DNA from: a virus
Strand: one strand, 5' to 3'
DNA length: 64,000 nucleotides
Virus record (IMG/VR): IMGVR_UViG_3300045988_125893
Shown piece by piece: positions 1 to 64,000 of the stretch. The stretch's first letter is position 1. The number at the start of each line of letters is the position of its first letter. Below the pieces are notes generated by a model, which searched no databases, was not told the origin of the DNA, and saw only the letters and a program-made list of their open reading frames with translations. The position numbers and the translations under genes were made by a program.

Positions 1-270
1 ATGGACAATATGAACGTATATGATTTTGCACCTGATTTAGATTTAAGTAAAGAAGTAGCAGGTTCCATTTTTGGGGTAAGAGGAATGGAAGGTAGTGATG
101 GTATAGTGTATGCTAAGGTAGTTAGCTGTATAGACGTCAAGGATTACAGTTGTGAGAGATGTATTTTTTATGATTGTTATAAGGATACATGTTCGTTATG
201 GGGTAGTGATAGTTGTATAGATGGGGATTGGTTTTGTAGGTACGAACAGGCTGCCATAGAGGGGGAGTAG
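1..270 (+). CDS. hypothetical small Cys-rich protein (may be 5'-partial at window edge)
   Basis: ORF track; Cys pairs CERC..CYKDTC..C..C suggest metal binding. Confidence 0.5.
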   Translation: MDNMNVYDFAPDLDLSKEVAGSIFGVRGMEGSDGIVYAKVVSCIDVKDYSCERCIFYDCYKDTCSLWGSDSCIDGDWFCRYEQAAIEGE

Positions 271-275
271 GCGGC

Positions 276-332
276 GTCTTGGGCTAAGGCCTGCGGTTGT
301 AGGTGAAACGTAGGTCGGAGCAGAGCCGGGAC
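276..332 (+). other. imperfect long stem-loop E0 carrying the conserved loop motif GTGAAACGTAGG
   Basis: gtcttgg(276-282) pairs ccgggac(326-332) with G-U pairs; inner ctgc/gcag; loop motif shared with hairpins E1-E5. Confidence 0.35.
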
Positions 333-375
333 AGTTTATTGTGGAACGTAAAAATAAAAAGGAGGAGATAGCGAT

Positions 376-456
376 ATGAAAAAGGCATTTAAGATATTTT
401 CTATTATGTTCGTCATAGAAATAGTGCTGATAGCTATTTTAGATGCTATGGCGTAA
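376..456 (+). CDS. micro-ORF, 26 aa hydrophobic peptide MKKAFKIFSIMFVIEIVLIAILDAMA
   Basis: ATG at 376 preceded by aaaaaggaggagatagcgat (textbook SD, 7-nt spacer); lies in 330-nt structured noncoding region. Confidence 0.25.
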   Translation: MKKAFKIFSIMFVIEIVLIAILDAMA

Positions 457-497
457 GGGAGAAAAATTTCTTCATTAATTTTCTTATGCTTTAGACA

Positions 498-529
498 AAG
501 TGCTCCCGTCTGCGAAGATCGGAGCACTT
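498..529 (+). other. stem-loop E1: 9-bp stem aagtgctcc/ggagcactt, 14-nt loop cgtctgcgaagatc
   Basis: perfect complementarity read directly; loop shares CTG-GAAGAT core with E3/E4. Confidence 0.6.
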
Positions 530-534
530 GCTTT

Positions 535-603
535 ATGGGATTCATGGTGCGGTAGGTCGGTTCGATTCCGGCGATCTCACACAATATTAAAAACAAATGA
601 GGT
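535..603 (+). promoter_or_regulatory. tRNA T-arm/acceptor-like minihelix plus conserved leader, copy 1
   Basis: tgggatt(535-541)/gatctca(573-579) acceptor-like pairing around gtcgg-TTCGATT-ccggc T-arm; ~85% identical to 1806-1849; ends at ATG 604. Confidence 0.4.
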
Positions 604-1008
604 ATGTTAAAAGAAGAATTTGAAGACTTTATTAAAAGAGAGGTAAGTGATGAACTTTACAAAGATATAGAGGTGGTGTATAATGTTCTGCCTGAATATA
701 TGGATAAGTTGTATTTTGCAGACGCTATATTAAAAGATGTAGGGAAGACTGTAAATGTTTTGTCGGCTTTAGGAGTACACATACGTGAATTGAATAACGC
801 ACGCATAATCGAAAAAGAAAAGATTAGATCGTGTGCGTATGATTTGATACATAAGGCTCATGACGAAGATGATTTAACAGCAAGGGAGATTGCTGTTAAA
901 TTGATAGGAGAAAGGGAAACGGTAGCATATACTGTAAGGGAAGGTCTGCCATTATGGGAACAAGATAAAAAGTTTATAATAGAATTAATGAAGGAGGAAA
1001 GAAAATGA
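604..1008 (+). CDS. hypothetical protein
   Basis: ORF track 134 aa; SD-like tgaggt upstream. Confidence 0.6.
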   Translation: MLKEEFEDFIKREVSDELYKDIEVVYNVLPEYMDKLYFADAILKDVGKTVNVLSALGVHIRELNNARIIEKEKIRSCAYDLIHKAHDEDDLTAREIAVKLIGERETVAYTVREGLPLWEQDKKFIIELMKEERK

Positions 1009-1352
1009 AAGATGGCATTACATTGCATCCAGAACATGGATTGAACCCGTCTATAGAAGTCTGCATGATATGTGGTGCAGAGATGGGCATTGCCTTATTA
1101 GGGAATAATATTAAAGGTCAGGCGCCGCATCATATATGTACGGGCGGAGTATGTGACGATTGCAAAAAGATAATAGATGATGGTGGTTGTTTTATTATCG
1201 AGGTTGAAGATGGTTCAGATCAAAAGAATCCGTATCATACAGGAAGATATTGTGCGATAAAGAAAGGGGTAGCAAAGAAAATGTTTGGAAAGGAGCATAG
1301 TATTGTGTACATGGAAAAGTCTGCATTCAGTCAAATGATACCACAAAAATGA
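1005..1352 (+). CDS. hypothetical zinc-binding protein (CMICG...CDDC)
   Basis: ORF 115 aa; AAGGAGG SD upstream; ATGA overlap with previous gene. Confidence 0.6.
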   Translation: MKDGITLHPEHGLNPSIEVCMICGAEMGIALLGNNIKGQAPHHICTGGVCDDCKKIIDDGGCFIIEVEDGSDQKNPYHTGRYCAIKKGVAKKMFGKEHSIVYMEKSAFSQMIPQK

Positions 1353-1675
1353 AGAAGGATATGTTTACAAAAGAAGAAAGATTATTTATATGGAAACAAG
1401 TATATGATATAATCAATAGGTCAGAGAATGGGGAATACATATGCATTGCATTAAAAAATGTAGTATTTTATTTTTTCAAAAAACATAAAGAAATAGAAAT
1501 TATGAGTTTAGATGAAATGGTGAGAATATATTTCCCGGAATTGAGAGCAAGGAGAAGTATGGCTACAGAACCAGAGGAAATATGGAGGATATATGGATGG
1601 TTTGGTTGTATTAGTCCAGAAACGAAGGAGGTGAGACTGAATATTGTAAAAGATATTATAAAAGAATTAGAATAG
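1349..1675 (+). CDS. hypothetical protein
   Basis: ORF 108 aa, ATGA overlap. Confidence 0.6.
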   Translation: MKKDMFTKEERLFIWKQVYDIINRSENGEYICIALKNVVFYFFKKHKEIEIMSLDEMVRIYFPELRARRSMATEPEEIWRIYGWFGCISPETKEVRLNIVKDIIKELE

Positions 1676-1721
1676 TATTTTTGTTAACCTATTTTATTCA
1701 TCAAATTAAGTTTTGGGTTTT

Positions 1722-1759
1722 GGCATGTCGGTTCGTGAGGATAGGCATGCCTATTTTTA
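1722..1759 (+). terminator. stem-loop E2 (ggcatg/catgcc, 18-nt loop tcggttcgtgaggatagg) followed by tattttta
   Basis: perfect 6-bp GC stem plus T-run after gene ending 1675; loop motif GTGAGGATAGG. Confidence 0.55.
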
Positions 1760-1805
1760 TGTCATAGAGGGATGACGCGGCGTGCCGGCATGTATGTGCC
1801 GGTTC

Positions 1806-1849
1806 TGGTTCGATTCTGGGCATCTCACAAACAATAAAACAAAAGAGTT
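1806..1849 (+). promoter_or_regulatory. tRNA T-arm-like conserved leader, copy 2 (ctggTTCGATTctgggcatctcacaaacaataaaacaaaagagtt)
   Basis: near-identical to 556-603; preceded by hairpin gccggca/tgccggt (1784-1803); ends at ATG 1850. Confidence 0.4.
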
Positions 1850-2083
1850 ATGAGAATATACAAGAATGATATTATAAAGGCGTCAGCGATAAGCACCAGC
1901 GACGACAGGGGATTATTACTGTGTTCAATAACAGATTCGGGATTCACGTCTATAGCTGGTGTAATATCGGCTATTAAAGACAAGTTGCCAAACAAAGATC
2001 ATAAGAAGATGGTTTTTGAAATTTTGAATGATACGAAAAAAGAGTACGGAAGATATAATAATTGCGGAGGAAAAGTGTTATGA
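1850..2083 (+). CDS. hypothetical protein
   Basis: ORF 77 aa directly after conserved leader. Confidence 0.5.
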   Translation: MRIYKNDIIKASAISTSDDRGLLLCSITDSGFTSIAGVISAIKDKLPNKDHKKMVFEILNDTKKEYGRYNNCGGKVL

Positions 2084-2295
2084 GAAAAAATATAAAGAGC
2101 TTTTTATTGCCTTTAATATTGGCGAGTATGGTTGATGATCCTTATAGAGTAAGACGTATTCATAGTAACAATCATCCTAAACCAGTAAAAAGGGATGAAA
2201 AAAACAGGATAGAGAGGGAGTTTGATATTAATGGAAAGAAAATAATGGCTTATTCAAGAAAGGATGCCATTAAAAGATTAAAACATAAGAAGTAG
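2062..2295 (+). CDS. hypothetical basic protein
   Basis: ORF 77 aa. Confidence 0.45.
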   Translation: MRRKSVMRKNIKSFLLPLILASMVDDPYRVRRIHSNNHPKPVKRDEKNRIEREFDINGKKIMAYSRKDAIKRLKHKK

Positions 2296-2341
2296 AAAAC
2301 GGATTTTTATGTTAATGTTAGTTTTTTCATTTTTATTGAGA

Positions 2342-2382
2342 GGAGCGCCGGCCTGTGAAGGTATGCGCTCTTTGTATTTGTA
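2342..2382 (+). terminator. stem-loop E4 (ggagcgc/gcgctct, loop cggcctgtgaaggtat) plus ttgtatttgtat
   Basis: 7-bp stem with one G-U pair; 16-nt loop with conserved CTGTGAAGGTA. Confidence 0.55.
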
Positions 2383-2404
2383 TAATGCATAAAACAATAA
2401 TAAT

Positions 2405-2659
2405 ATGACAGAGAATAGTATAGACGTAAATATCGTACCTGTAAAGAATGGTATGAAACGTGTTGTGGTATCATATTACCATTATTCACGCAAGGAGAAA
2501 GATCGCATGAGTTCTCAAACGGATTACGTGTGGGAAACAGGGAATGAAGAGATGTTTAAATACTTTGAGGCCAGGAGGACAAAAGTATTTTATAGTCAGA
2601 TTCGTGCCATGTGTAGATTCTATGGCAAGAAAAATGTACGTAAATACAAAAAGCTATGA
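2405..2659 (+). CDS. hypothetical protein
   Basis: ORF 84 aa. Confidence 0.5.
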   Translation: MTENSIDVNIVPVKNGMKRVVVSYYHYSRKEKDRMSSQTDYVWETGNEEMFKYFEARRTKVFYSQIRAMCRFYGKKNVRKYKKL

Positions 2660-3465
2660 TATTAAAAACGACAACCAACGAGTTTTGTTTCATCAGCGTA
2701 AGTTTCTATGAAACAATAGCGGATCCTCGTCATTTCTTTGAACAGGATTATGAAGAGATGCCAGAATACGAGGAAGAAGCAGATTTTGATTTTGATTCTT
2801 ATTGCAATAAGTTTATTCCTTTTGTACAGGAATGGGCGAATAAGGTGGGCGAACACCTTTACGGATATGGTGTGAATAACATAAAGGTAACATCGGTCGG
2901 ACATCCGAGTGAATATAATTATGATACTGATTGGATGAATGTGGAGGTAGAATTTTGTGATAGATGGAGGCAAAGGATGTTATTTAATAGTGGTAAGATT
3001 GTCAATGATGATAAATGCAAGAAGTATATGGAAGCCAATTATAGGTCAGTATTAGGATACATCTTTTTAGGACCTGAAGATTTAAAGGAATTTGAAAAGG
3101 AAATAATAGAAAAGAAGTCGGATTCGAAATATGATATAACAATATTATTAAATATGTATCTAACTTTGGCTTTTGTAAAAGAATTTGGATTTGAAGCCGA
3201 AGAAGCGTGGAATGAAATAACAGGACATGCTTACGAATGTTTATCGTATTCTGATTTTGCAACAATAGAAACACTTATACCAGAAGGTTCGGAGTATTTA
3301 TTCAAAGACATTTACACGGCAAAGGCCGATGACTTATATCATCATGTCCTGGACAAATTTGGATGGGCGTGGCGTGATCCGAAATATAAGTCAGAAACAG
3401 AATTATGCGCGATGCTAAAGTGGGCAAAAGAAAAAGGCTTGACCATTGAAGAGTTAAGTATTTAA
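2656..3465 (+). CDS. hypothetical protein
   Basis: ORF 269 aa, ATGA overlap. Confidence 0.65.
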   Translation: MILKTTTNEFCFISVSFYETIADPRHFFEQDYEEMPEYEEEADFDFDSYCNKFIPFVQEWANKVGEHLYGYGVNNIKVTSVGHPSEYNYDTDWMNVEVEFCDRWRQRMLFNSGKIVNDDKCKKYMEANYRSVLGYIFLGPEDLKEFEKEIIEKKSDSKYDITILLNMYLTLAFVKEFGFEAEEAWNEITGHAYECLSYSDFATIETLIPEGSEYLFKDIYTAKADDLYHHVLDKFGWAWRDPKYKSETELCAMLKWAKEKGLTIEELSI

Positions 3466-3478
3466 TTGTTAAACATAA

Positions 3479-3525
3479 GGCAGTAGTGGTGCGTGAGTAT
3501 AGGTGCTGCCGTTAAATTATTTTAT
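3479..3525 (+). terminator. stem-loop E5 (ggcagta/tgctgcc, loop gtggtgcgtgagtatagg) plus T-rich tail
   Basis: 7-bp stem (one G-U); 18-nt loop with GTGAGTATAGG. Confidence 0.5.
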
Positions 3526-3528
3526 AAT

Positions 3529-3777
3529 ATGAAAAAGGAAGAGATTCAAACTATTTTATACACAATCAAAGAAGGAGACAGTATTAAGATCAAAGTACAA
3601 GACAAAAGTGAAGAAATAAGACTGCGGGATCATGTAAGAAGAACGCAGAAATACGGATACAGGTTTTGTTTGTCTCATTTGCATGATGGAATTTTCTATT
3701 TGGAGAAGTTGGAAGAGGGAGATAAAGATAAATACTATAGAGTAATCAACAGAGGAAATGGAAAGACCGGAGTATAA
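3529..3777 (+). CDS. hypothetical protein (start moved to ATG 3529; track ORF 3493 begins inside hairpin E5)
   Basis: ORF track frame; MKKEEIQ start after terminator. Confidence 0.5.
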   Translation: MKKEEIQTILYTIKEGDSIKIKVQDKSEEIRLRDHVRRTQKYGYRFCLSHLHDGIFYLEKLEEGDKDKYYRVINRGNGKTGV

Positions 3778-4051
3778 TAAGCTACGCAAAATGGCTAAGA
3801 CTACTCCAGGTCTGATAGTGGACGAGGCGCAAAACATGATGCGTGTATCGCTGTATGATAATGGAGAACTTAAGAAGATCGTAGTAGTAATGAAATGCGA
3901 TTCTTTTTTACAGTCAAAAAGTAACATAGAAAAGATAATGTTATTATCATCTTCTATAGAAGATAGAAAAAACAAAGAAAAAAATAAAACAAAATCAGAA
4001 AATGAACAGAATAACAAAAATAAGAGAAGAAATAGGAGGAAAACAGGTTGA
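3758..4051 (+). CDS. hypothetical Lys/Asn-rich basic protein
   Basis: ORF 97 aa; low complexity C-terminus. Confidence 0.4.
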   Translation: MERPEYNKLRKMAKTTPGLIVDEAQNMMRVSLYDNGELKKIVVVMKCDSFLQSKSNIEKIMLLSSSIEDRKNKEKNKTKSENEQNNKNKRRNRRKTG

Positions 4052-4385
4052 TTTGACCTTTTATGGGCGTTTTTGCAGCCTTATTGAAGGTGATAGAAAG
4101 ATAATACTAAAGGCAATAAAAAACGGTCGTAAGGAAGGTGTAATCGGAGCCATTCAGCCTGGAAGACATGATAGAATTTGGACCACATGGGCTATTGCTT
4201 TTGAGGATCTGAAGGTAGGGGATACGGTAGAGTTTAGTACATCCGGGAAATACAATCCAGGTTTTCATTCTACAGAAAAGTATGTAGGATGTGTAGAATG
4301 GATAAAAGGATCGGAATGTGCGATAAAAACCGGCAAAGGGATGGCAGTAGTATTAATTAAACACGTGGAAAGGGTAGTAAGATGA
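4002..4385 (+). CDS. hypothetical protein
   Basis: ORF 127 aa. Confidence 0.55.
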   Translation: MNRITKIREEIGGKQVDLTFYGRFCSLIEGDRKIILKAIKNGRKEGVIGAIQPGRHDRIWTTWAIAFEDLKVGDTVEFSTSGKYNPGFHSTEKYVGCVEWIKGSECAIKTGKGMAVVLIKHVERVVR

Positions 4386-4663
4386 AATTGAGAGAATTTG
4401 TAGAACTCTTTGATAAGAATGATGTAAAGGATTTGTTTAAGTCATTATCTTTATGTATGGAATATGTAAGGATAGATTTACATGTATTTAATGTAGGTGC
4501 TTATGTTACGTGCCTGTACAGTAATGATCTTGAACAGCTTTCAACGATGAAAGGGTGCGCTATATACGCGATAGTAGAAGTACCATGTTTATTTGAGGCA
4601 TTTATGGAATATGCTTCACCGGAATTGAAAGCATATTATGATAAACTAACGAAAGAAGTGTGA
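4382..4663 (+). CDS. hypothetical protein
   Basis: ORF 93 aa, ATGA overlap. Confidence 0.55.
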   Translation: MKLREFVELFDKNDVKDLFKSLSLCMEYVRIDLHVFNVGAYVTCLYSNDLEQLSTMKGCAIYAIVEVPCLFEAFMEYASPELKAYYDKLTKEV

Positions 4664-4664
4664 C

Positions 4665-5147
4665 ATGAAAGAGGAAGTAGAACGGATAAAGAAGTTGGTA
4701 GGCATAGATCATAATAGATGGGAGCAACCTTGTACATGTGATAAATGCAAGAACATGTGTAAGATTCCTTGTATTGGTACGCCAAAAGACATAGAGGCTA
4801 TCATAGATGCCGGATACGCTGATAGGTTAAAAGAAACAATGTGGATGGTAGGGTATCTTGCAGTGAAGGAAAAACCAATAGCGATGATCCAGCCGACAGA
4901 GAAAGACGGGTGGTGCGCATTCCGCCGGCCAGACGGTCTCTGCGAGCTGCATGACCGTGGACTAAAGCCGACCGAAGGAGTTCTGGCTTCCTGTAAGATG
5001 ATTGAAGAAGACAATGTTCCAACATACGAAACGTCTGTACTTAGAGCAGTGGCTAATGAGTGGGTTAAGGTGGAGAACTTTGGAGATATAATGAGGGTCG
5101 TTTTTAAATTTTTGCATGAAAATGAACGTAGAAAACAAATTAGATAA
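4665..5147 (+). CDS. hypothetical Cys-rich protein (CTCDKCKNMC...C motif, possible Fe/Zn chelating domain)
   Basis: ORF 160 aa; Cys cluster near N-terminus. Confidence 0.6.
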   Translation: MKEEVERIKKLVGIDHNRWEQPCTCDKCKNMCKIPCIGTPKDIEAIIDAGYADRLKETMWMVGYLAVKEKPIAMIQPTEKDGWCAFRRPDGLCELHDRGLKPTEGVLASCKMIEEDNVPTYETSVLRAVANEWVKVENFGDIMRVVFKFLHENERRKQIR

Positions 5148-5526
5148 AGTAGTTAAGATCCTAAAAGAAAAAGGATTTGTGGTATATAGAAAGGGCGGAA
5201 AGGAGCCGGGTGTATTTTACGCCAAAGAAGGTGACAGCCGGATAGGATTCGTTTATCCCAACAACGGATATATATATGATAGAATAAAAATGTGGTCTTT
5301 TTCAAGGATATATAAACCACATAAGAAAACCGGGTCTTCGTGTTTAATGAGCGTCAGCGACGAATTTACGATAGAGAATGCGATTAAGAACATAGAGGAT
5401 AGACTGTGGGTAAATTATGTAAAAGACGGTAACAGAAAACGACCAGAAGAATACAATAATATAAGAGAATTTGTTGGTAGCTTCACTAAATTCTACAACT
5501 CTGTAGAATTAGTTGAGGTTAAGTAG
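5116..5526 (+). CDS. hypothetical protein
   Basis: ORF 136 aa. Confidence 0.55.
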   Translation: MKMNVENKLDKVVKILKEKGFVVYRKGGKEPGVFYAKEGDSRIGFVYPNNGYIYDRIKMWSFSRIYKPHKKTGSSCLMSVSDEFTIENAIKNIEDRLWVNYVKDGNRKRPEEYNNIREFVGSFTKFYNSVELVEVK

Positions 5527-5547
5527 TTTTCCATGTAAGTTAGTTAC

Positions 5548-5583
5548 CGGCACTGGTCTGTGAAGATAGGTGTCGTTTTTTTT
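5548..5583 (+). terminator. stem-loop E3 (ccggcac/gtgtcgg, loop tggtctgtgaagatag) followed by T8
   Basis: 6-bp stem with one G-U pair, 16-nt conserved loop, tttttttt at 5576-5583. Confidence 0.7.
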
Positions 5584-5600
5584 AAGAAAGGAGGATAAAG

Positions 5601-5732
5601 ATGGAGAAAAGAGACAAGGAAATGCCTTACGAGGTAATCATACAGGAGAGAAACAAAGTGGATTTATACGGTAACGTAGTATATTATATCTATTGGTTTG
5701 ATAAATATGGGAACGATATTACAAACGAATGA
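5601..5732 (+). CDS. micro-ORF, 43 aa (MEKRDKEMPYEVIIQERNKVDLYGN...)
   Basis: ATG preceded by aaggaggataaag SD; not in track because <60 aa. Confidence 0.35.
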   Translation: MEKRDKEMPYEVIIQERNKVDLYGNVVYYIYWFDKYGNDITNE

Positions 5733-5939
5733 AAATTCTGGAGCAAGGGTCCGAAAAAGAAATATGATAGAGTCAATCGCTATTTAACGGATAGTTGGCT
5801 AAAGGAATACTGTAAGAACAACAATTTAAAAATAAGTAGAATAAAGGAATGAAGCCGGGAAAGCATGCTATGATAACAAACGAGTATGGTGTCTTGGATA
5901 TTATAAAAGAAAAATTTGACAACATAAATATAATGGAAT

Positions 5940-6308
5940 ATGGATCTAAATAAATTGTATAAAGAAATAGAAGAAGCGGAGGTCAATCTGAATGCAAAAA
6001 GATTAAAGTACATCAAAGAAGCATTAACGGAGAACGGTGGAAGCGTAAAGCTAAAATTTAAAGAGTTTAAAGAATGGCAAGAAGCTAATAACGTGTTTGA
6101 CTTTGATGATCAGTTTCCAGTGATAATAGAAATTGATGGAAATTCTATGTATTTAACGGAAGTGTATGTCAAAAAAAACGATTTTCGTGTAGTCATGCTG
6201 GATTATACTGATATGACTTTTTATGATTATAGCAATCCAGGGGAAAATGAACAGGTTGCTTATTTTATTAACTATTGCTTAAATCAAGACAAAGATGGGA
6301 AAGAGTAG
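5940..6308 (+). CDS. hypothetical protein
   Basis: ORF 122 aa. Confidence 0.55.
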   Translation: MDLNKLYKEIEEAEVNLNAKRLKYIKEALTENGGSVKLKFKEFKEWQEANNVFDFDDQFPVIIEIDGNSMYLTEVYVKKNDFRVVMLDYTDMTFYDYSNPGENEQVAYFINYCLNQDKDGKE

Positions 6309-6483
6309 AAAAGATTATGAGAAGTATCTTAACTCAATATCTCCAGATAGAGACGATGAGGCATGGATCATTGGAGGAAAGAACAGGTATTGCGGTAGAG
6401 AGAATTATGGCACTATGATCAAAAGGTATGATCCTATTGGTTTTAACGTGGGATACAGGGAGTGGGTGGAACAGCCAGAGTAA
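6295..6483 (+). CDS. hypothetical protein
   Basis: ORF 62 aa. Confidence 0.5.
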   Translation: MGKSRKDYEKYLNSISPDRDDEAWIIGGKNRYCGRENYGTMIKRYDPIGFNVGYREWVEQPE

Positions 6484-6485
6484 GG

Positions 6486-6539
6486 CGGAGCCCGCCCTGG
6501 CATGAGGTCAGCCTGGCTGTTTGTGGCCAGGCCCATATA
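6486..6539 (+). terminator. tandem GC hairpins (ggcgg-agc-ccgcc; gcctggc-tgtttgtg-gccaggc) with duplicated cctggc competing for one gccagg
   Basis: read directly; follows stop of 6295..6483. Confidence 0.5.
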
Positions 6540-6856
6540 TTAATCAGATAGTGAACAGCGAAAACAATATAAATATGAAAAATAAGTTAGTTCTTAATAG
6601 TGCAGAGGATGCTGAAATAATTTCAGTAAGATTAGATCCAGAGAGGTTTCCTATTGCATATGCAAACAAAGTAGAATGTTTGATGCTTTCCGGCTTAAGC
6701 GAAGAAGAAGCAAAGAAGGAGGCGATGATGCCAATAGACCTTGAATTGTATTATGAGGTAGGTGTAGGATTGATGGCCGTAGAGCCAGGGGCAGTAGAAT
6801 CTGGAACAATATACAGTCCATATACAAGAGAATTGTATGATAATGCAAAAGTTTGA
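6521..6856 (+). CDS. hypothetical protein (true start may be internal Met at ~6578)
   Basis: ORF 111 aa; first codons overlap the hairpin. Confidence 0.5.
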   Translation: MWPGPYINQIVNSENNINMKNKLVLNSAEDAEIISVRLDPERFPIAYANKVECLMLSGLSEEEAKKEAMMPIDLELYYEVGVGLMAVEPGAVESGTIYSPYTRELYDNAKV

Positions 6857-7332
6857 TAATTATGAGAGTAGAAGATTTAACTAAGTTTGAAGAAGAATGT
6901 CCCACCATAGTAGTATTTAATACATATATGGATATTAGGGTTCCACTAACGAAGAAATGGAAGAAAATCATTGACAAGAGAGAAGATAAGCCAAACACGT
7001 ATCATAATAATTTGATTAATTATATTTCAGAACAGATAGAGTTGTCCGGATTCAACATGAAAAGCGTCGGGAACCTATTAATAAAGAAAATAGTTTTCAA
7101 TAAAAACAATTACTACAGGTATAACAACATAGGAGGATTCCCTATAACTATCAACGATTTGGGATATTGGGATAAAAACAGAGTAAAGCTAAATGAAGAT
7201 TTTCACACTGTTAGGCTGTTTAATACGGTAAGTGTATATGGATTGATATTTGGATCCATAAAACAAAATAATTTCATTATGCTTGAAAACGATATAATGC
7301 AGATTAAGGTTGGCGGCATAACTTACATCTAA
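6853..7332 (+). CDS. hypothetical protein
   Basis: ORF 159 aa. Confidence 0.55.
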   Translation: MIIMRVEDLTKFEEECPTIVVFNTYMDIRVPLTKKWKKIIDKREDKPNTYHNNLINYISEQIELSGFNMKSVGNLLIKKIVFNKNNYYRYNNIGGFPITINDLGYWDKNRVKLNEDFHTVRLFNTVSVYGLIFGSIKQNNFIMLENDIMQIKVGGITYI

Positions 7333-7343
7333 AGGAATAGATC

Positions 7344-7811
7344 ATGAATTTATTATACGTAGTTGAATCAGGAGACTATAAGTACCTCGTCTTCGATGAA
7401 ATGCCTGATAAAATTAGTACAAAGTACGGAGATGATACCATTATTGGAAGGATAGGAGGTATATTCTATGATTTCCTTGCAAAGAGAAATGAGAGAAGAG
7501 AAGCTTTCGGAGGTAGAAAGTTCGATATCGTACTTGACAACGGAGAGATAGAGAAGTGTGAAGGGCAATGGTGGGATGCGGTGACAGAGAGAGCAAGAGA
7601 AGAATTGGAAAAAGAGGGAAATCCATTTTCCAAAATGATGTTGATTGGTGTTTCTTCAGTAGATAGATTATCGGATTGCTATGTGTATTATGGGTTATGG
7701 GCATCCAAAAGTAAGATTGAAGAAATGATAGCTGACTACAAAGGTCGTATATATGAGTATTACGAATTTAAGGAAGAGATCATTAATAAGATAAGGCAAT
7801 TATATACCTAA
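7344..7811 (+). CDS. hypothetical protein
   Basis: ORF 155 aa. Confidence 0.6.
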   Translation: MNLLYVVESGDYKYLVFDEMPDKISTKYGDDTIIGRIGGIFYDFLAKRNERREAFGGRKFDIVLDNGEIEKCEGQWWDAVTERAREELEKEGNPFSKMMLIGVSSVDRLSDCYVYYGLWASKSKIEEMIADYKGRIYEYYEFKEEIINKIRQLYT

Positions 7812-7822
7812 AATAATAGTTT

Positions 7823-8137
7823 ATGACATTCAAAGAATTTATGCAGGAGAACGGCTATGACCTAATAACCACCTTTTGGGGAGATTTCAGCATAGCCGAC
7901 AAGTATGGTATAGCAGGTGTCAAAGATACCTACAAAAGAGCGTTTAATGAATGGAAAGACGATTATAAGTTCTTTACAGAATTGACGCTGGTATTGAATC
8001 ATAAAATCTGGCAGCATTATGAAAGCAATCGTGAACTGGCTGCATTGTATGACCGGTTGTGGCGGGAAGCTGACGAGTATGCCATGAACAACTTTAAGGG
8101 AGAAGAGCTTGATTATTATTACAGAGTAACAGATTAG
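7823..8137 (+). CDS. hypothetical protein
   Basis: ORF 104 aa. Confidence 0.55.
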   Translation: MTFKEFMQENGYDLITTFWGDFSIADKYGIAGVKDTYKRAFNEWKDDYKFFTELTLVLNHKIWQHYESNRELAALYDRLWREADEYAMNNFKGEELDYYYRVTD

Positions 8138-8140
8138 AAA

Positions 8141-8599
8141 GTGATTATGAAAAATACGATAGTAACAGGTAGCCTAATTGTATTCAGTGACGGATTTGTT
8201 TGGAAAAGATTGTCCAACGAAAAAGCCTACAAGATATGGGTGTCGGCAGAAAATGAAGATTTTGAGTTATACAAGGTGAGAGTAGATGATGAGTCCGAGT
8301 CATTGATAGAAAGTTTGGAAGATTTACAGGATACCTTTAAACAAGGTCATCATGTATGTATAGAAGTAGGTAAGCTACCATATAGCATAGGTTTGAATTA
8401 CTTACGAAATCTACAAGAGTTATCGGTGGAAGCTGTGGAGTATCTAACAGGACCAAAAGGGTATAGCAGGGGACAGGCGTTTAACATCATTCGAGAGTGG
8501 GCTAAAGAGTTTACAGAGAAATATGGGAATTGTGATTTTGATGGATCATACTATGATGAAATAGATGAATTTATTGATAAAAAGTTAGGAACTATTTAA
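8141..8599 (+). CDS. hypothetical protein
   Basis: ORF 152 aa. Confidence 0.6.
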   Translation: MIMKNTIVTGSLIVFSDGFVWKRLSNEKAYKIWVSAENEDFELYKVRVDDESESLIESLEDLQDTFKQGHHVCIEVGKLPYSIGLNYLRNLQELSVEAVEYLTGPKGYSRGQAFNIIREWAKEFTEKYGNCDFDGSYYDEIDEFIDKKLGTI

Positions 8600-8610
8600 A
8601 ATATAAAGAC

Positions 8611-9453
8611 ATGGAAGACGGACTTATCACAACAAAAGAAGTAGGGAATTATCGTATAAAAATATACTATGATACTGACAGTGCATGTCCTTGTGAAAGT
8701 TGGGATATGGCAGCATGTTTCTTATGGGAATATAGCGATTTATCTCGACTGCAAGATGTGTGCGATTGGAGAGAAGTGTTTGGTAAATACGGAGATAGCC
8801 GACACTCACTTATAGATGCACTACATAAACTTATTAGTGAATATGTTGAATGGAAAGACTTGCTGAATTATTTTAAGAAAGGCAAGATTGACGGTTATCG
8901 AATGAGATATGATAACCATGATAAAATGCGGTATTTAGAATGGTATGACAATTACCAACACACTAAACATAAGGGATATAAAGAAATTTTTAGCATTTCT
9001 CCATCAGATCTTTACACGTATGATTATACGTATGAATTTATAGAAGACTTGGAACGAGAAGAATTGATTCAGATTCTTTCAAACTTAGGTAAGGATATAT
9101 TTGTCAAAGAATGGTCCACAAGAGGATATTGCCAAGGAGATTATATTGAAGGTATAGCTTTTTGTACAAAGGAAAGGTACACAAAAATGGTTAGTAATAA
9201 TACTTCCGATTGGGAAACCCAAATTGATAAATTGATTGATGATGAAGTGAAATCCATAGGTATGTGGATGTGGGGAGATGTAAAGGGGTATGTGCTTGAA
9301 AAGAAAGTGAAATTTGTCAAGAAATACGAAGATGAATCCAGGGAGGATGAAGAGGAAGAAGAATGGGAAGAGATTGATTCTTGTTGGGGATATTATATGG
9401 AAACAGACGAATTGATAGAAGAAATAATGGAAGAACATAACTTGAAAGAATAA
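8611..9453 (+). CDS. hypothetical protein with acidic C-terminal tail
   Basis: ORF 280 aa. Confidence 0.65.
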   Translation: MEDGLITTKEVGNYRIKIYYDTDSACPCESWDMAACFLWEYSDLSRLQDVCDWREVFGKYGDSRHSLIDALHKLISEYVEWKDLLNYFKKGKIDGYRMRYDNHDKMRYLEWYDNYQHTKHKGYKEIFSISPSDLYTYDYTYEFIEDLEREELIQILSNLGKDIFVKEWSTRGYCQGDYIEGIAFCTKERYTKMVSNNTSDWETQIDKLIDDEVKSIGMWMWGDVKGYVLEKKVKFVKKYEDESREDEEEEEWEEIDSCWGYYMETDELIEEIMEEHNLKE

Positions 9454-9457
9454 GGAG

Positions 9458-9850
9458 ATGGGGAGATCACGAGGGTGTATTATCAGAAAGAACACCAAAG
9501 AATTGAGAGAAAGCCTCATGTCATTAAGATATCGTTGGCTGGTGAAAGAAAAAGGAGCTAATTGCATAGTCACAAATCCAGAAATATTAAAATACATGGA
9601 ATTGCAAGAAAAATCAGCAAGAGCATGGAAGGATAAAGGATGGATAGATTGTGGAACCAATAATGATATGTTTCTGGCTATAGCAGCATTAGCAAATAAT
9701 ACTGACTTAGGTCAATGGCTGATAGTGACGGACGCCACAGGAGACAGGTGGGTAAAATGCGAAGAGTTCCGGTTCAGGGGAGACGCGGGCTGTATTACAT
9801 GGCGTAAGGCTACAGTAGATGAAATTATTGAACATTTTAAAAACAGATAA
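9458..9850 (+). CDS. hypothetical protein
   Basis: ORF 130 aa. Confidence 0.55.
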   Translation: MGRSRGCIIRKNTKELRESLMSLRYRWLVKEKGANCIVTNPEILKYMELQEKSARAWKDKGWIDCGTNNDMFLAIAALANNTDLGQWLIVTDATGDRWVKCEEFRFRGDAGCITWRKATVDEIIEHFKNR

Positions 9851-9852
9851 TT

Positions 9853-10266
9853 ATGGGATATATATGTACAAGATGTGGTGGAACAAATGTTGCCTGTGAA
9901 GCCATAGTAAATCCGAATACCGGAAAAATAATAGATTATTTTGATGGATCTTTCGCGCATGCTATTTGCGGGGATTGTGAAAACGAGGTGATAATATCCG
10001 ACATTGAAGAAGTCAAACATGAAATTGATTTAAGGTTTCATGAATTTATAGAAAGAACAGGTAGGGAGCCTGAATACGTAGAATGTCAGATTGTATGGAA
10101 AGGGACAGGAGATGATAAAAGAACGACAATCAAACTATCGCTGAGTATCAACGATGATGATAATGATGATGTTTTTTATTATTGTAATGGAATAGAATCG
10201 TTTAAGCAGCTTGCTGAATACGGGATGGGAGAATTTATCGTAACATATTGTTGGAGTTTCTTTTAG
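9853..10266 (+). CDS. hypothetical zinc-ribbon protein (CTRCGG...CGDC)
   Basis: ORF 137 aa. Confidence 0.55.
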   Translation: MGYICTRCGGTNVACEAIVNPNTGKIIDYFDGSFAHAICGDCENEVIISDIEEVKHEIDLRFHEFIERTGREPEYVECQIVWKGTGDDKRTTIKLSLSINDDDNDDVFYYCNGIESFKQLAEYGMGEFIVTYCWSFF

Positions 10267-10279
10267 AATTTATGCAAAT

Positions 10280-10639
10280 ATGAAAATAGTAAAAATTCCT
10301 ATCACAGAACAGAATAAAAAAGTATATTGGTCTAAAAATAAGAACAGTAATGCTTGGGAAAAGTTAGTAAGTGAATGCCCTTCTATGACGTCAGAAGAGT
10401 TTTGGAATAACGAATTGGAAGAATACGATAAGGGAGAAATGTATTGGTATTTTATCATCGGTAAACCTGAGTCGATAATAGATGAGTTGATTAATTTGAA
10501 GATAGGAGACACCGATATATCTTATCCATATATAAAGGAAAATAGACCTTGGGAAGTTGATAAAATGGATTGGTATGACCTTAGAGAACATGCTGATGCC
10601 ATGAGTGATTTTATTCAGAAATTATATAACTACATTTAA
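10280..10639 (+). CDS. hypothetical protein
   Basis: ORF 119 aa. Confidence 0.55.
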   Translation: MKIVKIPITEQNKKVYWSKNKNSNAWEKLVSECPSMTSEEFWNNELEEYDKGEMYWYFIIGKPESIIDELINLKIGDTDISYPYIKENRPWEVDKMDWYDLREHADAMSDFIQKLYNYI

Positions 10640-10651
10640 AAAAAATGCTTT

Positions 10652-11122
10652 ATGAATGGAATAATATTTGAATTAGAAGAAAAGTCAAAATATACAGGGA
10701 GATACATGGATGAGGAAATCTCCTATAATGACACATCTATAGATTACATGGAAGAAATACAAGAATGTGACAGAAATAGAGAGATTAAGGATTTACTAAA
10801 TGACCCTTGTCTTGGTAAAATATTTGACAAGGGGGAGATTGATGATGAAATTGTCTACAATGGTAACGTAGAGGATATAAAAGTAGACTGGATATGTGCT
10901 ATACAAAATGAGGTAGATAAAATGAATGCTGACAAAAGTATGACTAAACATAATATTATTAATGCAGTAAAATATGGGATTTGTGGATACCCATATCATT
11001 TTTACATTGATTCATATTCGGGATATATTGTAGAATACCCAATAACACTAATAGAATGGGTTCAAGGTTTAAAGCCTGGAACAGTCATTAAAATAGGAAA
11101 CGTATTCAGTTATCATTATTAA
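10652..11122 (+). CDS. hypothetical protein
   Basis: ORF 156 aa. Confidence 0.55.
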   Translation: MNGIIFELEEKSKYTGRYMDEEISYNDTSIDYMEEIQECDRNREIKDLLNDPCLGKIFDKGEIDDEIVYNGNVEDIKVDWICAIQNEVDKMNADKSMTKHNIINAVKYGICGYPYHFYIDSYSGYIVEYPITLIEWVQGLKPGTVIKIGNVFSYHY

Positions 11123-11133
11123 CAATATGCCTT

Positions 11134-11526
11134 ATGAAAACACAAGAAGAATATGCCCGTGAGATTGATGAGATTGTTCTCCGGGATGTAGAAAGTTGCC
11201 AGAGTGATTGGTTTAAGATTGATAAGGAAATATTTATGCTTCCTGAAAACAAGAACAAGATATTTATTTTGGGAACCAGAAAGACCGGATGCGATTTAAT
11301 TATGCTGGGTGGTACTAATTGTAATGAAATTACAATGGATAGAGTTTTTGGATGTCTTGGTAATGAGAAATTCTATGTTTGCCAACCAATATCTCTTTAT
11401 AAAACACAACAAAATATCCAGGAAAGACCTGCCTTGTACGTTTTTAAAATAGCGACCGCATATTTCAGAGAGCAGGGTTTGGTCCCTGTATTTGAAGATT
11501 GTCATTGTAAACTAATGAAGTTATGA
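11134..11526 (+). CDS. hypothetical protein
   Basis: ORF 130 aa. Confidence 0.55.
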   Translation: MKTQEEYAREIDEIVLRDVESCQSDWFKIDKEIFMLPENKNKIFILGTRKTGCDLIMLGGTNCNEITMDRVFGCLGNEKFYVCQPISLYKTQQNIQERPALYVFKIATAYFREQGLVPVFEDCHCKLMKL

Positions 11527-11759
11527 GTATAGAGATAATAATATACAGGCTTCCGGCTTATTGGGCTTGTGCTCTGATAAATGGTGATTATACTGGTTTA
11601 TCGGATGAAGAAGAAAAGGAAATTAATAATTTCTTGAAACAAGCAGAAGGATATCCCGTAGATGTAGACTGGGAAACAGAAGGATTTTATCGGTGCAATG
11701 ACGCTAATAATATAGCGGGAAATTGTGCCGATTTTATTTTTCACAAGTATAATGATTAA
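11523..11759 (+). CDS. hypothetical protein
   Basis: ORF 78 aa, ATGA overlap. Confidence 0.5.
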   Translation: MSIEIIIYRLPAYWACALINGDYTGLSDEEEKEINNFLKQAEGYPVDVDWETEGFYRCNDANNIAGNCADFIFHKYND

Positions 11760-11770
11760 ACTAAAATAAT

Positions 11771-12667
11771 ATGGAAACTGCAAACAAACTAATTTATTCA
11801 AGTACAAAATTCTTTACAGAAAACGGAAACGAATATAGAATACGAACCACAGTATTGTTGAACGACGATTGTCATAACAATATATGCGACTGGAGTATAA
11901 TAGCCGATATTAGATGGAAAAACAAATATGGAATATACGAAGAATACTTGAGTGGTTGCTATCACGATGTGATTATAAAACACTGCCCGGAATTAGCTAA
12001 ATTCATACCGTTGCATTGTTGTAATCATTATGGTGCTCCTCTGTATCCGGTAGAAAATGGAATATATCACGTTAAAAGAAGTGGCATGTCTGTGGCAATG
12101 AAGTATTTGCGTATATCAGAACAAGAATGCATAGAATTATATAAAGCCTATGAAGATAAGGTGTATTTCAAGTATATGCTTTTCAATCTTGGAATAGTGA
12201 ATAGATGGAAAAGAGAATCAGAAGAGCTTATTGCGGAACTTGAAAAGTTGTGTGGAAAGAAATGGGTAAATCCATATATGCCGGAAAAGGAAAGATTTAC
12301 CCTGACACTAACAGACGAGGAACGATCTCTTGTTGAAGAGTGCATTAAAGCAGGGTATTATTCCACAGAGAATATAGAAAAACGTAGGGAAGAGGCTCAT
12401 AAGGCAAAGATGATGAAAAAGCGTGCTGAAATTTGTGAGCGATACGATAAGAGAATCAGACAAGCAGAAGCAGAAAAGAAGATAATGCTCTGTGTGTTTG
12501 ATTATGGGTTGTCTACTGATAATGCTATATATTACCCTCATTCAAATACTTTATCTTTCAACTGGAATAATTGTGAAAACAAAATCACACAAAAAGAGTT
12601 TGATAATTTTGTAAATAACGTAAATAGATCTCAATTGTTGAAAGGAATCAAATTTGAACTTAAATAA
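11771..12667 (+). CDS. hypothetical protein
   Basis: ORF 298 aa. Confidence 0.65.
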   Translation: METANKLIYSSTKFFTENGNEYRIRTTVLLNDDCHNNICDWSIIADIRWKNKYGIYEEYLSGCYHDVIIKHCPELAKFIPLHCCNHYGAPLYPVENGIYHVKRSGMSVAMKYLRISEQECIELYKAYEDKVYFKYMLFNLGIVNRWKRESEELIAELEKLCGKKWVNPYMPEKERFTLTLTDEERSLVEECIKAGYYSTENIEKRREEAHKAKMMKKRAEICERYDKRIRQAEAEKKIMLCVFDYGLSTDNAIYYPHSNTLSFNWNNCENKITQKEFDNFVNNVNRSQLLKGIKFELK

Positions 12668-12678
12668 AAACATAGGAT

Positions 12679-12969
12679 ATGAAAAGATTGGATTTTGAAA
12701 CACTATTTCGTATTGTAAGATGGGATTATAATCGTTGTTTTAAAAATGAATCATTGGATAAGGATTTGTTCGTAGAAAAATACGGACGGGTAATGGGCGA
12801 GCATTATTACAACAAGTTTGTCCATGAGTTTGACGGAAATATCCTGAAGATGATTGGTTACTTCAGAGGTTCCGAAAAAGAGGGGCAAATCTTCTGCGAT
12901 ATGATAACCGAACGTATTGAAAAATACGAAAAGAGGGAGCAATACAACAGAAATGAGTTAAACAATTAA
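12679..12969 (+). CDS. hypothetical protein
   Basis: ORF 96 aa. Confidence 0.5.
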   Translation: MKRLDFETLFRIVRWDYNRCFKNESLDKDLFVEKYGRVMGEHYYNKFVHEFDGNILKMIGYFRGSEKEGQIFCDMITERIEKYEKREQYNRNELNN

Positions 12970-12981
12970 AAAGATACTTAT

Positions 12982-14046
12982 ATGAACAATTCAATGGTCG
13001 CTCACTTGTGGGCAAATGAAAGTCAAGAATCAGCAAATGGTAGTAACTTCTATTTTGAAGGAGAAAGTATTTACTCATATGGAAGGCATTTTGAGATTGG
13101 AAGAATCGTACGGAACAAGCGTGGGAGAAAGGCGTATTTGATTAATGATACATATTATTCTTCTACTACAAGCAAACATCAATATTATGTTCGTGAGGCA
13201 ATACCAACTGGTTCAAAGGTGTTCTTTGTTGGATATAATATGTCATATTATATCGGTAACATGATCTTTGTTACCAATAGGTTGGAATCTATTAAAGATG
13301 CTATTGAAAAATACAAGAAAGCCAGAACTGAATTGTCTTATCAGAATGTTTGGGGAGAGTTTAAAAATCTGATGAATTATATTGAGTTCTTCGATATGGG
13401 GACTCCCAAGAGTCTTCTTAAAAAGAGCGCAAACGAATGGTTTGGAAATAACCATGAATTATCATTGGAATCAGATAAGATTAAACGTGAACATGCCCGT
13501 GAATTGAAACGTATTTTCCAGATATTGTTGAATCATCAAGCACTGGAAGTCCTTGGAACCGTGAATGTGATTGTAGATGAAGTTTGTGGTGAAGGAACTT
13601 GGTTGAAATATCGGGAAAGAGTTGAAAAACATAGAATAAGTAGAGAAGTACAAGAGGTTGAAAAGTTAAGGAGACTGGGAGAAATAGAAGAAGAACGTAG
13701 TAGGGATTTCTATGAAAAATTAGAAAAATGGAAGTCAGGAGAACTTGATTTCTTGCATGCGTGTAGTCTTACTTCTTATGATAAACCAAATGTTTGGATG
13801 CGTATAAAAGGAGGGATTATTGAAACAAGCAAGGAAATAAAAATCGGGATAGAAGAGGCCAGAAGAATGTGGCAGGTTGTGTCACTGTTGCACCAGGGAG
13901 GTCAGTTCCGGCATGGCCTGGTAGAGGACGTAGACGGCAACAGGTGGAAAATAAACCGGTATGAAAACGATATGCTGACTGCTGGATGTCATCGTATTGC
14001 ATATAGCGAGATGGAAAGTATTGCGAAACAACTGGGATGGGTGTAA
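12982..14046 (+). CDS. hypothetical protein
   Basis: ORF 354 aa. Confidence 0.65.
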   Translation: MNNSMVAHLWANESQESANGSNFYFEGESIYSYGRHFEIGRIVRNKRGRKAYLINDTYYSSTTSKHQYYVREAIPTGSKVFFVGYNMSYYIGNMIFVTNRLESIKDAIEKYKKARTELSYQNVWGEFKNLMNYIEFFDMGTPKSLLKKSANEWFGNNHELSLESDKIKREHARELKRIFQILLNHQALEVLGTVNVIVDEVCGEGTWLKYRERVEKHRISREVQEVEKLRRLGEIEEERSRDFYEKLEKWKSGELDFLHACSLTSYDKPNVWMRIKGGIIETSKEIKIGIEEARRMWQVVSLLHQGGQFRHGLVEDVDGNRWKINRYENDMLTAGCHRIAYSEMESIAKQLGWV

Positions 14047-14066
14047 GTAACCCATCCTATTTTATA
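14035..14066 (+). terminator. hairpin ggatgggt-gtaagta-acccatcc plus tattttat (stop codon inside loop)
   Basis: 8-bp perfect stem read directly. Confidence 0.6.
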
Positions 14067-14088
14067 ATAACTAAAAACAAAAAAAAAT

Positions 14089-14826
14089 ATGGAAAATCCA
14101 ATTATTGTTCCGTTTGATTTAAATACGGCGAGAAAAATTAAAAGCGGAGAAATAGAAGGTTCGGTATTAATAAACAATATTGAAATAGAATTTGCATATG
14201 AGTCGAAAGACTGTGCAGATTCTTATAATTTACTTTTTGTAAAAAAAGATGGACGTGGAATAAGTGCTGTATATGCTAACACAGAAGGTTGCACTCTTGG
14301 TAACTCCACTCTGGAATTGAAAGTGGAGGCTGGAGCATATTTTAAGAAAGGAGATGTATTAACAAGTACTCAAGGATGTCAATTTATATATGATGGAATT
14401 ATTACCAAAGGGGTAATGGGATGTATATGCGGAATGACAGCATTTGGAGATATTGAATTTGGTTACAAATTATGGACTGATGTGTATAGCGAAGATAAAA
14501 ATCGGAATGTAAGAAAGGCTATAGAAGAAGAGAAGAAATTTTTAGCAGAAAAGATTATAAAAGTCGCAGACAGTAGAAAAATAGATATAATAAAACAATA
14601 TTTAAGCGAATATGAGTATCTATTAGATGAGATGCCGAAACATGACTTCAAACCATTTGAACGAGTCTTGGTAAGAAGAACTAACCAAGAGAGGTGGAAA
14701 TTGCATTTATTCTCCAGAGGATCAAGAACATATGACGAATATGAATGTTTGGGAGGCGTAACATTTAGTCAGTGTATCCCATACGAAGGAAACGAACATC
14801 TTTTAGGAACTAATAAAAACAAATAA
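14089..14826 (+). CDS. hypothetical protein, tandem paralog A
   Basis: ORF 245 aa; shares PFDLxTAxKIxxGE N-terminus and FKPFxxVLVR...CIPxEGNExLL C-terminus with 14831..15592. Confidence 0.65.
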   Translation: MENPIIVPFDLNTARKIKSGEIEGSVLINNIEIEFAYESKDCADSYNLLFVKKDGRGISAVYANTEGCTLGNSTLELKVEAGAYFKKGDVLTSTQGCQFIYDGIITKGVMGCICGMTAFGDIEFGYKLWTDVYSEDKNRNVRKAIEEEKKFLAEKIIKVADSRKIDIIKQYLSEYEYLLDEMPKHDFKPFERVLVRRTNQERWKLHLFSRGSRTYDEYECLGGVTFSQCIPYEGNEHLLGTNKNK

Positions 14827-14830
14827 GATT

Positions 14831-15592
14831 ATGGAACATAAAATGGTAACAATCCCGTTTGATTTAGAAACGGCAAAGAAAATAAGAAAAGGCGAAAGAT
14901 TAGGTCAGATTGTGGCAGAGAAAGGACGAAATAGAGCAGAAATAGTATATGAAGATGATTTGTGTAATGCATATCCTTTATTGGTTGTAATTCATTCGAT
15001 TCCTGTATTAGCGGATTGGTTTTCGTCCACGGGGAAAGCGTTTAACGACGCAAATCGTCTTCTTCTTGAAGTTCCAGAATATGTCACATTCAAAGATGGA
15101 GATGTGCTAAGCGACGAAGAAGGAAATTATATTTTTATCTTAAATACTAATGGGAAATATTTAACATCTTTGTATGCGAGTCTTGCAGCGGGAACAAGTC
15201 TTAATATATCGGATGATATTGCTGCAAACGAAAACAATATAGAACGTTATAGACTTGCAACAGATTCGGAAAAACAGAGGATAATTAAAGCGTTAAAGAA
15301 AAGCGAAAATCCTAAAGCAAAAAAATATCTAAAACGCTTCTTCGGAATTGAAGAAAAGCCGAAATGTGAGTTTAAGCCGTTTGACAAAGTGCTGGTAAGA
15401 AAAGAAGGAAATAAAAAATGGAATATCAGTTTGTTTGCAAGGGAAATTGTGGACGATTATAATGGATTGCCTTATAAGTATGAATGTTCCAATGGAACAT
15501 TATGGGACTATTGCATTCCTTTTGAGGGCAATGAATGTCTTTTAGAAACTGCTGAAAATCCAGAAAAAAATGAAAACGGTAAAATTATCTGA
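14831..15592 (+). CDS. hypothetical protein, tandem paralog B
   Basis: ORF 253 aa; see paralog A. Confidence 0.65.
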   Translation: MEHKMVTIPFDLETAKKIRKGERLGQIVAEKGRNRAEIVYEDDLCNAYPLLVVIHSIPVLADWFSSTGKAFNDANRLLLEVPEYVTFKDGDVLSDEEGNYIFILNTNGKYLTSLYASLAAGTSLNISDDIAANENNIERYRLATDSEKQRIIKALKKSENPKAKKYLKRFFGIEEKPKCEFKPFDKVLVRKEGNKKWNISLFAREIVDDYNGLPYKYECSNGTLWDYCIPFEGNECLLETAENPEKNENGKII

Positions 15593-15764
15593 TTTTTCTC
15601 CTTATGACAGAAACAAAGGAGGAATACAAGAATTGCATCATAAAATTGAGTCCAAAACACTTCAGTATTGGAGTGGAGATATTGGTATTCTGATTGGCAT
15701 CACTCCGATATATAAGAGACATTTGTGGAGCGAAGAAGTAAATGTTATAAATGATAAACAATAA
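15570..15764 (+). CDS. hypothetical protein
   Basis: ORF 64 aa. Confidence 0.4.
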   Translation: MKTVKLSDFSPYDRNKGGIQELHHKIESKTLQYWSGDIGILIGITPIYKRHLWSEEVNVINDKQ

Positions 15765-15766
15765 AT

Positions 15767-16045
15767 ATGAAAACAAGAACATACGAAGGAATACGGCATG
15801 GTGACTGGGTAAGATGTACTCAATGTGGAGCGCAAATGCTTCTTCCATGTGGAGCCGACAAGTGTCCCGAATGTTATGAATGTGGCACGTTGATGTGGGT
15901 AGACGAAGATAAGCAAGAAATGGACGATGAACATCTGGATTGTCTGGGTCCTATGCGTAAATTGAGACTGGAGGATTATTTGTCTTCAGACGTGTTGGCG
16001 ATAGAGTATAGTGAATATTACAGACAATTAAATAGGAGAGGATAG
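15767..16045 (+). CDS. hypothetical zinc-ribbon protein (CTQCG...CPECYECG)
   Basis: ORF 92 aa. Confidence 0.55.
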   Translation: MKTRTYEGIRHGDWVRCTQCGAQMLLPCGADKCPECYECGTLMWVDEDKQEMDDEHLDCLGPMRKLRLEDYLSSDVLAIEYSEYYRQLNRRG

Positions 16046-16050
16046 GTGAT

Positions 16051-16311
16051 ATGAAGAAGAAATATAATAAAGAATATATAGAACATTCCCGGAAACAAAT
16101 CCGGAATGTTCTGAACGATGAGGAAGAATATGATGATTGGACTCAGATTTGTTTCTCCATGAAAGATGTGGTTCAGGCGGCTGCGAACGTGTGGGGAATG
16201 TCCAGCGATGAAGAGATACATAAAATGCACAGATTCTTTCAGGAGTTGTGTTATATTGAACTAAAGCGTTTACAGACTTTTGATATAACCTTTAAAAAGA
16301 AGGAATCATAG
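16051..16311 (+). CDS. hypothetical protein
   Basis: ORF 86 aa. Confidence 0.5.
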   Translation: MKKKYNKEYIEHSRKQIRNVLNDEEEYDDWTQICFSMKDVVQAAANVWGMSSDEEIHKMHRFFQELCYIELKRLQTFDITFKKKES

Positions 16312-16346
16312 ATAAAACAAACATCGTGATATAATAGATAATTAAC

Positions 16347-16646
16347 ATGAAAATCGAATACATACAAAAATGTAAATGCGGAGCAGTCACTATCAGTTTT
16401 GATAATGGTGCTTCAAATAGCATGTTTTTGGAAACATTTGAAAAATTAGATTTGGATACTGGTGATGCCACATGGCTTCAACAGTCCTGCTGCTGCGATC
16501 ACTGCGTCAATCACTGGGGGATAGATCTGTGTGAGTGTGGATCAGGACAGAAGGTGGGAGAATGTGAATGTGGATCCCAAAAGGCACATGATACATTGGG
16601 AATTGAATATGATTCCTTTGGAGCAATTTTAAAAGCATTTAGATAG
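16347..16646 (+). CDS. hypothetical Cys-rich protein (CKCG...CCCDHC...CECG...CECG)
   Basis: ORF 99 aa. Confidence 0.55.
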   Translation: MKIEYIQKCKCGAVTISFDNGASNSMFLETFEKLDLDTGDATWLQQSCCCDHCVNHWGIDLCECGSGQKVGECECGSQKAHDTLGIEYDSFGAILKAFR

Positions 16647-16649
16647 ATT

Positions 16650-17132
16650 ATGTACATATTGAGTAAATATACAGCCCTTTTAGGGCAAAAAAAGTTAAAA
16701 GAAGATTTTGTAAAAGAGTTATCATTGATACTTTCAAAATCTGATGGATACCAAATAGTTCCAGGTAAATTAACTTTTGTGTATTTTTCGGAGTTAAAAG
16801 ATTGGTCAGTTAGAGATATGGGTAATCAAGGGAAATTATCAGAAGAAGATGAGGCTTTGATAAACAAAGTAACCCATATGTTATTTGATATCAATTGTGA
16901 TTTTGAATCTGTTATAAGAATGTTATACAGCTTTCGTAATGGTCCTAAATCGGGAATAAAAGTAGCGGATCCAGAAGATAACTACGAATGGACTAACAAG
17001 GATGGAAATGAAAAATATTCTACTAAGAATCTTCCGAAAGCACATTTTAGATGGAATTGGAGAAGATATACTTTATCAAAGGAATCTGTTGACAAAATAA
17101 CAGAGTTTGTAGACATTATATTAAAATCATAG
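16650..17132 (+). CDS. hypothetical protein
   Basis: ORF 160 aa. Confidence 0.55.
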   Translation: MYILSKYTALLGQKKLKEDFVKELSLILSKSDGYQIVPGKLTFVYFSELKDWSVRDMGNQGKLSEEDEALINKVTHMLFDINCDFESVIRMLYSFRNGPKSGIKVADPEDNYEWTNKDGNEKYSTKNLPKAHFRWNWRRYTLSKESVDKITEFVDIILKS

Positions 17133-17135
17133 CTT

Positions 17136-17540
17136 ATGAGAAACGAATTTAGAGAAATAGAAAAGACATTGCAATTAATCAACGAACAGAGAAAAGCGGC
17201 TGAAGAGAAGTTAAAATATATCGTAAACATGGCAATAGTAGATGCTTCGAAGGATTATCCTGTAAAGAGATTGGGACCAAATATTATATCAGTAAGGTTT
17301 TCAGATCTTATAGGGAATCCCTGGAACCAGCAGTATTATGACTGGGTGGAGGCTTCGAAAGTAGTAATGAAATATTTGAGCGAACAGGATGCCGACAAAT
17401 GGAAAGACAAATTGATCGAATTGTTGGGAGGAGACACAGAATCGAGAAAACCGGTTATGTTTAAAAACGGGAAAGGAGGATGCTTTTATCAAATACCAGT
17501 AAACAGAAAATTCATTGTTAAAATCATAGAGAAATTATGA
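17136..17540 (+). CDS. hypothetical protein
   Basis: ORF 134 aa. Confidence 0.55.
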   Translation: MRNEFREIEKTLQLINEQRKAAEEKLKYIVNMAIVDASKDYPVKRLGPNIISVRFSDLIGNPWNQQYYDWVEASKVVMKYLSEQDADKWKDKLIELLGGDTESRKPVMFKNGKGGCFYQIPVNRKFIVKIIEKL

Positions 17541-17791
17541 ACGAAGTAATTTTAAGCAACATGTTAGGATGTCAGACATATTGTATATCAGACAGTCCTT
17601 CGAATAGATACTGTCTTATTGGACCTATTGAGTGCAATGAGAAGTTAATAGAAATGTTTAAGAAGGGAATAATAGTAAAACTCAAACACGTGGAAAAACG
17701 GGTCCTGGATACATTTACGAATAATGGAATTGACCTGAGTAATTACACTCACTGTATTATTGTGAAGCGGGATTTTTATCTCGCCTGGTAA
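17537..17791 (+). CDS. hypothetical protein
   Basis: ORF 84 aa. Confidence 0.5.
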   Translation: MNEVILSNMLGCQTYCISDSPSNRYCLIGPIECNEKLIEMFKKGIIVKLKHVEKRVLDTFTNNGIDLSNYTHCIIVKRDFYLAW

Positions 17792-18029
17792 CAGAAAAAC
17801 ATAAATGACATGAACAATTTTGTAATAGATACTCCTGATAACTTCTGGCAAATAAGATGGCTTGACAAATACATGGAAGGTCATATAAGTATAAGGGATA
17901 TGGTTACAATACGTGTAGGGAGACAAAGAAAAAGCTTCTGCAAGCTCTTAAGGGTGTGAATGTAGAAGAGGAAGACGTATCTTTGTATGCTGATGGAGGA
18001 TAGGATTAATTGAAAAAAAATAGAATATT

Positions 18030-18866
18030 ATGAGTGCAAGTAAAGAATACAAAATAATAAGAAACTTCATATTAAATGAGCTTCACATTACAAAAGAAGA
18101 CATAATCAAAAACATAGAACCATTATTGGAAAAACTTGTAAAACAGTGTATGAATAATACATATGGGAATAACAATCAAATAGAGTATTGGATCAGATGT
18201 ATGGTTAATGACGAACTTAAACAAAGAGATTTTGATTTTGTAAGAAGAATATGTAAGGAGGTTATAAAAGATCATGTGTTGAATGAGTTGAACATAATTG
18301 TAAGTCCCAAAAATGAAAGATGCGTATGTGAAAATAGAGTACCATCAAGAAAAGATGGTTTGTATCTAATCTATGGAAACGGACACGCTGAGCCGTTTAC
18401 TAGAGAGAATTTCAAAAAGAATGTGTGTTATATCGGATTAAAACACAAAGACGTATCGTTTGCTATCTCGCTGACGGAGCATGATAGAGTACAATTGCTT
18501 GACGATGATAGCCGTAAAGAATCCGGAAGTGAGACATATTACGAACGTGAATGTGATGCGCTGTTTGACATTAATGGACGCGGCAATACGGAACGCCTTG
18601 TAGTCAGAAATCCAAAATTGAGAAATCTACTGAAAGATGGCGAATACATCCCTTCGTTGAGACAGCTCAATCTAATGGCGCATTACAAAGACAGTATAAA
18701 CGATGCGCTTAAATACATAGGCGCAGAACCGTTAGCCTCGGCGTGGTTTTGGTCCAGTACTGAGAGCAGTCAGTACAACGCGTGGTACGTGTACTTCTTC
18801 ATTGGCGACACGGGCAGCTACAGCAAGTACGGCAGTGGCAGGGTTCGGGCGGTAATTGATTTTTAA
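18030..18866 (+). CDS. hypothetical protein with DUF1566-like C-terminus (FWSSTESSQYNAWYVYFFIGDTGSYSKYGSGRVRAV)
   Basis: ORF 278 aa; C-terminal WSST..AW.V.F..G...K...VR.V pattern recalled from DUF1566 (Lcl-like) domains. Confidence 0.6.
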   Translation: MSASKEYKIIRNFILNELHITKEDIIKNIEPLLEKLVKQCMNNTYGNNNQIEYWIRCMVNDELKQRDFDFVRRICKEVIKDHVLNELNIIVSPKNERCVCENRVPSRKDGLYLIYGNGHAEPFTRENFKKNVCYIGLKHKDVSFAISLTEHDRVQLLDDDSRKESGSETYYERECDALFDINGRGNTERLVVRNPKLRNLLKDGEYIPSLRQLNLMAHYKDSINDALKYIGAEPLASAWFWSSTESSQYNAWYVYFFIGDTGSYSKYGSGRVRAVIDF

Positions 18867-18878
18867 AAAGGATTACAT

Positions 18879-19685
18879 ATGATAACATCAGTAAAAATAA
18901 AAGACAACACAAAAACTCCATTTGAATATGTTTCTGACATAGAGGCGTTTGAAAATGGCAGAGAATTTATTTTCAAGCCAGGAGTGAATGTGATTATAGG
19001 GAAAAACGGTAGTGGAAAATCAACTTTACTTAACATCATATCAATGTATGCGTTATGTGATAAGTCCATGTGCTCTGAAATGCCGGATGAGGCGCTGGAT
19101 TTTCCACCTATATTTGATGATGATGACAAGGTTCTTGATGGGATTGATATATCATCCGATTATATAGGGAAAGTATTCCGTTTATTGCCGTCAACGGAGA
19201 CAAATCGAGATAGTGTATTAAAAAACATCAGCAATTTCGATTTGTATGCGAATAGTATTCAAAAATCTTATGGGGAAAAAGTGGTGTTATCACTGGAATC
19301 GCTTTTCAATTTAATGTTCAACCAAAAGGATTATGCGTTTCCAATGCAAGATCTTGCAGAATACAAGAAAAAATCAAATGCGTTTTGGATTAAAAGAATT
19401 GACAACCTGTTGAAGTATTATAGAAGGAACTGCATAACATTAACAGAAAGCAGTTTTGAGTACACGGTTCTCATGGATGAGCCAGACAGGAACCTTGACA
19501 TTGACAACATAATGCAGATTCACAATGTATTGTCATTTCATAAACCACAAACACAAATTATAGCCATAATACACAATCCGGCATTGATTTACAAATTAAG
19601 CAAATTAGATTGTGTGAATTTCATAGAGATGACAGAAGGGTATCTAAAGGATATTACCAATTTTATAAACGAAACAAATAAATGA
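18879..19685 (+). CDS. compact ABC-type ATPase (RecF/OLD/AAA_21-like)
   Basis: Walker A GKNGSGKST; signature-like SYGEK; Walker B VLMDEPDRNLD; H-loop IIAIIHNP; 268 aa. Confidence 0.75.
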   Translation: MITSVKIKDNTKTPFEYVSDIEAFENGREFIFKPGVNVIIGKNGSGKSTLLNIISMYALCDKSMCSEMPDEALDFPPIFDDDDKVLDGIDISSDYIGKVFRLLPSTETNRDSVLKNISNFDLYANSIQKSYGEKVVLSLESLFNLMFNQKDYAFPMQDLAEYKKKSNAFWIKRIDNLLKYYRRNCITLTESSFEYTVLMDEPDRNLDIDNIMQIHNVLSFHKPQTQIIAIIHNPALIYKLSKLDCVNFIEMTEGYLKDITNFINETNK

Positions 19686-19691
19686 AAGATC

Positions 19692-20042
19692 ATGAGAAAA
19701 GAACTGAAAATGATAGGATCAAAAGATCGACACATATTCATAGCGACATTCATTCGTTTTGGATTTAGGGATGGGTATAAAGGATCCGTAGAGACAATAC
19801 TTTTGCAAGACGTGTTACTCGATGGTAAAGTGGTAACAGACCATTTGTGGTTTGATTTGACAAAAGGATTCAAAAGCGCCGATTTGTCACCAGGCGATGT
19901 GGTTGAGTTCTGCGCAAGGGTTAGTGTTTACGAGAAAGGATATAAAGGATACAGGAATGACGTATTTGATAGACCGATAGAAAAGGATTATCGATTGTCA
20001 AGACCAACAAAGATTAAGAAGATTGGGAAAAAATCAATATAA
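19692..20042 (+). CDS. hypothetical protein immediately downstream of ATPase
   Basis: ORF 116 aa. Confidence 0.55.
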   Translation: MRKELKMIGSKDRHIFIATFIRFGFRDGYKGSVETILLQDVLLDGKVVTDHLWFDLTKGFKSADLSPGDVVEFCARVSVYEKGYKGYRNDVFDRPIEKDYRLSRPTKIKKIGKKSI

Positions 20043-20065
20043 CATAAATAAAATCACTTATCGCA

Positions 20066-20449
20066 ATGGCTTATTTTGTCTTAATGGGAAGAAGAATCCC
20101 AAAACAAGCCGTAACAGGCTTCAAGTTTCAAAATGAAACAGATAACATTCGTCCTTTCCTGTCAATCAGGATAAGAGGGAAGGAGGAAATTATACCCCTT
20201 AAAGATAAAAGAGAAATACTGTCCGTGAAAGCACATCTGTGCTCTGTCTTCTCCGGGTTTGTGAAAATAGGCGACTGGTATCTCAAGATGTCGGAAGTTA
20301 AGGAATATAAGCCGGTGACTGCCGAAGACATGAACCCCTACATCTTGTTTAAGACATCTAAGTTCGGAAATATAAAAGTTCGTTTTCCGAAAGATGAAGA
20401 TATGAATGCGGAATTGTTGGTGCTAGATCAACTTTTTGACGTAGAATGA
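20066..20449 (+). CDS. hypothetical protein
   Basis: ORF 127 aa. Confidence 0.55.
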   Translation: MAYFVLMGRRIPKQAVTGFKFQNETDNIRPFLSIRIRGKEEIIPLKDKREILSVKAHLCSVFSGFVKIGDWYLKMSEVKEYKPVTAEDMNPYILFKTSKFGNIKVRFPKDEDMNAELLVLDQLFDVE

Positions 20450-20490
20450 ATTAGTAAGGTAATTATATACCTAAAATAATATAAAGAGAT

Positions 20491-20754
20491 ATGAGCAAAT
20501 ACAGAACAAAAGCCGGAATAGAATGCACGGAAGAAGAATGCAAGCTAATTGATTCATTTAAGAGGCTTGCCAAAAAATGGAAGAAAGATGGAAAACGATT
20601 GTGGATATATTCAGCAAGCGGAACATTACATGTAATGATGCATGGAGATACAAACTATAATCCCACACCGGAATTTACGCAATATGGAGGCAGTAACATT
20701 GAAAATAGTATAACCATCATTGATGGAATACCAAATGATGGCGGAGATTGGTAA
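20491..20754 (+). CDS. hypothetical protein
   Basis: ORF 87 aa. Confidence 0.5.
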   Translation: MSKYRTKAGIECTEEECKLIDSFKRLAKKWKKDGKRLWIYSASGTLHVMMHGDTNYNPTPEFTQYGGSNIENSITIIDGIPNDGGDW

Positions 20755-20781
20755 TAATATTCATTTTTAAAAGTTAGAGTT

Positions 20782-21018
20782 ATGAAAAAAGATTTAACAG
20801 ACAAAGAAAAAGAGGAAAGAATGAATTACCTTACCATCCATAAATGTAAAAACGAGGATGAACGTAAAGAGTTAAAAGAATTATGTGATTGGTATTTTAA
20901 GGATACTCCTACGTTAACTATGTCTTTTTCTTTAACAGAAGAAGATCTTTCGGGTAACAATGGAAGGGGACGTGGAGTTGTCGGCGGTAGTCGGAGCTGT
21001 GAAGCGTCAACACCTTAA
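20782..21018 (+). CDS. hypothetical protein
   Basis: ORF 78 aa. Confidence 0.45.
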   Translation: MKKDLTDKEKEERMNYLTIHKCKNEDERKELKELCDWYFKDTPTLTMSFSLTEEDLSGNNGRGRGVVGGSRSCEASTP

Positions 21019-21037
21019 GAAGAAAATTTGAAAGGTT

Positions 21038-21241
21038 ATGACTGACAGAGAACTTCTTGAAGAAAACAATAAGATGTTAAAGGAAATTCTAAGTTTTGTG
21101 AGAAAAGTCGATTCTACTGAATACAGGGATCATCAAGACTTTATGGAATTTCTTAGAAATGTGGCGGCCGATATATGGGTGGAATATACGGAGCCTGAAC
21201 AAAGAAGTAAGTTGTTTAATTTAATAAATAAAGAAAAATGA
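21038..21241 (+). CDS. hypothetical protein
   Basis: ORF 67 aa. Confidence 0.5.
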   Translation: MTDRELLEENNKMLKEILSFVRKVDSTEYRDHQDFMEFLRNVAADIWVEYTEPEQRSKLFNLINKEK

Positions 21242-21903
21242 AAACAGTTTTTGATTTAAGCAGAGATGAGATTACGGCATTGACAGACGAAGACATAAGT
21301 CTGTATATAGACAAAGAGCTTGCTAATAAAGGTATTCCAATTGAAGCTAAAAACTGGAATATAAAGAACAAAAAAGAAATCTCGTACCCCAAAACAGGAG
21401 TTCCATTATTTGTATTAAAAGATATCGGCATCGGTTTTAGAACCATAGAAGGTGCAACTGAGGTGGCCAATTTGCTTGTCAAGTATAATGCATTTAAAAC
21501 AGAATCGAGATATCTGGCAGGATCGTATGAACAGTTTTGGATCATGAAGGAGGGTGTTTGCCCGGCTGTTAAAGGAGAAACAGGATATAGCGAGGAAGAG
21601 TTTAATAAGATAGATGAGAAAAATAAAAACCCTGAATTGACAAGTATAAATACCTTCAATGACACCGTGAAAAAAGCCAATGAAATCAAAGATAGGGTAT
21701 TGAAATACGTGTACAATATAAAACAAGAGCGTTCATATAACAACGACATGGTTGGCATCTTTGAGAGGTATAAGGATATAGCAGATGGCGACATGGAGGT
21801 GGCTATGAATTTCATTAAGGAGGCTTATCCGTTTAATGAAGAAACAGAGGTATTTATCAGGAAAAAGTTCAACATGTCCATACCAGTTGAGCCAGAAGAG
21901 TAA
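21238..21903 (+). CDS. hypothetical protein
   Basis: ORF 221 aa, ATGA overlap. Confidence 0.6.
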   Translation: MKTVFDLSRDEITALTDEDISLYIDKELANKGIPIEAKNWNIKNKKEISYPKTGVPLFVLKDIGIGFRTIEGATEVANLLVKYNAFKTESRYLAGSYEQFWIMKEGVCPAVKGETGYSEEEFNKIDEKNKNPELTSINTFNDTVKKANEIKDRVLKYVYNIKQERSYNNDMVGIFERYKDIADGDMEVAMNFIKEAYPFNEETEVFIRKKFNMSIPVEPEE

Positions 21904-21982
21904 AAAAAATAAGCTAAATTAAGTTATTTAAAATCTTTTTTATTATCAAAAGACATATCTTTGTCCAAAAAAAACAAACAGG

Positions 21983-22237
21983 ATGGAAGAAAAAGAGATT
22001 AAAGAAGCCATGATTGAAGCCCTGACACATTTGGAGGGGTGTAAGTATTTCGTGGCTACGATAGTAAATGAAGAGGAAAGAAGATTTGATATGAGCCAAC
22101 GAATGTCACAGCATCAATTGGCGTTAGTTATAAAAGGTATCTTATCTAATAATGAGATGATGATGATGGACGTTTTGCAGTGGTGTTCTGAAAGATTTAA
22201 AAACAGTATAGAGAAAGGAAAGAAATCAACTAATTAA
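21983..22237 (+). CDS. hypothetical protein
   Basis: ORF 84 aa. Confidence 0.5.
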   Translation: MEEKEIKEAMIEALTHLEGCKYFVATIVNEEERRFDMSQRMSQHQLALVIKGILSNNEMMMMDVLQWCSERFKNSIEKGKKSTN

Positions 22238-22248
22238 ATATTAATACA

Positions 22249-22719
22249 ATGAATCGCTGGTTTGAAATTACGGTAAAAGCCGAGATTGATAATATCGAGA
22301 ACGGCAAAAAAAAGAAAGTAACTGAAAAGTATTTGGTAGATGCCTTTTCTTATACAGAGGCAGAATCAAGATCGTTGGAAATCTTTAAAGATTTGTACAA
22401 TTCTTTCGAGGTTGTAAAAATTAACCCTATTAAAGTGTCGGAAATCTTCTTCAACGGAGAAGCTGAGTACTGGTATAAGTGTAAGGTTAATTACATTACA
22501 CTGGATGAAAAGAAAGGTAAAGAAAAGAAAACGCCATGCTATATGTATGTCCAGGCCGGCAATCCGAAAGATGCTGAGGCTGTGTTAACTAAGGGCATGC
22601 AAGGTACGTTGGGCGACTGGAATTGCGAGTCTATTGCAGAAACGAAAATCATTGAAGTATTTAAATACGATCTGCAAAAAGGTGTAGAAAAATTGGGAGA
22701 AAAGAAAACTGATGAGTGA
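22249..22719 (+). CDS. hypothetical protein
   Basis: ORF 156 aa. Confidence 0.6.
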   Translation: MNRWFEITVKAEIDNIENGKKKKVTEKYLVDAFSYTEAESRSLEIFKDLYNSFEVVKINPIKVSEIFFNGEAEYWYKCKVNYITLDEKKGKEKKTPCYMYVQAGNPKDAEAVLTKGMQGTLGDWNCESIAETKIIEVFKYDLQKGVEKLGEKKTDE

Positions 22720-22942
22720 TGTTGTTTCCCGTGTAGCACTTGCGACGGCAATTGTATTATTGGTAGTAGCAGGTGCTACTTTGCTGATAGTGATTAAGAC
22801 CGAAGAAGTACCGAGATGGTTAATGAACTTACCATATACGTTATCTTTAACGGCAGTATCCTTTTCAATTATATCACTTGTATTGAAATATAGAGAGTGG
22901 AAAAGAAATTGTACGTCTGCGAAAGATGCGGACGAAAAGTGA
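22712..22942 (+). CDS. small membrane protein with two predicted TM helices (holin-like topology, unproven)
   Basis: ORF 76 aa; hydrophobic stretches ALATAIVLLVVAGATLLIVI and LTAVSFSIISLVL. Confidence 0.5.
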   Translation: MSDVVSRVALATAIVLLVVAGATLLIVIKTEEVPRWLMNLPYTLSLTAVSFSIISLVLKYREWKRNCTSAKDADEK

Positions 22943-23415
22943 TGATAAGAAGTCATGGCTTATGCCAGGCTTGCAGGAGTAAAGAGTTGACTCCGAAGAA
23001 AAAAGACAGAATTACATCCATTAAAAACAGCAGCAAGAAGAAAAAGTTAGAGAACCCGGATTTATCCGGGTTTTTTCGTCTTATGCTGGAAGAGTTAAAT
23101 AATAGTCGGATGTCTATGACCGGTAAGGCTATTCATTTTCCTACAGTATGTAACGTCTGTCACATACTTCCGAAAAGGATATATAAGTCGGTTGCTACTT
23201 GCAGGGATAATATAGTTTTCCTTCATGAATCGGAGCATACGGTATTCGACATGTATCTTGACCGGATGGAATTTGATAAACTTGAAACAGAATTTCCTTT
23301 TGTGTGGAAGTATGCGGTAAAGAAGGTACTGGATATGGAAAGCAGAGGAATGATCAAGGAAAGAGGTAGGTTGATTATTGAAATAATTGATAGGTATGAT
23401 AGAAGAAAAGATTAA
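22897..23415 (+). CDS. hypothetical zinc-ribbon protein (CERCG...CQAC)
   Basis: ORF 172 aa. Confidence 0.55.
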   Translation: MEKKLYVCERCGRKVMIRSHGLCQACRSKELTPKKKDRITSIKNSSKKKKLENPDLSGFFRLMLEELNNSRMSMTGKAIHFPTVCNVCHILPKRIYKSVATCRDNIVFLHESEHTVFDMYLDRMEFDKLETEFPFVWKYAVKKVLDMESRGMIKERGRLIIEIIDRYDRRKD

Positions 23416-24715
23416 AATATTAATAGATTTGGGGTTTGTACCTATGGTGGAAGGAGAAGGAAATACGTTGTTTAGAATGAACGACGTTGTGATGTCAGTA
23501 TCAGATCCTAACCAAACACCAGAGCAGTTGAAGAAGGAGGTTATGTCTTTAATAAAGAACAGAGACATAGCAGAAAGAGGCGGACAGGTTCCAGTAGTTG
23601 AAGAGCCGGCGCCTGAGCCAGAGCCGGTCCAGAAGGAGGAACCGGAAGCTCAGGCGGAGGAAGCCGCTCCTAACCCTGGAGAAGAAGATTCGAATCCGTT
23701 TACAGAAAATCAGGAAACATTAGAGCCGTTTTATATCTGTGATGAGTTAAAGAAGATTGAGACCCCCAAATTCGTAAGATTGACATTAGACGATAATCGT
23801 TTTTATGTAAGAAAGATGGATGATGGGACGGCTAAGATATATGCTTCGGTAACAACTTTAATCAAAGATGGGTATGTAGATGATAAGACAGCACTTCAGG
23901 AATGGAAGCAAGAGATAAAGATGCTTGGTCGCAATCCAGAAGAGGTAGCGCAGTATGAAGCCGATAAGGGAACGATCATGCACTACTTATACGGATTGTA
24001 CCTAACAGGTAGAGATATGGTCTTAAATCGAAGCTTTGTAGTTAAGACAGTGCAAGAAGGTAAGCTGAAGATATCGAAGAAAAATCTTGACCGATTCTTT
24101 AACAGCATAGATGATCTTGACGATATGATTGTCAGAGTTATGAAGTTTGCTAAATTTTGTTCGGAGTATAAGGTTAAGCCGATGATGATTGAAAGAATAT
24201 TGTCATTAGAAGATTATTTGGTAGCTACGCCGATAGATGCGATGGTTAAAATGACATTCAAATACAAAGAAGAAGGTTATTTTGGAGCCGTATATCAAAG
24301 GGCTACAGGGCAGTTCAAAAAAGGTGATCCGAAGAAGGAGGTAAGAGAAGTGGAGAAGGAAGAAGTGGTCATTCTTGACTTTAAATCGGGAGGAATATGG
24401 GAATCATATGCATTCCAATTGGAAGCTGAAAGAAGAATGGTTAAAGCATGGTATGGCATTGATGCACGTATTATGAACTTTTCTCCAAAAAGCACGAGCA
24501 GTAAAGGATATACGCTGAAAGAATGGACAGAAGACAGTGTGGCACTTGAAAAGGCGGACTGTGTGTTCCAACAAGGTATGTTGAATCACCTTAGAAAAGA
24601 TAAGAAGTTCAAAGTGAGAAAAGGAGTGTTGAATATCAATAAGCCGTACAATGAAGAAGATCATACGGTTGTATATGATATTGCAGAGGAAATGTCTAAA
24701 AGATTCGTAATATGA
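23387..24715 (+). CDS. hypothetical protein with acidic Pro/Glu-rich linker
   Basis: ORF 442 aa. Confidence 0.65.
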   Translation: MIGMIEEKIKILIDLGFVPMVEGEGNTLFRMNDVVMSVSDPNQTPEQLKKEVMSLIKNRDIAERGGQVPVVEEPAPEPEPVQKEEPEAQAEEAAPNPGEEDSNPFTENQETLEPFYICDELKKIETPKFVRLTLDDNRFYVRKMDDGTAKIYASVTTLIKDGYVDDKTALQEWKQEIKMLGRNPEEVAQYEADKGTIMHYLYGLYLTGRDMVLNRSFVVKTVQEGKLKISKKNLDRFFNSIDDLDDMIVRVMKFAKFCSEYKVKPMMIERILSLEDYLVATPIDAMVKMTFKYKEEGYFGAVYQRATGQFKKGDPKKEVREVEKEEVVILDFKSGGIWESYAFQLEAERRMVKAWYGIDARIMNFSPKSTSSKGYTLKEWTEDSVALEKADCVFQQGMLNHLRKDKKFKVRKGVLNINKPYNEEDHTVVYDIAEEMSKRFVI

Positions 24716-24945
24716 GCGATATTGTTATTCCTAAAGGAGATTATGTGGAAATCGTAAAACCGATACATATCAATCCTTTTGGTGATTATTTTATTAATAT
24801 CGAAAGGGGTTCGAGATTAAGATTATCGAAAGATTTGAGAATAGGAGATAAATATGCAATATGCGTACTTGCATCTCATAAGAAATATGGCAAGACCGTT
24901 GAAACAATAATGCCTATACTGGTCAGAAATACAAGAAGAGTATGA
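24712..24945 (+). CDS. hypothetical protein
   Basis: ORF 77 aa, ATGA overlap. Confidence 0.5.
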   Translation: MSDIVIPKGDYVEIVKPIHINPFGDYFINIERGSRLRLSKDLRIGDKYAICVLASHKKYGKTVETIMPILVRNTRRV

Positions 24946-25292
24946 AGAGAAAAATTAGAAAAACAGGAGAGATAATAGACGTAATCACCTTTAGTAGCTC
25001 AACTACAAGAAGCGACCATGACAGAATACAGTTCTATGGTAATAATGGGAGTGTGATAAGTGAGAGTTTAAATTTTTATCTCGATACCCTTCCTGTGGAT
25101 GATGAAAACAAAGATGTAGACTGGGAGCAACGTAGATTCGATCTTGTTAAGGCTTATTCTATTGAGTTTATTAAAGCACAAAATAGAAAAGGTGAAATAG
25201 ATTGCGGAGTATATGTACCGGATGTGGTGTCATGGTCTATAACTATAGCAGATAGAATCATAGAAGCAATGAGAGGAATTAAAAATGCTTGA
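24942..25292 (+). CDS. hypothetical protein
   Basis: ORF 116 aa. Confidence 0.55.
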   Translation: MKRKIRKTGEIIDVITFSSSTTRSDHDRIQFYGNNGSVISESLNFYLDTLPVDDENKDVDWEQRRFDLVKAYSIEFIKAQNRKGEIDCGVYVPDVVSWSITIADRIIEAMRGIKNA

Positions 25293-26298
25293 TTTTAGAA
25301 AATACGAAAACGTACCTCGGTTTCAACTTGACCGCAGGCCTGGCAGGAGCCGACTGAAGCTAACCTGCCCGGCTTGCGGGAAAAGCCGGTGCCTTACCCC
25401 TTATATTGATGTGGCGACCGGTCAGGTCGTTGGCAATGAGTTTGGAAGATGCGATCATGAACGAACTTGCGGTTATGATAAACGACCTACCGGCAAGGAT
25501 GTAGGTGACAAAGATCTTTGGATTTCGGGAAATAAGTGCATAAGAGCTTATCGTCCTCCTGTAAATCCTGACGTTGTAAATTACATACCTTTTAGCGAGT
25601 TTGAGAGGACTGTAGTTCCAGACGATAGAAACACCGTATTTAGATTTTTATCGTCTCTATGGGGAAAAGAAAGGGTATCTGACGTATTTAGAAGGTATCA
25701 TGTTGGAACAATGGACTTATGGGGATGGAAGGGGTGTTGTATATTCTGGCAGATAGATAAGGACTTTGTATGTAGAACCGGCAAGATTATGGATTTTTAC
25801 ATAAAGACCGACAGCCAGGGGAATGAGATTGATGTAAAAAGAGTGAAGGAAAAAGACGGTGACAATGAGCGGCCTCATGTTATGTTTTATCACTCGTTGC
25901 ATGCAAGAGACTTCTTGTTTAGACAATGCCTGTTCGGAGAGCATCTTTTAAGCCAGTATCCGGATAAGGTAGTTAATTTGGTGGAGTCAGAGAAGACGGC
26001 TATTATATGCGCCGTGAATAAACCGGATGAGTTATTTGTAGCTACCGGTGGGTTGCAGAACTTAAGACCGGAAGTGATAGATGTTTTAAAAGATAGAAAG
26101 ACTGTAGCTTTTCCGGACAAAGGACAAGCATTTGACACATGGAGTAAAAAGATAGATGGGATGATGATGAAGTCAAGGATAAAAGTATCGGACTATCTTC
26201 AGAGTGTTGAGAATGTAGGGGACGGAGATGATGTGGCAGATTTGATAATTAATAACAAAGTAAAAGAGAAATATTATGAGCCTGGACGTTTATATTAA
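25285..26298 (+). CDS. putative DNA primase (CHC2-type zinc finger plus Toprim-like region)
   Basis: N-terminal CPACG...C.HERTCGY; later LVESEKTAII and AFPDKGQA resemble Toprim E and D motifs; sits beside DnaB-like helicase. Confidence 0.45.
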   Translation: MLDFRKYENVPRFQLDRRPGRSRLKLTCPACGKSRCLTPYIDVATGQVVGNEFGRCDHERTCGYDKRPTGKDVGDKDLWISGNKCIRAYRPPVNPDVVNYIPFSEFERTVVPDDRNTVFRFLSSLWGKERVSDVFRRYHVGTMDLWGWKGCCIFWQIDKDFVCRTGKIMDFYIKTDSQGNEIDVKRVKEKDGDNERPHVMFYHSLHARDFLFRQCLFGEHLLSQYPDKVVNLVESEKTAIICAVNKPDELFVATGGLQNLRPEVIDVLKDRKTVAFPDKGQAFDTWSKKIDGMMMKSRIKVSDYLQSVENVGDGDDVADLIINNKVKEKYYEPGRLY

Positions 26299-26629
26299 GA
26301 GCAAGAAGAAAGAAGAGGATCGTAAATGGGTTGCAAACATCACCCACAACATGAACAAGATGGCACAAAAAATATTCGTATCAGAAAACAAAGAAACACT
26401 ATACGATTATGTTTGGAGACCGGAAGAATTGGGCAGGGAAATAGATACTAAGGAGATGGTGAAGATACTCACAAAAGGTATATATATTATGATCTCCAAG
26501 AGAAAGAGTCTTTTGAGATACGAACCAGAAAACGGATGGGGGTCTTATGATTCATTTCTTAAGTTTCTTATCGAATACAAAGAGGCATGTGAAGATAATC
26601 CAGGGTGTGTAATTGAAGCAAGCAGATAA
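26276..26629 (+). CDS. hypothetical protein
   Basis: ORF 117 aa. Confidence 0.55.
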   Translation: MSLDVYIKSKKKEEDRKWVANITHNMNKMAQKIFVSENKETLYDYVWRPEELGREIDTKEMVKILTKGIYIMISKRKSLLRYEPENGWGSYDSFLKFLIEYKEACEDNPGCVIEASR

Positions 26630-26888
26630 TATGGAAAATTACAAAAACACTTTAAATGAGGTAGTGGTGATCGAATCGTCACCAGAAACGTATTTTGTTT
26701 ACGCTATTCGTAATGCTATTCGTATCTCTAAATGTGCATATCCGACAGCCAAGAAAGTAATTTTCAAAAGAGAGGACGTAGAGGTAGAGATTTCGGAAAT
26801 GGAAACTGAAAGCAGTTTGTATGAAAAGTTTAAAGAAAAACAAAAGAATAGGGTATGGAACTTAATGAGCGCCAACAACGGGTTTTAA
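26613..26888 (+). CDS. hypothetical protein
   Basis: ORF 91 aa. Confidence 0.5.
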   Translation: MKQADNMENYKNTLNEVVVIESSPETYFVYAIRNAIRISKCAYPTAKKVIFKREDVEVEISEMETESSLYEKFKEKQKNRVWNLMSANNGF

Positions 26889-27421
26889 GAGGCGAAATTT
26901 GTCCTTATTGCGGAAAAGAAACCGAGCTGGTCAATGCCGATAAAATATATAACAGAAAAGGATTAGGGATGGTTATGATGTGTAAACCATGCAATGCTTA
27001 TGTCGGTGTTCATGAATCAGGGCCGAATAAGGGAAAAGCTAAAGGCCGGCTTGCGGGGCCATCACTGAGGTCTCTTAAGATAAGAGTCCATGCCGAACTT
27101 GACAGACTATGGTCTACGCCGGAGGAACGGGAAAGGATGTATAAAGATTTATCTGAATTTCTCTCTATACCGGAAGAGTACACACATATAGGTATGTTCG
27201 GAGAGAAGACGATGGGGAAAATCTTTCAGTTCTGTCATGTAAACAAAGAGCGATCAGGTTCGAGAATAGAATGGCATAAGCCTGGAGATAAGTGCCCTAA
27301 TAAGAACAACCAAATAGTGTCAGGCAGTAGCGCATGCAGAGGATGTCCTGAGTATCTTCATGATGAGAAAGACGGGTATGTCTGGTGTGATCCCGACATG
27401 AGCTACGGTAGGTTGAAATAG
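26855..27421 (+). CDS. hypothetical zinc-finger protein (CPYCG...CKPC; C-terminal CRGCPEY)
   Basis: ORF 188 aa. Confidence 0.6.
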   Translation: MELNERQQRVLRGEICPYCGKETELVNADKIYNRKGLGMVMMCKPCNAYVGVHESGPNKGKAKGRLAGPSLRSLKIRVHAELDRLWSTPEERERMYKDLSEFLSIPEEYTHIGMFGEKTMGKIFQFCHVNKERSGSRIEWHKPGDKCPNKNNQIVSGSSACRGCPEYLHDEKDGYVWCDPDMSYGRLK

Positions 27422-27450
27422 GGCGCGAATTGCCTATCTTTGTGCTATTA
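27417..27450 (+). terminator. imperfect hairpin atagggcgcgaattgcctatc plus tttgtgctattatt
   Basis: read directly after stop of 26855..27421. Confidence 0.4.
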
Positions 27451-27473
27451 TTAATCAAAAAAAATATAAGCAC

Positions 27474-27752
27474 ATGGGCAGATCAACAGAGTACTACAGG
27501 ACTCATCCCGAAGCCAGGAAGAAAAAGGCTAAAAAGGACAAGGAGATAAATGCCAGACCGGAACAGAAAGCCAAACGCCGAGAGCTTGGTCGTAAAAACT
27601 ACGAAACGGACAAGAAGAAGGGCAAGGGCTGGAGGAAAGGCAAGGATTGTTCTCATACCAAGAACGGTCTTAGGTATAAATCAGTAAAAGCTAATAGGGG
27701 ATCCAAATCGGATACAAAAGGTGACAAAAATGCACGAGGAGATAGCAAATAA
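27474..27752 (+). CDS. highly basic Lys/Arg-rich small protein (possible nucleic-acid binding)
   Basis: ORF 92 aa, >35% K/R; overlaps helicase start. Confidence 0.45.
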   Translation: MGRSTEYYRTHPEARKKKAKKDKEINARPEQKAKRRELGRKNYETDKKKGKGWRKGKDCSHTKNGLRYKSVKANRGSKSDTKGDKNARGDSK

Positions 27753-28848
27753 GATAGATATAAGAAGGATATTCAAGACCTCTAAACAGGTTATGGAGGA
27801 GGCGTATGAGAATATCTTGAAATACAGGCGGGGAGAGCTTATCCCCGCTAAAACCGGATACGATTATATTGATGAGGCTTTGCTTGGAGGTATTTTCCCT
27901 CAGCATGCTATTGCCATAGGAGCTCGGCCATCTGTGGGTAAATCGTATGTGGCTCAAAAGATATTGGAAAATGTGATGAATCCGATGATTAACCCGCAAG
28001 CAGAAGATTATTTTCTTGTCAATTGCGAGTTCGAAATGAATCCTCAAGATCTTCTTCTTCGTAGAATGAGCCAGGATATGAAAAAAAGAGCTCCTGAAAT
28101 ATTAAGAAGGCAGGAATCTAATACGATAGAAGAGACGAGAATGTTTGAAATCCTTCAAGGTGAAATCAGAAATAATATAATATACATTGATGCTCCATGT
28201 ACGGTAAAAGAGTTTGAGGCGGCTGTGTATCATATAGCTACCAAACACAAAGACAAACGTCTTATAATATTTAAAGTCGATCATATTGCTTTGATAAAAA
28301 GAATGGGATTGGATCCTAAGTCGGCTATAGATGATTTGGTGGCGGTTATGAACGAGGCTAAATTAGTGTATAAAAACATATTTTTTCTCATTATATCCCA
28401 ATTCAACAGAGAGATAGAAGGACGGATAAAAAGTCCCCAAGAGCAGCCTCCCCGTCTTTCTGACTTTTATCAGTCTGATACGCTGGGACAACTATGTACG
28501 TTAATGATAGGCTTGCATAATCCTCGCAGATACGGACTGGATAAGTATATGATATTTGGGAAAGATTGGTATCAGACTCTTGACCGGTTTAAAACTGAAA
28601 ACAAAACATCATTCAGGACAGCCGGACTGGTGTTTCATCATATACTGAAGGTAAGGCAAGTTAGTATGGAAGAGCTTACTAATACAATCCACCCAGAGAT
28701 CCTGCCGGGGCATGGATGGATGTACGGGGAGGGCGGGACGAAGTTCGTGAACCCCAACCAGCCGCCGACGCCGCCCAAGATCTATACTGTGGAAGATGTT
28801 ACGGACAATCAAGAACAAGAAACAAAGGAAGAACAGTCAGTATATTAA
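27721..28848 (+). CDS. DnaB-family replicative helicase (RecA-like C-terminal domain only)
   Basis: KTGYDYIDEALLGGIFPQHAIAIGARPSVGKSYVAQ matches DnaB linker plus Walker A (ARPSxGKS); 375 aa. Confidence 0.8.
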   Translation: MTKMHEEIANKIDIRRIFKTSKQVMEEAYENILKYRRGELIPAKTGYDYIDEALLGGIFPQHAIAIGARPSVGKSYVAQKILENVMNPMINPQAEDYFLVNCEFEMNPQDLLLRRMSQDMKKRAPEILRRQESNTIEETRMFEILQGEIRNNIIYIDAPCTVKEFEAAVYHIATKHKDKRLIIFKVDHIALIKRMGLDPKSAIDDLVAVMNEAKLVYKNIFFLIISQFNREIEGRIKSPQEQPPRLSDFYQSDTLGQLCTLMIGLHNPRRYGLDKYMIFGKDWYQTLDRFKTENKTSFRTAGLVFHHILKVRQVSMEELTNTIHPEILPGHGWMYGEGGTKFVNPNQPPTPPKIYTVEDVTDNQEQETKEEQSVY

Positions 28849-28860
28849 AAAAAGAAACGT

Positions 28861-29463
28861 ATGAGACTTACCGTAGAAGAAAACGAGTACCTGATAAGTA
28901 AGTTCCTTTTGGTTCTTACTGAGTTTGCAGGGGATGAGAGAGAGATGTTTTTAATCAACTCCATACATGACAAGGCGGTAGCGGATATGAATTATCGTCT
29001 TCCGTCTTTAATAAGCAGAGAGCGTAAAAGACGAGTCATTGAGCTTCTTAAAGAAGGAACCAGAATAATCAAGGACTTTTCAGGTTATGCAGGTGATATG
29101 GGTATGATTAACGAATACGATCGTCTAAAGAAAGAAATAGGAACCGTCCAAGACCAACTTGGTGACGTAGAAGGTCAACTTCGGGCAGCAGGAGAAGTTA
29201 TTAAAAAAGAACTTGATATGATTGCTGACCGAATAAAAGAAGATCTTCTTGATCGGGAACTGGCTAAAAGTAATGCCGAGGCTGAAAGAAAAGCCAAAGT
29301 AGATCCGAGATACGAAGTGGCTTTAGGCGATTACAAGGAAATGTTGGAAGTAATTTTTACAACCAGGAACAAGTATTCTACGGTAGATTCTGTACATGAC
29401 GATCTTCGCCAGTCGGTATCTACCGGTAGAAATTCGATTATTAAAGAAGGATACAACAGTTAA
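28861..29463 (+). CDS. hypothetical coiled-coil protein
   Basis: ORF 200 aa. Confidence 0.6.
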   Translation: MRLTVEENEYLISKFLLVLTEFAGDEREMFLINSIHDKAVADMNYRLPSLISRERKRRVIELLKEGTRIIKDFSGYAGDMGMINEYDRLKKEIGTVQDQLGDVEGQLRAAGEVIKKELDMIADRIKEDLLDRELAKSNAEAERKAKVDPRYEVALGDYKEMLEVIFTTRNKYSTVDSVHDDLRQSVSTGRNSIIKEGYNS

Positions 29464-29477
29464 AACAAGGAGGAAAT

Positions 29478-29675
29478 ATGGAAAAGAAGGAACTTAAAGT
29501 AGGAGAAACGTTTACTGCCGGATTTATAAGATTGAAATGTGTGGAAGGTGATACATGCGATGGGTGTATATTCGAAGATTACGATTCTTGTTCATGTACA
29601 GACATAATTATTGGTTCATGTGGACATATTGATAGACAAGATGGCAAGAATGTTATTTTTATTAAAGCTGATTAG
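29478..29675 (+). CDS. hypothetical Cys-containing small protein
   Basis: ORF 65 aa; AAGGAGG SD upstream. Confidence 0.5.
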   Translation: MEKKELKVGETFTAGFIRLKCVEGDTCDGCIFEDYDSCSCTDIIIGSCGHIDRQDGKNVIFIKAD

Positions 29676-29677
29676 GT

Positions 29678-30391
29678 ATGTACATCAATTTCAGACAACT
29701 TGCAGCATCAGACATGACTCCTAATGATCTTGCTAATCTTCTTGCCATAAGACAGAAGGATGCGGTTATGATCGAAGTCATGCCGGAAGAAGATGCTGGT
29801 AGATATATAGAACTTGGCCTGGTTGAGAAATTAAAATCAGGTGTGATGAGATTAACCAACAAAGGAACGTCTTTTGTGAATTATATAGAGACACCGGAAA
29901 TGACGGACGAGGTTCTGGAAACGTTGAAGATTATGATAGGAATGTACGAATCATATTCGAAAGACATAGGTGTCAGCAGAAAAGAAGCAGAATCCAGGTT
30001 ATGTTGGTTTATGGGTAATACTTCATTTAAGAAAGAGGTCATACTTCAGGTAACGGAGTCTTATATAGCAGAGTCAGGAGATTACACAATGAGCTTATGT
30101 AACTTCATATGGAAACCGCCTTCTCAAGCTTTTTCAGTCCATATGAACCTTAAAAACTCAAAGCTCTTTGACTTAATAGCTGAAAAATTTAAGATCGCTA
30201 CCGAGCCTTATTTGGAGCCTAAGAAGAATAAGGAAATGGATTGGTTGTTTGCTGTATCTAAATTGCCTACGCCTCCGGCTAAAGGCAATCCGGATTATTT
30301 GTTTACCGGAAGTTCGGAAACAGACAAAGAGCGATTGAAAAACATAAAAACGTATTTATTTAACAAAATTAGAAAGCAATGGAAAAAGTAA
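29678..30391 (+). CDS. hypothetical protein
   Basis: ORF 237 aa. Confidence 0.6.
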   Translation: MYINFRQLAASDMTPNDLANLLAIRQKDAVMIEVMPEEDAGRYIELGLVEKLKSGVMRLTNKGTSFVNYIETPEMTDEVLETLKIMIGMYESYSKDIGVSRKEAESRLCWFMGNTSFKKEVILQVTESYIAESGDYTMSLCNFIWKPPSQAFSVHMNLKNSKLFDLIAEKFKIATEPYLEPKKNKEMDWLFAVSKLPTPPAKGNPDYLFTGSSETDKERLKNIKTYLFNKIRKQWKK

Positions 30392-30732
30392 AAATCAGAG
30401 AGATAATAGAGGATATAGTTATTACTCATTTTCTCTATTCAGTAATAGAGCTGGTTCATGAAGAAGATGTATCATTTGAAGAGCTTGAATTAGATTCTCT
30501 TGATAAAATTGAACTTGTGGTGGAGGTAGAAAAAGAGTTTGGTATTCTTATTTATGATAACGAGATGGATAATATTAAATCCATTAAAGATATGACTGAT
30601 CTTGTTTACAAAATAAAAACAGAAGGACATGGGAAGTGGTATAATTTTATGCATGGCTTTGATAGCATCATTTGCTTTTATCATACAATTCTTACTATCG
30701 GTGTTAGGGTCCGATTTAGATACAGATATTGA
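30379..30732 (+). CDS. acyl carrier protein-like protein
   Basis: LELDSLDKIELVVEVEKEFGILIYDNE...SIKDMTDLVYKI aligns with AcpP [28 protein letters not shown]...TVQAAIDYI, including the DSL phosphopantetheine serine; C-terminal ~35 aa overlaps next gene. Confidence 0.7.
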   Translation: MEKVKIREIIEDIVITHFLYSVIELVHEEDVSFEELELDSLDKIELVVEVEKEFGILIYDNEMDNIKSIKDMTDLVYKIKTEGHGKWYNFMHGFDSIICFYHTILTIGVRVRFRYRY

Positions 30733-31123
30733 TATTGATGATGCTTCGGATTTAAGTATGTCCTTATCAGACATCATATCATTTAAAGGGATCACACATT
30801 TTATTCTTGGATATAGTTGGACCACATACTTTTCGGGCTCTCATTTGGTAGGGGTCATAATAGGGTCATTTTTCTTTATCGTTTTGTTTTATGTATATAA
30901 GTTGCTTCTTAAGCTAAAACAAGAAACAATATACGAATGTCCAGAAGATTTAAATGGTAGAGAAGTGGAAATAGTATTTAGATCAGGGAAAGATCATTAT
31001 ATGGTAAATATTACCAGAAATGGAAGACAGGAACAAATAAGAGTAAGATGCTTGTCTGGGAAAAATTACAAAAACGGTGACAAGGTGAATATAAAATACG
31101 AAGAAGGAGAATTAAGTATCTAA
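30629..31123 (+). CDS. NfeD-like membrane protein (YuaF/YqiJ-type partner of flotillin)
   Basis: two TM segments, acidic linker DLDTDIDIDD, C-terminal beta-barrel-like EVEIVFRSG..MVNITRNG..IRVRC..GDKVNIKYEEGELSI; directly upstream of SPFH gene; alternative start 30653. Confidence 0.7.
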   Translation: MGSGIILCMALIASFAFIIQFLLSVLGSDLDTDIDIDDASDLSMSLSDIISFKGITHFILGYSWTTYFSGSHLVGVIIGSFFFIVLFYVYKLLLKLKQETIYECPEDLNGREVEIVFRSGKDHYMVNITRNGRQEQIRVRCLSGKNYKNGDKVNIKYEEGELSI

Positions 31124-31157
31124 TTTTTTTATATCAACAAATTAAATTTTAAAAGTT

Positions 31158-32858
31158 ATGACAACAATTATGTACGTATCAGCAATTTTAGCTGTAGTGA
31201 TTATTTTGACGATCATCGGGATCTTATCAAGGTATCGTAGATGTAAGCCTAATCAGGTCTTGGTCGTTTATGGTAAGACAGGTGGGGAAAAGAAATCGGC
31301 GAAATTGTATCATGGTGGAGCGGCATTTGTATTGCCTATTATTCAAAGCTATGATATTTTGTCTATGGAACCTATGCAAATAGATTGCAGGCTTACCGGC
31401 GCTTTGTCATCTCAAAATATCAGAGTGGATGTACCTACTACTATTACGGTAGCGATCAGCACAAATCCTGAAATCATGCAGAATGCAGCAGAAAGACTTT
31501 TGGGGATGGATACTGAATCTACTGAAAATCTTATTACGGATATCGTTTATGGCCAAATGCGTTTGATCATTGCTGAAATGACGATTGAAAAACTTAATTC
31601 TGATAGGGATGAGTTTTTAGACAAAGCAAGAAAGAACATTGATAACGAGCTTAACAAGTTGGGTCTTTACCTTTTGAATATTAACATCAGCGACATCAGG
31701 GACGAAGCTGGCTATATCATGAATCTTGGCAAAGAAGCTGAAAGTAAGGCCCTGAACGAAGCACAGGCTAATATCGAAGAACAGGAAAAGCTGGGTGCTA
31801 TTAAAATTGCTGTACAACAGAAAGAAAAAGAAACGGCTGTAGCCAATACCCAAAAAGAACAAGAGATTCAAATTGCTTATACTGAAAAAGAAAAGGAAAC
31901 GGTAGTAGCTGAAACAAGGAAAGAAAAAGAAGTAGCTTTGGCTTTAACCGACAAAGAAAAACAGATTGGTGTAGCCCAAGCAGACAGAGATAGGGCTGCG
32001 GTTATTGCAAAGACTTTGGCTGACAAAGAATCGGCGATCGCAAGATCTAAGGCAGAACTTGAGGTAAACAAAGCTGAGGCTGAAAGAATGGAAGAAGTCG
32101 GGAAGAATAAGGCTGAGGCTGATAAACAAGCAGCTATAGCAATCCAAGATTCCGAAGCTCAGATCAAGAAAGCCGAAGCTGAGAAAAACGCATCTGTGGG
32201 TTATAACAATGCCCAGAAAGAGGTTGCTATATCAGAATCAGAATTACAGGTTATCAAAGCTCAATCAGAAAAGAAGGCCGGAGAAGAGAGAGTTAAGTCG
32301 GAAGCGGCTGTAAAAACGGCAAAAGAGCTTGCTGATAAAGAAGTGGAAGAGGCTAAGGCTGAGAAAGTTCAAGCTGCGCTTCGAGCTGAAAAGATTGTGC
32401 CGGCTGAAACCCAAAAGCAAGAAGCCATTCTGCAAGCTGATGCTGAAGCAGAAAAGATTAAACGCCGGGCTGCCGCTGAAGCAGCAGCTAATTTGGCAAA
32501 AGCAGAAGCCGAAGCAAAGGCTATTAAGATGAAGTTGGAAGCAGAAGCCGAAGGTAAGAAAAAGTCGTTGATGGCAGAAGCAGAGGGATTTAAGGCTATG
32601 GTGGAAGCAGCAGAATCGAATCCTCAGATTGCTATCCAGTATAAGATGGTTAATCAGTGGAAAGAAATAGCCGGAGAACAGGTCAAGGCATTTGAACACA
32701 TTAATCTTGGAAATATTACGGTATTTGATGGAGGTCAGAATAGTACCGGTAATTTCCTTAACAATGTTGTTAAAACCGTCGCTCCGGCATTGGGAGTAAT
32801 TGATCAGCTTCCTATTGCAGATACTTTAAAGAAGTTAAAAGGAGATGATAAGAAATAA
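31158..32858 (+). CDS. flotillin-like SPFH/band-7 protein (FloT/YqiK-like)
   Basis: N-terminal TM helix, SPFH core, long Ala/Glu/Lys-rich KEKE coiled-coil repeats; 566 aa. Confidence 0.85.
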   Translation: MTTIMYVSAILAVVIILTIIGILSRYRRCKPNQVLVVYGKTGGEKKSAKLYHGGAAFVLPIIQSYDILSMEPMQIDCRLTGALSSQNIRVDVPTTITVAISTNPEIMQNAAERLLGMDTESTENLITDIVYGQMRLIIAEMTIEKLNSDRDEFLDKARKNIDNELNKLGLYLLNINISDIRDEAGYIMNLGKEAESKALNEAQANIEEQEKLGAIKIAVQQKEKETAVANTQKEQEIQIAYTEKEKETVVAETRKEKEVALALTDKEKQIGVAQADRDRAAVIAKTLADKESAIARSKAELEVNKAEAERMEEVGKNKAEADKQAAIAIQDSEAQIKKAEAEKNASVGYNNAQKEVAISESELQVIKAQSEKKAGEERVKSEAAVKTAKELADKEVEEAKAEKVQAALRAEKIVPAETQKQEAILQADAEAEKIKRRAAAEAAANLAKAEAEAKAIKMKLEAEAEGKKKSLMAEAEGFKAMVEAAESNPQIAIQYKMVNQWKEIAGEQVKAFEHINLGNITVFDGGQNSTGNFLNNVVKTVAPALGVIDQLPIADTLKKLKGDDKK

Positions 32859-32865
32859 ATGTAAC

Positions 32866-32890
32866 GGCCCAAGGTTAAACTTGGGCCTAA
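32866..32890 (+). terminator. hairpin ggcccaag-gttaaa-cttgggcc after flotillin gene
   Basis: perfect 8-bp stem; weak T-tract. Confidence 0.5.
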
Positions 32891-33075
32891 TTGAAGAACT
32901 AAAAAGAGGGATTATAGATTTTATGCCAGCAGGAATAGTGATTTTTAGTGCTTCCTTATTTACGATATTTATAATATGGATTTCGGACAAGATTTAGAAC
33001 CAGAAGAACTAACTGAACATTATGATCAGTGTTATGATATTGATTTTGAAACAAAAGAAGTAGAAGAAGAGGAAT

Positions 33076-33384
33076 ATGACTGACGAGGAATTTGCATTAG
33101 ATAATAAAAATGATAAGATAATTATCAAGAAAAAGATATCTTACTTAAGTAAGGGTGATAAGGTGTGGATCGTGTCTTCGGATGGGTATCTGTTGCACAC
33201 AGACATTGTGCGTAGGGATCGTGGCAGATCTTATGTGGACATAGACGGAATACTGTATTGGAAACGAGGATTGGATGGCAAACATCGTAATCGTAGCAAC
33301 TATATGCAGTTTGCTATGACACCAGAAGACGGAAAGAAATATGTTACTTGTTATCCTGAAGGATTTAAAGATGATAGTTTATGA
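33076..33384 (+). CDS. hypothetical protein
   Basis: ORF 102 aa. Confidence 0.55.
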   Translation: MTDEEFALDNKNDKIIIKKKISYLSKGDKVWIVSSDGYLLHTDIVRRDRGRSYVDIDGILYWKRGLDGKHRNRSNYMQFAMTPEDGKKYVTCYPEGFKDDSL

Positions 33385-34400
33385 TAGTACCTAATACACA
33401 TCTGCTATATAAGGAATTTAATGGCATAAAACGTCTTGCTATATCTTATTCTCAGATAGATACGTTTTTAACATGCCCAATGAAATGGTATAAAACTTAT
33501 ATAGAAGGAAAGAGATCTACAGAAAAGCAGGAGGCTACATCTTATGGTACGGTCATTCACAAGACATTGGAATACTTTTTTAAAAACGGGAAACAGCCTT
33601 CTGGTAAAGATCTTGGGGAAGCTATAAGTTACTATGCTTACCAAGAAGACATACCTTGGCAATCGCCAGAGAATATGATGATAGCCATGAAGCAATCTGG
33701 AGAGCTTCTTGCTTGGATTGTGGATCTTTTTAAAAAAGACGGGAATAGGTTTATGATAGCTGATAGTGATCTTAATCCTTGTGAGAAACTTATAAGACAT
33801 GGTGATATAGTTGGAGTCGAAGAAGATTTTGTGCTGCCGTACCGCCTTCCTGAGCCAGTTGATATAAATGGGACCGTTCATACTCATGTGTATATAGTGG
33901 GGTCGGTGGACCTTCATCTGGCTATAAAAAGCAAAGGAGTGATCCATCATTATGTCATAGATTGGAAATCGGGGAATAAGGTTTTTGATTCTAAGAAGCT
34001 GGAAACAAATTTACAGCATCCTATATATTCGTTTTACATCTATAGAAGATATGGTGGGGTTCTACCAGATATGAACATCTATTTCTTTACCAGGACAAGG
34101 CAGTACCAAAAGGTTAAAGTAGATGAAGAACGTAAAATAAAATCTATAGAGATGCTAAATGACACTTTATCTAAAATGTATGATTTTGAAGATAATAGTG
34201 TAAAAACATTTCAAGCATACATCCAGGGAGCAGAAGGGGCCAGGTATAGCAAGCGGCGTGCCACCCTAAGCGAGCCTGTTCCGCAAAACAAGCTGCCCTG
34301 CCCGTCGGCACTGTGTTATTATTGCGATTTTGGATTACATAACAAAAATGAATGCCCTTTCTCTTCAGATTGGGATCCGTCTAAAAAGGTAAAACAATGA
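33381..34400 (+). CDS. Cas4-like / RecB-family PD-(D/E)XK exonuclease with Cys cluster
   Basis: N-terminal SYSQIDTFLTCPMKWY; VGSVDL, IDWKSG (D..K), QHPIY (QxxxY) motifs; C-terminal CPSALCYYC...ECPF matching the 1+3 Cys arrangement of Cas4-like nucleases. Confidence 0.65.
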   Translation: MIVPNTHLLYKEFNGIKRLAISYSQIDTFLTCPMKWYKTYIEGKRSTEKQEATSYGTVIHKTLEYFFKNGKQPSGKDLGEAISYYAYQEDIPWQSPENMMIAMKQSGELLAWIVDLFKKDGNRFMIADSDLNPCEKLIRHGDIVGVEEDFVLPYRLPEPVDINGTVHTHVYIVGSVDLHLAIKSKGVIHHYVIDWKSGNKVFDSKKLETNLQHPIYSFYIYRRYGGVLPDMNIYFFTRTRQYQKVKVDEERKIKSIEMLNDTLSKMYDFEDNSVKTFQAYIQGAEGARYSKRRATLSEPVPQNKLPCPSALCYYCDFGLHNKNECPFSSDWDPSKKVKQ

Positions 34401-34570
34401 AATACGAAGACATTCAAAAGTTAAGAACAAAATACCGGCAAGATCCGGAAGTTATAAACATAGAAGACATGCGAAACGTTGCTGTAAGATGCGGGAATTT
34501 CAAGAAAGCATTTGAGCTTCAAGAAAAGCTGGAGGATATATGGTTTAACTACTTAAAAGGAATACAATGA
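34397..34570 (+). CDS. micro-ORF, 57 aa (MKYEDIQKLRTKYRQDPEVINIED...)
   Basis: fills gap between 34400 and 34567, ATGA-type coupling on both sides. Confidence 0.35.
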   Translation: MKYEDIQKLRTKYRQDPEVINIEDMRNVAVRCGNFKKAFELQEKLEDIWFNYLKGIQ

Positions 34571-34887
34571 AAGAAGTTTTAATGGTTGGAGTAATGGCCT
34601 TTTTCTCATCATACTTGTTTATGACAGCTCTTATAAAAATAAGTAGAGCAGTAGATCGTTATAAGATGAAGAAGAAAACTGACAAAATCAAAGTTGGGCA
34701 ACGATATGAATCAAGAAACTTTTTTATGGATCCGTATGAAAGAGGGAAGCATATTGTTAGGATACTGGATATAAACAACGGATATGCGTTGTATAAGTAC
34801 GAATCTGGTTCTAATACGTTATATTCTACAGAACTTGAAGATATTGTTAAAAGATATGTTTTAATTACCGACGTTAAACACAAGTAA
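34567..34887 (+). CDS. hypothetical protein with N-terminal TM helix
   Basis: ORF 106 aa. Confidence 0.5.
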   Translation: MKEVLMVGVMAFFSSYLFMTALIKISRAVDRYKMKKKTDKIKVGQRYESRNFFMDPYERGKHIVRILDINNGYALYKYESGSNTLYSTELEDIVKRYVLITDVKHK

Positions 34888-34890
34888 GTC

Positions 34891-35268
34891 ATGAAAAAAG
34901 AAGTTACAATCAAGGAGGACATGGCTGCGTTTTATAGAAATGCAGGAAAGGAACTATGGATTTATAACGGACTTTTTAGAAACAAGGTATTGTCTATAAA
35001 AAAAGATAAAGCCATTATCATGTGTGAAACTGATGCTGAATATTCTGTGCTGATAGAAGATAATCAGTTTATTGCCGTAGCAAAAAACATGGATTATGAT
35101 TACTGCTGCGCATTCACATTAGGTAATGCCGAGGCTTATGGAGATCGTATGGGTATATCGTGCAGTGTATGCTTGCTTGAGGATAACGAAGATAAAGCAA
35201 GAGAGATGCTAAAGGAGGCAATAATAGAACTTTCAAAAAACAGTAAAATAGATTGCGATGGGCTTTGA
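34891..35268 (+). CDS. hypothetical protein
   Basis: ORF 125 aa. Confidence 0.55.
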   Translation: MKKEVTIKEDMAAFYRNAGKELWIYNGLFRNKVLSIKKDKAIIMCETDAEYSVLIEDNQFIAVAKNMDYDYCCAFTLGNAEAYGDRMGISCSVCLLEDNEDKAREMLKEAIIELSKNSKIDCDGL

Positions 35269-37627
35269 ACTTAGACCTTACCAAAAAGAGGCAGTAGATG
35301 CCGGGCTTAAGTTTCTTACAGGAAGATCTAAGAAGCCTGGCATAATAGTAGCTCCATGCGGATGTGGAAAGAGCCTTCTGATATCCAAGATAGCACATGA
35401 AATAAATAGACCGACGTTAGTGTTACAGCCCTCAAAAGAGATTCTGGAGCAGAATTATGCAAAGGCTGTATCATTCGGTTCTAAACCTACCATATATTCT
35501 GCCTCATGTGGCGTAAAGGAATTATCGGCTATGACTTATGCTACACTTAAAAGCATAAAGAAAGACGTAGCAAGGTTGAAAGATATAGGGATAGATACGA
35601 TCCTGATAGATGAATGTTTTACTGGAGATGTGGAGATATTAACCGAAAAAGGGTTTGTTCAATTTAATAAATTAGAACAAAATGTAAGGGTAGCTCAATA
35701 TGATAAAGGATTTATTGATTTTGTGATGCCTATCAGATATATCAACAAGCCGCACGATGGTGACATTTGTTTACTTCATATTAAACATGGAATAGATCTT
35801 CCAGTGACAAAGAATCATGATTTCTTGTTTTATGATAAGAAATACGGTAAATGGTATAAACAGAAAATATCTGAAGCTTCTTTTAAATCTGGGAAATGCA
35901 TTCCGGTATCAGGGATATCACGTGTAGATAGCGAAGGCGATTCCTTATCTGACATGGAGAGGTTGTTTATAGCAACACAAGCAGATGGAAGTATTCATAA
36001 CAAAAACGAAAATGACACAATTATATCTTTCTCATTTTCAAAAGAAAGAAAAATAAAAAGGATTCATTATTTATGTAAGAATGCAAACGTTGAGATATGG
36101 GAAGTTAAAGGAAAAATAGAAAAAGAAGGAAATACGAAAAACAGAAGAAGGTTTATGGTAAGAATGCCAAAGTTTACAACAAAGGATATTCGAAATCATA
36201 TATCATTCCCAATGTCTTACGAAAAAGCAAGATCGGTAATAGAAGAGTGTTCTTTATGGGACGGCAGTATTATAGGGAATACGATGCTTTATTATTCATC
36301 GACCGATAAAACGCAGGTGGATTTTTATAATTCTGTAGCCACAATAGCTGGCCACGGATGTTATGTTTCTATTGAAAAGGATGGCAGAAAAGAAACATAT
36401 TCGGATGTTTATAGGCTTTTTATAACAAAAGACAAAAAACTAAGAGGCACTAACTCTATGTATAAACGATATGAAAAATACACCGGACAAGTTTATTGCG
36501 TAGAGGTTCCATCTGGATGTATAGTACTAAGATATAAAGGATATACATTTGTTTCTGGAAATTGTCATTCAGGATATTCTCCTGAAGAAGGTTCTGAGTT
36601 TATAGAGTTTATGAGCGAGTTTCCCGAGGCGAAGGTGCTGGGCTTCACCGCCACTCCCTGCCGCCTCCGAACCTACAGTTCCATGCTGGAAGGAAACTAC
36701 AGCAAGCTCAATATGCTGACGAAAGACGAGCATAATTTCTTCAAGAAAATAGTTCATGTGACTCAAATACAAGAATTAACTTCTCAAGGGTTTTGGTGTC
36801 CACTTAAGTACGAACGATGGTCTTTTGATGAATCGGCTCTGATGTTGAACAGCACCGGAGCTGAATACACCAACGAATCTATTAAAGAAAGTATTGTACG
36901 AAATGGCTTAAACAACTCTATCTACAAGCGCCTTCTTCAACTTATGAACGAACGTAAAGCCATTTTGGTTTGCATGGATTCTATTGAATCATGTAATAGA
37001 ATATCAGAGTTCATGAATGCCAAGATGGGAGCCATAACCGGTGTCGTAACATCGCTAACAACCAAAAAGAAAAGAGAGCAAATTATATCCGATTTCAAAG
37101 AAGGAAAGTTGAAGGTGGTTTTTAATTATTCAACGCTTGCTACCGGATTTGATTTTCCTGAACTTGATTGCGTGATGTTTGGTCGCCCAACATTCTCATA
37201 TTCAACATATTACCAAATATTAGGCCGCGCCGTCCGCATCCATCCTGACAAGAAAGAGGCGCTGATAGTTGATTGCTGCGACAACATGAGGCGTTTTGGT
37301 CGGATAGAAGACTTGACAATCGAACAATTCCCTTCTAAGGGCTGGTGTATGTTTGCCGGAGATCAACTTCTGTCCAATATAAGGATGGGTGATATTATTA
37401 CCAAAGACGAGATCCTTCGCCGGGCAGCCTCGCTTAAATCTGTGAATGGAGATGGTAGGAGAGAAGACGATCTTGACAGTATAATAATGTGGTTTGGAAA
37501 ATATGAAGGAATTAGATTCAAGGACATACCGGTGTCGTATTTTAGGTTCTTGGCTGAGAATATGGCAATAAAACCAGGAGACAGGAAAGAAAAGATTATC
37601 GAATATTATAATAGGATAAAGGCATGA
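35258..37627 (+). CDS. SF2 DExH-box helicase (ResIII/UvsW-like) interrupted by an intein
   Basis: LRPYQKEAV (Q motif), APCGCGKS (Walker A), DE|CH motif II restored after intein removal, TATP motif III, QILGRAVR motif VI. Confidence 0.85.
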   Translation: MGFELRPYQKEAVDAGLKFLTGRSKKPGIIVAPCGCGKSLLISKIAHEINRPTLVLQPSKEILEQNYAKAVSFGSKPTIYSASCGVKELSAMTYATLKSIKKDVARLKDIGIDTILIDECFTGDVEILTEKGFVQFNKLEQNVRVAQYDKGFIDFVMPIRYINKPHDGDICLLHIKHGIDLPVTKNHDFLFYDKKYGKWYKQKISEASFKSGKCIPVSGISRVDSEGDSLSDMERLFIATQADGSIHNKNENDTIISFSFSKERKIKRIHYLCKNANVEIWEVKGKIEKEGNTKNRRRFMVRMPKFTTKDIRNHISFPMSYEKARSVIEECSLWDGSIIGNTMLYYSSTDKTQVDFYNSVATIAGHGCYVSIEKDGRKETYSDVYRLFITKDKKLRGTNSMYKRYEKYTGQVYCVEVPSGCIVLRYKGYTFVSGNCHSGYSPEEGSEFIEFMSEFPEAKVLGFTATPCRLRTYSSMLEGNYSKLNMLTKDEHNFFKKIVHVTQIQELTSQGFWCPLKYERWSFDESALMLNSTGAEYTNESIKESIVRNGLNNSIYKRLLQLMNERKAILVCMDSIESCNRISEFMNAKMGAITGVVTSLTTKKKREQIISDFKEGKLKVVFNYSTLATGFDFPELDCVMFGRPTFSYSTYYQILGRAVRIHPDKKEALIVDCCDNMRRFGRIEDLTIEQFPSKGWCMFAGDQLLSNIRMGDIITKDEILRRAASLKSVNGDGRREDDLDSIIMWFGKYEGIRFKDIPVSYFRFLAENMAIKPGDRKEKIIEYYNRIKA
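35615..36562 (+). other. intein (316 aa) with LAGLIDADG-like homing endonuclease core, inserted in helicase motif II
   Basis: begins CFTGDVEILTEKG (block A), VTKNH (block B TxxH), LFIATQADGSIH (LAGLIDADG-like), ends FVSGN followed by +1 Cys (CHS). Confidence 0.7.
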
Positions 37628-37980
37628 ACAACAAGAGAAGAAAAAAAATATCGGATGTTATTAACAACGTAAATAAGTATAAAACAGATTTTGAATACAT
37701 CAAATCAAAGTTATCGGAGTTGAAGTACAACATAAATTCAGCCAAGGATGATGTTGATATGATTTTAGATGAAGAGACGGAGGCGAGAGATAATATACCG
37801 GAATCGTTACAAGACTCAGAAAAATATTGGGAATCAGATCAGGCTGTAACTGATATGGAGGAGGTGGTTGATGACATGGAAAGTATTATAAATGATATAG
37901 ATGATGTGATTTCAACCATAGATGAGAGCATTAAAACCATAAATGGTTCTATAAAAGTGAATTTAGTAGGAGTGATGTAA
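37624..37980 (+). CDS. hypothetical acidic protein
   Basis: ORF 118 aa, Asp/Glu-rich. Confidence 0.55.
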   Translation: MNNKRRKKISDVINNVNKYKTDFEYIKSKLSELKYNINSAKDDVDMILDEETEARDNIPESLQDSEKYWESDQAVTDMEEVVDDMESIINDIDDVISTIDESIKTINGSIKVNLVGVM

Positions 37981-38016
37981 GTCCATAAAAAAAACACTAT
38001 AAGTAAAATTTAACAT

Positions 38017-38082
38017 AATACGCTTGTATTAAAATTACACAATCTATATTTTTACGTCGTGTAATTTTAATACAAGCGTATT
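38017..38082. repeat. 24-bp perfect inverted repeat (aatacgcttgtattaaaattacac / gtgtaattttaatacaagcgtatt) with 18-nt spacer
   Basis: read directly; intergenic between 37980 and 38104; T-rich tail follows. Confidence 0.85.
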
Positions 38083-38103
38083 TTATTAAATAATTTAAAG
38101 GGT

Positions 38104-38841
38104 ATGATTTCTAAAGACAGGTTATTGTATGGAGTGGTAATCAGACAGGACATTAAAACTTCCTTTATGTCATTAACTGGATTACAAGAGGCATATACAA
38201 GAAAAAGAGTGGAGATGGGGTGGAATGATAAGAGAATAGAAAATATTCTTTCGAACAAGGAGAGCGCAGAAAGGATATTTTATATTCTTAAAAAACAGAA
38301 ATACATAAAAAGTGAAACCCTGAAAGAGTTTATGGATATAGTGGAAAACAACTCTTTGATAAAAGTAATGAAGTGGTATAATGCCTATAAGACTACAGGA
38401 AGAGGAACAAACAGAAATGTTATGTGTGATCCCTACATATGGGTATTAGTCGCTATAGAATTAAATCCTATGCTGTATGCAGAAGTCACTGGATGGTTAA
38501 ATGATAAACTTATTTTGGATAGAATAGAGATAGGGGATAAATACAATACTCTTTCAAGGTCTGTATCAAAATTTGAAGATGTTGATTACATAGAAATGGC
38601 TGATAAATTAAACTGGATTGTATTCAATAAACATAAATATGTTTTAGATAACAGGGCAACTCAAGAGCAGTTAAAAGAACTTGAAATGCTTCAATCCAAT
38701 CTTGCATTTTGTATAGAAATGGGAACCATATCTTCTTTTTCTGATTTAATAAACATGATGGGGACTATATATAAGAAAAAGTGGGGATCGGGAGCAGTAT
38801 CTTCTAAAAATATAAAATCTTCAAATAATGAAAACAAGTGA
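38104..38841 (+). CDS. hypothetical protein
   Basis: ORF 245 aa. Confidence 0.6.
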   Translation: MISKDRLLYGVVIRQDIKTSFMSLTGLQEAYTRKRVEMGWNDKRIENILSNKESAERIFYILKKQKYIKSETLKEFMDIVENNSLIKVMKWYNAYKTTGRGTNRNVMCDPYIWVLVAIELNPMLYAEVTGWLNDKLILDRIEIGDKYNTLSRSVSKFEDVDYIEMADKLNWIVFNKHKYVLDNRATQEQLKELEMLQSNLAFCIEMGTISSFSDLINMMGTIYKKKWGSGAVSSKNIKSSNNENK

Positions 38842-39115
38842 ATTAAGGGAAATACTTAAATTGTATGGTCTTCAGCATGATGTTGTTATCAACAAAAGTT
38901 CAAAAAGGTATTCTATTGTCTTAGATAATAACATAATAGGAACCAATCACGCTGAAGATAGGGTGGTTGTATTCCGTCCTATACCAGAAGGGAAAAACAC
39001 GTTCTGCATGGAACGAGATAGGTTCTATACGGAGTTTGAAGAGGCTTTTGATGATGATAAGGCTATAGAAGCTGTAAGACAATATTTTGAAAACAACAAA
39101 AACAGAAAGTCATGA
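38828..39115 (+). CDS. hypothetical protein
   Basis: ORF 95 aa. Confidence 0.5.
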   Translation: MKTSELREILKLYGLQHDVVINKSSKRYSIVLDNNIIGTNHAEDRVVVFRPIPEGKNTFCMERDRFYTEFEEAFDDDKAIEAVRQYFENNKNRKS

Positions 39116-39459
39116 AAGAAAACGAAATATTTAGGTTGAAGGGCAGAATAGCCATATCTAACCTATCACGTGAGGATAAGAACATGATAAATAGCATCCT
39201 TGATGGTGTCAACAAAAAGGATGAAGAGGAAAAAGGATATGTCTATACCGTGAGAGTAAAACTAAACAACGGAAAGGTTGTACATGCTACTTTATTTTTT
39301 AAAGGCAAGACAGGTCCCACATTTGAAGAATTAAAGAAGGAGCTTGATGATATGGGAGTTAAAGATGATGATTATAGCAATAACGGCATAATTATCATTA
39401 ACCGCATTGTTATGAGCGGAGAAGAATTTGATCGCTTTATAGGCGAAGAAGAAAAATAA
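39112..39459 (+). CDS. hypothetical protein
   Basis: ORF 115 aa, ATGA overlap. Confidence 0.55.
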   Translation: MKENEIFRLKGRIAISNLSREDKNMINSILDGVNKKDEEEKGYVYTVRVKLNNGKVVHATLFFKGKTGPTFEELKKELDDMGVKDDDYSNNGIIIINRIVMSGEEFDRFIGEEEK

Positions 39460-39503
39460 TGGACTATATCATTATACTAATTGATTAAAACAACGATAAA
39501 ACG

Positions 39504-40070
39504 ATGAAAAAAATGGACAATAATACTAAAAACATCCTTTATCCAAAAGGATCTATTTTTCAAACACTGAGAGATGATAAGATAGATAAAAACATTATAA
39601 TATACAAAGGATCTTTAGTGACTTCAGCAACAAACATAAAAGAAAATGACAAGTTTGCTGAAGTTTATTACAATGGAGACGCAATTATTATAGAAACAGA
39701 CATTATGGAACTTATTCGTGTAGGAGATCCAGAAAAAAGTACTTCAATAAAATCAGTGAAAAATGACATCATTGACGACAAACTACGATGGGATTTGCTT
39801 CCGATGGAAGAGATTGAAGACATTGTAAGAGTCTATCATGCCGGAGCCAAGAAATATGGTCCTAATACTTGGCAGGATCTTGACGACGGATTTGAACGGT
39901 ATCGAGCTGCAATGTTTAGACACCTGATGGAATACATGAAAGGAGAAAGAGTGGATTCCGATACAGGATGTTTTCATCTTGCACAATGCGCATGGAACTG
40001 TATAGCTATGCTGTGGTATGACAAGCACGGAAAAGGGTTAATGCCTTTAAGTAAGGAGGAAAAGAAATGA
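39504..40070 (+). CDS. protein with C-terminal DUF550-like (dATP/dGTP diphosphohydrolase N-terminal-type) domain
   Basis: LRWDLLPMEEIEDIVRVYHAGAKKYGPNTWQDL...FRHLMEYMKGERVDSDTGCFHLAQCAWNCIAMLWY matches remembered GAxKYG..NW / RHL..GE.D.ESG.HLAH pattern. Confidence 0.5.
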   Translation: MKKMDNNTKNILYPKGSIFQTLRDDKIDKNIIIYKGSLVTSATNIKENDKFAEVYYNGDAIIIETDIMELIRVGDPEKSTSIKSVKNDIIDDKLRWDLLPMEEIEDIVRVYHAGAKKYGPNTWQDLDDGFERYRAAMFRHLMEYMKGERVDSDTGCFHLAQCAWNCIAMLWYDKHGKGLMPLSKEEKK

Positions 40071-40378
40071 CAATAGAACAACTAAATTATTTATTAAGAA
40101 AAGAGCTTCGTGCTATAAAAAACCATAAAGACAATATTGATAGAATCAAAAAAGAATATTTTGATTCCAATTATGGGTTAAAAGAAGGAGATAAGATCCG
40201 TATTTTACACGAAGCAGGAGATGAAATGATAGGCTTCTTGAAAAAAGTTGAAGTATGTGAAGACGGAGATCTGTACTTGACAATCCAAAAACAAAACGAA
40301 AAAGGTGACAGAGGCAGAGGAAAATGGAATATGTATCTATCATCAAAATTAATTAAAATAGAAAAATTATTAGATTAG
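40067..40378 (+). CDS. hypothetical protein
   Basis: ORF 103 aa. Confidence 0.5.
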   Translation: MTIEQLNYLLRKELRAIKNHKDNIDRIKKEYFDSNYGLKEGDKIRILHEAGDEMIGFLKKVEVCEDGDLYLTIQKQNEKGDRGRGKWNMYLSSKLIKIEKLLD

Positions 40379-40385
40379 CAACGAT

Positions 40386-40916
40386 ATGATTAGAGCAAGA
40401 TTTTACATTAAAAAATCCGACTGCGACAACGACTACCGTCCAGTCAAATGGCCTATAAAATATCCATATTGGTGTAGTGCAGAATCCGATAATTCATTTG
40501 TATTGGTAGCGTATGCTGAAGATGAAGACAGCATAAAAGAATTGTGGCCGGAGGCGTATGATATTAATGTCTTAGAGAAAGATACCGAAATTAGATTCAC
40601 ATTAAGATTTCCTAAGCCGGAATGGTATGAATTGTACGAAAAGGAATTAGAAAAATATAATAGATTCATATGGATTACAGATGCGTGCATGAGAGACGGT
40701 ATAATAAGAAAAGTAAAAGCTAAGATAGAAGAGTATGATGGTCTTTTGTTAGCCGACATTCCTGATAGGTTTACTCCTTATGAAATAGGAAGGGATGCTT
40801 TTGAGAGCAAAGAAGAAGCTTTAAAACATGCAGAGAAACGGAGAACGTACCTGATCGAGTCTACTAAGAAACAATTGAATGAACTTGAAAATCTAAAATT
40901 CGAATGTGATGATTAA
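40386..40916 (+). CDS. hypothetical protein
   Basis: ORF 176 aa. Confidence 0.55.
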   Translation: MIRARFYIKKSDCDNDYRPVKWPIKYPYWCSAESDNSFVLVAYAEDEDSIKELWPEAYDINVLEKDTEIRFTLRFPKPEWYELYEKELEKYNRFIWITDACMRDGIIRKVKAKIEEYDGLLLADIPDRFTPYEIGRDAFESKEEALKHAEKRRTYLIESTKKQLNELENLKFECDD

Positions 40917-41622
40917 CTACGCAGCAAAAGCAAGAAAAGCTTATTTGATAAACAATTTCGATAAGATTCTTAACAGTCTTAACACGCTTCATTCAACGGT
41001 TGAGACCATGACGTTGTTCGTAAACGACCAGGCTTATAATTACATTCTTAAGCTAAAGGAAGTAATTAAAACCAGTCCTATGTATAAGCACAATATCAAG
41101 CGTCTTTTAAATGATATGGACAAAGAGATAAAGAGGTACAATGCTTCTATCTACTACATAAATAAAGAGCGTAGTGAGGTTATAGCTGATATAACACAAG
41201 CGATGGAAGATTGCCTCATGCCATACATAGACGATCTGGCCGGCGCTATAAGGGCAGCCGTGTGGTCGAGGGGTGTGTCCGAGGAGCGGACGGAAGCGGC
41301 GGTACTGTCCCTAATCGTATCCTCCTTGGCCACGACATCAGGCAGACTTATCTCAGGTGGATATCAGATCATGAAAGAAATGGGTGGAGGCTTGGGTGGT
41401 AATCCATTTACGTTTATGAGCATTGATAAGATAAGACACTTATCTACATCATTGTCTGATGCTATTACCGGTGGAGAAATAGCTCTTGAAGAAAAAGAAG
41501 CCAATGACATAACTAAGGCAATGGATGTTTTTATTGAGAAAATGTCTGATTCGGATATTGTTGACAAGGTGATCAGCATACTCGAAGAGGCAGAACCTAA
41601 AAACAAGGAGGAACGATCATGA
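40906..41622 (+). CDS. hypothetical protein
   Basis: ORF 238 aa. Confidence 0.6.
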   Translation: MMINYAAKARKAYLINNFDKILNSLNTLHSTVETMTLFVNDQAYNYILKLKEVIKTSPMYKHNIKRLLNDMDKEIKRYNASIYYINKERSEVIADITQAMEDCLMPYIDDLAGAIRAAVWSRGVSEERTEAAVLSLIVSSLATTSGRLISGGYQIMKEMGGGLGGNPFTFMSIDKIRHLSTSLSDAITGGEIALEEKEANDITKAMDVFIEKMSDSDIVDKVISILEEAEPKNKEERS

Positions 41623-41810
41623 ATTACTTAGATGGGTACGTAGAAGAGGTTCTTTCTGAGCCGTACTATGATGATTACGGCTCTGGGATTTTTAGGTGGT
41701 GGGTGAAAGTATCTTACGTTTGTGAAGGCATAGGAGCTGTCACTACCTTAATGTTTGATACGAGAGAAGAAGCAGAGGCCGTAAAACCAGGTTACAAATT
41801 TTTATGCTGA
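41619..41810 (+). CDS. hypothetical protein
   Basis: ORF 63 aa, ATGA overlap. Confidence 0.45.
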   Translation: MNYLDGYVEEVLSEPYYDDYGSGIFRWWVKVSYVCEGIGAVTTLMFDTREEAEAVKPGYKFLC

Positions 41811-41817
41811 AAATAAT

Positions 41818-42051
41818 ATGAGGTATTTTGTTTTATTGATGGCACTTGTGTTATCATCATGTTCGCATGATATTCGGGTTAATGACAGATGGGTTATATA
41901 TGATCTACGTCCTTTAGATGGTGGATGTATAATGTATTATGGTGAAGACGGAAGATTTTCAATATTTAACAGTAATAGATTTATAAAATTCGTTGGATAC
42001 CAAGGGGAATACAATATCGGAGATTCTATTAAGATCGTAAAAGTGAAATAA
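41818..42051 (+). CDS. small putative lipoprotein (signal peptide plus lipobox LSSC)
   Basis: MRYFVLLMALVLSSCSHD N-terminus; 77 aa. Confidence 0.55.
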   Translation: MRYFVLLMALVLSSCSHDIRVNDRWVIYDLRPLDGGCIMYYGEDGRFSIFNSNRFIKFVGYQGEYNIGDSIKIVKVK

Positions 42052-42052
42052 T

Positions 42053-42532
42053 ATGGAAAAGAATTTAAAACTCGTATGCCCAAAATGTGGCACCCCTCAC
42101 CAGCCTCATTCTCCGCACACGATGGATGCAGATGGATTTGAAAGGTGTGAGATAAGAACTATCATGGAAGACAAGGGATGGTGCTACGAATGCTCTTTTT
42201 GGCAAAATATGTACGACAAGCACAAAGACGATCCTGGATGGATTAGGATAGACGGTGAAAGCTGGGTGCTTAAGCCTATGGTAGAAAACGTACCAAGAGG
42301 ATGGAATAGCCTTGGATGCGGTGGAAGAAAAATGTATGTCAATATCGAAGGGAAGGGTATTGTTGCATCAAACAATTGCTGGTGTCAGGGTGATGTTTCG
42401 GATGCATTTAAGGATCTGATGCCTGATAATGCTACTTGGGCTACGAAGGAGGAATTTGACAAAGCTCCTGTAGTAGGATATATTATGAATGGCGTTGGTT
42501 TAGTTTTTACGGATAGGGTACATTTTTTATAA
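42053..42532 (+). CDS. hypothetical Cys-containing protein
   Basis: ORF 159 aa. Confidence 0.6.
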   Translation: MEKNLKLVCPKCGTPHQPHSPHTMDADGFERCEIRTIMEDKGWCYECSFWQNMYDKHKDDPGWIRIDGESWVLKPMVENVPRGWNSLGCGGRKMYVNIEGKGIVASNNCWCQGDVSDAFKDLMPDNATWATKEEFDKAPVVGYIMNGVGLVFTDRVHFL

Positions 42533-42687
42533 ATCAATTAATTATTTACTTTTAAAAGTTACAATTATGAAAACATCAAAAGAAAATGGACAACAAGAAT
42601 TGAATCGTCTTATCAAAATGAGAGAAATTTGTAAGGAAAAACTTAAAAATTACGATTCTCCTCACGACCGAAAACTGCTTGATTCTA

Positions 42688-42996
42688 TCAATGATCTAAT
42701 CGCAAAGAAAGCAACATCATAGCGATATCCAATGAAATGTTTTGAGAAGGATAAGCATTAGGGATGTTTAAAATCTCATTTATTCTAAATTTAACAACAG
42801 TGTCTAATGGGCAATGTTCTTTTAAATAAAGCATTTCTATTTCCTCTGATTTATAAGGGTATTCTTTTATGAATGTTTTAACAGAAGATTCTATTTTTAA
42901 ACGCAATTTATCAACTTGTTCGATTGAGGTTGATGAACAAATTTTGGTAAGAAGATTTTTTATTTCTTCTTCAATTTCGCTTGAAAAATTTTCCAT
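42688..42996 (-). CDS. hypothetical protein, the only minus-strand gene inside the + array, just upstream of the IS1595 transposase
   Basis: ORF 102 aa; 3' end converges with a 51-aa + strand micro-ORF (42568..42723). Confidence 0.5.
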   Translation of the reverse strand: MENFSSEIEEEIKNLLTKICSSTSIEQVDKLRLKIESSVKTFIKEYPYKSEEIEMLYLKEHCPLDTVVKFRINEILNIPNAYPSQNISLDIAMMLLSLRLDH

Positions 42997-43019
42997 GATA
43001 TTAGTATTATTAAGTTAGA

Positions 43020-44080
43020 CAATCCTCAAAAATAGAAAAGAATTAGAAATTTAACAACAAAAAAAATAATTCGAAATCAGATATTCGATGAATTTAATTG
43101 ATTTTTAGTTGGTTATATGAATATATTTTTGTATTTTTATAATCCAATATAAAGATAAGAAGTATGTTCGATTTTAAATCACTTCCTGAATTTTCAAAAT
43201 TGTTTCCTGATGAGCAAGCGTGTATAACCTTTCTTGAAAAAGAAAGGTGGGGAAATCACGTTGTTTCTCCTTTTGATCCGGAATCTAAGGTGTATAAATG
43301 CAAAGGAAATAGGTACAAGTGTAAAAACACGGGTAAATACTTCAATGTTCGTACAGGAACGATTTTTGAAAATTCAAAGGTTTCATTACGAAAATGGATG
43401 CTGGCTTGTTATTTTGTTGTTGAAATGAAAAGAGGAGTATCATCTTTACAGTTATCTAAAATCGTGGGAGTAACACAGAAAACGGCTTGGTTTATGCTTC
43501 AACGTATTCACAATTGTTTTAGTATTGAAATAAAAGAGCCGTGTTTGAAAGGCGAGATTGAAGTGGATGAAACTTATATTGGTGGCAAAAACAAGAATAG
43601 ACATAGTAAGGATAAAGTTAAAGATGCACAGGGGAGATCTTTAAAAGATAAAACCCCTGTGTTTGGGACACTCCAACGAGAAGGATTTGTTGTCGCTTAT
43701 GTCGTTACAGACACAAAAGGTAAAACCTTACTTCCTTTGATATACAATATCGTTCATCCTAATTCTACCATATATTCTGACGAATGGTATGCGTATAACG
43801 GGATCGACAAAGAAAAGTTTGATCATCAAAAAGTATATCACAAAAAGGGAGCGTATGTAATAGGCAGAAGATCAACAAACACAATCGAAGGATATTGGAG
43901 CCATTTGAAGAAAATGATTTCTGGAACCCATTTCTGGGTGTCGAGAAAACATCTTCAAAGATATGTAGATTGCGAATCTTTCAGATATAACACGAAACAT
44001 CTATCGGAATCTGAAAGATTCGATGTATTTTTGCAGAATACCAAACGACGATTAAGGTATTCACAAATTAATTAATGCAA
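43020..44080 (+). mobile_element. IS1595-family element (boundaries not resolved; no terminal inverted repeats found by eye)
   Basis: transposase gene; A/T-rich upstream; next gene starts 4 nt after transposase stop, so right end may include a passenger. Confidence 0.35.
43164..44075 (+). CDS. IS1595-family (ISXO2-like) DDE transposase
   Basis: N-terminus FPDEQACITFLEKERWGNHVVSP...SKVSLRKWMLACYFVV...SSLQLSKIVGVTQKTAWFMLQRIH closely matches IS1595 transposase pattern; 303 aa. Confidence 0.85.
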   Translation: MFDFKSLPEFSKLFPDEQACITFLEKERWGNHVVSPFDPESKVYKCKGNRYKCKNTGKYFNVRTGTIFENSKVSLRKWMLACYFVVEMKRGVSSLQLSKIVGVTQKTAWFMLQRIHNCFSIEIKEPCLKGEIEVDETYIGGKNKNRHSKDKVKDAQGRSLKDKTPVFGTLQREGFVVAYVVTDTKGKTLLPLIYNIVHPNSTIYSDEWYAYNGIDKEKFDHQKVYHKKGAYVIGRRSTNTIEGYWSHLKKMISGTHFWVSRKHLQRYVDCESFRYNTKHLSESERFDVFLQNTKRRLRYSQIN

Positions 44081-45114
44081 TGGAAAAAATAGATAATAAA
44101 ATCAAGTACGAAGGAGAATTAGACCTCAATGGTTTAAAAATTCCTTGTTACGTTTTGGAGGATGGTAGAAGAGTCCTATCTACTACCGGAATGCAAAACG
44201 TTTTAGGACTTGACGATCCTAATGATAGATCGGGTACAAAATTAGTAAAAATACTATCCTCCAAAGCTATAAGCGACTGTATTCCAAATGGTTATTTATC
44301 GGTAAAAGATAAGTCATTTCCTTGTTTTAAAGGAAATAGAAGAATAATGGCTTATGAAGCTACAATATTACCTGATATTTGCGAAATCATGCTTAATGCC
44401 AGAGATTGTGCATTAAGCAAAAAAACATCTTTAGGTGTCAATCAACAAACAGTCATAAATAGATGTGATATAATTGTTAGAGCACTAGCGAAAGTTGGTA
44501 TCATAGCATTAGTGGATGAAGCCACAGGGTATCAAGAAGACAAAAATAGGGCGAAAGACGAACTACAGAAATTCCTAAATCAATTCCTTACAGAGGAAGC
44601 AAGTAAATGGGTGAAAACATTTAATGATAGCTTTTTTGAAATGATTTACAAGATGAGGGGATGGGATTGGGAAAATATACATAAGAGGCCCGCCGTTGTT
44701 GGTCAGTGGATCAATGATATTGTTTATAAAAGACTTGGACCGGGAGTTCTTGAAGAACTTAAGATAAGAAACCCTAAAAACGAGAAAGGGTATAAACCTA
44801 AAAAAGATCATCAATTCTTATCAGAGGATCTTGGAAAGCCTAAATTAAAAGAACATTTAGCTGCAATAGAGGCATTGGGAAGGGCTTCAGACTACAATTG
44901 GGATAAGTTCAAAGAAATGTTAGATAAGGCTTTACCAGTACAAGATAAGTTGTATGACGAGATAATGAGGGGAGAATGTGGAGATCCAAACATAGAAGAA
45001 GATATGAAGAGAATAGCTAAAGGCATATTTAGCTATAATCCCAAAACAGATCCTAACGACCCTCTTTTTGATAAAACCACCTCTAAAAAAGGTGGTAACG
45101 AAAAAGAATTTTAA
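44080..45114 (+). CDS. P63C-domain-like protein
   Basis: central region ...WVKTFNDSFFEMIYKMRGWDWEN..KRPAVVGQWINDIVYKRLGPGVLEELKIRNPKNEKGYKPKKDHQFLSEDLGKPKLKEHLAAIEALGRAS matches remembered P63C pattern; 344 aa. Confidence 0.6.
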   Translation: MEKIDNKIKYEGELDLNGLKIPCYVLEDGRRVLSTTGMQNVLGLDDPNDRSGTKLVKILSSKAISDCIPNGYLSVKDKSFPCFKGNRRIMAYEATILPDICEIMLNARDCALSKKTSLGVNQQTVINRCDIIVRALAKVGIIALVDEATGYQEDKNRAKDELQKFLNQFLTEEASKWVKTFNDSFFEMIYKMRGWDWENIHKRPAVVGQWINDIVYKRLGPGVLEELKIRNPKNEKGYKPKKDHQFLSEDLGKPKLKEHLAAIEALGRASDYNWDKFKEMLDKALPVQDKLYDEIMRGECGDPNIEEDMKRIAKGIFSYNPKTDPNDPLFDKTTSKKGGNEKEF

Positions 45115-45120
45115 CCATAT

Positions 45121-45170
45121 AAAACAGAAGCCGGATATACGTTAATCATTATCCGGCTTCTGTTTTATAT
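45121..45170. terminator. 17-bp perfect hairpin aaaacagaagccggata...tatccggcttctgtttt, bidirectional (A-run before, T-run after)
   Basis: read directly; between convergent genes ending 45114 (+) and 45416 (-). Confidence 0.85.
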
Positions 45171-45244
45171 AGATGGTGCAAAGTTGTATATAATCACCTT
45201 TATTTTTTTTTGCAAGATAGCATTTTTTTTTCATAACAAAAGAA

Positions 45245-45278
45245 ACCAGTTCTCTATCATCGCTGACTGAGAACTGGT
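45245..45278 (-). terminator. 10-bp hairpin accagttctc/gagaactggt with T-rich tail on minus strand
   Basis: read directly; downstream of giant minus-strand gene. Confidence 0.6.
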
Positions 45279-45415
45279 AAGAAAACAATTTCAGAAAAAA
45301 TTAAACCTACATAACCTTTAAAGTAAGAACAAAAAAACGTATAGTCTACTCTTTGACAATGCTAAGATAGCATATTAGAGCCATATTGTAGTAATATAAG
45401 CCCAATATTCTTCGT

Positions 45416-48400
45416 CTACTTGTAGCTCACATCATCGTCTCCTTCTGAATCAGGAGTGGCACCGATGAAAAACATCATTGACTTGTTGTTCGTCTGCTGC
45501 CACCAGTTATAGGCACGTGCTACGTCTTCCGGCGTCTTAATGTTATACCATTGTTTGATAAACGTCTGTTTAGCGAGTTGTCTAAATAACTTAGACTCAC
45601 CTTTATATGTACCAGATGTTACTTTATCAAGTGAGTAGTTCCTGAGATCGGTGAGATCCTTCAGTTTCCGTCCCATGACAAATGGGTCATTAATGATATC
45701 CACCACATTAAGCTCCATAATAAACGGCATCTGTGAAGCTATTTCATTTATGGTTCTAAATCCTACATAAGATCCGAATTGAGTAAGCCAGCTTTCCTCG
45801 TTTTCATCATCATCACGCCATCCGGCAAGAAGCATAGACACGGCCTGCATGATGAGGAACGTGCCGGCATAAACACTGAGGCGTTTAAGATTAGTCTTTT
45901 CCACCTCACCCATCTTATCTTTATTTTCGTTCCAGGCATCTATGATATTTTTCATACCAGGCTCGGAAGCTAAGCTAAATGTTTTAGCTATCATATTCTT
46001 TAACGTAATTGACAGCCCTTCCTCTTCTTGCATTGTCTGGAAATTGAATCCCCTTCTTTTCCACAGACGTTGAGCCGCCAGCACCAGCCATCCTCGGTGG
46101 GCAGTCATGAACCTGGCTATCCAGTTACGTGATGCGGCGGTTCGGTTTTCTTCATTCAAAGATCCGTTACATATCTGTGACAAGCTACGAACCTGATTAC
46201 GGGTTATAGCCATCTGGGTTTCAACTTCCTCAACAGTAACACCCGATCCTGGTTTCACAACCACCTTGCCGTCTACAACATCTACCATACTCCATAAAGT
46301 ACGATCTCTTAATGCATCCCATTCTCTTTTTATAGTGCTCTGTTCTTTATTGCGTTCTTTTTCCATCTTGAAATCCTGGAACGTGTAGAACCGACCTTTG
46401 TAATAACGAACGTTATCCATCGTAGCGATCATAACCTGCGGATCAAGAGGGTAGTTCATGATTTCCATAAAAGCATACATCGGTGAACGCATTAAGGTCC
46501 TGGCCGCCCTATTATATCCGGCACCATACATACGATTTCGGATATTGAATATCCCCATTCTCTCACCTATGACATATAATTTGCTTTTTCTATCTATGTC
46601 TCCGGTTTCTGCTATACAAGATGGCGCAAGACGTGAAAACTCAGCCGATGCGTATTTAAGGGAATCTTTGCTTATATATTGTCCTACGGCAGATTCCATG
46701 ATGAGGTTAATATGACCTGTCAGAGCGCCGGTAGCTGCCACAAACGGGGACAGCGCTAAGTTCATGACCGACATAAACCTTTCAACGGCCATCATAATTC
46801 TTGTAAGATCTATCGTGTATCCACCGATGTTAACCGTAAGTTTCTTGGTGTTCATCCTAATGCCATAATAATGGTCATTAAAGAAGTCTCTAAACATCTG
46901 GTATGCTTGAGTTGCCTCAGCTTTCTTACCGCCTTCAAATTGCTTATTCAGTAACATCTGCTCCAGTCCTTGGGCAAGCTCTATAGACTTCTGCTTTTCG
47001 TTGTATAACGATGATTGCATCATAAGCATCGAATAAGAATAACCAAAATCATGAGATACGTCATCTTGGTTCTCTAATTCATATATGTAGTATTTAGGTA
47101 TAGACCTAATCCTATCTTCTGGATCATATACTTCCCCTTGTCTGGTTTTACCGTATAGAGAATCGTCTACTCTGTCCAGACAGAGATCTGATACAAAATT
47201 ACGAACCGTATTTTTGAAGTTGATACCCAATCCCTCCATACGTTCTATATCTTGTTTGGATATCTGTGGAATAGCATACAAATTGGGGCTCTGCTCTTTG
47301 TATAAGGAAAGGGATTGTCTTTTTATTTCCTTAAGTTTTTGAATCATATTCCATTGCTCTACGTTTTTAGTAGCAATCTCATTACCATCAGCATCATATC
47401 TAATGCCGAAGTCATTGAAATACGATTCATCACGATACAGGCTCTTCTTGGGCATACGATAACCATACCCATGATCTTTTACATAATCTGGGTTACGACC
47501 GCTATTTTCAGCTTCAGATTCAGCCACCCACGCTCTTGCAGGGTCGAAAGATAGGTACGATATATTCATACCATAATCTTGTGTGGATGTCCCGTTCTGT
47601 ACGTCTTTAACCATCTGTGCCACGTCTATCTCACCTCGACCTATTTTACCAAGCATAGCCGCATATCCGGTAGGAGCCATGCGTTTGTAATATGAAAAGA
47701 CTTGACTTCTGGCAAATTCATTAACAATAGCATTAGCCTCTTCTATACCTGATTCTCTTGTGTTATTTAAAAACAAGCTGGCCATCTTAGTATTGACAGC
47801 ATTCCTAAAATCTCTACCGTCTAATTCTTTGTTTATTCCAAGCTTTTCTGACAAGTAGTTGGTTTCAGATACAGTAAACAAATATCGGTTATCAGCAGCC
47901 TTAAATAGTTTATCCCTTAAGGCTTGAATCCTTTTTGCTTTCTTTGCCGTAGTATGACGTTGCACAAACTTCCATTCCACTTCCTTGGAGTCAGCAAGAG
48001 CATTTAAATAAGATTGATTGACTTCGTTTTCAGCCTTACTGCTTTTAGTAAGGTATTTATCAATATCTTCAAGACCCACCATCTTAGCATAATCTATTAA
48101 AATAGCGTAATCGGTTTCAATAGCTTCAGATGCAGCCCTAAAAGCATCTCTTTCAGATGAGGTAAATGTCGCTTCATTGATTTCTCCGATGTCAGCCACA
48201 TCGCGGTTATTCCCAATTATTTCCTTGATGATAGCCCTGTTTTTTTCTATATCTTTCACAATAGCTTCTACGTCTGTCGCATCTCTATCACTTGTCGTAG
48301 AATTAATGATATCATGCGCCATTTTAAGATACGAAGCCTTGTTGTTTGATTCGGTGCGTGCCGACTGATCTGACTCTATATCATTCCAAAACTGATCATT

Positions 48401-51400
48401 AAAAGCCAGGTGTCCTCCTAACATAAGCGTTCTCAGTGCAGCCTCCCCTCCAGACTCACGCTGAATCGTTCTCAATCTTTCCAAAAATGATTCTGATACG
48501 GCATTAGTAACATTATTTGATTCTTTTCTCCATACTTCATTTATAGCTTGTATTTCTTTAGCCATCTTGAGTTGATCACCGGTTTTATCGACTCTTCTGG
48601 TTCCTACATATATGTATTCTGAAGCTGCTTCCTTACGTTGTTTACGAAGCAGTCCTTCTTCTTCATAATTACTGCTCTTGAAGTAAGCAACTTCATCAAA
48701 ATTACCATTGCTATCAATAAAAGGTTGCCTCAATATCCGTTTTTGCCGGGAAAGAGCATTAAGATATTCTTTAGTTGTTTGAGAAACCGGATACCCCAAT
48801 TCTTCTTCAGCCTTTTTGTATATGGATTCCATTCTTGTGGCATAACTTTCACTAAATTCCAGTTCTGAATTTTCAGCATCCCACTTCTCCATCTGTTCTG
48901 TATAAATCCTTTCCTGCTCGATGGTAAAGATGTCGGTATTAACCCTATCAGAAGAAGGTTTGAATTTAGCGTTCTCAGTAACCGTATTTCCATCCTTGTC
49001 AACTACTTCTCTTTTAAACACATAATTACGGTTATTGTCAACCACATCATTGATTTCTTCTTCTGATATCTCTATGTTCATGGCAGTTGCAAACGCTCGC
49101 ATCTGCGCCAGCTTCTTATTACGATCGTATTTAGCCATATCAAGAGCACTACGAAGATAATTAGAAGTCTTGCCGTCTACTTTCTGAAGCAGTTTTTCAA
49201 ATTCAGATTTATTGAAACCATGTTTTTTCGCATATGCCAGGAAGTCGGATATGGCTGGCTGGGCATTCACCATCGCATTATAATTGTCTTTGGCAATCAT
49301 AGCTCCAAGAGCGTTATTAAACGGGCTGGAAGAATGTTCTAATATACCAAACCACCTACTTATCCAGGACACATCGTGTTGAACTTTATCAAAGAACTCT
49401 TTTACTTTCTTTACCTTATCTGCCGGCACATGAAGTTCGTTCATTAACTTGTCAAGCAACGTACTTTCATCAAGATCTTGTACTGATTTAATATCAGACT
49501 GAATACCATTGATGTCGGCAATGACGGTATTGATCCTATTTGTATAATCTTGCTTTTCACGTTCGTCAAATTCGGTACTTCTGTTACGGATATATCCTCG
49601 AAGATCGTTCATGATCGGAAGAACCTGATTGTTGATAATATCTACGTTCTTTCGATCATTGGTATTGAAATGAAGTTTACCGTCTTTGGTATCACCATGA
49701 AGGATAGTATTTACTACATTGCTTAAGTATCTGACCTGAGCTTCGGCTGTGGAGATCATGCTATTCATGGCAGCCGCCATCTCATTTTTGTCTATTTCGG
49801 TCTCTACCTTATTTATCTTATCTTCTATGGTCTTAAGTTGAGCAAGGGTCATAGATGTAGTTACAGCCCTATCAGAGCTTATCTGACGTAAGTCTCTCAA
49901 TGTTTTTCTCAATGCCCGGATCTTAGACTCAAGAAACTTGTTCTTGTTCATAGAGGAAAGAGAGTATAATGTAAAATCATTATCCTTTAAAAGAGAAGTA
50001 TCAAATCCTTTATCTATGTCGGTAATAGCAAGATCACGAATGTTTTTAATAACGTTATTCAAATCTTGTCTTTGGGTAGATAAAGCTGATTTAAGCCAGT
50101 TTACGATTCCAGAGAGAAGCTGCCGGACGCGTCCCAGGAAGGAGGTGGGCTCTATGGGCGCCGTTCTGTCCTGCATCTCCCTGGCAAGGATCTTTCCAAG
50201 AATTTCTTTCCTAACTACATTGTCAAGTTCAGTTCCTTCATATACCTTACCGTATGTATTATAATACTGATTTGCATACTGATTCCATTCTTCAGTGCCT
50301 TCTACGTCTTGCAAAACAGATTCAACAGCATTCTGATCTCTGTACGCCTCTACAAGGAAGTGGGCTGTTTCTTCTACTAAGTCAGACAAAGTAGCATCTT
50401 CACCGACTGCTATTACGTTATTGGCAATATCCGCCAATGCTTTAGCAGAAGGTTCGTGTCCGTATTTAGTTTGGTACTTCTCTATATAATCGGTCATGCC
50501 AACGACACTAACGCCCAGCGTTTTCAGTATCTCAACAATAGAATTTCGTTGATTACGTTCCTCTTGGCTATAATCCGATACTATCTTAGCTTTAGTATCA
50601 GCATAAAGATCATTGTCTTCTAATATAAATGAAACTACAAGCGCATCAAAGTGATCGTATTTAGCATCCAATTCATTGTATCTTCCAGACTTAAGATCGC
50701 TCTTTATCTGCTCCTTGCTAACTCTTTCTGTTCCTCCGGTGGCGAGTCTCATAGTCACCTTACTATTATCCAATGAATTTATGGTTATCATGCCTTGATC
50801 ATTCATGGAAACATCAGAACTGAAATGATTACGAAGTTCGGTATAAGCTAAGGCTGAATTGAAAAGTCTAATTTGTCCTGCATGTCCTTCTCCTGTAAGA
50901 TAATAGCTTCTTGTTTCCGGATCGAATATCTTGGATCCTGACAAAAGACCTTTCTTTATAAGGTAGTTTATTATCCCACCTTTTGTTGATAAAGAAGTGG
51001 AAGCAGAGGCGGTCATAACAGGTATAAAAGATTTGGGGTTGTTAAGGACATACTTTCCAGCCTTGTAAGTAATGTCTGCCACGCCATCCCAGGCAGATTC
51101 TTGAACGGTGCCAGATAAGAATCCTATTCTGATATCATTCCCGCCAGAGCGAAGAGCTTCTCCGTAATCTTCAAATAATTGATTACGATCATTCATAAAA
51201 AACAAACGAGGTTCTCCAGTCTGATACGTTACACCCACAGGATTAGAATCTGTTTCTGGTAGCTCTTCTGGACTAAATATCTTAAGACCGTCTTTTATAA
51301 CCATATAATTAACATCATTATCCTGTACCATAGATACGGGAGTGAAGTCCGAAGATATAGCATCTTGTAGATACTGCCCTGAGTCTATTCCTGGTTCTTC

Positions 51401-51832
51401 CGGCACGGAGATCCTTGACGGAACCATAGCATCCACCAACATAATATTATCACCCAGATCTTGGCTATAGAATCCAAAGCCTGATTCTTGAATCCCATAA
51501 GGTGCATCTGATTTCGACACAAGAATAGGGTTGCTCATCTTAGAAGCCTTATCCAGCACCCTTTCTCTATAGGTCTCTGGAATAAGGCCGATGTTAGATT
51601 TTACCTTATTGTAAGCCTGTTTGTTGATAGGCACATTCCTTCTCCAGTCACCAAAAGCCTTTAAGAACTTATTAGAAAATACGGTTTTAAAAACAGTAGT
51701 AGCCCGTTCCCTATTTTCCATAAGAGGAATAGATGCTATCTTATCGAATAACATAGACCTGTCCCCTGATCTGGTAGAGACAGAAACAACTTTCTTTTTA
51801 TTATCTCTTTTAATAATACACGTTGATACCAT
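45416..51832 (-). CDS. giant 2138-aa protein, probably virion-associated (tape-measure/ejection/cargo-type); function unknown
   Basis: uninterrupted 6.4-kb ORF heading the minus-strand block with structural-like genes; no Walker or polymerase motifs recognised by eye. Confidence 0.9.
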   Translation of the reverse strand: MVSTCIIKRDNKKKVVSVSTRSGDRSMLFDKIASIPLMENRERATTVFKTVFSNKFLKAFGDWRRNVPINKQAYNKVKSNIGLIPETYRERVLDKASKMSNPILVSKSDAPYGIQESGFGFYSQDLGDNIMLVDAMVPSRISVPEEPGIDSGQYLQDAISSDFTPVSMVQDNDVNYMVIKDGLKIFSPEELPETDSNPVGVTYQTGEPRLFFMNDRNQLFEDYGEALRSGGNDIRIGFLSGTVQESAWDGVADITYKAGKYVLNNPKSFIPVMTASASTSLSTKGGIINYLIKKGLLSGSKIFDPETRSYYLTGEGHAGQIRLFNSALAYTELRNHFSSDVSMNDQGMITINSLDNSKVTMRLATGGTERVSKEQIKSDLKSGRYNELDAKYDHFDALVVSFILEDNDLYADTKAKIVSDYSQEERNQRNSIVEILKTLGVSVVGMTDYIEKYQTKYGHEPSAKALADIANNVIAVGEDATLSDLVEETAHFLVEAYRDQNAVESVLQDVEGTEEWNQYANQYYNTYGKVYEGTELDNVVRKEILGKILAREMQDRTAPIEPTSFLGRVRQLLSGIVNWLKSALSTQRQDLNNVIKNIRDLAITDIDKGFDTSLLKDNDFTLYSLSSMNKNKFLESKIRALRKTLRDLRQISSDRAVTTSMTLAQLKTIEDKINKVETEIDKNEMAAAMNSMISTAEAQVRYLSNVVNTILHGDTKDGKLHFNTNDRKNVDIINNQVLPIMNDLRGYIRNRSTEFDEREKQDYTNRINTVIADINGIQSDIKSVQDLDESTLLDKLMNELHVPADKVKKVKEFFDKVQHDVSWISRWFGILEHSSSPFNNALGAMIAKDNYNAMVNAQPAISDFLAYAKKHGFNKSEFEKLLQKVDGKTSNYLRSALDMAKYDRNKKLAQMRAFATAMNIEISEEEINDVVDNNRNYVFKREVVDKDGNTVTENAKFKPSSDRVNTDIFTIEQERIYTEQMEKWDAENSELEFSESYATRMESIYKKAEEELGYPVSQTTKEYLNALSRQKRILRQPFIDSNGNFDEVAYFKSSNYEEEGLLRKQRKEAASEYIYVGTRRVDKTGDQLKMAKEIQAINEVWRKESNNVTNAVSESFLERLRTIQRESGGEAALRTLMLGGHLAFNDQFWNDIESDQSARTESNNKASYLKMAHDIINSTTSDRDATDVEAIVKDIEKNRAIIKEIIGNNRDVADIGEINEATFTSSERDAFRAASEAIETDYAILIDYAKMVGLEDIDKYLTKSSKAENEVNQSYLNALADSKEVEWKFVQRHTTAKKAKRIQALRDKLFKAADNRYLFTVSETNYLSEKLGINKELDGRDFRNAVNTKMASLFLNNTRESGIEEANAIVNEFARSQVFSYYKRMAPTGYAAMLGKIGRGEIDVAQMVKDVQNGTSTQDYGMNISYLSFDPARAWVAESEAENSGRNPDYVKDHGYGYRMPKKSLYRDESYFNDFGIRYDADGNEIATKNVEQWNMIQKLKEIKRQSLSLYKEQSPNLYAIPQISKQDIERMEGLGINFKNTVRNFVSDLCLDRVDDSLYGKTRQGEVYDPEDRIRSIPKYYIYELENQDDVSHDFGYSYSMLMMQSSLYNEKQKSIELAQGLEQMLLNKQFEGGKKAEATQAYQMFRDFFNDHYYGIRMNTKKLTVNIGGYTIDLTRIMMAVERFMSVMNLALSPFVAATGALTGHINLIMESAVGQYISKDSLKYASAEFSRLAPSCIAETGDIDRKSKLYVIGERMGIFNIRNRMYGAGYNRAARTLMRSPMYAFMEIMNYPLDPQVMIATMDNVRYYKGRFYTFQDFKMEKERNKEQSTIKREWDALRDRTLWSMVDVVDGKVVVKPGSGVTVEEVETQMAITRNQVRSLSQICNGSLNEENRTAASRNWIARFMTAHRGWLVLAAQRLWKRRGFNFQTMQEEEGLSITLKNMIAKTFSLASEPGMKNIIDAWNENKDKMGEVEKTNLKRLSVYAGTFLIMQAVSMLLAGWRDDDENEESWLTQFGSYVGFRTINEIASQMPFIMELNVVDIINDPFVMGRKLKDLTDLRNYSLDKVTSGTYKGESKLFRQLAKQTFIKQWYNIKTPEDVARAYNWWQQTNNKSMMFFIGATPDSEGDDDVSYK

Positions 51833-51890
51833 GATAAAACATTTTTGTTATGAGACAAAGGTAGCCAAAAATCAAGCATATCATAAAAAA

Positions 51891-51930
51891 TTAAGCCATC
51901 TAACTTCTCAGTCTGATGGCTTAAAAATAA
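51891..51930 (-). terminator. hairpin taagccatc...gatggctta followed on minus strand by ttttttatga, upstream of giant gene start
   Basis: 9-bp perfect stem read directly. Confidence 0.6.
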
Positions 51931-51973
51931 TATGAAAAAAAATTATAATCTGACGCAAATCGTCAAGTTACGC

Positions 51974-52296
51974 TTATGCATTGTATTTGTACCCATTTCT
52001 ATGAATAAACCTTCCCGATTCAAAACGTTCAATATCTTCAGGGCAAATAGGGCCCGAATCTTCTCTCCTGGCTTCAAACCAAAGCCCTGGCTTGCGAAGT
52101 CGGCAAGTTATGATATAATTGAAGCAATTGTGTGTAAAATGGAAAACAGATCCTACAGGGAAATATCTATCAGCTTGAAATACGATTCTTTTTCGTTTAG
52201 TATCAAACGTGATATCCCCTACTATCTTAGCCACGTAATAGCTTCTGCCATTTAACGTTTCATCTGTTTGTGGTATCCAATAATAACCTTTTGTCA
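51974..52296 (-). CDS. hypothetical protein (start moved to internal Met MTKGYYW; track ORF start 52366 would span a terminator hairpin)
   Basis: ORF track frame. Confidence 0.45.
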
Positions 52297-52318
52297 TGCC
52301 ACAAATATATAAAAAAAG

Positions 52319-52349
52319 TCGGACAAGATACATGTCCGACCTTTTTTTA
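52319..52349. terminator. hairpin gtcggac-aagatacat-gtccgac flanked by A7 and T8 (bidirectional)
   Basis: read directly. Confidence 0.7.
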
Positions 52350-52529
52350 CTTTGATTCGTTTTCAAACCGCTTTATAAGAGAAGCAATATCATCACCACA
52401 AATAAACATCATTCTACGTTCTTCTTTTGGTTTATGAGACGTTGGGATGGTTTTGTTTATTTTAATCTGATTCGCCAGACCTCTGCCTAAACGAATATCA
52501 GCTTTTTTACCTTTAATGTTGAACTTCAT
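52347..52529 (-). CDS. hypothetical small basic protein
   Basis: ORF 60 aa ending at terminator. Confidence 0.4.
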   Translation of the reverse strand: MKFNIKGKKADIRLGRGLANQIKINKTIPTSHKPKEERRMMFICGDDIASLIKRFENESK

Positions 52530-52842
52530 AGATTATTTGTTTAAACAGACCAATTCCGTCTATTATAATATGACCGCTTCGCATACGACCATTATTAAGA
52601 TTGTAAAGGAAATTAAAACCACTTTCTTTTTCTTGTCTTTCAAAAGAACTGATATCCTTTCCTCTACGAGCTCTTCCAAAAGCCTTCTTGAACAACTTTC
52701 CTCTGAAGGTCTTGACAAGGTTCTTGGTAGCTTTATTACCGGCTCTTATCGTTACTTTCCTTGCCTGGTTTTCTGAGACAAAACTGCTTCGGAAAATATA
52801 CGATGCTGCTGCTTGTATATCTTGTTTAGTAATCATATGCAT
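52513..52842 (-). CDS. hypothetical basic protein
   Basis: ORF 109 aa. Confidence 0.5.
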   Translation of the reverse strand: MHMITKQDIQAAASYIFRSSFVSENQARKVTIRAGNKATKNLVKTFRGKLFKKAFGRARRGKDISSFERQEKESGFNFLYNLNNGRMRSGHIIIDGIGLFKQIIYEVQH

Positions 52843-53189
52843 ATGCCAAACATTTCTTTCAGAATACTGATCTTTATTCCGTATATCAATTTCATCTCAT
52901 CTCTATCATATACGTCAAAAAAGGATTTACTGGGGTCCTTTGGATTTGCGTTCAATTGAATTATGCAATTACCAGTATAAACCTTAAGCCTATAATTATC
53001 GGAGTATATATCCTGCATGGTCTCAAATGTCTCAATTAAATTTTCAACAAGAACTCTGTTAAATGAAAAAGATTCTTTGCCATCACCTTTAAATGTGATA
53101 TGATCTAAATTCTTGTTGTCAAATTCGTACTCTAACTGATTGCCGTCCATCATATCATAAAAGATTGACTTTTTGATTCTAAATCCCAT
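52833..53189 (-). CDS. hypothetical protein
   Basis: ORF 118 aa. Confidence 0.55.
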   Translation of the reverse strand: MGFRIKKSIFYDMMDGNQLEYEFDNKNLDHITFKGDGKESFSFNRVLVENLIETFETMQDIYSDNYRLKVYTGNCIIQLNANPKDPSKSFFDVYDRDEMKLIYGIKISILKEMFGICI

Positions 53190-53205
53190 ATTATTTTGTT
53201 TTTAG

Positions 53206-53511
53206 TTAATATAAATCTTCCGAATACAATTGTTCTCTAATGGCATTCCTATCTACTACCATTTCTTGATTATTGTTTCTAACAAGTTCAGATGCTTCCT
53301 CTCTTGTTAGAAACCGGTTCTTGCTTGTCAAAAATCCTTGAATACTACGGTTTTTATGGGCTATGCCATATGCAGCAAGTTGCGATATTATAGAACAGTG
53401 TCTCAATCCACAAAATACGGTTCCAGATGGTATATTTACGGGACCGTGAGGCTTGTTCTTGTGATCTTGAACCCATATAGCTGCGCATACAACAATTTCC
53501 TTATCGCACAT
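53206..53511 (-). CDS. hypothetical protein
   Basis: ORF 101 aa. Confidence 0.55.
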   Translation of the reverse strand: MCDKEIVVCAAIWVQDHKNKPHGPVNIPSGTVFCGLRHCSIISQLAAYGIAHKNRSIQGFLTSKNRFLTREEASELVRNNNQEMVVDRNAIREQLYSEDLY

Positions 53512-53514
53512 AAA

Positions 53515-53790
53515 TCAATAATTTAAAATACCGTTTTTACCAATATGCTTCTTTTCTTCTTCAGTAGGCCATTCTTTCTTGAACTTACCGTGCCACGTTC
53601 CAGGAACCACCACCAGTTGGTCTTCCTTATCATATTCAATAGCAGCACATTCAGAACAAAGAGGCTTGCCTTCATACCCTTTTAAAGATTCATCATAAAC
53701 ACGACCTATACAAGGTCTTATGAGAAACCAGTAATATGATGTGGCTGTATTATCTATACAGCCACACTTTGAACATACAAACAAACTCAT
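53515..53790 (-). CDS. hypothetical zinc-ribbon protein (CSKCG...CSEC)
   Basis: ORF 91 aa. Confidence 0.55.
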   Translation of the reverse strand: MSLFVCSKCGCIDNTATSYYWFLIRPCIGRVYDESLKGYEGKPLCSECAAIEYDKEDQLVVVPGTWHGKFKKEWPTEEEKKHIGKNGILNY

Positions 53791-54539
53791 CCCGCAATCT
53801 CCCAGTCATTAGACATAATATCATGTTCGGTTGGATTCCAATTTGATGCTACTTTTTGACCTGTATCTACCATCAATATATTTACGTCAGATTCTGCAAT
53901 AAACATACAGATATACTTTTTACCCCAATCGATTCTTTTTATCTTACGACCTAATTTAAGCTGTTCTAAAGCCTTTTCGAATGTCATGCCATGACGAGGC
54001 AGTTTGAGATACTTTTCAAGTCTGTCGGCGGCTTCATTTGGTGTATGGCCATCATATTCGAAAGCGGTTTCTCTTTCAGGAACATCAAACAAATCCCAGT
54101 ATTTGCTTTTATAGTGATTAGATACCTGACCGGTAGGCAGGATCGCCATCACAATAAACCAGTCATCAGAACCGAAGCATTTTTCTCCGTCGCTGTGTCT
54201 CCTTGATTTGCAAACTTCAACCTGTCCGTTTCTGGCTAATAGATTAAAGAAGGCAGCGTTGTACAACATGCGGTACCGATACAATTCATTGAAAGTATGG
54301 TATCCGTCAGAAACTTCTCCCATGTCTCCTGGTTCTGCTTTAGGTTCAGGATGATTAGGATAATAGTAGTCCACTGATGCTTCTAACACAGACTTGATGT
54401 GTTCTACTATCCTCGTAGCATCATCATGTCTTAAGAAATACTTGAATCCTTCAACGAATTTAATATCTTCATTGATTGTTGATTCGAACTCTTCTTTTGT
54501 CATTGCTCTAACTACATCTTTAAAATCTTTTAATTCCAT
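53787..54539 (-). CDS. fusion protein with C-terminal DUF2829 (Tad2-like, anti-Thoeris sponge family) domain
   Basis: C-terminal MTFEKALEQLKLGRKIKRIDWGKKYI ... NWNPTEHDIMSNDWEI matches remembered DUF2829 signature (MxFxEAL..LK.GKK..R..W ... W.PSQ.DLLAEDWEI); N-terminal 170 aa unknown. Confidence 0.65.
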   Translation of the reverse strand: MELKDFKDVVRAMTKEEFESTINEDIKFVEGFKYFLRHDDATRIVEHIKSVLEASVDYYYPNHPEPKAEPGDMGEVSDGYHTFNELYRYRMLYNAAFFNLLARNGQVEVCKSRRHSDGEKCFGSDDWFIVMAILPTGQVSNHYKSKYWDLFDVPERETAFEYDGHTPNEAADRLEKYLKLPRHGMTFEKALEQLKLGRKIKRIDWGKKYICMFIAESDVNILMVDTGQKVASNWNPTEHDIMSNDWEIAG

Positions 54540-54562
54540 AATTTGTTTTAAATTAGTTGTTA

Positions 54563-55195
54563 TTATGCTTTCTTTATCTTACAATACAAATCCCACAAAA
54601 ACTCAGCAGAAAAACCACCCCATGCATTATTCTGCCAAATATCTACTTTGTTAATAAACCAAGACCATGTAGGACCATCATATGAAGAATCAGATGATGA
54701 TCCCAATCCGATTTTCTCCATTTCATTCGCCACATCAGAATAAGGATCTAAATCGACTCCCCTAATCATGTTAATAATATCATCCTTGTCTAACGTAAAT
54801 TGAAACCGCTCCTCGTTAGTAGGCGGATCTTGATTCAATTTACCAGTCGCAAGCCATTCTCCATCATGATACAATTCGGCAAGTTTCTTTACCTTATTTT
54901 TAAGAAAAGAATACTCTTGTATGACTTCCATAAAGTCAGCTTCGTTAGCTTTACCCTCTATGAAGATAACGGTTTTGCTTCCAGGTCTATGATCGTCTAA
55001 GCTTGCCGGGATTCCCAATATCGTCCATCCTTTAAACTCAGCTATCTTAAAACGCATGACATCAAACACCTTATAGAAATCATCACAATCTACAGATTCT
55101 ATTACCTTAACATCCTCTTCCGTAAATTTACCTCGTATTGGAATAACGTGATGACCAGGGCAGCCATTGGTTCCGAAATATGCGATTCTAACCAT
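54563..55195 (-). CDS. hypothetical protein
   Basis: ORF 210 aa. Confidence 0.6.
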   Translation of the reverse strand: MVRIAYFGTNGCPGHHVIPIRGKFTEEDVKVIESVDCDDFYKVFDVMRFKIAEFKGWTILGIPASLDDHRPGSKTVIFIEGKANEADFMEVIQEYSFLKNKVKKLAELYHDGEWLATGKLNQDPPTNEERFQFTLDKDDIINMIRGVDLDPYSDVANEMEKIGLGSSSDSSYDGPTWSWFINKVDIWQNNAWGGFSAEFLWDLYCKIKKA

Positions 55196-55196
55196 A

Positions 55197-55400
55197 TTAT
55201 CTATAATATTTTAATTGTTCTGAAATCCTATATTTACTTATATCATCACACAAGTTACACCCTCCTGTGCATCCATAAATCGAACAATACGAGTCTCTTT
55301 CTGCCTTCGATCTGGATTGGAAATCTCTTACGGCTTTAATCCAGGTAGGAGAAACTATCTTACCAGAGAAAGAAGGTACGTTTAAAAGTAGTGTTTTCAT
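55197..55400 (-). CDS. hypothetical small protein with CxxxCxxC motif (CTGGCNLC)
   Basis: ORF 67 aa; separated from next gene by TAAtATG. Confidence 0.5.
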   Translation of the reverse strand: MKTLLLNVPSFSGKIVSPTWIKAVRDFQSRSKAERDSYCSIYGCTGGCNLCDDISKYRISEQLKYYR

Positions 55401-55615
55401 GATTTCGCTGAAACATTCGTATAATACGGTACATCTACCACATCTCTTCTATGAAGTTCCTTCTCAAAATAAGAAACCATATAGGTATTTTTACCTTCGT
55501 GATCAGGCCTGGGATCAAAGCATTCAAAAACGAATCTTGTTCTACCTTCAAGATGACCAAACATGAAAACAAACTCACCACCGTATCTTTTGTTAGCCAA
55601 TTCTTCTACTGTCAT
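55397..55615 (-). CDS. hypothetical protein
   Basis: ORF 72 aa. Confidence 0.5.
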   Translation of the reverse strand: MTVEELANKRYGGEFVFMFGHLEGRTRFVFECFDPRPDHEGKNTYMVSYFEKELHRRDVVDVPYYTNVSAKS

Positions 55616-55839
55616 AACCTGTCTCCTCCCAATCCCGAATTGATGCTAACGTACTTAACACGGACATCGTTTCCACGTCCAAGCTGACCCCAGCCGGGCG
55701 ATGGCGTTCCCTTTGCCGGAGCAGCGACAGCCCTAAGCCGAGGCCAGTCCTGATTTTGTCTTATGGCCTCCGCCTCTTTGTAATATTGGTTACACAGCTC
55801 TTGATCTTCGTACCCAATGTAATCTTCTTTATTTTCCAT
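55612..55839 (-). CDS. doubtful ORF; its 3' half is the GC-rich segment that may instead be the IS right end/omega RNA
   Basis: ORF 75 aa; second half Pro/Gly/Ala-rich from locally GC-rich DNA. Confidence 0.3.
   Translation of the reverse strand: MENKEDYIGYEDQELCNQYYKEAEAIRQNQDWPRLRAVAAPAKGTPSPGWGQLGRGNDVRVKYVSINSGLGGDRL
55665..55742 (-). ncRNA. candidate TnpB omega-RNA (reRNA) 3' scaffold / IS right end
   Basis: abrupt ~60% GC island in ~35% GC genome, 130-210 nt downstream of tnpB stop on same strand; position typical of IS605-family right end. Confidence 0.35.
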
Positions 55840-55872
55840 AGTTGGAAATTTTATAGTAAAACATAATAATTA

Positions 55873-57016
55873 CTACTCCATTATAGACGCTTCATTGAGA
55901 TTCGTAACCTCATCCCTCTGCATCCGATTATAGAGGATATCAACTCCTACCCTCTGTATGTTTATTGCAGCATTCAAATCTCTATCTATTTCAATGCTGC
56001 AATTTTCACACTTGAAAACTCTATCTGATAAAGTTAAGTCTTCTTTCTTCCATCCGCATTTGGAACACGTCTTTGATGATGGAAAAGAACCTGTCTATTA
56101 CGACAAGTTCTTTTCCATACCAATTACATTTGTATTCCAACATGCTTCTAAACATTGAGAAACTTGTATCGGATATAGCTTTAGCCAATTTGTGATTCGA
56201 TAACATTCCAGAAACATTTAAATCCTCTATACAAATAACATCATAATTATTTACAAGTGAAGTGGTAACATTATGAAGAAAGTTGTTTCTCTTATTAGCA
56301 ATCTTGTTATACAATCTTGCTATTTTTATTTTATTCTTTCTATGCCTGTTACTTCCTTTACTCTTTCTACTTAAATGTCTTTGTATTTTAGCTATTTCAG
56401 ATTGTTTCTCTCTGAAAAACTTGATATTATCAATCACAATTCCGTCAGACAATGTAGCAAAAGATTTCAATCCTAAATCTATACCAACCGTTTTACCAGT
56501 CTTTCCCTTGTGATGCATGACCGTATCTACGAGAATAGAAACAAAGTACTGATTGCAACAATTTTTAGATATCGTACATGACAGCATCTTTGAATTATTA
56601 GGTATATTCCTATCAATAGACATCTTAACCCATCCTATTTTCTCTAATCTTATCTTATTATCTTTTAATGAGAATTTTTGATTAGGTAATCTATAAGATT
56701 GGTTTCCAGATTTCTTTTTAAAAGAAGGTCTGCCTATTTTCTTCTTTCTTGTTTTAGAGAAAAACTGGTTGGTAATTTCTTGAAAATCCCTTATCTTTTG
56801 TTGTATAGCAGCGGCAGAGATTTCATTCAACCACGGCTTGTCAATTATTAAATCAGATTTAATAATGATTTTAGGTTTAGGATTACTATCCTTATCATAA
56901 GAATTGAAAGATTCGACATTAGCATTCCAAATTACACGAATACATCCAAAAGTCTTAGAAAGCAACCCCTTCTGAGACTTATTAGGATATATTCTGTATT
57001 TGAAAGCTTTATGCAT
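55873..57016 (-). pseudogene. tnpB: IS200/IS605-family tnpB (RNA-guided nuclease) disrupted by +1 frameshift in a T-run
   Basis: main frame MHKAFKYRIYPNK...VVIDRFF then SIIKDVF...*; alternate frame just downstream reads [42 protein letters not shown] (zinc finger plus RuvC-III); shift at ttcttttcc (~56088-56096). Confidence 0.8.
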
Positions 57017-57113
57017 CGTTTAATTATTTAAAAGCAAATATAGTTACAATTCTATGATTATACAATATTCATAAATTAATTAGATTTAAAATAATACAAT
57101 GTATATTAAAATA

Positions 57114-57150
57114 AAAACCCGATACGTTAAAGCATATCGGGTTTGGCATC
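57114..57150 (-). terminator. hairpin aaacccgata-cgttaaagca-tatcgggttt followed on minus strand by tttttatttt
   Basis: read directly; also plausible IS left-end hairpin. Confidence 0.6.
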
Positions 57151-57165
57151 AAGCATAAAACATAG

Positions 57166-57348
57166 TCAGATCTTAGGTAAAGATTCAAGATACTTTTTAA
57201 TGTCTTTATATTTAGGATCTTTATCTATTCTGTTTTTCAGTTCATGCAATGCCGAGTCCATAACTGTATTCGGTACGCCAATCAATTCTCCTATTAAATA
57301 CAAGGGGGTTTTATTCGATTTAGATTCGTATGCCATATTCATATCCAA
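57166..57348 (-). CDS. hypothetical small protein
   Basis: ORF 60 aa ending just before terminator. Confidence 0.4.
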   Translation of the reverse strand: MDMNMAYESKSNKTPLYLIGELIGVPNTVMDSALHELKNRIDKDPKYKDIKKYLESLPKI

Positions 57349-57509
57349 AAAAAAGTTATGTAAAACAAACCGGCCACGGGTATTCTATCGCCCGCCGACC
57401 GGTATCATATTTTTTTATTCTTTTTATTCCCTTTCGGGAAAAACGGGAATGCGGGAATCATATTTTTTACTATGGCTCCCGCACCGCCGGAAGGACTTGG
57501 GTCTGGATC

Positions 57510-57803
57510 TCAGGTCAGATCCTTCCAGCTTATTTTTTCGCCGAGGTAATCTTGCACGGCAAGCCATCTTATAAAGGCTACTCCTTCGGGGGCATCCGGA
57601 TCATTCAAATACATTAACGTAGCTTTCACCAGCTCGTTCTCACATTTGAAGATCTTCGGGAAGCCATCCGAATAGTACATTGCAAAGACATATTGGACAT
57701 CGCCCCATGTCGCTTTATCCGGCTTCTTCGCTCCGCACTTTTCAAAAATATCTTTTATCTCCGACTGCTTCCAGATCCTTTTAGATCCATCGACGTTAAC
57801 CAT
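57510..57803 (-). CDS. hypothetical protein
   Basis: ORF 97 aa. Confidence 0.55.
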   Translation of the reverse strand: MVNVDGSKRIWKQSEIKDIFEKCGAKKPDKATWGDVQYVFAMYYSDGFPKIFKCENELVKATLMYLNDPDAPEGVAFIRWLAVQDYLGEKISWKDLT

Positions 57804-57896
57804 TTTCTTAACCGCTTCGTCAGCAAGTTCATTAGAGAAATGATAGCCGTAAGTGTCTACATATTTCTGATAAGCTGGATCCTCTGCGTCTGCTCC

Positions 57897-58268
57897 TCAA
57901 TAAGAACGACCACGACCTCTTCCCCTACCTCTACGCATCTGGGGACCATCACCGTAGTATCTGTCGTCTCCATAATAATCGGTCGGGTAAGATTCGTAAC
58001 CCATCCTCCGGTATTCCCGGTCCTCCATTTCATGACGGCGTTCGCGTTCTTCGAGTCTTCTTTCTCTTTCTTCCAACTCGTTTTCACGTTCTTCCATCTC
58101 TTTCATTTTTTCATGCATACCATAATGGTCATAAGGAGGAAGGAATCCATGTCCGTAACCCATGTACGTCCCATCAGAACGACGACTACGACCTCTGCCT
58201 CGTCTATCTTCTATCTCGTCATATCCAGGATATTCTCTTTGTCCTGAATTTAAATCATATACTATCAT
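57897..58268 (-). CDS. low-complexity Arg/Glu/Gly-rich protein (RGRGRG tracts, ERERRLEERERR repeats)
   Basis: ORF 123 aa. Confidence 0.5.
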   Translation of the reverse strand: MIVYDLNSGQREYPGYDEIEDRRGRGRSRRSDGTYMGYGHGFLPPYDHYGMHEKMKEMEERENELEERERRLEERERRHEMEDREYRRMGYESYPTDYYGDDRYYGDGPQMRRGRGRGRGRSY

Positions 58269-58275
58269 ATTATAC

Positions 58276-58764
58276 TTATTTCAAACGTTCTACAATCAAC
58301 TTCTTTAAATCTTCAAATGAATCGGTAAGATCATTGACCTTATTTTCTATACCAGCTATTTTACGATCTTGCTCTCTTGTCTGTTTAAATGCTGGGTTAA
58401 CTTCTTCCAATATGGATTCACAAGCTTCGATCTTTGCACGATGAGTATCTACGCTATCTATTATTTCCTGACTGGTGTTTTTTATAGCATTCAATTCATT
58501 CATAATAGGATCTATGCTTGTAGACAATGTTATTCCCATTGCTTTAGCCACATTCTGGGATTCGGGAACTGTATAGGTCTTGGTTTCTCCTGTAAGCTCC
58601 ACTGTAAGATCCACCACGCGCGTCTGCATGGTCTGGTATTGTCCAGGCTGCGGAGGAAGGTATCTTGGTTCCGATACGGCTACCACTCTTCCCAATTCGT
58701 ATTTAGGTACTGTATTAGTATCAAGGGTATGTACCTGAAACCCTTTCTTTAAATCTGAAAACAT
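58276..58764 (-). CDS. hypothetical protein with C-terminal coiled coil (scaffold-like?)
   Basis: ORF 162 aa. Confidence 0.6.
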   Translation of the reverse strand: MFSDLKKGFQVHTLDTNTVPKYELGRVVAVSEPRYLPPQPGQYQTMQTRVVDLTVELTGETKTYTVPESQNVAKAMGITLSTSIDPIMNELNAIKNTSQEIIDSVDTHRAKIEACESILEEVNPAFKQTREQDRKIAGIENKVNDLTDSFEDLKKLIVERLK

Positions 58765-58792
58765 GACCGAAATATTTATCTGTTAGAAAAAT

Positions 58793-58830
58793 AGGGTGAT
58801 AGTCCCTATGACCAGGTTTATCACCCTACT
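58793..58830 (-). terminator. 9-bp hairpin agggtgata...tatcaccct followed on minus strand by tatttttct
   Basis: read directly, just downstream of 58836 stop. Confidence 0.7.
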
Positions 58831-58835
58831 AAAAA

Positions 58836-59249
58836 TCATTTGCTTACATTAGTTTCAGACGCCTGGGCTGCCGTAGTTGGAACACAGCAATCCATTAATC
58901 TTAACACGCCACGAACTTTATTGAAGTACAGAAGGCGTTCTGTGCCATTTACCATAGCAGCACCCGTTACAGCTACGTTAATAGGGTTCACGACATTCAC
59001 TCCCGTAACCGAGCAACAGGTGTCGGCTCCTACTGTTGAAACTGTGCTGTTTGCCGGGACCGCAATCTGTACCGGTAGAGCACTTCCGGCTGTGGGGACT
59101 ACTTGCCTTATCTTAAGAAGGATAAGACCCTCACACGGAAGGGCGATCCAAGCCCGTGGGTTAATACCGAAGATTGTATTTGTCGTACTGACAATAACAT
59201 TCTTCGTAACCATCTCATACAACGATCCTATTTTAGAAACACAAGCCAT
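58836..59249 (-). CDS. beta-rich Ser/Thr/Val-rich protein with two CC dipeptides (structural-like)
   Basis: ORF 137 aa; strong terminator downstream suggests high expression. Confidence 0.6.
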   Translation of the reverse strand: MACVSKIGSLYEMVTKNVIVSTTNTIFGINPRAWIALPCEGLILLKIRQVVPTAGSALPVQIAVPANSTVSTVGADTCCSVTGVNVVNPINVAVTGAAMVNGTERLLYFNKVRGVLRLMDCCVPTTAAQASETNVSK

Positions 59250-59272
59250 ATTAGCCTCCTCTCTTAATAAAA

Positions 59273-60280
59273 TCAGACAGCAGCGTTGTTATTGCAACAT
59301 CCGTTGTTACATCCACATCCGTTATTGCAGTAACCTCCTCCGAATACCTGTCCCCAAGAATAAGCCTGGTAAGGAGAACAAGAGGGGTAGGCTGGGACGG
59401 CCGTCGGGCGTAATTGACCAACGATATTCTGGGTTTGTTGCTGAGATAATGCCGAAGCTGTCAAAGCCGCTTTTTCTTCACGAAGTTGAGCAATAGTGTT
59501 CTGCATCTCCCTCATTTCCAACTGACAGAATTTGTCGTTGATCATAACGGTTTGAGCGTCAAGTTTCGCAGACAAGATATTGAATTGGCTTGTAGCTTGC
59601 TCACGATTGTTAGCCAGACCTTGGTTGAGACCGTTCTGCAAGATATTGGTTTGTTCCAACGTGCGAAGCTGGTTATCAAAACCTTGCTGAGTAATCATTC
59701 CCTGAGTCTGGCAAGTGCTTTGATTGATCAACGAACTCAGATTGCAGCAGCAAGAGCTGATTTGATTTCCGATTTCACAACCTTGTTGTTGAACTGCGTT
59801 GATAACAGCCTGAGAAGTCATACCTACCTGACCAGCTACTTTATCAATAGCACCCTGTACGTTGCAGATAGCGTTCTGAAGTTGAGTAGTAGAACAGTTC
59901 AAAGCAGAAGCGATCTGATCTATGGCACTGCGATTACCTTGAATTGCCTGCATCAAAAGTTCACGACCGTAATCGTTATTCAACTGAGCCGGCAAACCAT
60001 TGGCGCAACAATCACCACCATTTCCAAAACCGTTACCGAAGCCGCGTCCACCCCACAGCCAGAACAAAACAATTATCCAGAGCCACCAACCGTTAGCCCC
60101 ACCGAAACCGTCCTGGTTGTTACGACCGTTCATCAAAGCCGCCACCAGATTCGGATCCATTTTATTACCACCTATTAAATTAGCAAACATGCCGGGAATC
60201 ATTGAAAGAAGACCGTTAGCGGCTGCACCACCACCGTTAGCCCCGGCTCCATCTAAAAGGACGATTTTATCACCACCCAT
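59273..60280 (-). CDS. unusual Gly/Asn/Gln-rich protein: Gly-rich N-terminus, Trp-rich TM helix (WWLWIIVLFWLW), Q/N-rich coiled coil, C-terminal CNNGCGCNNGCCNNN
   Basis: ORF 335 aa; composition read directly. Confidence 0.65.
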   Translation of the reverse strand: MGGDKIVLLDGAGANGGGAAANGLLSMIPGMFANLIGGNKMDPNLVAALMNGRNNQDGFGGANGWWLWIIVLFWLWGGRGFGNGFGNGGDCCANGLPAQLNNDYGRELLMQAIQGNRSAIDQIASALNCSTTQLQNAICNVQGAIDKVAGQVGMTSQAVINAVQQQGCEIGNQISSCCCNLSSLINQSTCQTQGMITQQGFDNQLRTLEQTNILQNGLNQGLANNREQATSQFNILSAKLDAQTVMINDKFCQLEMREMQNTIAQLREEKAALTASALSQQQTQNIVGQLRPTAVPAYPSCSPYQAYSWGQVFGGGYCNNGCGCNNGCCNNNAAV

Positions 60281-60502
60281 AATTTATAGTATTTAATTGT
60301 TAAACATACGTGCATGAAGCACGTAACAAAGATCATGATTGTAGAGTGGAATACAGGTGTGTTTATTTCCTATAGAAGAGAAGTATTTTCAGCAAAAACG
60401 GAAGTATAATACACAATAATTAATTTTCCCCATTTAATGTGAAAACCTGATAATCAGAAACTTACGCTTTTCCCATTTTGGGTAAAGCGCTGTAAATCAA
60501 AC

Positions 60503-60528
60503 CAGGGCCCGCATCACTGCGAGCCCTG
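60503..60528 (-). terminator. hairpin cagggc-ccgcatcactgcga-gccctg with tttgattt on minus strand
   Basis: read directly, 75 nt downstream of small ORF 60605..60802. Confidence 0.45.
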
Positions 60529-60604
60529 ATCTCTAAACTAATACCATGAAAAAACTTAAATCTAAAAACTAAAGAATACACAAATGTATGAAAATGTACG
60601 CTTT

Positions 60605-60802
60605 TCACAAAGAATCTGTATCCTGTTCTTTTGTGTGATTCAAGACATGGGATATAGTTCTGATACTTAATCTGGTTTGATTTCGTATCAGATTATAAAT
60701 ATAGGATTTTGAAACTACAGTTCTTAATTGACCTAAATCATTCATAATGTCTTTATACATAAGATGAATGCTGTTGTTACGTTTGATGGTACTGATTCTC
60801 AT
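60605..60802 (-). CDS. hypothetical small protein
   Basis: ORF 65 aa within 740-bp noncoding stretch. Confidence 0.35.
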   Translation of the reverse strand: MRISTIKRNNSIHLMYKDIMNDLGQLRTVVSKSYIYNLIRNQTRLSIRTISHVLNHTKEQDTDSL

Positions 60803-60957
60803 TTCCTACCGTTATTAGTTACGTTCCGTTCTTACTTTTTCCCTTTTTCCATAATCCCTTCCTGAAACTAATATTGCAAACTTAATGAAAATAATCCAAA
60901 AACAACGAAAGTCTGACTTTTCTTGTATGTTGCTGATATACGTGCATATATAAGAAA

Positions 60958-60990
60958 AGTGAGACTTTAACAAGCCTCACTCCCAGAAGT
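60958..60990 (-). terminator. hairpin agtgag-actttaacaagc-ctcact followed on minus strand by ttttcttatatat
   Basis: read directly, ~45 nt downstream of 61025 stop. Confidence 0.55.
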
Positions 60991-61024
60991 GTAAATGTAA
61001 AAAACTAATTATATTACATGAAAA

Positions 61025-63283
61025 TTACCTACATTCTAATTTATTAAGATCACCTAATTCAGACTTGCTTACAGTCATGTCTTGCGTCAGACCGGATCTG
61101 TTTTGGTATGGAGCGTAATCGGTTTCTACTGTCTTAGCCTTCTGAGTAGAATCGTATTTCACCTCCGATTCGGTCCCTGTCAGATTTTGGTAGATAGATC
61201 CGGAACTGCTCTCGCTTACTTTAGACCATATCTTATTACCTACTCTTATAAAATTATCATAAATACCTTCGGCTGTTATAACACCATCTTGCTCTACGAT
61301 ATTAGGACCCGATTTTTCTTTTAACAAATACGGGTGCCTGGTGTAAAAATAGTGTTCAAAATCATTCCCGGCATACGAAGGGTCATACCTCTCTAAATAA
61401 AACAATTTTGATAAAGAAGGGTCGGTGCTGGTCATGCTATAATCAAACAACATCAACCTGTCTTTTCCAGATAAAGATAATTCTATTGATTTCAAAATAT
61501 CAGGATCATCAGAAATAAGACCCAAAGATGGACCAGGTTTGAAGTCAAGATACTTATAGGCATTATCATATAATTTTGTTTTATGGAGTTTGTTGTCAAG
61601 GTAAGATTGGTATAAATCGAATAAGGATAATGGGTTTTCGCTATCTTGTTTTTTGTTCATGTATCGACTATACTCCCGATCCACATCCATGTAAGAAACG
61701 TCAAGTACCGCCGGGTGCCCAAACGCCATCCTGGTCATTATCATGTCCTCCGTGTTCTGAGGATCCATGAACGATCTGACGTATTTTTTAATGGAATCCA
61801 TGAGCGTATTATCATCTACGTTCCGTACTTTCTCTTTATCCAAAACGCCGTTCTTAAAACAAGATTCAGGATATATTTTAGCAGGAAAGTGAGTTAGGTT
61901 GTGCTTGGCTAACACTGTTGATATTTGATACATCTCGTTAAGATCATCTTTGCTGATCCTTTGATATAGATTATCTCCTACCTTAAGCAATGAGTGTTTC
62001 TCAAATGCTTCTACTGGGTCTATATTGGATTCAGAATAAACGATATTCAAATTATCCATATACTCCGGTAATAATCCAAAATAATAATCTGTGCTATCAC
62101 CAAGAACATCATCAATAGAAGATGCCAACGTAGGAGCATAATTTACATCATTGAGCCTGGCCACATAAATATCAAGATCCAGCATCAAATTATCTATCTT
62201 AGCCAAAGATTCTTCTGTACCATCATAAGTCTCTGACGCCCCTACTATATCTATGCCAAACCACGTACAAGCCTCTTCTATATCCCATATCATGCTTCTT
62301 AAATCGGATTCAGTGTCAGCGTTAGCCCTATGTAAATAAGCTGATATACGATCTCTTAGGAACTCTATTTTGCCGGGATTGTAATAAGACAGATCTTGTA
62401 GCTTAGACAAGGATCTTCTCTTGCCTTCTACCACATCATCCCCTTCTATGTTTATTACCGGAATCTTATTCGTAGATGAAAACTCATCAAACATAGATTC
62501 GGCAAATTTTTTATCAGAAATAAATTTCTCGACCAGCTCAGGATACAGGTTCCTCAACGATTCAAAAGCAGATGAAAATTCAGAAAAGTTTTTTATGCCG
62601 CCTACTGTTTTGCACATAGCCCAATAAAGCTCAGAAGGATTATATGGTACTTTTTTACCAAATTGGTTAAACACTCCCTCCTTGTAAACAATAGGACCAT
62701 ACTGATAGTCAACAGACATAAAATAATTATCTTTTTCCCTATCATGTTCGTTATTGGAATAATCCAATAACTTCCTCATGGATGTCGAAACTTCATTAAG
62801 AACAGAAGGATCAGATAAGATTCTACTTATCTCTGTTTCATTATACAAGCCTGATCTTCTTAAATTCTGCTCATTCAGTATCAAACTACCATCTACATAA
62901 AAATAATGAAGAATGATGTTGGATAATGATGGTGCCGTATAAACACCATAGGTAGATAAAAGAAAATCCCTTACATCCTTAACATCCTGAGCCGTTAGAG
63001 GATTGGCAAAATAAGTTTGACGCTTCATATACGACAGTACGTCTTCTAAAAGAGGTTCACCATTGGAATCGGTATTAAACATCTCCCCTGGAGCCGGGTT
63101 ATTCCAATGACCGTAATACGACAAAAAACCAGGAGTGTAAGCCTTAGCCCATACCTGAAGAGCCCGCTCACTGTTTCCTAATAATTTTAAGGCACTTTCG
63201 TAAAGAACGGAAGACTCCCCGTTAGGAGACTCAACCCGTTCTATTTTATTTTCCTTCTTTTCTATCTGACATTTGACACCCAT
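61025..63283 (-). CDS. large 752-aa protein, structural candidate (portal-sized); no ATPase motifs
   Basis: uninterrupted ORF; no Walker A seen. Confidence 0.8.
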   Translation of the reverse strand: MGVKCQIEKKENKIERVESPNGESSVLYESALKLLGNSERALQVWAKAYTPGFLSYYGHWNNPAPGEMFNTDSNGEPLLEDVLSYMKRQTYFANPLTAQDVKDVRDFLLSTYGVYTAPSLSNIILHYFYVDGSLILNEQNLRRSGLYNETEISRILSDPSVLNEVSTSMRKLLDYSNNEHDREKDNYFMSVDYQYGPIVYKEGVFNQFGKKVPYNPSELYWAMCKTVGGIKNFSEFSSAFESLRNLYPELVEKFISDKKFAESMFDEFSSTNKIPVINIEGDDVVEGKRRSLSKLQDLSYYNPGKIEFLRDRISAYLHRANADTESDLRSMIWDIEEACTWFGIDIVGASETYDGTEESLAKIDNLMLDLDIYVARLNDVNYAPTLASSIDDVLGDSTDYYFGLLPEYMDNLNIVYSESNIDPVEAFEKHSLLKVGDNLYQRISKDDLNEMYQISTVLAKHNLTHFPAKIYPESCFKNGVLDKEKVRNVDDNTLMDSIKKYVRSFMDPQNTEDMIMTRMAFGHPAVLDVSYMDVDREYSRYMNKKQDSENPLSLFDLYQSYLDNKLHKTKLYDNAYKYLDFKPGPSLGLISDDPDILKSIELSLSGKDRLMLFDYSMTSTDPSLSKLFYLERYDPSYAGNDFEHYFYTRHPYLLKEKSGPNIVEQDGVITAEGIYDNFIRVGNKIWSKVSESSSGSIYQNLTGTESEVKYDSTQKAKTVETDYAPYQNRSGLTQDMTVSKSELGDLNKLECR

Positions 63284-63309
63284 AATAATTAACTTTTTTG
63301 CAAAGTTAA

Positions 63310-63849
63310 TTATAAAACCGACTTATACAATGACGGATCCCAAACTCCTTCTATATAAATCTCTGGAAAACTCAAACCACCATCACGAAGAGTAGTGACT
63401 TCCAAGCTGGGAATGTTGAAAACAGTGCAAACATCACCAAACTCACGGCTCAACTTAATAGCATTTCCGCTGTTATCAGCTTCATAATAACAATAACAAT
63501 AATTTTCATTAATGCTTGGATCATATTCGTACCAATATGTTAGATCTTGTATATGGTCTTCTATATTACCAATTTTATTTTCACCTAATATAAAAATGCC
63601 ACTATTGCTATGATGATAAACCATAGATTCATAACCACCATAATTCCAATCACTATTAAACATTATGTAACTAACATCGGAATCATGATCTTTTAATACA
63701 GGTCCTATATGTATATGAATTTTATTAAACTGACATACATAAGGTCTTTTTCCTCCAAGCCTTTTTATATCTTCATTAGATAACTTATTATAACATCCTC
63801 CCGCGAAATTATCCGTAGCATTAAAGAATCTCCTTCTCATACTCAACAC
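63310..63849 (-). CDS. hypothetical protein (start may be ATG at ~63837)
   Basis: ORF 179 aa. Confidence 0.6.
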   Translation of the reverse strand: MLSMRRRFFNATDNFAGGCYNKLSNEDIKRLGGKRPYVCQFNKIHIHIGPVLKDHDSDVSYIMFNSDWNYGGYESMVYHHSNSGIFILGENKIGNIEDHIQDLTYWYEYDPSINENYCYCYYEADNSGNAIKLSREFGDVCTVFNIPSLEVTTLRDGGLSFPEIYIEGVWDPSLYKSVL

Positions 63850-64000
63850 TCTTTGTTTAACTCATTTATCGAATCCGAATTATCAGAACCTTCTACAAGA
63901 TTCTTATTCCTATCTATCTCTTCCTGGCTCATGTTTCTTATCATGTTCTGTATTTCTCTTCCAGATTGTAATAAGGAACGTATAAATTCACTGGAACTTA
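63843..64000 (-). CDS. 3' end of a gene whose start lies beyond the window (...SINELNKEC*)
   Basis: open minus-strand frame to window edge; TGTTGAgtATGA coupling with next gene. Confidence 0.4.
   Translation of the reverse strand, partial: SSSEFIRSLLQSGREIQNMIRNMSQEEIDRNKNLVEGSDNSDSINELNKEC

Follow-up and report, generated by a model that had tools for sequence, protein, structure and literature searches.

The minus strand of IMGVR_UViG_3300045988_125893 carries a tnpB gene that is split between two reading frames. This raises the question of what kind of element the gene belongs to, how far that element extends, and whether the break is a real and heritable property of the phage. The 64,000-nt stretch that we analysed (hereafter the window) derives from an epsilon crAss-like phage (Epsilonunovirus) of the human gut, with ~90% identity to crAssE-Sib. 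Our findings make it likely that the element is a tnpA-deleted derivative of the IS607 family that circulates in gut crAss-like phages, and that its tnpB was recently knocked out by a template switch.

The reading frames of the gene are as follows:

56021..57016, minus strand: tnpB reading frame as present, 331 codons (from the open reading frame and its translation); native residues 1-310 comprise WED/REC, RuvC-I with D180 and RuvC-II with E264
55873..56082, minus strand: out-of-frame 3' part of tnpB, with the zinc finger (C317/C320/C336/C339), RuvC-III D346 and a C-terminal tail that overlaps the omega RNA
55873..57016, minus strand: tnpB in its full extent with the frame repaired, 380 aa

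Both halves of the gene had been recognised in the original prediction: the translation of the first frame (331 aa) opens with the TnpB N-terminus, and the next frame, which contains CENC, encodes the zinc finger and RuvC-III. After residue 310, the product displays a Y311F change followed by 20 out-of-frame residues and a stop codon. Translation stops upstream of the zinc finger and of the third catalytic aspartate of RuvC, so this product cannot be an active nuclease. The first start codon of the downstream frame lies at 55977, past both the zinc finger and D346. A continuous reading frame with the full D-E-D triad and the zinc finger is thus absent from the window but present in the sister alleles P0001-P0120. 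Removal of one base from the run 56083..56086 yields the 380-aa reading frame, whose protein is identical to intact P0001 except at residue 311 (F vs Y). The repaired protein passed the Pfam cut-offs for HTH_OrfB_IS605, OrfB_IS605 and Cas12f1-like_TNB, and scored 322.6 bits against the NCBIfam model guided_TnpB (cut-off 100). More than 100 intact 380-aa relatives were found, on contigs of ~150 kb. No relative above 50% identity was detected in bacteria among one genome for each of 185,579 species, searched with peptide patterns that find close relatives only.

The extent of the element was established by comparison with loci that lack tnpB and with copies in other genomic contexts:

55838..57062, minus strand: whole inserted element, ~1.22 kb, in the order left-end remnant, tnpA 3' remnant, tnpB, omega-RNA scaffold, right end

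The element occupies an intergenic spacer of the phage. In crAssE-Sib, as in 74 of the 80 related IMG/VR loci, just 22 nt stand in place of positions 55841..57060 of the window. The insertion is therefore a minority state, and the expectation that a TnpB element devoid of an adjacent tnpA had inserted into a phage genome is borne out. It was not a simple insertion, since the 22 nt of the tnpB-less genomes have no counterpart in occupied ones; an adjacent deletion between TA dinucleotides would account for this discrepancy. The right end reads ...TTTCCAAC (55841), followed by TA-T (55840..55838), and is kept across eight genomic contexts. Insertion-free relatives, proposed as a means of locating both ends, and copies in other contexts together place the right end at ~55841/55838 and the left end to within a few nt. 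In copies from other contexts, similarity to the window ends at 57031/57011 and at 55838-55827. No second copy was found in the window. For the L171 context, a search for a clean empty site by flank pattern retrieved occupied loci only; the flank of L016 matched many empty loci, in which the downstream region was replaced, so that no exact boundary was obtained.

Two further ideas on the boundaries were set aside. A left end reaching ~45 nt further, into sequence that is also found in tnpB-less genomes and would there represent deletion remnants, was rejected because the similarity was no better than that of dinucleotide shuffles and the covariance model described below found no RNA remnant. 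We also dropped the notion that a start codon always follows the element directly. In the window and in L018, the TATG past the right end opens a long reading frame, but in L016 and L032 one of only 11-12 codons, and L188 has no ATG at this place.

The omega RNA and the right end had been placed in a GC-rich segment beyond the tnpB stop, which proved to belong to a neighbouring gene:

55612..55839, minus strand: 75-aa phage ORF containing the GC-rich segment 55665..55742; outside the element, with a homologue in crAssE-Sib

The segment (65% GC) encodes PRLRAVAAPAKGTPSPGWGQLGRGND. The counterpart of the ORF in crAssE-Sib is WOZ57313.1; the ORF is intact in 73 of the 74 tnpB-less loci, and its variable sites fall 9/11/36 by codon position. 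With the element ending at ~55841/55838, the segment lies 100-175 nt outside it. Coding capacity in homologues without tnpB was what the original prediction itself held would refute its placement of the omega RNA. The segment belongs to an ordinary gene of the phage and has no part in the element. The structured RNA lies instead at the 3' end of tnpB:

55955..55838, minus strand: omega (right-end) RNA scaffold of five helices, ending ...CAAC-TA-T (covariation and covariance model)
55955-55948/55939-55932, minus strand: helix 1
55925-55920/55890-55885, minus strand: helix 2
55916-55909/55904-55897, minus strand: helix 3
55883-55880/55849-55846, minus strand: helix 4
55876-55871/55858-55853, minus strand: helix 5
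55818..55837, minus strand: predicted guide portion of the omega RNA, flanking phage DNA GGAAAATAAAGAAGATTACA (from its position 3' of the right end and by analogy)

The scaffold overlaps the 3' end of tnpB and terminates 32 nt beyond the stop codon, at the right end. RNAalifold recovered 30 pairs, of which 11 show compensatory changes. In the alignment, 96% of the cells were paired (vs 32-51% in slid controls), and none of 500 shuffles reached the score of the scaffold. A custom covariance model, built from relatives with the window left out, matched 55968..55838 with 135.7 bits (E 2.8e-33), and a search of four tnpB-less loci with this model found no RNA remnant. Rfam yielded nothing, either in a permissive search over 55000..57600 or at gathering thresholds over the whole window; the weak matches to RsaE and ncr1015 are merely the hairpin at the lesion in tnpB.

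The guide is predicted by analogy with the IS607 TnpB of ISXfa1 (PMC10711439), with a start uncertain by ~3 nt and an inferred length. The predicted region coincides with the first codons of the 75-aa phage ORF. Being local flank, it changes with each insertion context, and most related phages lack the insertion and display a site that matches the predicted guide with one synonymous mismatch.

Based on what is known of IS607 elements and TnpB, the intact form would most likely work as follows. A promoter in the left end would drive tnpB, and the 3' end of the transcript (55955..55838) would fold as the omega-RNA scaffold, with the bases past the right end acting as guide. TnpB and the omega RNA would then cut genomes without the element at that site; with an element-carrying genome as the repair template, the element would be retained or passed on, in the manner of a homing endonuclease. 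Published work describes TnpB as a nuclease that serves homing or retention (PMC10055086, PMC10690162). In the lineage of the window, tnpB was disabled recently, most likely by one template switch within an imperfect inverted repeat (+C, A>T); the omega-RNA region and both ends are unchanged, and the broken allele has spread with a successful phage lineage.

The lesion itself lies in an inverted repeat:

56079..56118, minus strand: inverted repeat ATGGAAAAGAACTTGTC / loop GTAATA / GACAGGTTCTTTTCCAT, near-perfect through the lesion (self-match and allele comparison)

The nearest intact alleles read GGTT-TTATCC (F-Y-P), the intact form of the lesion site being GGTTTTATCC, and the window reads GGTTCTTTTCC. 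The difference consists of an added C at 56087 and an A>T change at 56084, two changes within 4 nt with a net gain of one. A single extra T, as originally predicted, describes the difference only when more distant F-F-P alleles are taken for comparison. The intact alleles come from sister phages that are 99.9% identical across the element, and the two changes are the sole differences inside it, which indicates a very recent knockout and no old relic. The further inactivating lesions that would mark a dead relic are missing from the rest of the element. The repeat is recovered as a self-match in frameshift alleles only, and folded as DNA the hairpin reaches -14.6 kcal/mol in the frameshift allele vs -6.8 in the intact one. 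Both changes are the complement of the repeat's 5' arm. That each reproduces the sequence of the facing arm in an imperfect inverted repeat suggests one template-switch mutation, a mode of quasipalindrome mutagenesis that has been described (PMC7202029). The repeat is a mutational footprint and no functional part of the element. A role as part of the omega RNA was rejected: its arms are far less complementary in the diverged L016 (alignment, judged by eye), and it lies ~125 nt upstream of the conserved scaffold.

The mutation is genuine and heritable, as had been offered as one option. An identical truncated protein of 331 aa is present on at least 24 contigs (44 index blocks) derived from independent samples, studies and assemblers, which excludes a sequencing indel, another of the options. 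It represents one event within a single near-clonal lineage. In database counts, the broken allele (at least 24 contigs) seems roughly level with the closest intact sisters, P0001-P0012 (~21 contigs). This frequency is compatible with hitch-hiking, and selection may also contribute. Meanwhile, the sister copies L021 and L022 display other inactivating deletions.

In a more speculative reading, an IS607/TnpB lineage confined to gut crAss-like phages would serve RNA-guided homing or be a weapon in the competition of co-infecting phage genomes, and the common frameshift allele would be a selected nuclease-off state and not neutral decay. We consider this improbable; if true, the nuclease-off state would be a guide-directed binder like TldR or a means of avoiding cleavage by its own nuclease. 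Similarly doubtful is the reading in which the truncated TnpB is a newly domesticated, nuclease-dead and RNA-guided DNA binder like TldR, or the element is kept for its omega RNA, so as to regulate the 75-aa gene or interfere with related phages. The truncation does remove only the zinc finger and RuvC-III, sparing WED/REC, RuvC-I/II, the omega RNA and the putative left-end promoter, and contigs with the broken allele are no fewer than those with its closest intact sisters. TldR is likewise a phage-borne relative of TnpB that has no RuvC activity and retains a guide RNA (PMC13418256). However, TldRs form a diverged, conserved clade in prophages with guides retargeted to host promoters (PMC13418256), and here we find one recent frameshift in a near-clonal lineage and a predicted guide taken simply from the adjoining DNA, as in mobile copies. 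The absence of divergence since the lesion leaves no sign of selection on the truncated form, whose product ends in 20 out-of-frame residues, and the unrelated deletions of L021 and L022 are the decay expected of a dispensable selfish element.

It is very unlikely that programmed +1 ribosomal frameshifting yields full-length TnpB from this allele. The candidate slip site reads GACAGGUUCUUUUCCAUC; a P-site tRNA-Phe could move from UUU to UUU on UUU_U, after which CCA would be read, giving ...DRFFPSSK.... Such a slip is sterically possible and would restore the F-F-P of the natural homologues P0053 and P0120, and the frameshift allele is common. Yet the shift is limited to the one near-clonal lineage, and other homologues (81% to 99.7% identity) are all in frame. 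The A site holds neither a stop nor an obviously rare codon, no stimulator lies downstream, and the site falls inside the 3' arm of the hairpin and not upstream of it. Template switching, moreover, accounts for the two-base change with no need for selection.

The ancestry of the element is recorded at its left end:

57017..57062, minus strand: left-end remnant (57035..57062) and probable tnpA 3' remnant of ~17 nt (57017..57034), from alignment
57035..57042, minus strand: Bacteroidota-type -7 box TATATTTG within the left-end remnant, which we infer to be part of the tnpB promoter

Relatives at 81-86% amino acid identity encode an IS607-type serine recombinase, tnpA, that overlaps the start of tnpB. 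This TnpA (MerR-HTH/resolvase) scored 179.8 bits against the NCBIfam model transpos_IS607 (cut-off 110) and also matched Pfam Resolvase. Such a serine recombinase is absent from the window. Since tnpA has been lost here and is present and overlaps tnpB in the relatives, the window copy is IS607-derived and non-autonomous. The left-end region can be aligned with the stretch immediately preceding the tnpA ATG and with the final tnpA codons in L016/L018/L019/L032, and ~17 nt of the tnpA 3' end probably remain. BLAST similarity to tnpA-bearing relatives begins at 57031, and the left-end remnant resembles full-length elements at marginal significance (z 3.4 vs L177). Deletions of tnpA are of three different kinds, represented by the window type, L019 and L032.

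The element resembles members of the IS607 family such as ISXfa1 (PMC10711439) in several respects. In L016-L018 and L171-L180, the stop codon of the 189-aa tnpA overlaps the tnpB ATG; the same dinucleotide appears to stand at both junctions; and a structured RNA runs from the tnpB 3' end to the right end. IS607 recombines at matching dinucleotides, and the right-flank nucleotide is part of the RNA scaffold (PMC10711439). In all contexts examined, the junctions read G|TA before the left end and AAC|TA|T after the right end. TA dinucleotides are frequent in such AT-rich sequence, however, and the search gave no clean pair of an empty and an occupied site. An additional TA is seen in L172, and L011 displays a TA-to-TA deletion adjoining the right end. 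Unlike typical members of the family, the window copy has no tnpA, its TnpB stays under the NCBI IS607_TnpB cut-off, its junction dinucleotide is apparently TA where that of IS607/ISXfa1 is GG, and its lineage was found on phage contigs only.

These observations also bear on the assignment to the IS605 family in the original prediction. That the element is a TnpB-only member of IS200/IS605, with its Y1 transposase, is suggested by the Pfam name OrfB_IS605, by the higher score of IS200_TnpB (372.9 bits) over IS607_TnpB (208.8), and by the nearest solved natural structure, ISDra2 TnpB (E 4.6e-64, residues 2-356), which comes from an IS200/IS605 element. We nevertheless regard this as having very little chance of being correct. 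Both NCBIfam scores are under their cut-offs, in all relatives found to carry tnpA (L016-L018, L171-L180) this gene encodes a serine recombinase, and no Y1 (HUH) tnpA was found in the window or beside any relative. TnpB-only copies retain the last codons of the serine recombinase (in the window, probably), and both junctions appear to carry the same TA, as IS607 recombination predicts. The likeness to ISDra2 TnpB (PDB 8exa, 8h1j) concerns the domain order, the D-E-D RuvC triad, the CxxC...CxxC zinc finger, and an omega RNA encoded in the gene's 3' end with a guide from the flank. The two differ in the type of partner transposase, in that no Rfam family matches the RNA here, and in the truncation of the window gene before its zinc finger.

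Least credible of all is an error of sequencing or assembly in a gene that is intact in the actual phage: the lesion does lie in a short T-run within hairpin-forming sequence, and the gene is intact in phages that share 99.9% identity over the element, but the lesion is a two-change event and not a matter of homopolymer length, and besides the many contigs from varied studies and assemblers, L005-L010 are 99.9-100% identical to the window across 1.9 kb and an IMG/VR contig (L020/L068) also carries the truncated product.

We thus return to an ordinary, recently inactivated TnpB element of IS607 descent. TnpB-family "transposase" genes were noted in some Epsilonunovirus genomes only, and two were reported for crAssE-Sib (PMC11054128), which is of the same genus as the window phage but has no insertion at the site of the window element. 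That study does not mention IS607 ancestry, an omega RNA, insertion-site polymorphism or a frameshift allele. Since TnpB elements are common in phages (they occur in 356 GenBank phage records) and had already been noted in epsilon crAss-like phages, our finding leaves current knowledge unchanged. The gain is one of annotation: the IS607 derivation, a mapped omega RNA, and the recognition of the adjoining GC-rich ORF as a phage gene. Human-gut phages displayed empty, intact, frameshifted, internally deleted and tnpA-bearing states, and this natural polymorphism in very abundant phages could be used to examine whether homing by TnpB takes place between the genomes of phages. For TAM and cleavage tests, the intact P0001 allele of the sister phages and the mapped RNA are ready candidates. 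The lesion is a clean natural case of quasipalindrome template-switch mutation (PMC7202029, PMC8604942), in which a clustered change perfects an imperfect inverted repeat and shifts the frame; this is a mutational mechanism and not a genetic element, and is read here from the sequence pattern.

In the surrounding DNA, no tRNA genes were found, and a sigma-70 promoter scan gave counts equal to those of shuffles. Beyond the left end stands one further feature of the phage itself, kept in tnpB-less relatives:

57115..57144, minus strand: intrinsic terminator of the upstream 60-aa gene, in flanking phage DNA

The TnpB element occupies window 55838..57062 (minus strand), and its tnpB gene is carried in two pieces:

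56021..57016, minus strand: truncated tnpB ORF of 331 aa with the N-terminus MHKAFKYRIYPNKSQ
56082 to a stop at 55873, minus strand: out-of-frame 3′ part of tnpB, in the next reading frame

Removing one base from the TTTT run at 56083..56086 fused both frames into a 380-aa protein. This repaired protein matched the Pfam families HTH_OrfB_IS605, OrfB_IS605, and Cas12f1-like_TNB (all above cut-offs), the NCBIfam model guided_TnpB (322.6 bits, cut-off 100), and the ISDra2 TnpB structures 8exa and 8h1j (E 4.6e-64). It displayed the catalytic residues D180, E264, and D346 and a zinc finger (C317/C320/C336/C339). The 331-aa ORF keeps D180 and E264 and has lost the zinc finger and D346, and the earliest start codon of the downstream frame (55977) lies beyond both, so that an active nuclease is impossible without recoding. 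Such recoding, a +1 ribosomal slip on UUU_U that would restore full-length TnpB, seems to us very improbable: the product would read ...DRFFPSSK..., a sequence present in some homologues, but the slip site was found in one near-clonal lineage only and has no recognisable stimulator. Neither a tnpA nor a second copy of the element was found in the window. The window copy encodes a dead nuclease and is carried as a passenger.

The frameshift, the core of the original prediction, is a real allele. Once repaired, the protein differed from that of the closest intact sister allele (P0001) solely at residue 311 (F for Y), and more than 100 intact 380-aa relatives (81-99% identity) were encoded on ~150-kb contigs. 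The contigs encoding P0001 (L002-L004) were 99.2% identical to the window over 4.6 kb, with one indel. Within the element, intact alleles differed from the window only at 56087 and 56084, where they read GGTT-TTATCC (F-Y-P) and the window reads GGTTCTTTTCC. Sequencing or assembly error is ruled out, since the identical 331-aa truncated product was encoded by 24 or more contigs (44 index blocks) from unrelated samples, with both ENA and Logan assemblies represented, and six of the related loci (L005-L010) were 99.9-100% identical to the window over the whole locus.

Through both changes, the 3′ arm of an imperfect inverted repeat has come to complement the 5′ arm (ATGGAAAAGAACTTGTC, loop GTAATA) exactly. 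The 3′ arm reads GACAGGTT-TTATCCAT in the intact allele and GACAGGTTCTTTTCCAT in the window, with predicted DNA hairpin energies of -6.8 and -14.6 kcal/mol, respectively; an inverted-repeat self-match was found in the frameshift alleles only. Template-switch mutation characteristically leaves a clustered insertion and substitution by which a quasipalindrome becomes perfect (PMC7202029, PMC8604942). Because the pattern carries this signature, we read the insertion and substitution as a putative single template-switch event.

The relatives of the element also revealed its serine-recombinase ancestry. In L016, L017/L018, and L171-L180, loci whose TnpB is 66-86% identical, a 189-aa ORF lies directly 5′ of tnpB, its stop overlapping the tnpB ATG. 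This ORF contains a resolvase catalytic domain and is an IS607 transposase (NCBIfam 179.8 bits, cut-off 110). Since its relatives carry an IS607 tnpA in this position, the element is IS607-derived and not, as previously labelled, of the IS605 family. The TnpB-only copies (window, L019/L022/L023, L032) kept the last codons of tnpA in differing lengths, which indicates at least three independent tnpA deletions. Window 57035..57062 aligned just 5′ of the tnpA ATG of relatives, TAnnTTTG box included; as this left-end similarity is statistically marginal, we consider the left end and tnpA remnant of the window probable. In every context the junctions read G then TA on the left and AAC, TA, then T on the right, with an additional TA in L172. 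These dinucleotides are compatible with IS607 recombination, which uses matching dinucleotides (PMC10711439), but the AT-rich composition of the DNA makes TA common here.

Elements in other genomic contexts ceased to resemble the window at ~55838, and their right ends all read ...AAATTTnCAAC then TA-T, placing the right end just 32 nt beyond the tnpB stop. Ten non-identical copies aligned over window 55968..55838 yielded a consensus RNA of 30 pairs in five helices, with compensatory double changes in 11 pairs (GGGAU/AUCUC vs GCAGC/GCUGC and GCACC/GGUGU; AGAGG/CCUCU vs AGCCG/CGGCU). Paired cells amounted to 96%, vs 32-51% with partners slid by 1-3 columns, and 0 of 500 shuffles matched the observed structure score. 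A covariance model of eight relatives, with the window left out, placed the omega RNA at 55968..55838 (minus strand; 135.7 bits, E 2.8e-33), outside the GC-rich segment (55665..55742) originally proposed as omega RNA or right end. The model matched distant TnpB genes weakly at their 3′ ends and stayed silent over that segment and over the four tnpB-less loci scanned. No Rfam family matches the element RNA. The predicted guide would be the flank directly past the right end (~55837..55818), its exact start being suggested by analogy with ISXfa1, where the right-flank nucleotide is part of the RNA scaffold (PMC10711439).

The GC-rich segment is instead part of a phage gene:

55612..55839: 75-aa phage ORF, homologue of crAssE-Sib WOZ57313.1, containing the GC-rich segment

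The closest GenBank phage, crAssE-Sib (OR575929.1, ~90% identity), is an epsilon crAss-like phage (PMC11054128) in which 22 nt stand in place of window 55841..57060 (1220 bp); window 55377..55840 aligned to it at 88.6%. The site is polymorphic: among 80 related IMG/VR loci with a common upstream terminator, tnpB was absent from 74. The 75-aa ORF was intact in 73 of these. A coding role of the segment in tnpB-free homologues is what the original prediction itself named as its refutation, and the original placement does not hold. Its variable sites numbered 9/11/36 at codon positions 1/2/3, and the segment is GC-rich because it encodes a Pro/Ala/Gly-rich stretch. The 22 nt of the empty genomes are missing from the window, and the site thus differs from a simple insertion; an adjacent TA-to-TA deletion would explain their loss.

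In five loci with intact tnpB (L011-L015), a deletion beside the right end runs from the right-end TA to a TA 26 nt downstream (equivalent to window 55813..55838). The 75-aa ORF has thereby lost its start codon along with its first eight codons, and the predicted guide would change too. This deletion and the extra TA of L172 are compatible with IS607 recombination at matching dinucleotides.

By analogy with their family, intact TnpB copies and their omega RNA would cut element-free genomes, and cutting may lead to retention or homing of the element via recombination (PMC10055086, PMC10690162). In the 74 tnpB-less relatives, agreement with the predicted guide is complete apart from one synonymous A/G difference at ~position 10. 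Around the start of the 75-aa ORF, every occupied genome examined reads ATGGAAAATAAAGAAG and the tnpB-less loci listed (L050 etc.) read ...AATAAGGAAG; this synonymous difference, within the predicted guide-matching site, could reflect linkage or target escape.

A scan of 185,579 bacterial and archaeal species (one genome apiece), sensitive to close relatives only, turned up nothing above 50% identity, and GenBank phages gave nothing above 45%. On IMG/VR contigs (60-150 kb), close relatives occupied at least 8 distinct sites; this TnpB lineage therefore looks phage-resident. TnpB genes are common in phages generally (356 records) and have been reported in Epsilonunovirus genomes (PMC11054128). 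Other lineages displayed independent inactivating deletions within tnpB (L021, window 55925..56201; L022, roughly 55986..56214), repeated decay of the sort expected when a selfish element is dispensable.

Further features lie near the element:

53787..54539, minus strand: 250-aa ORF matching WDGH (E 1.4e-36) and Thoeris anti-defence Tad2-like (E 2.4e-12)
54572..55376: 805-bp segment with most of a 210-aa ORF and a 67-aa ORF
57897..58268, minus strand: 123-aa ORF of strongly biased composition, with an E/R-rich repeat (EERENELEERERRLEERERRHEMEDREYRR) and an RGRGRGRGRSY tail

The 250-aa ORF, a candidate anti-defence gene, lies 1.3 kb from the element in a stretch variable among sister phages. 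The 805-bp segment, missing in crAssE-Sib and the intact-tnpB sisters L002/L003 and present in L005, L006, and L010, is a second presence/absence polymorphism adjoining the element. The 210-aa, 67-aa, and 123-aa ORFs had no Pfam match. In L008, a phage with the frameshift allele, window 52977..54928 (~1.95 kb of the island, Tad2-like gene included) is replaced by a second, unrelated TnpB gene (5089..6329) whose 379-aa product shares 31% identity with the first, so that two TnpB elements lie 1.2 kb apart in one genome. The sister phage L010 encoded an HNH endonuclease (6526..6996; RRXRR and HNH) downstream in the same island, another mobile-nuclease insertion.

Three TnpB copies (L025, L026, L027) share a single viral contig. 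L025 (1925..5558 of this 243-kb IMG/VR contig) encodes a TnpB 54% identical to that of the element, flanked by two ORFs, one resembling the N-terminal and the other the C-terminal part of a terminase large subunit, and may be an intron-like (IStron-type) insertion.
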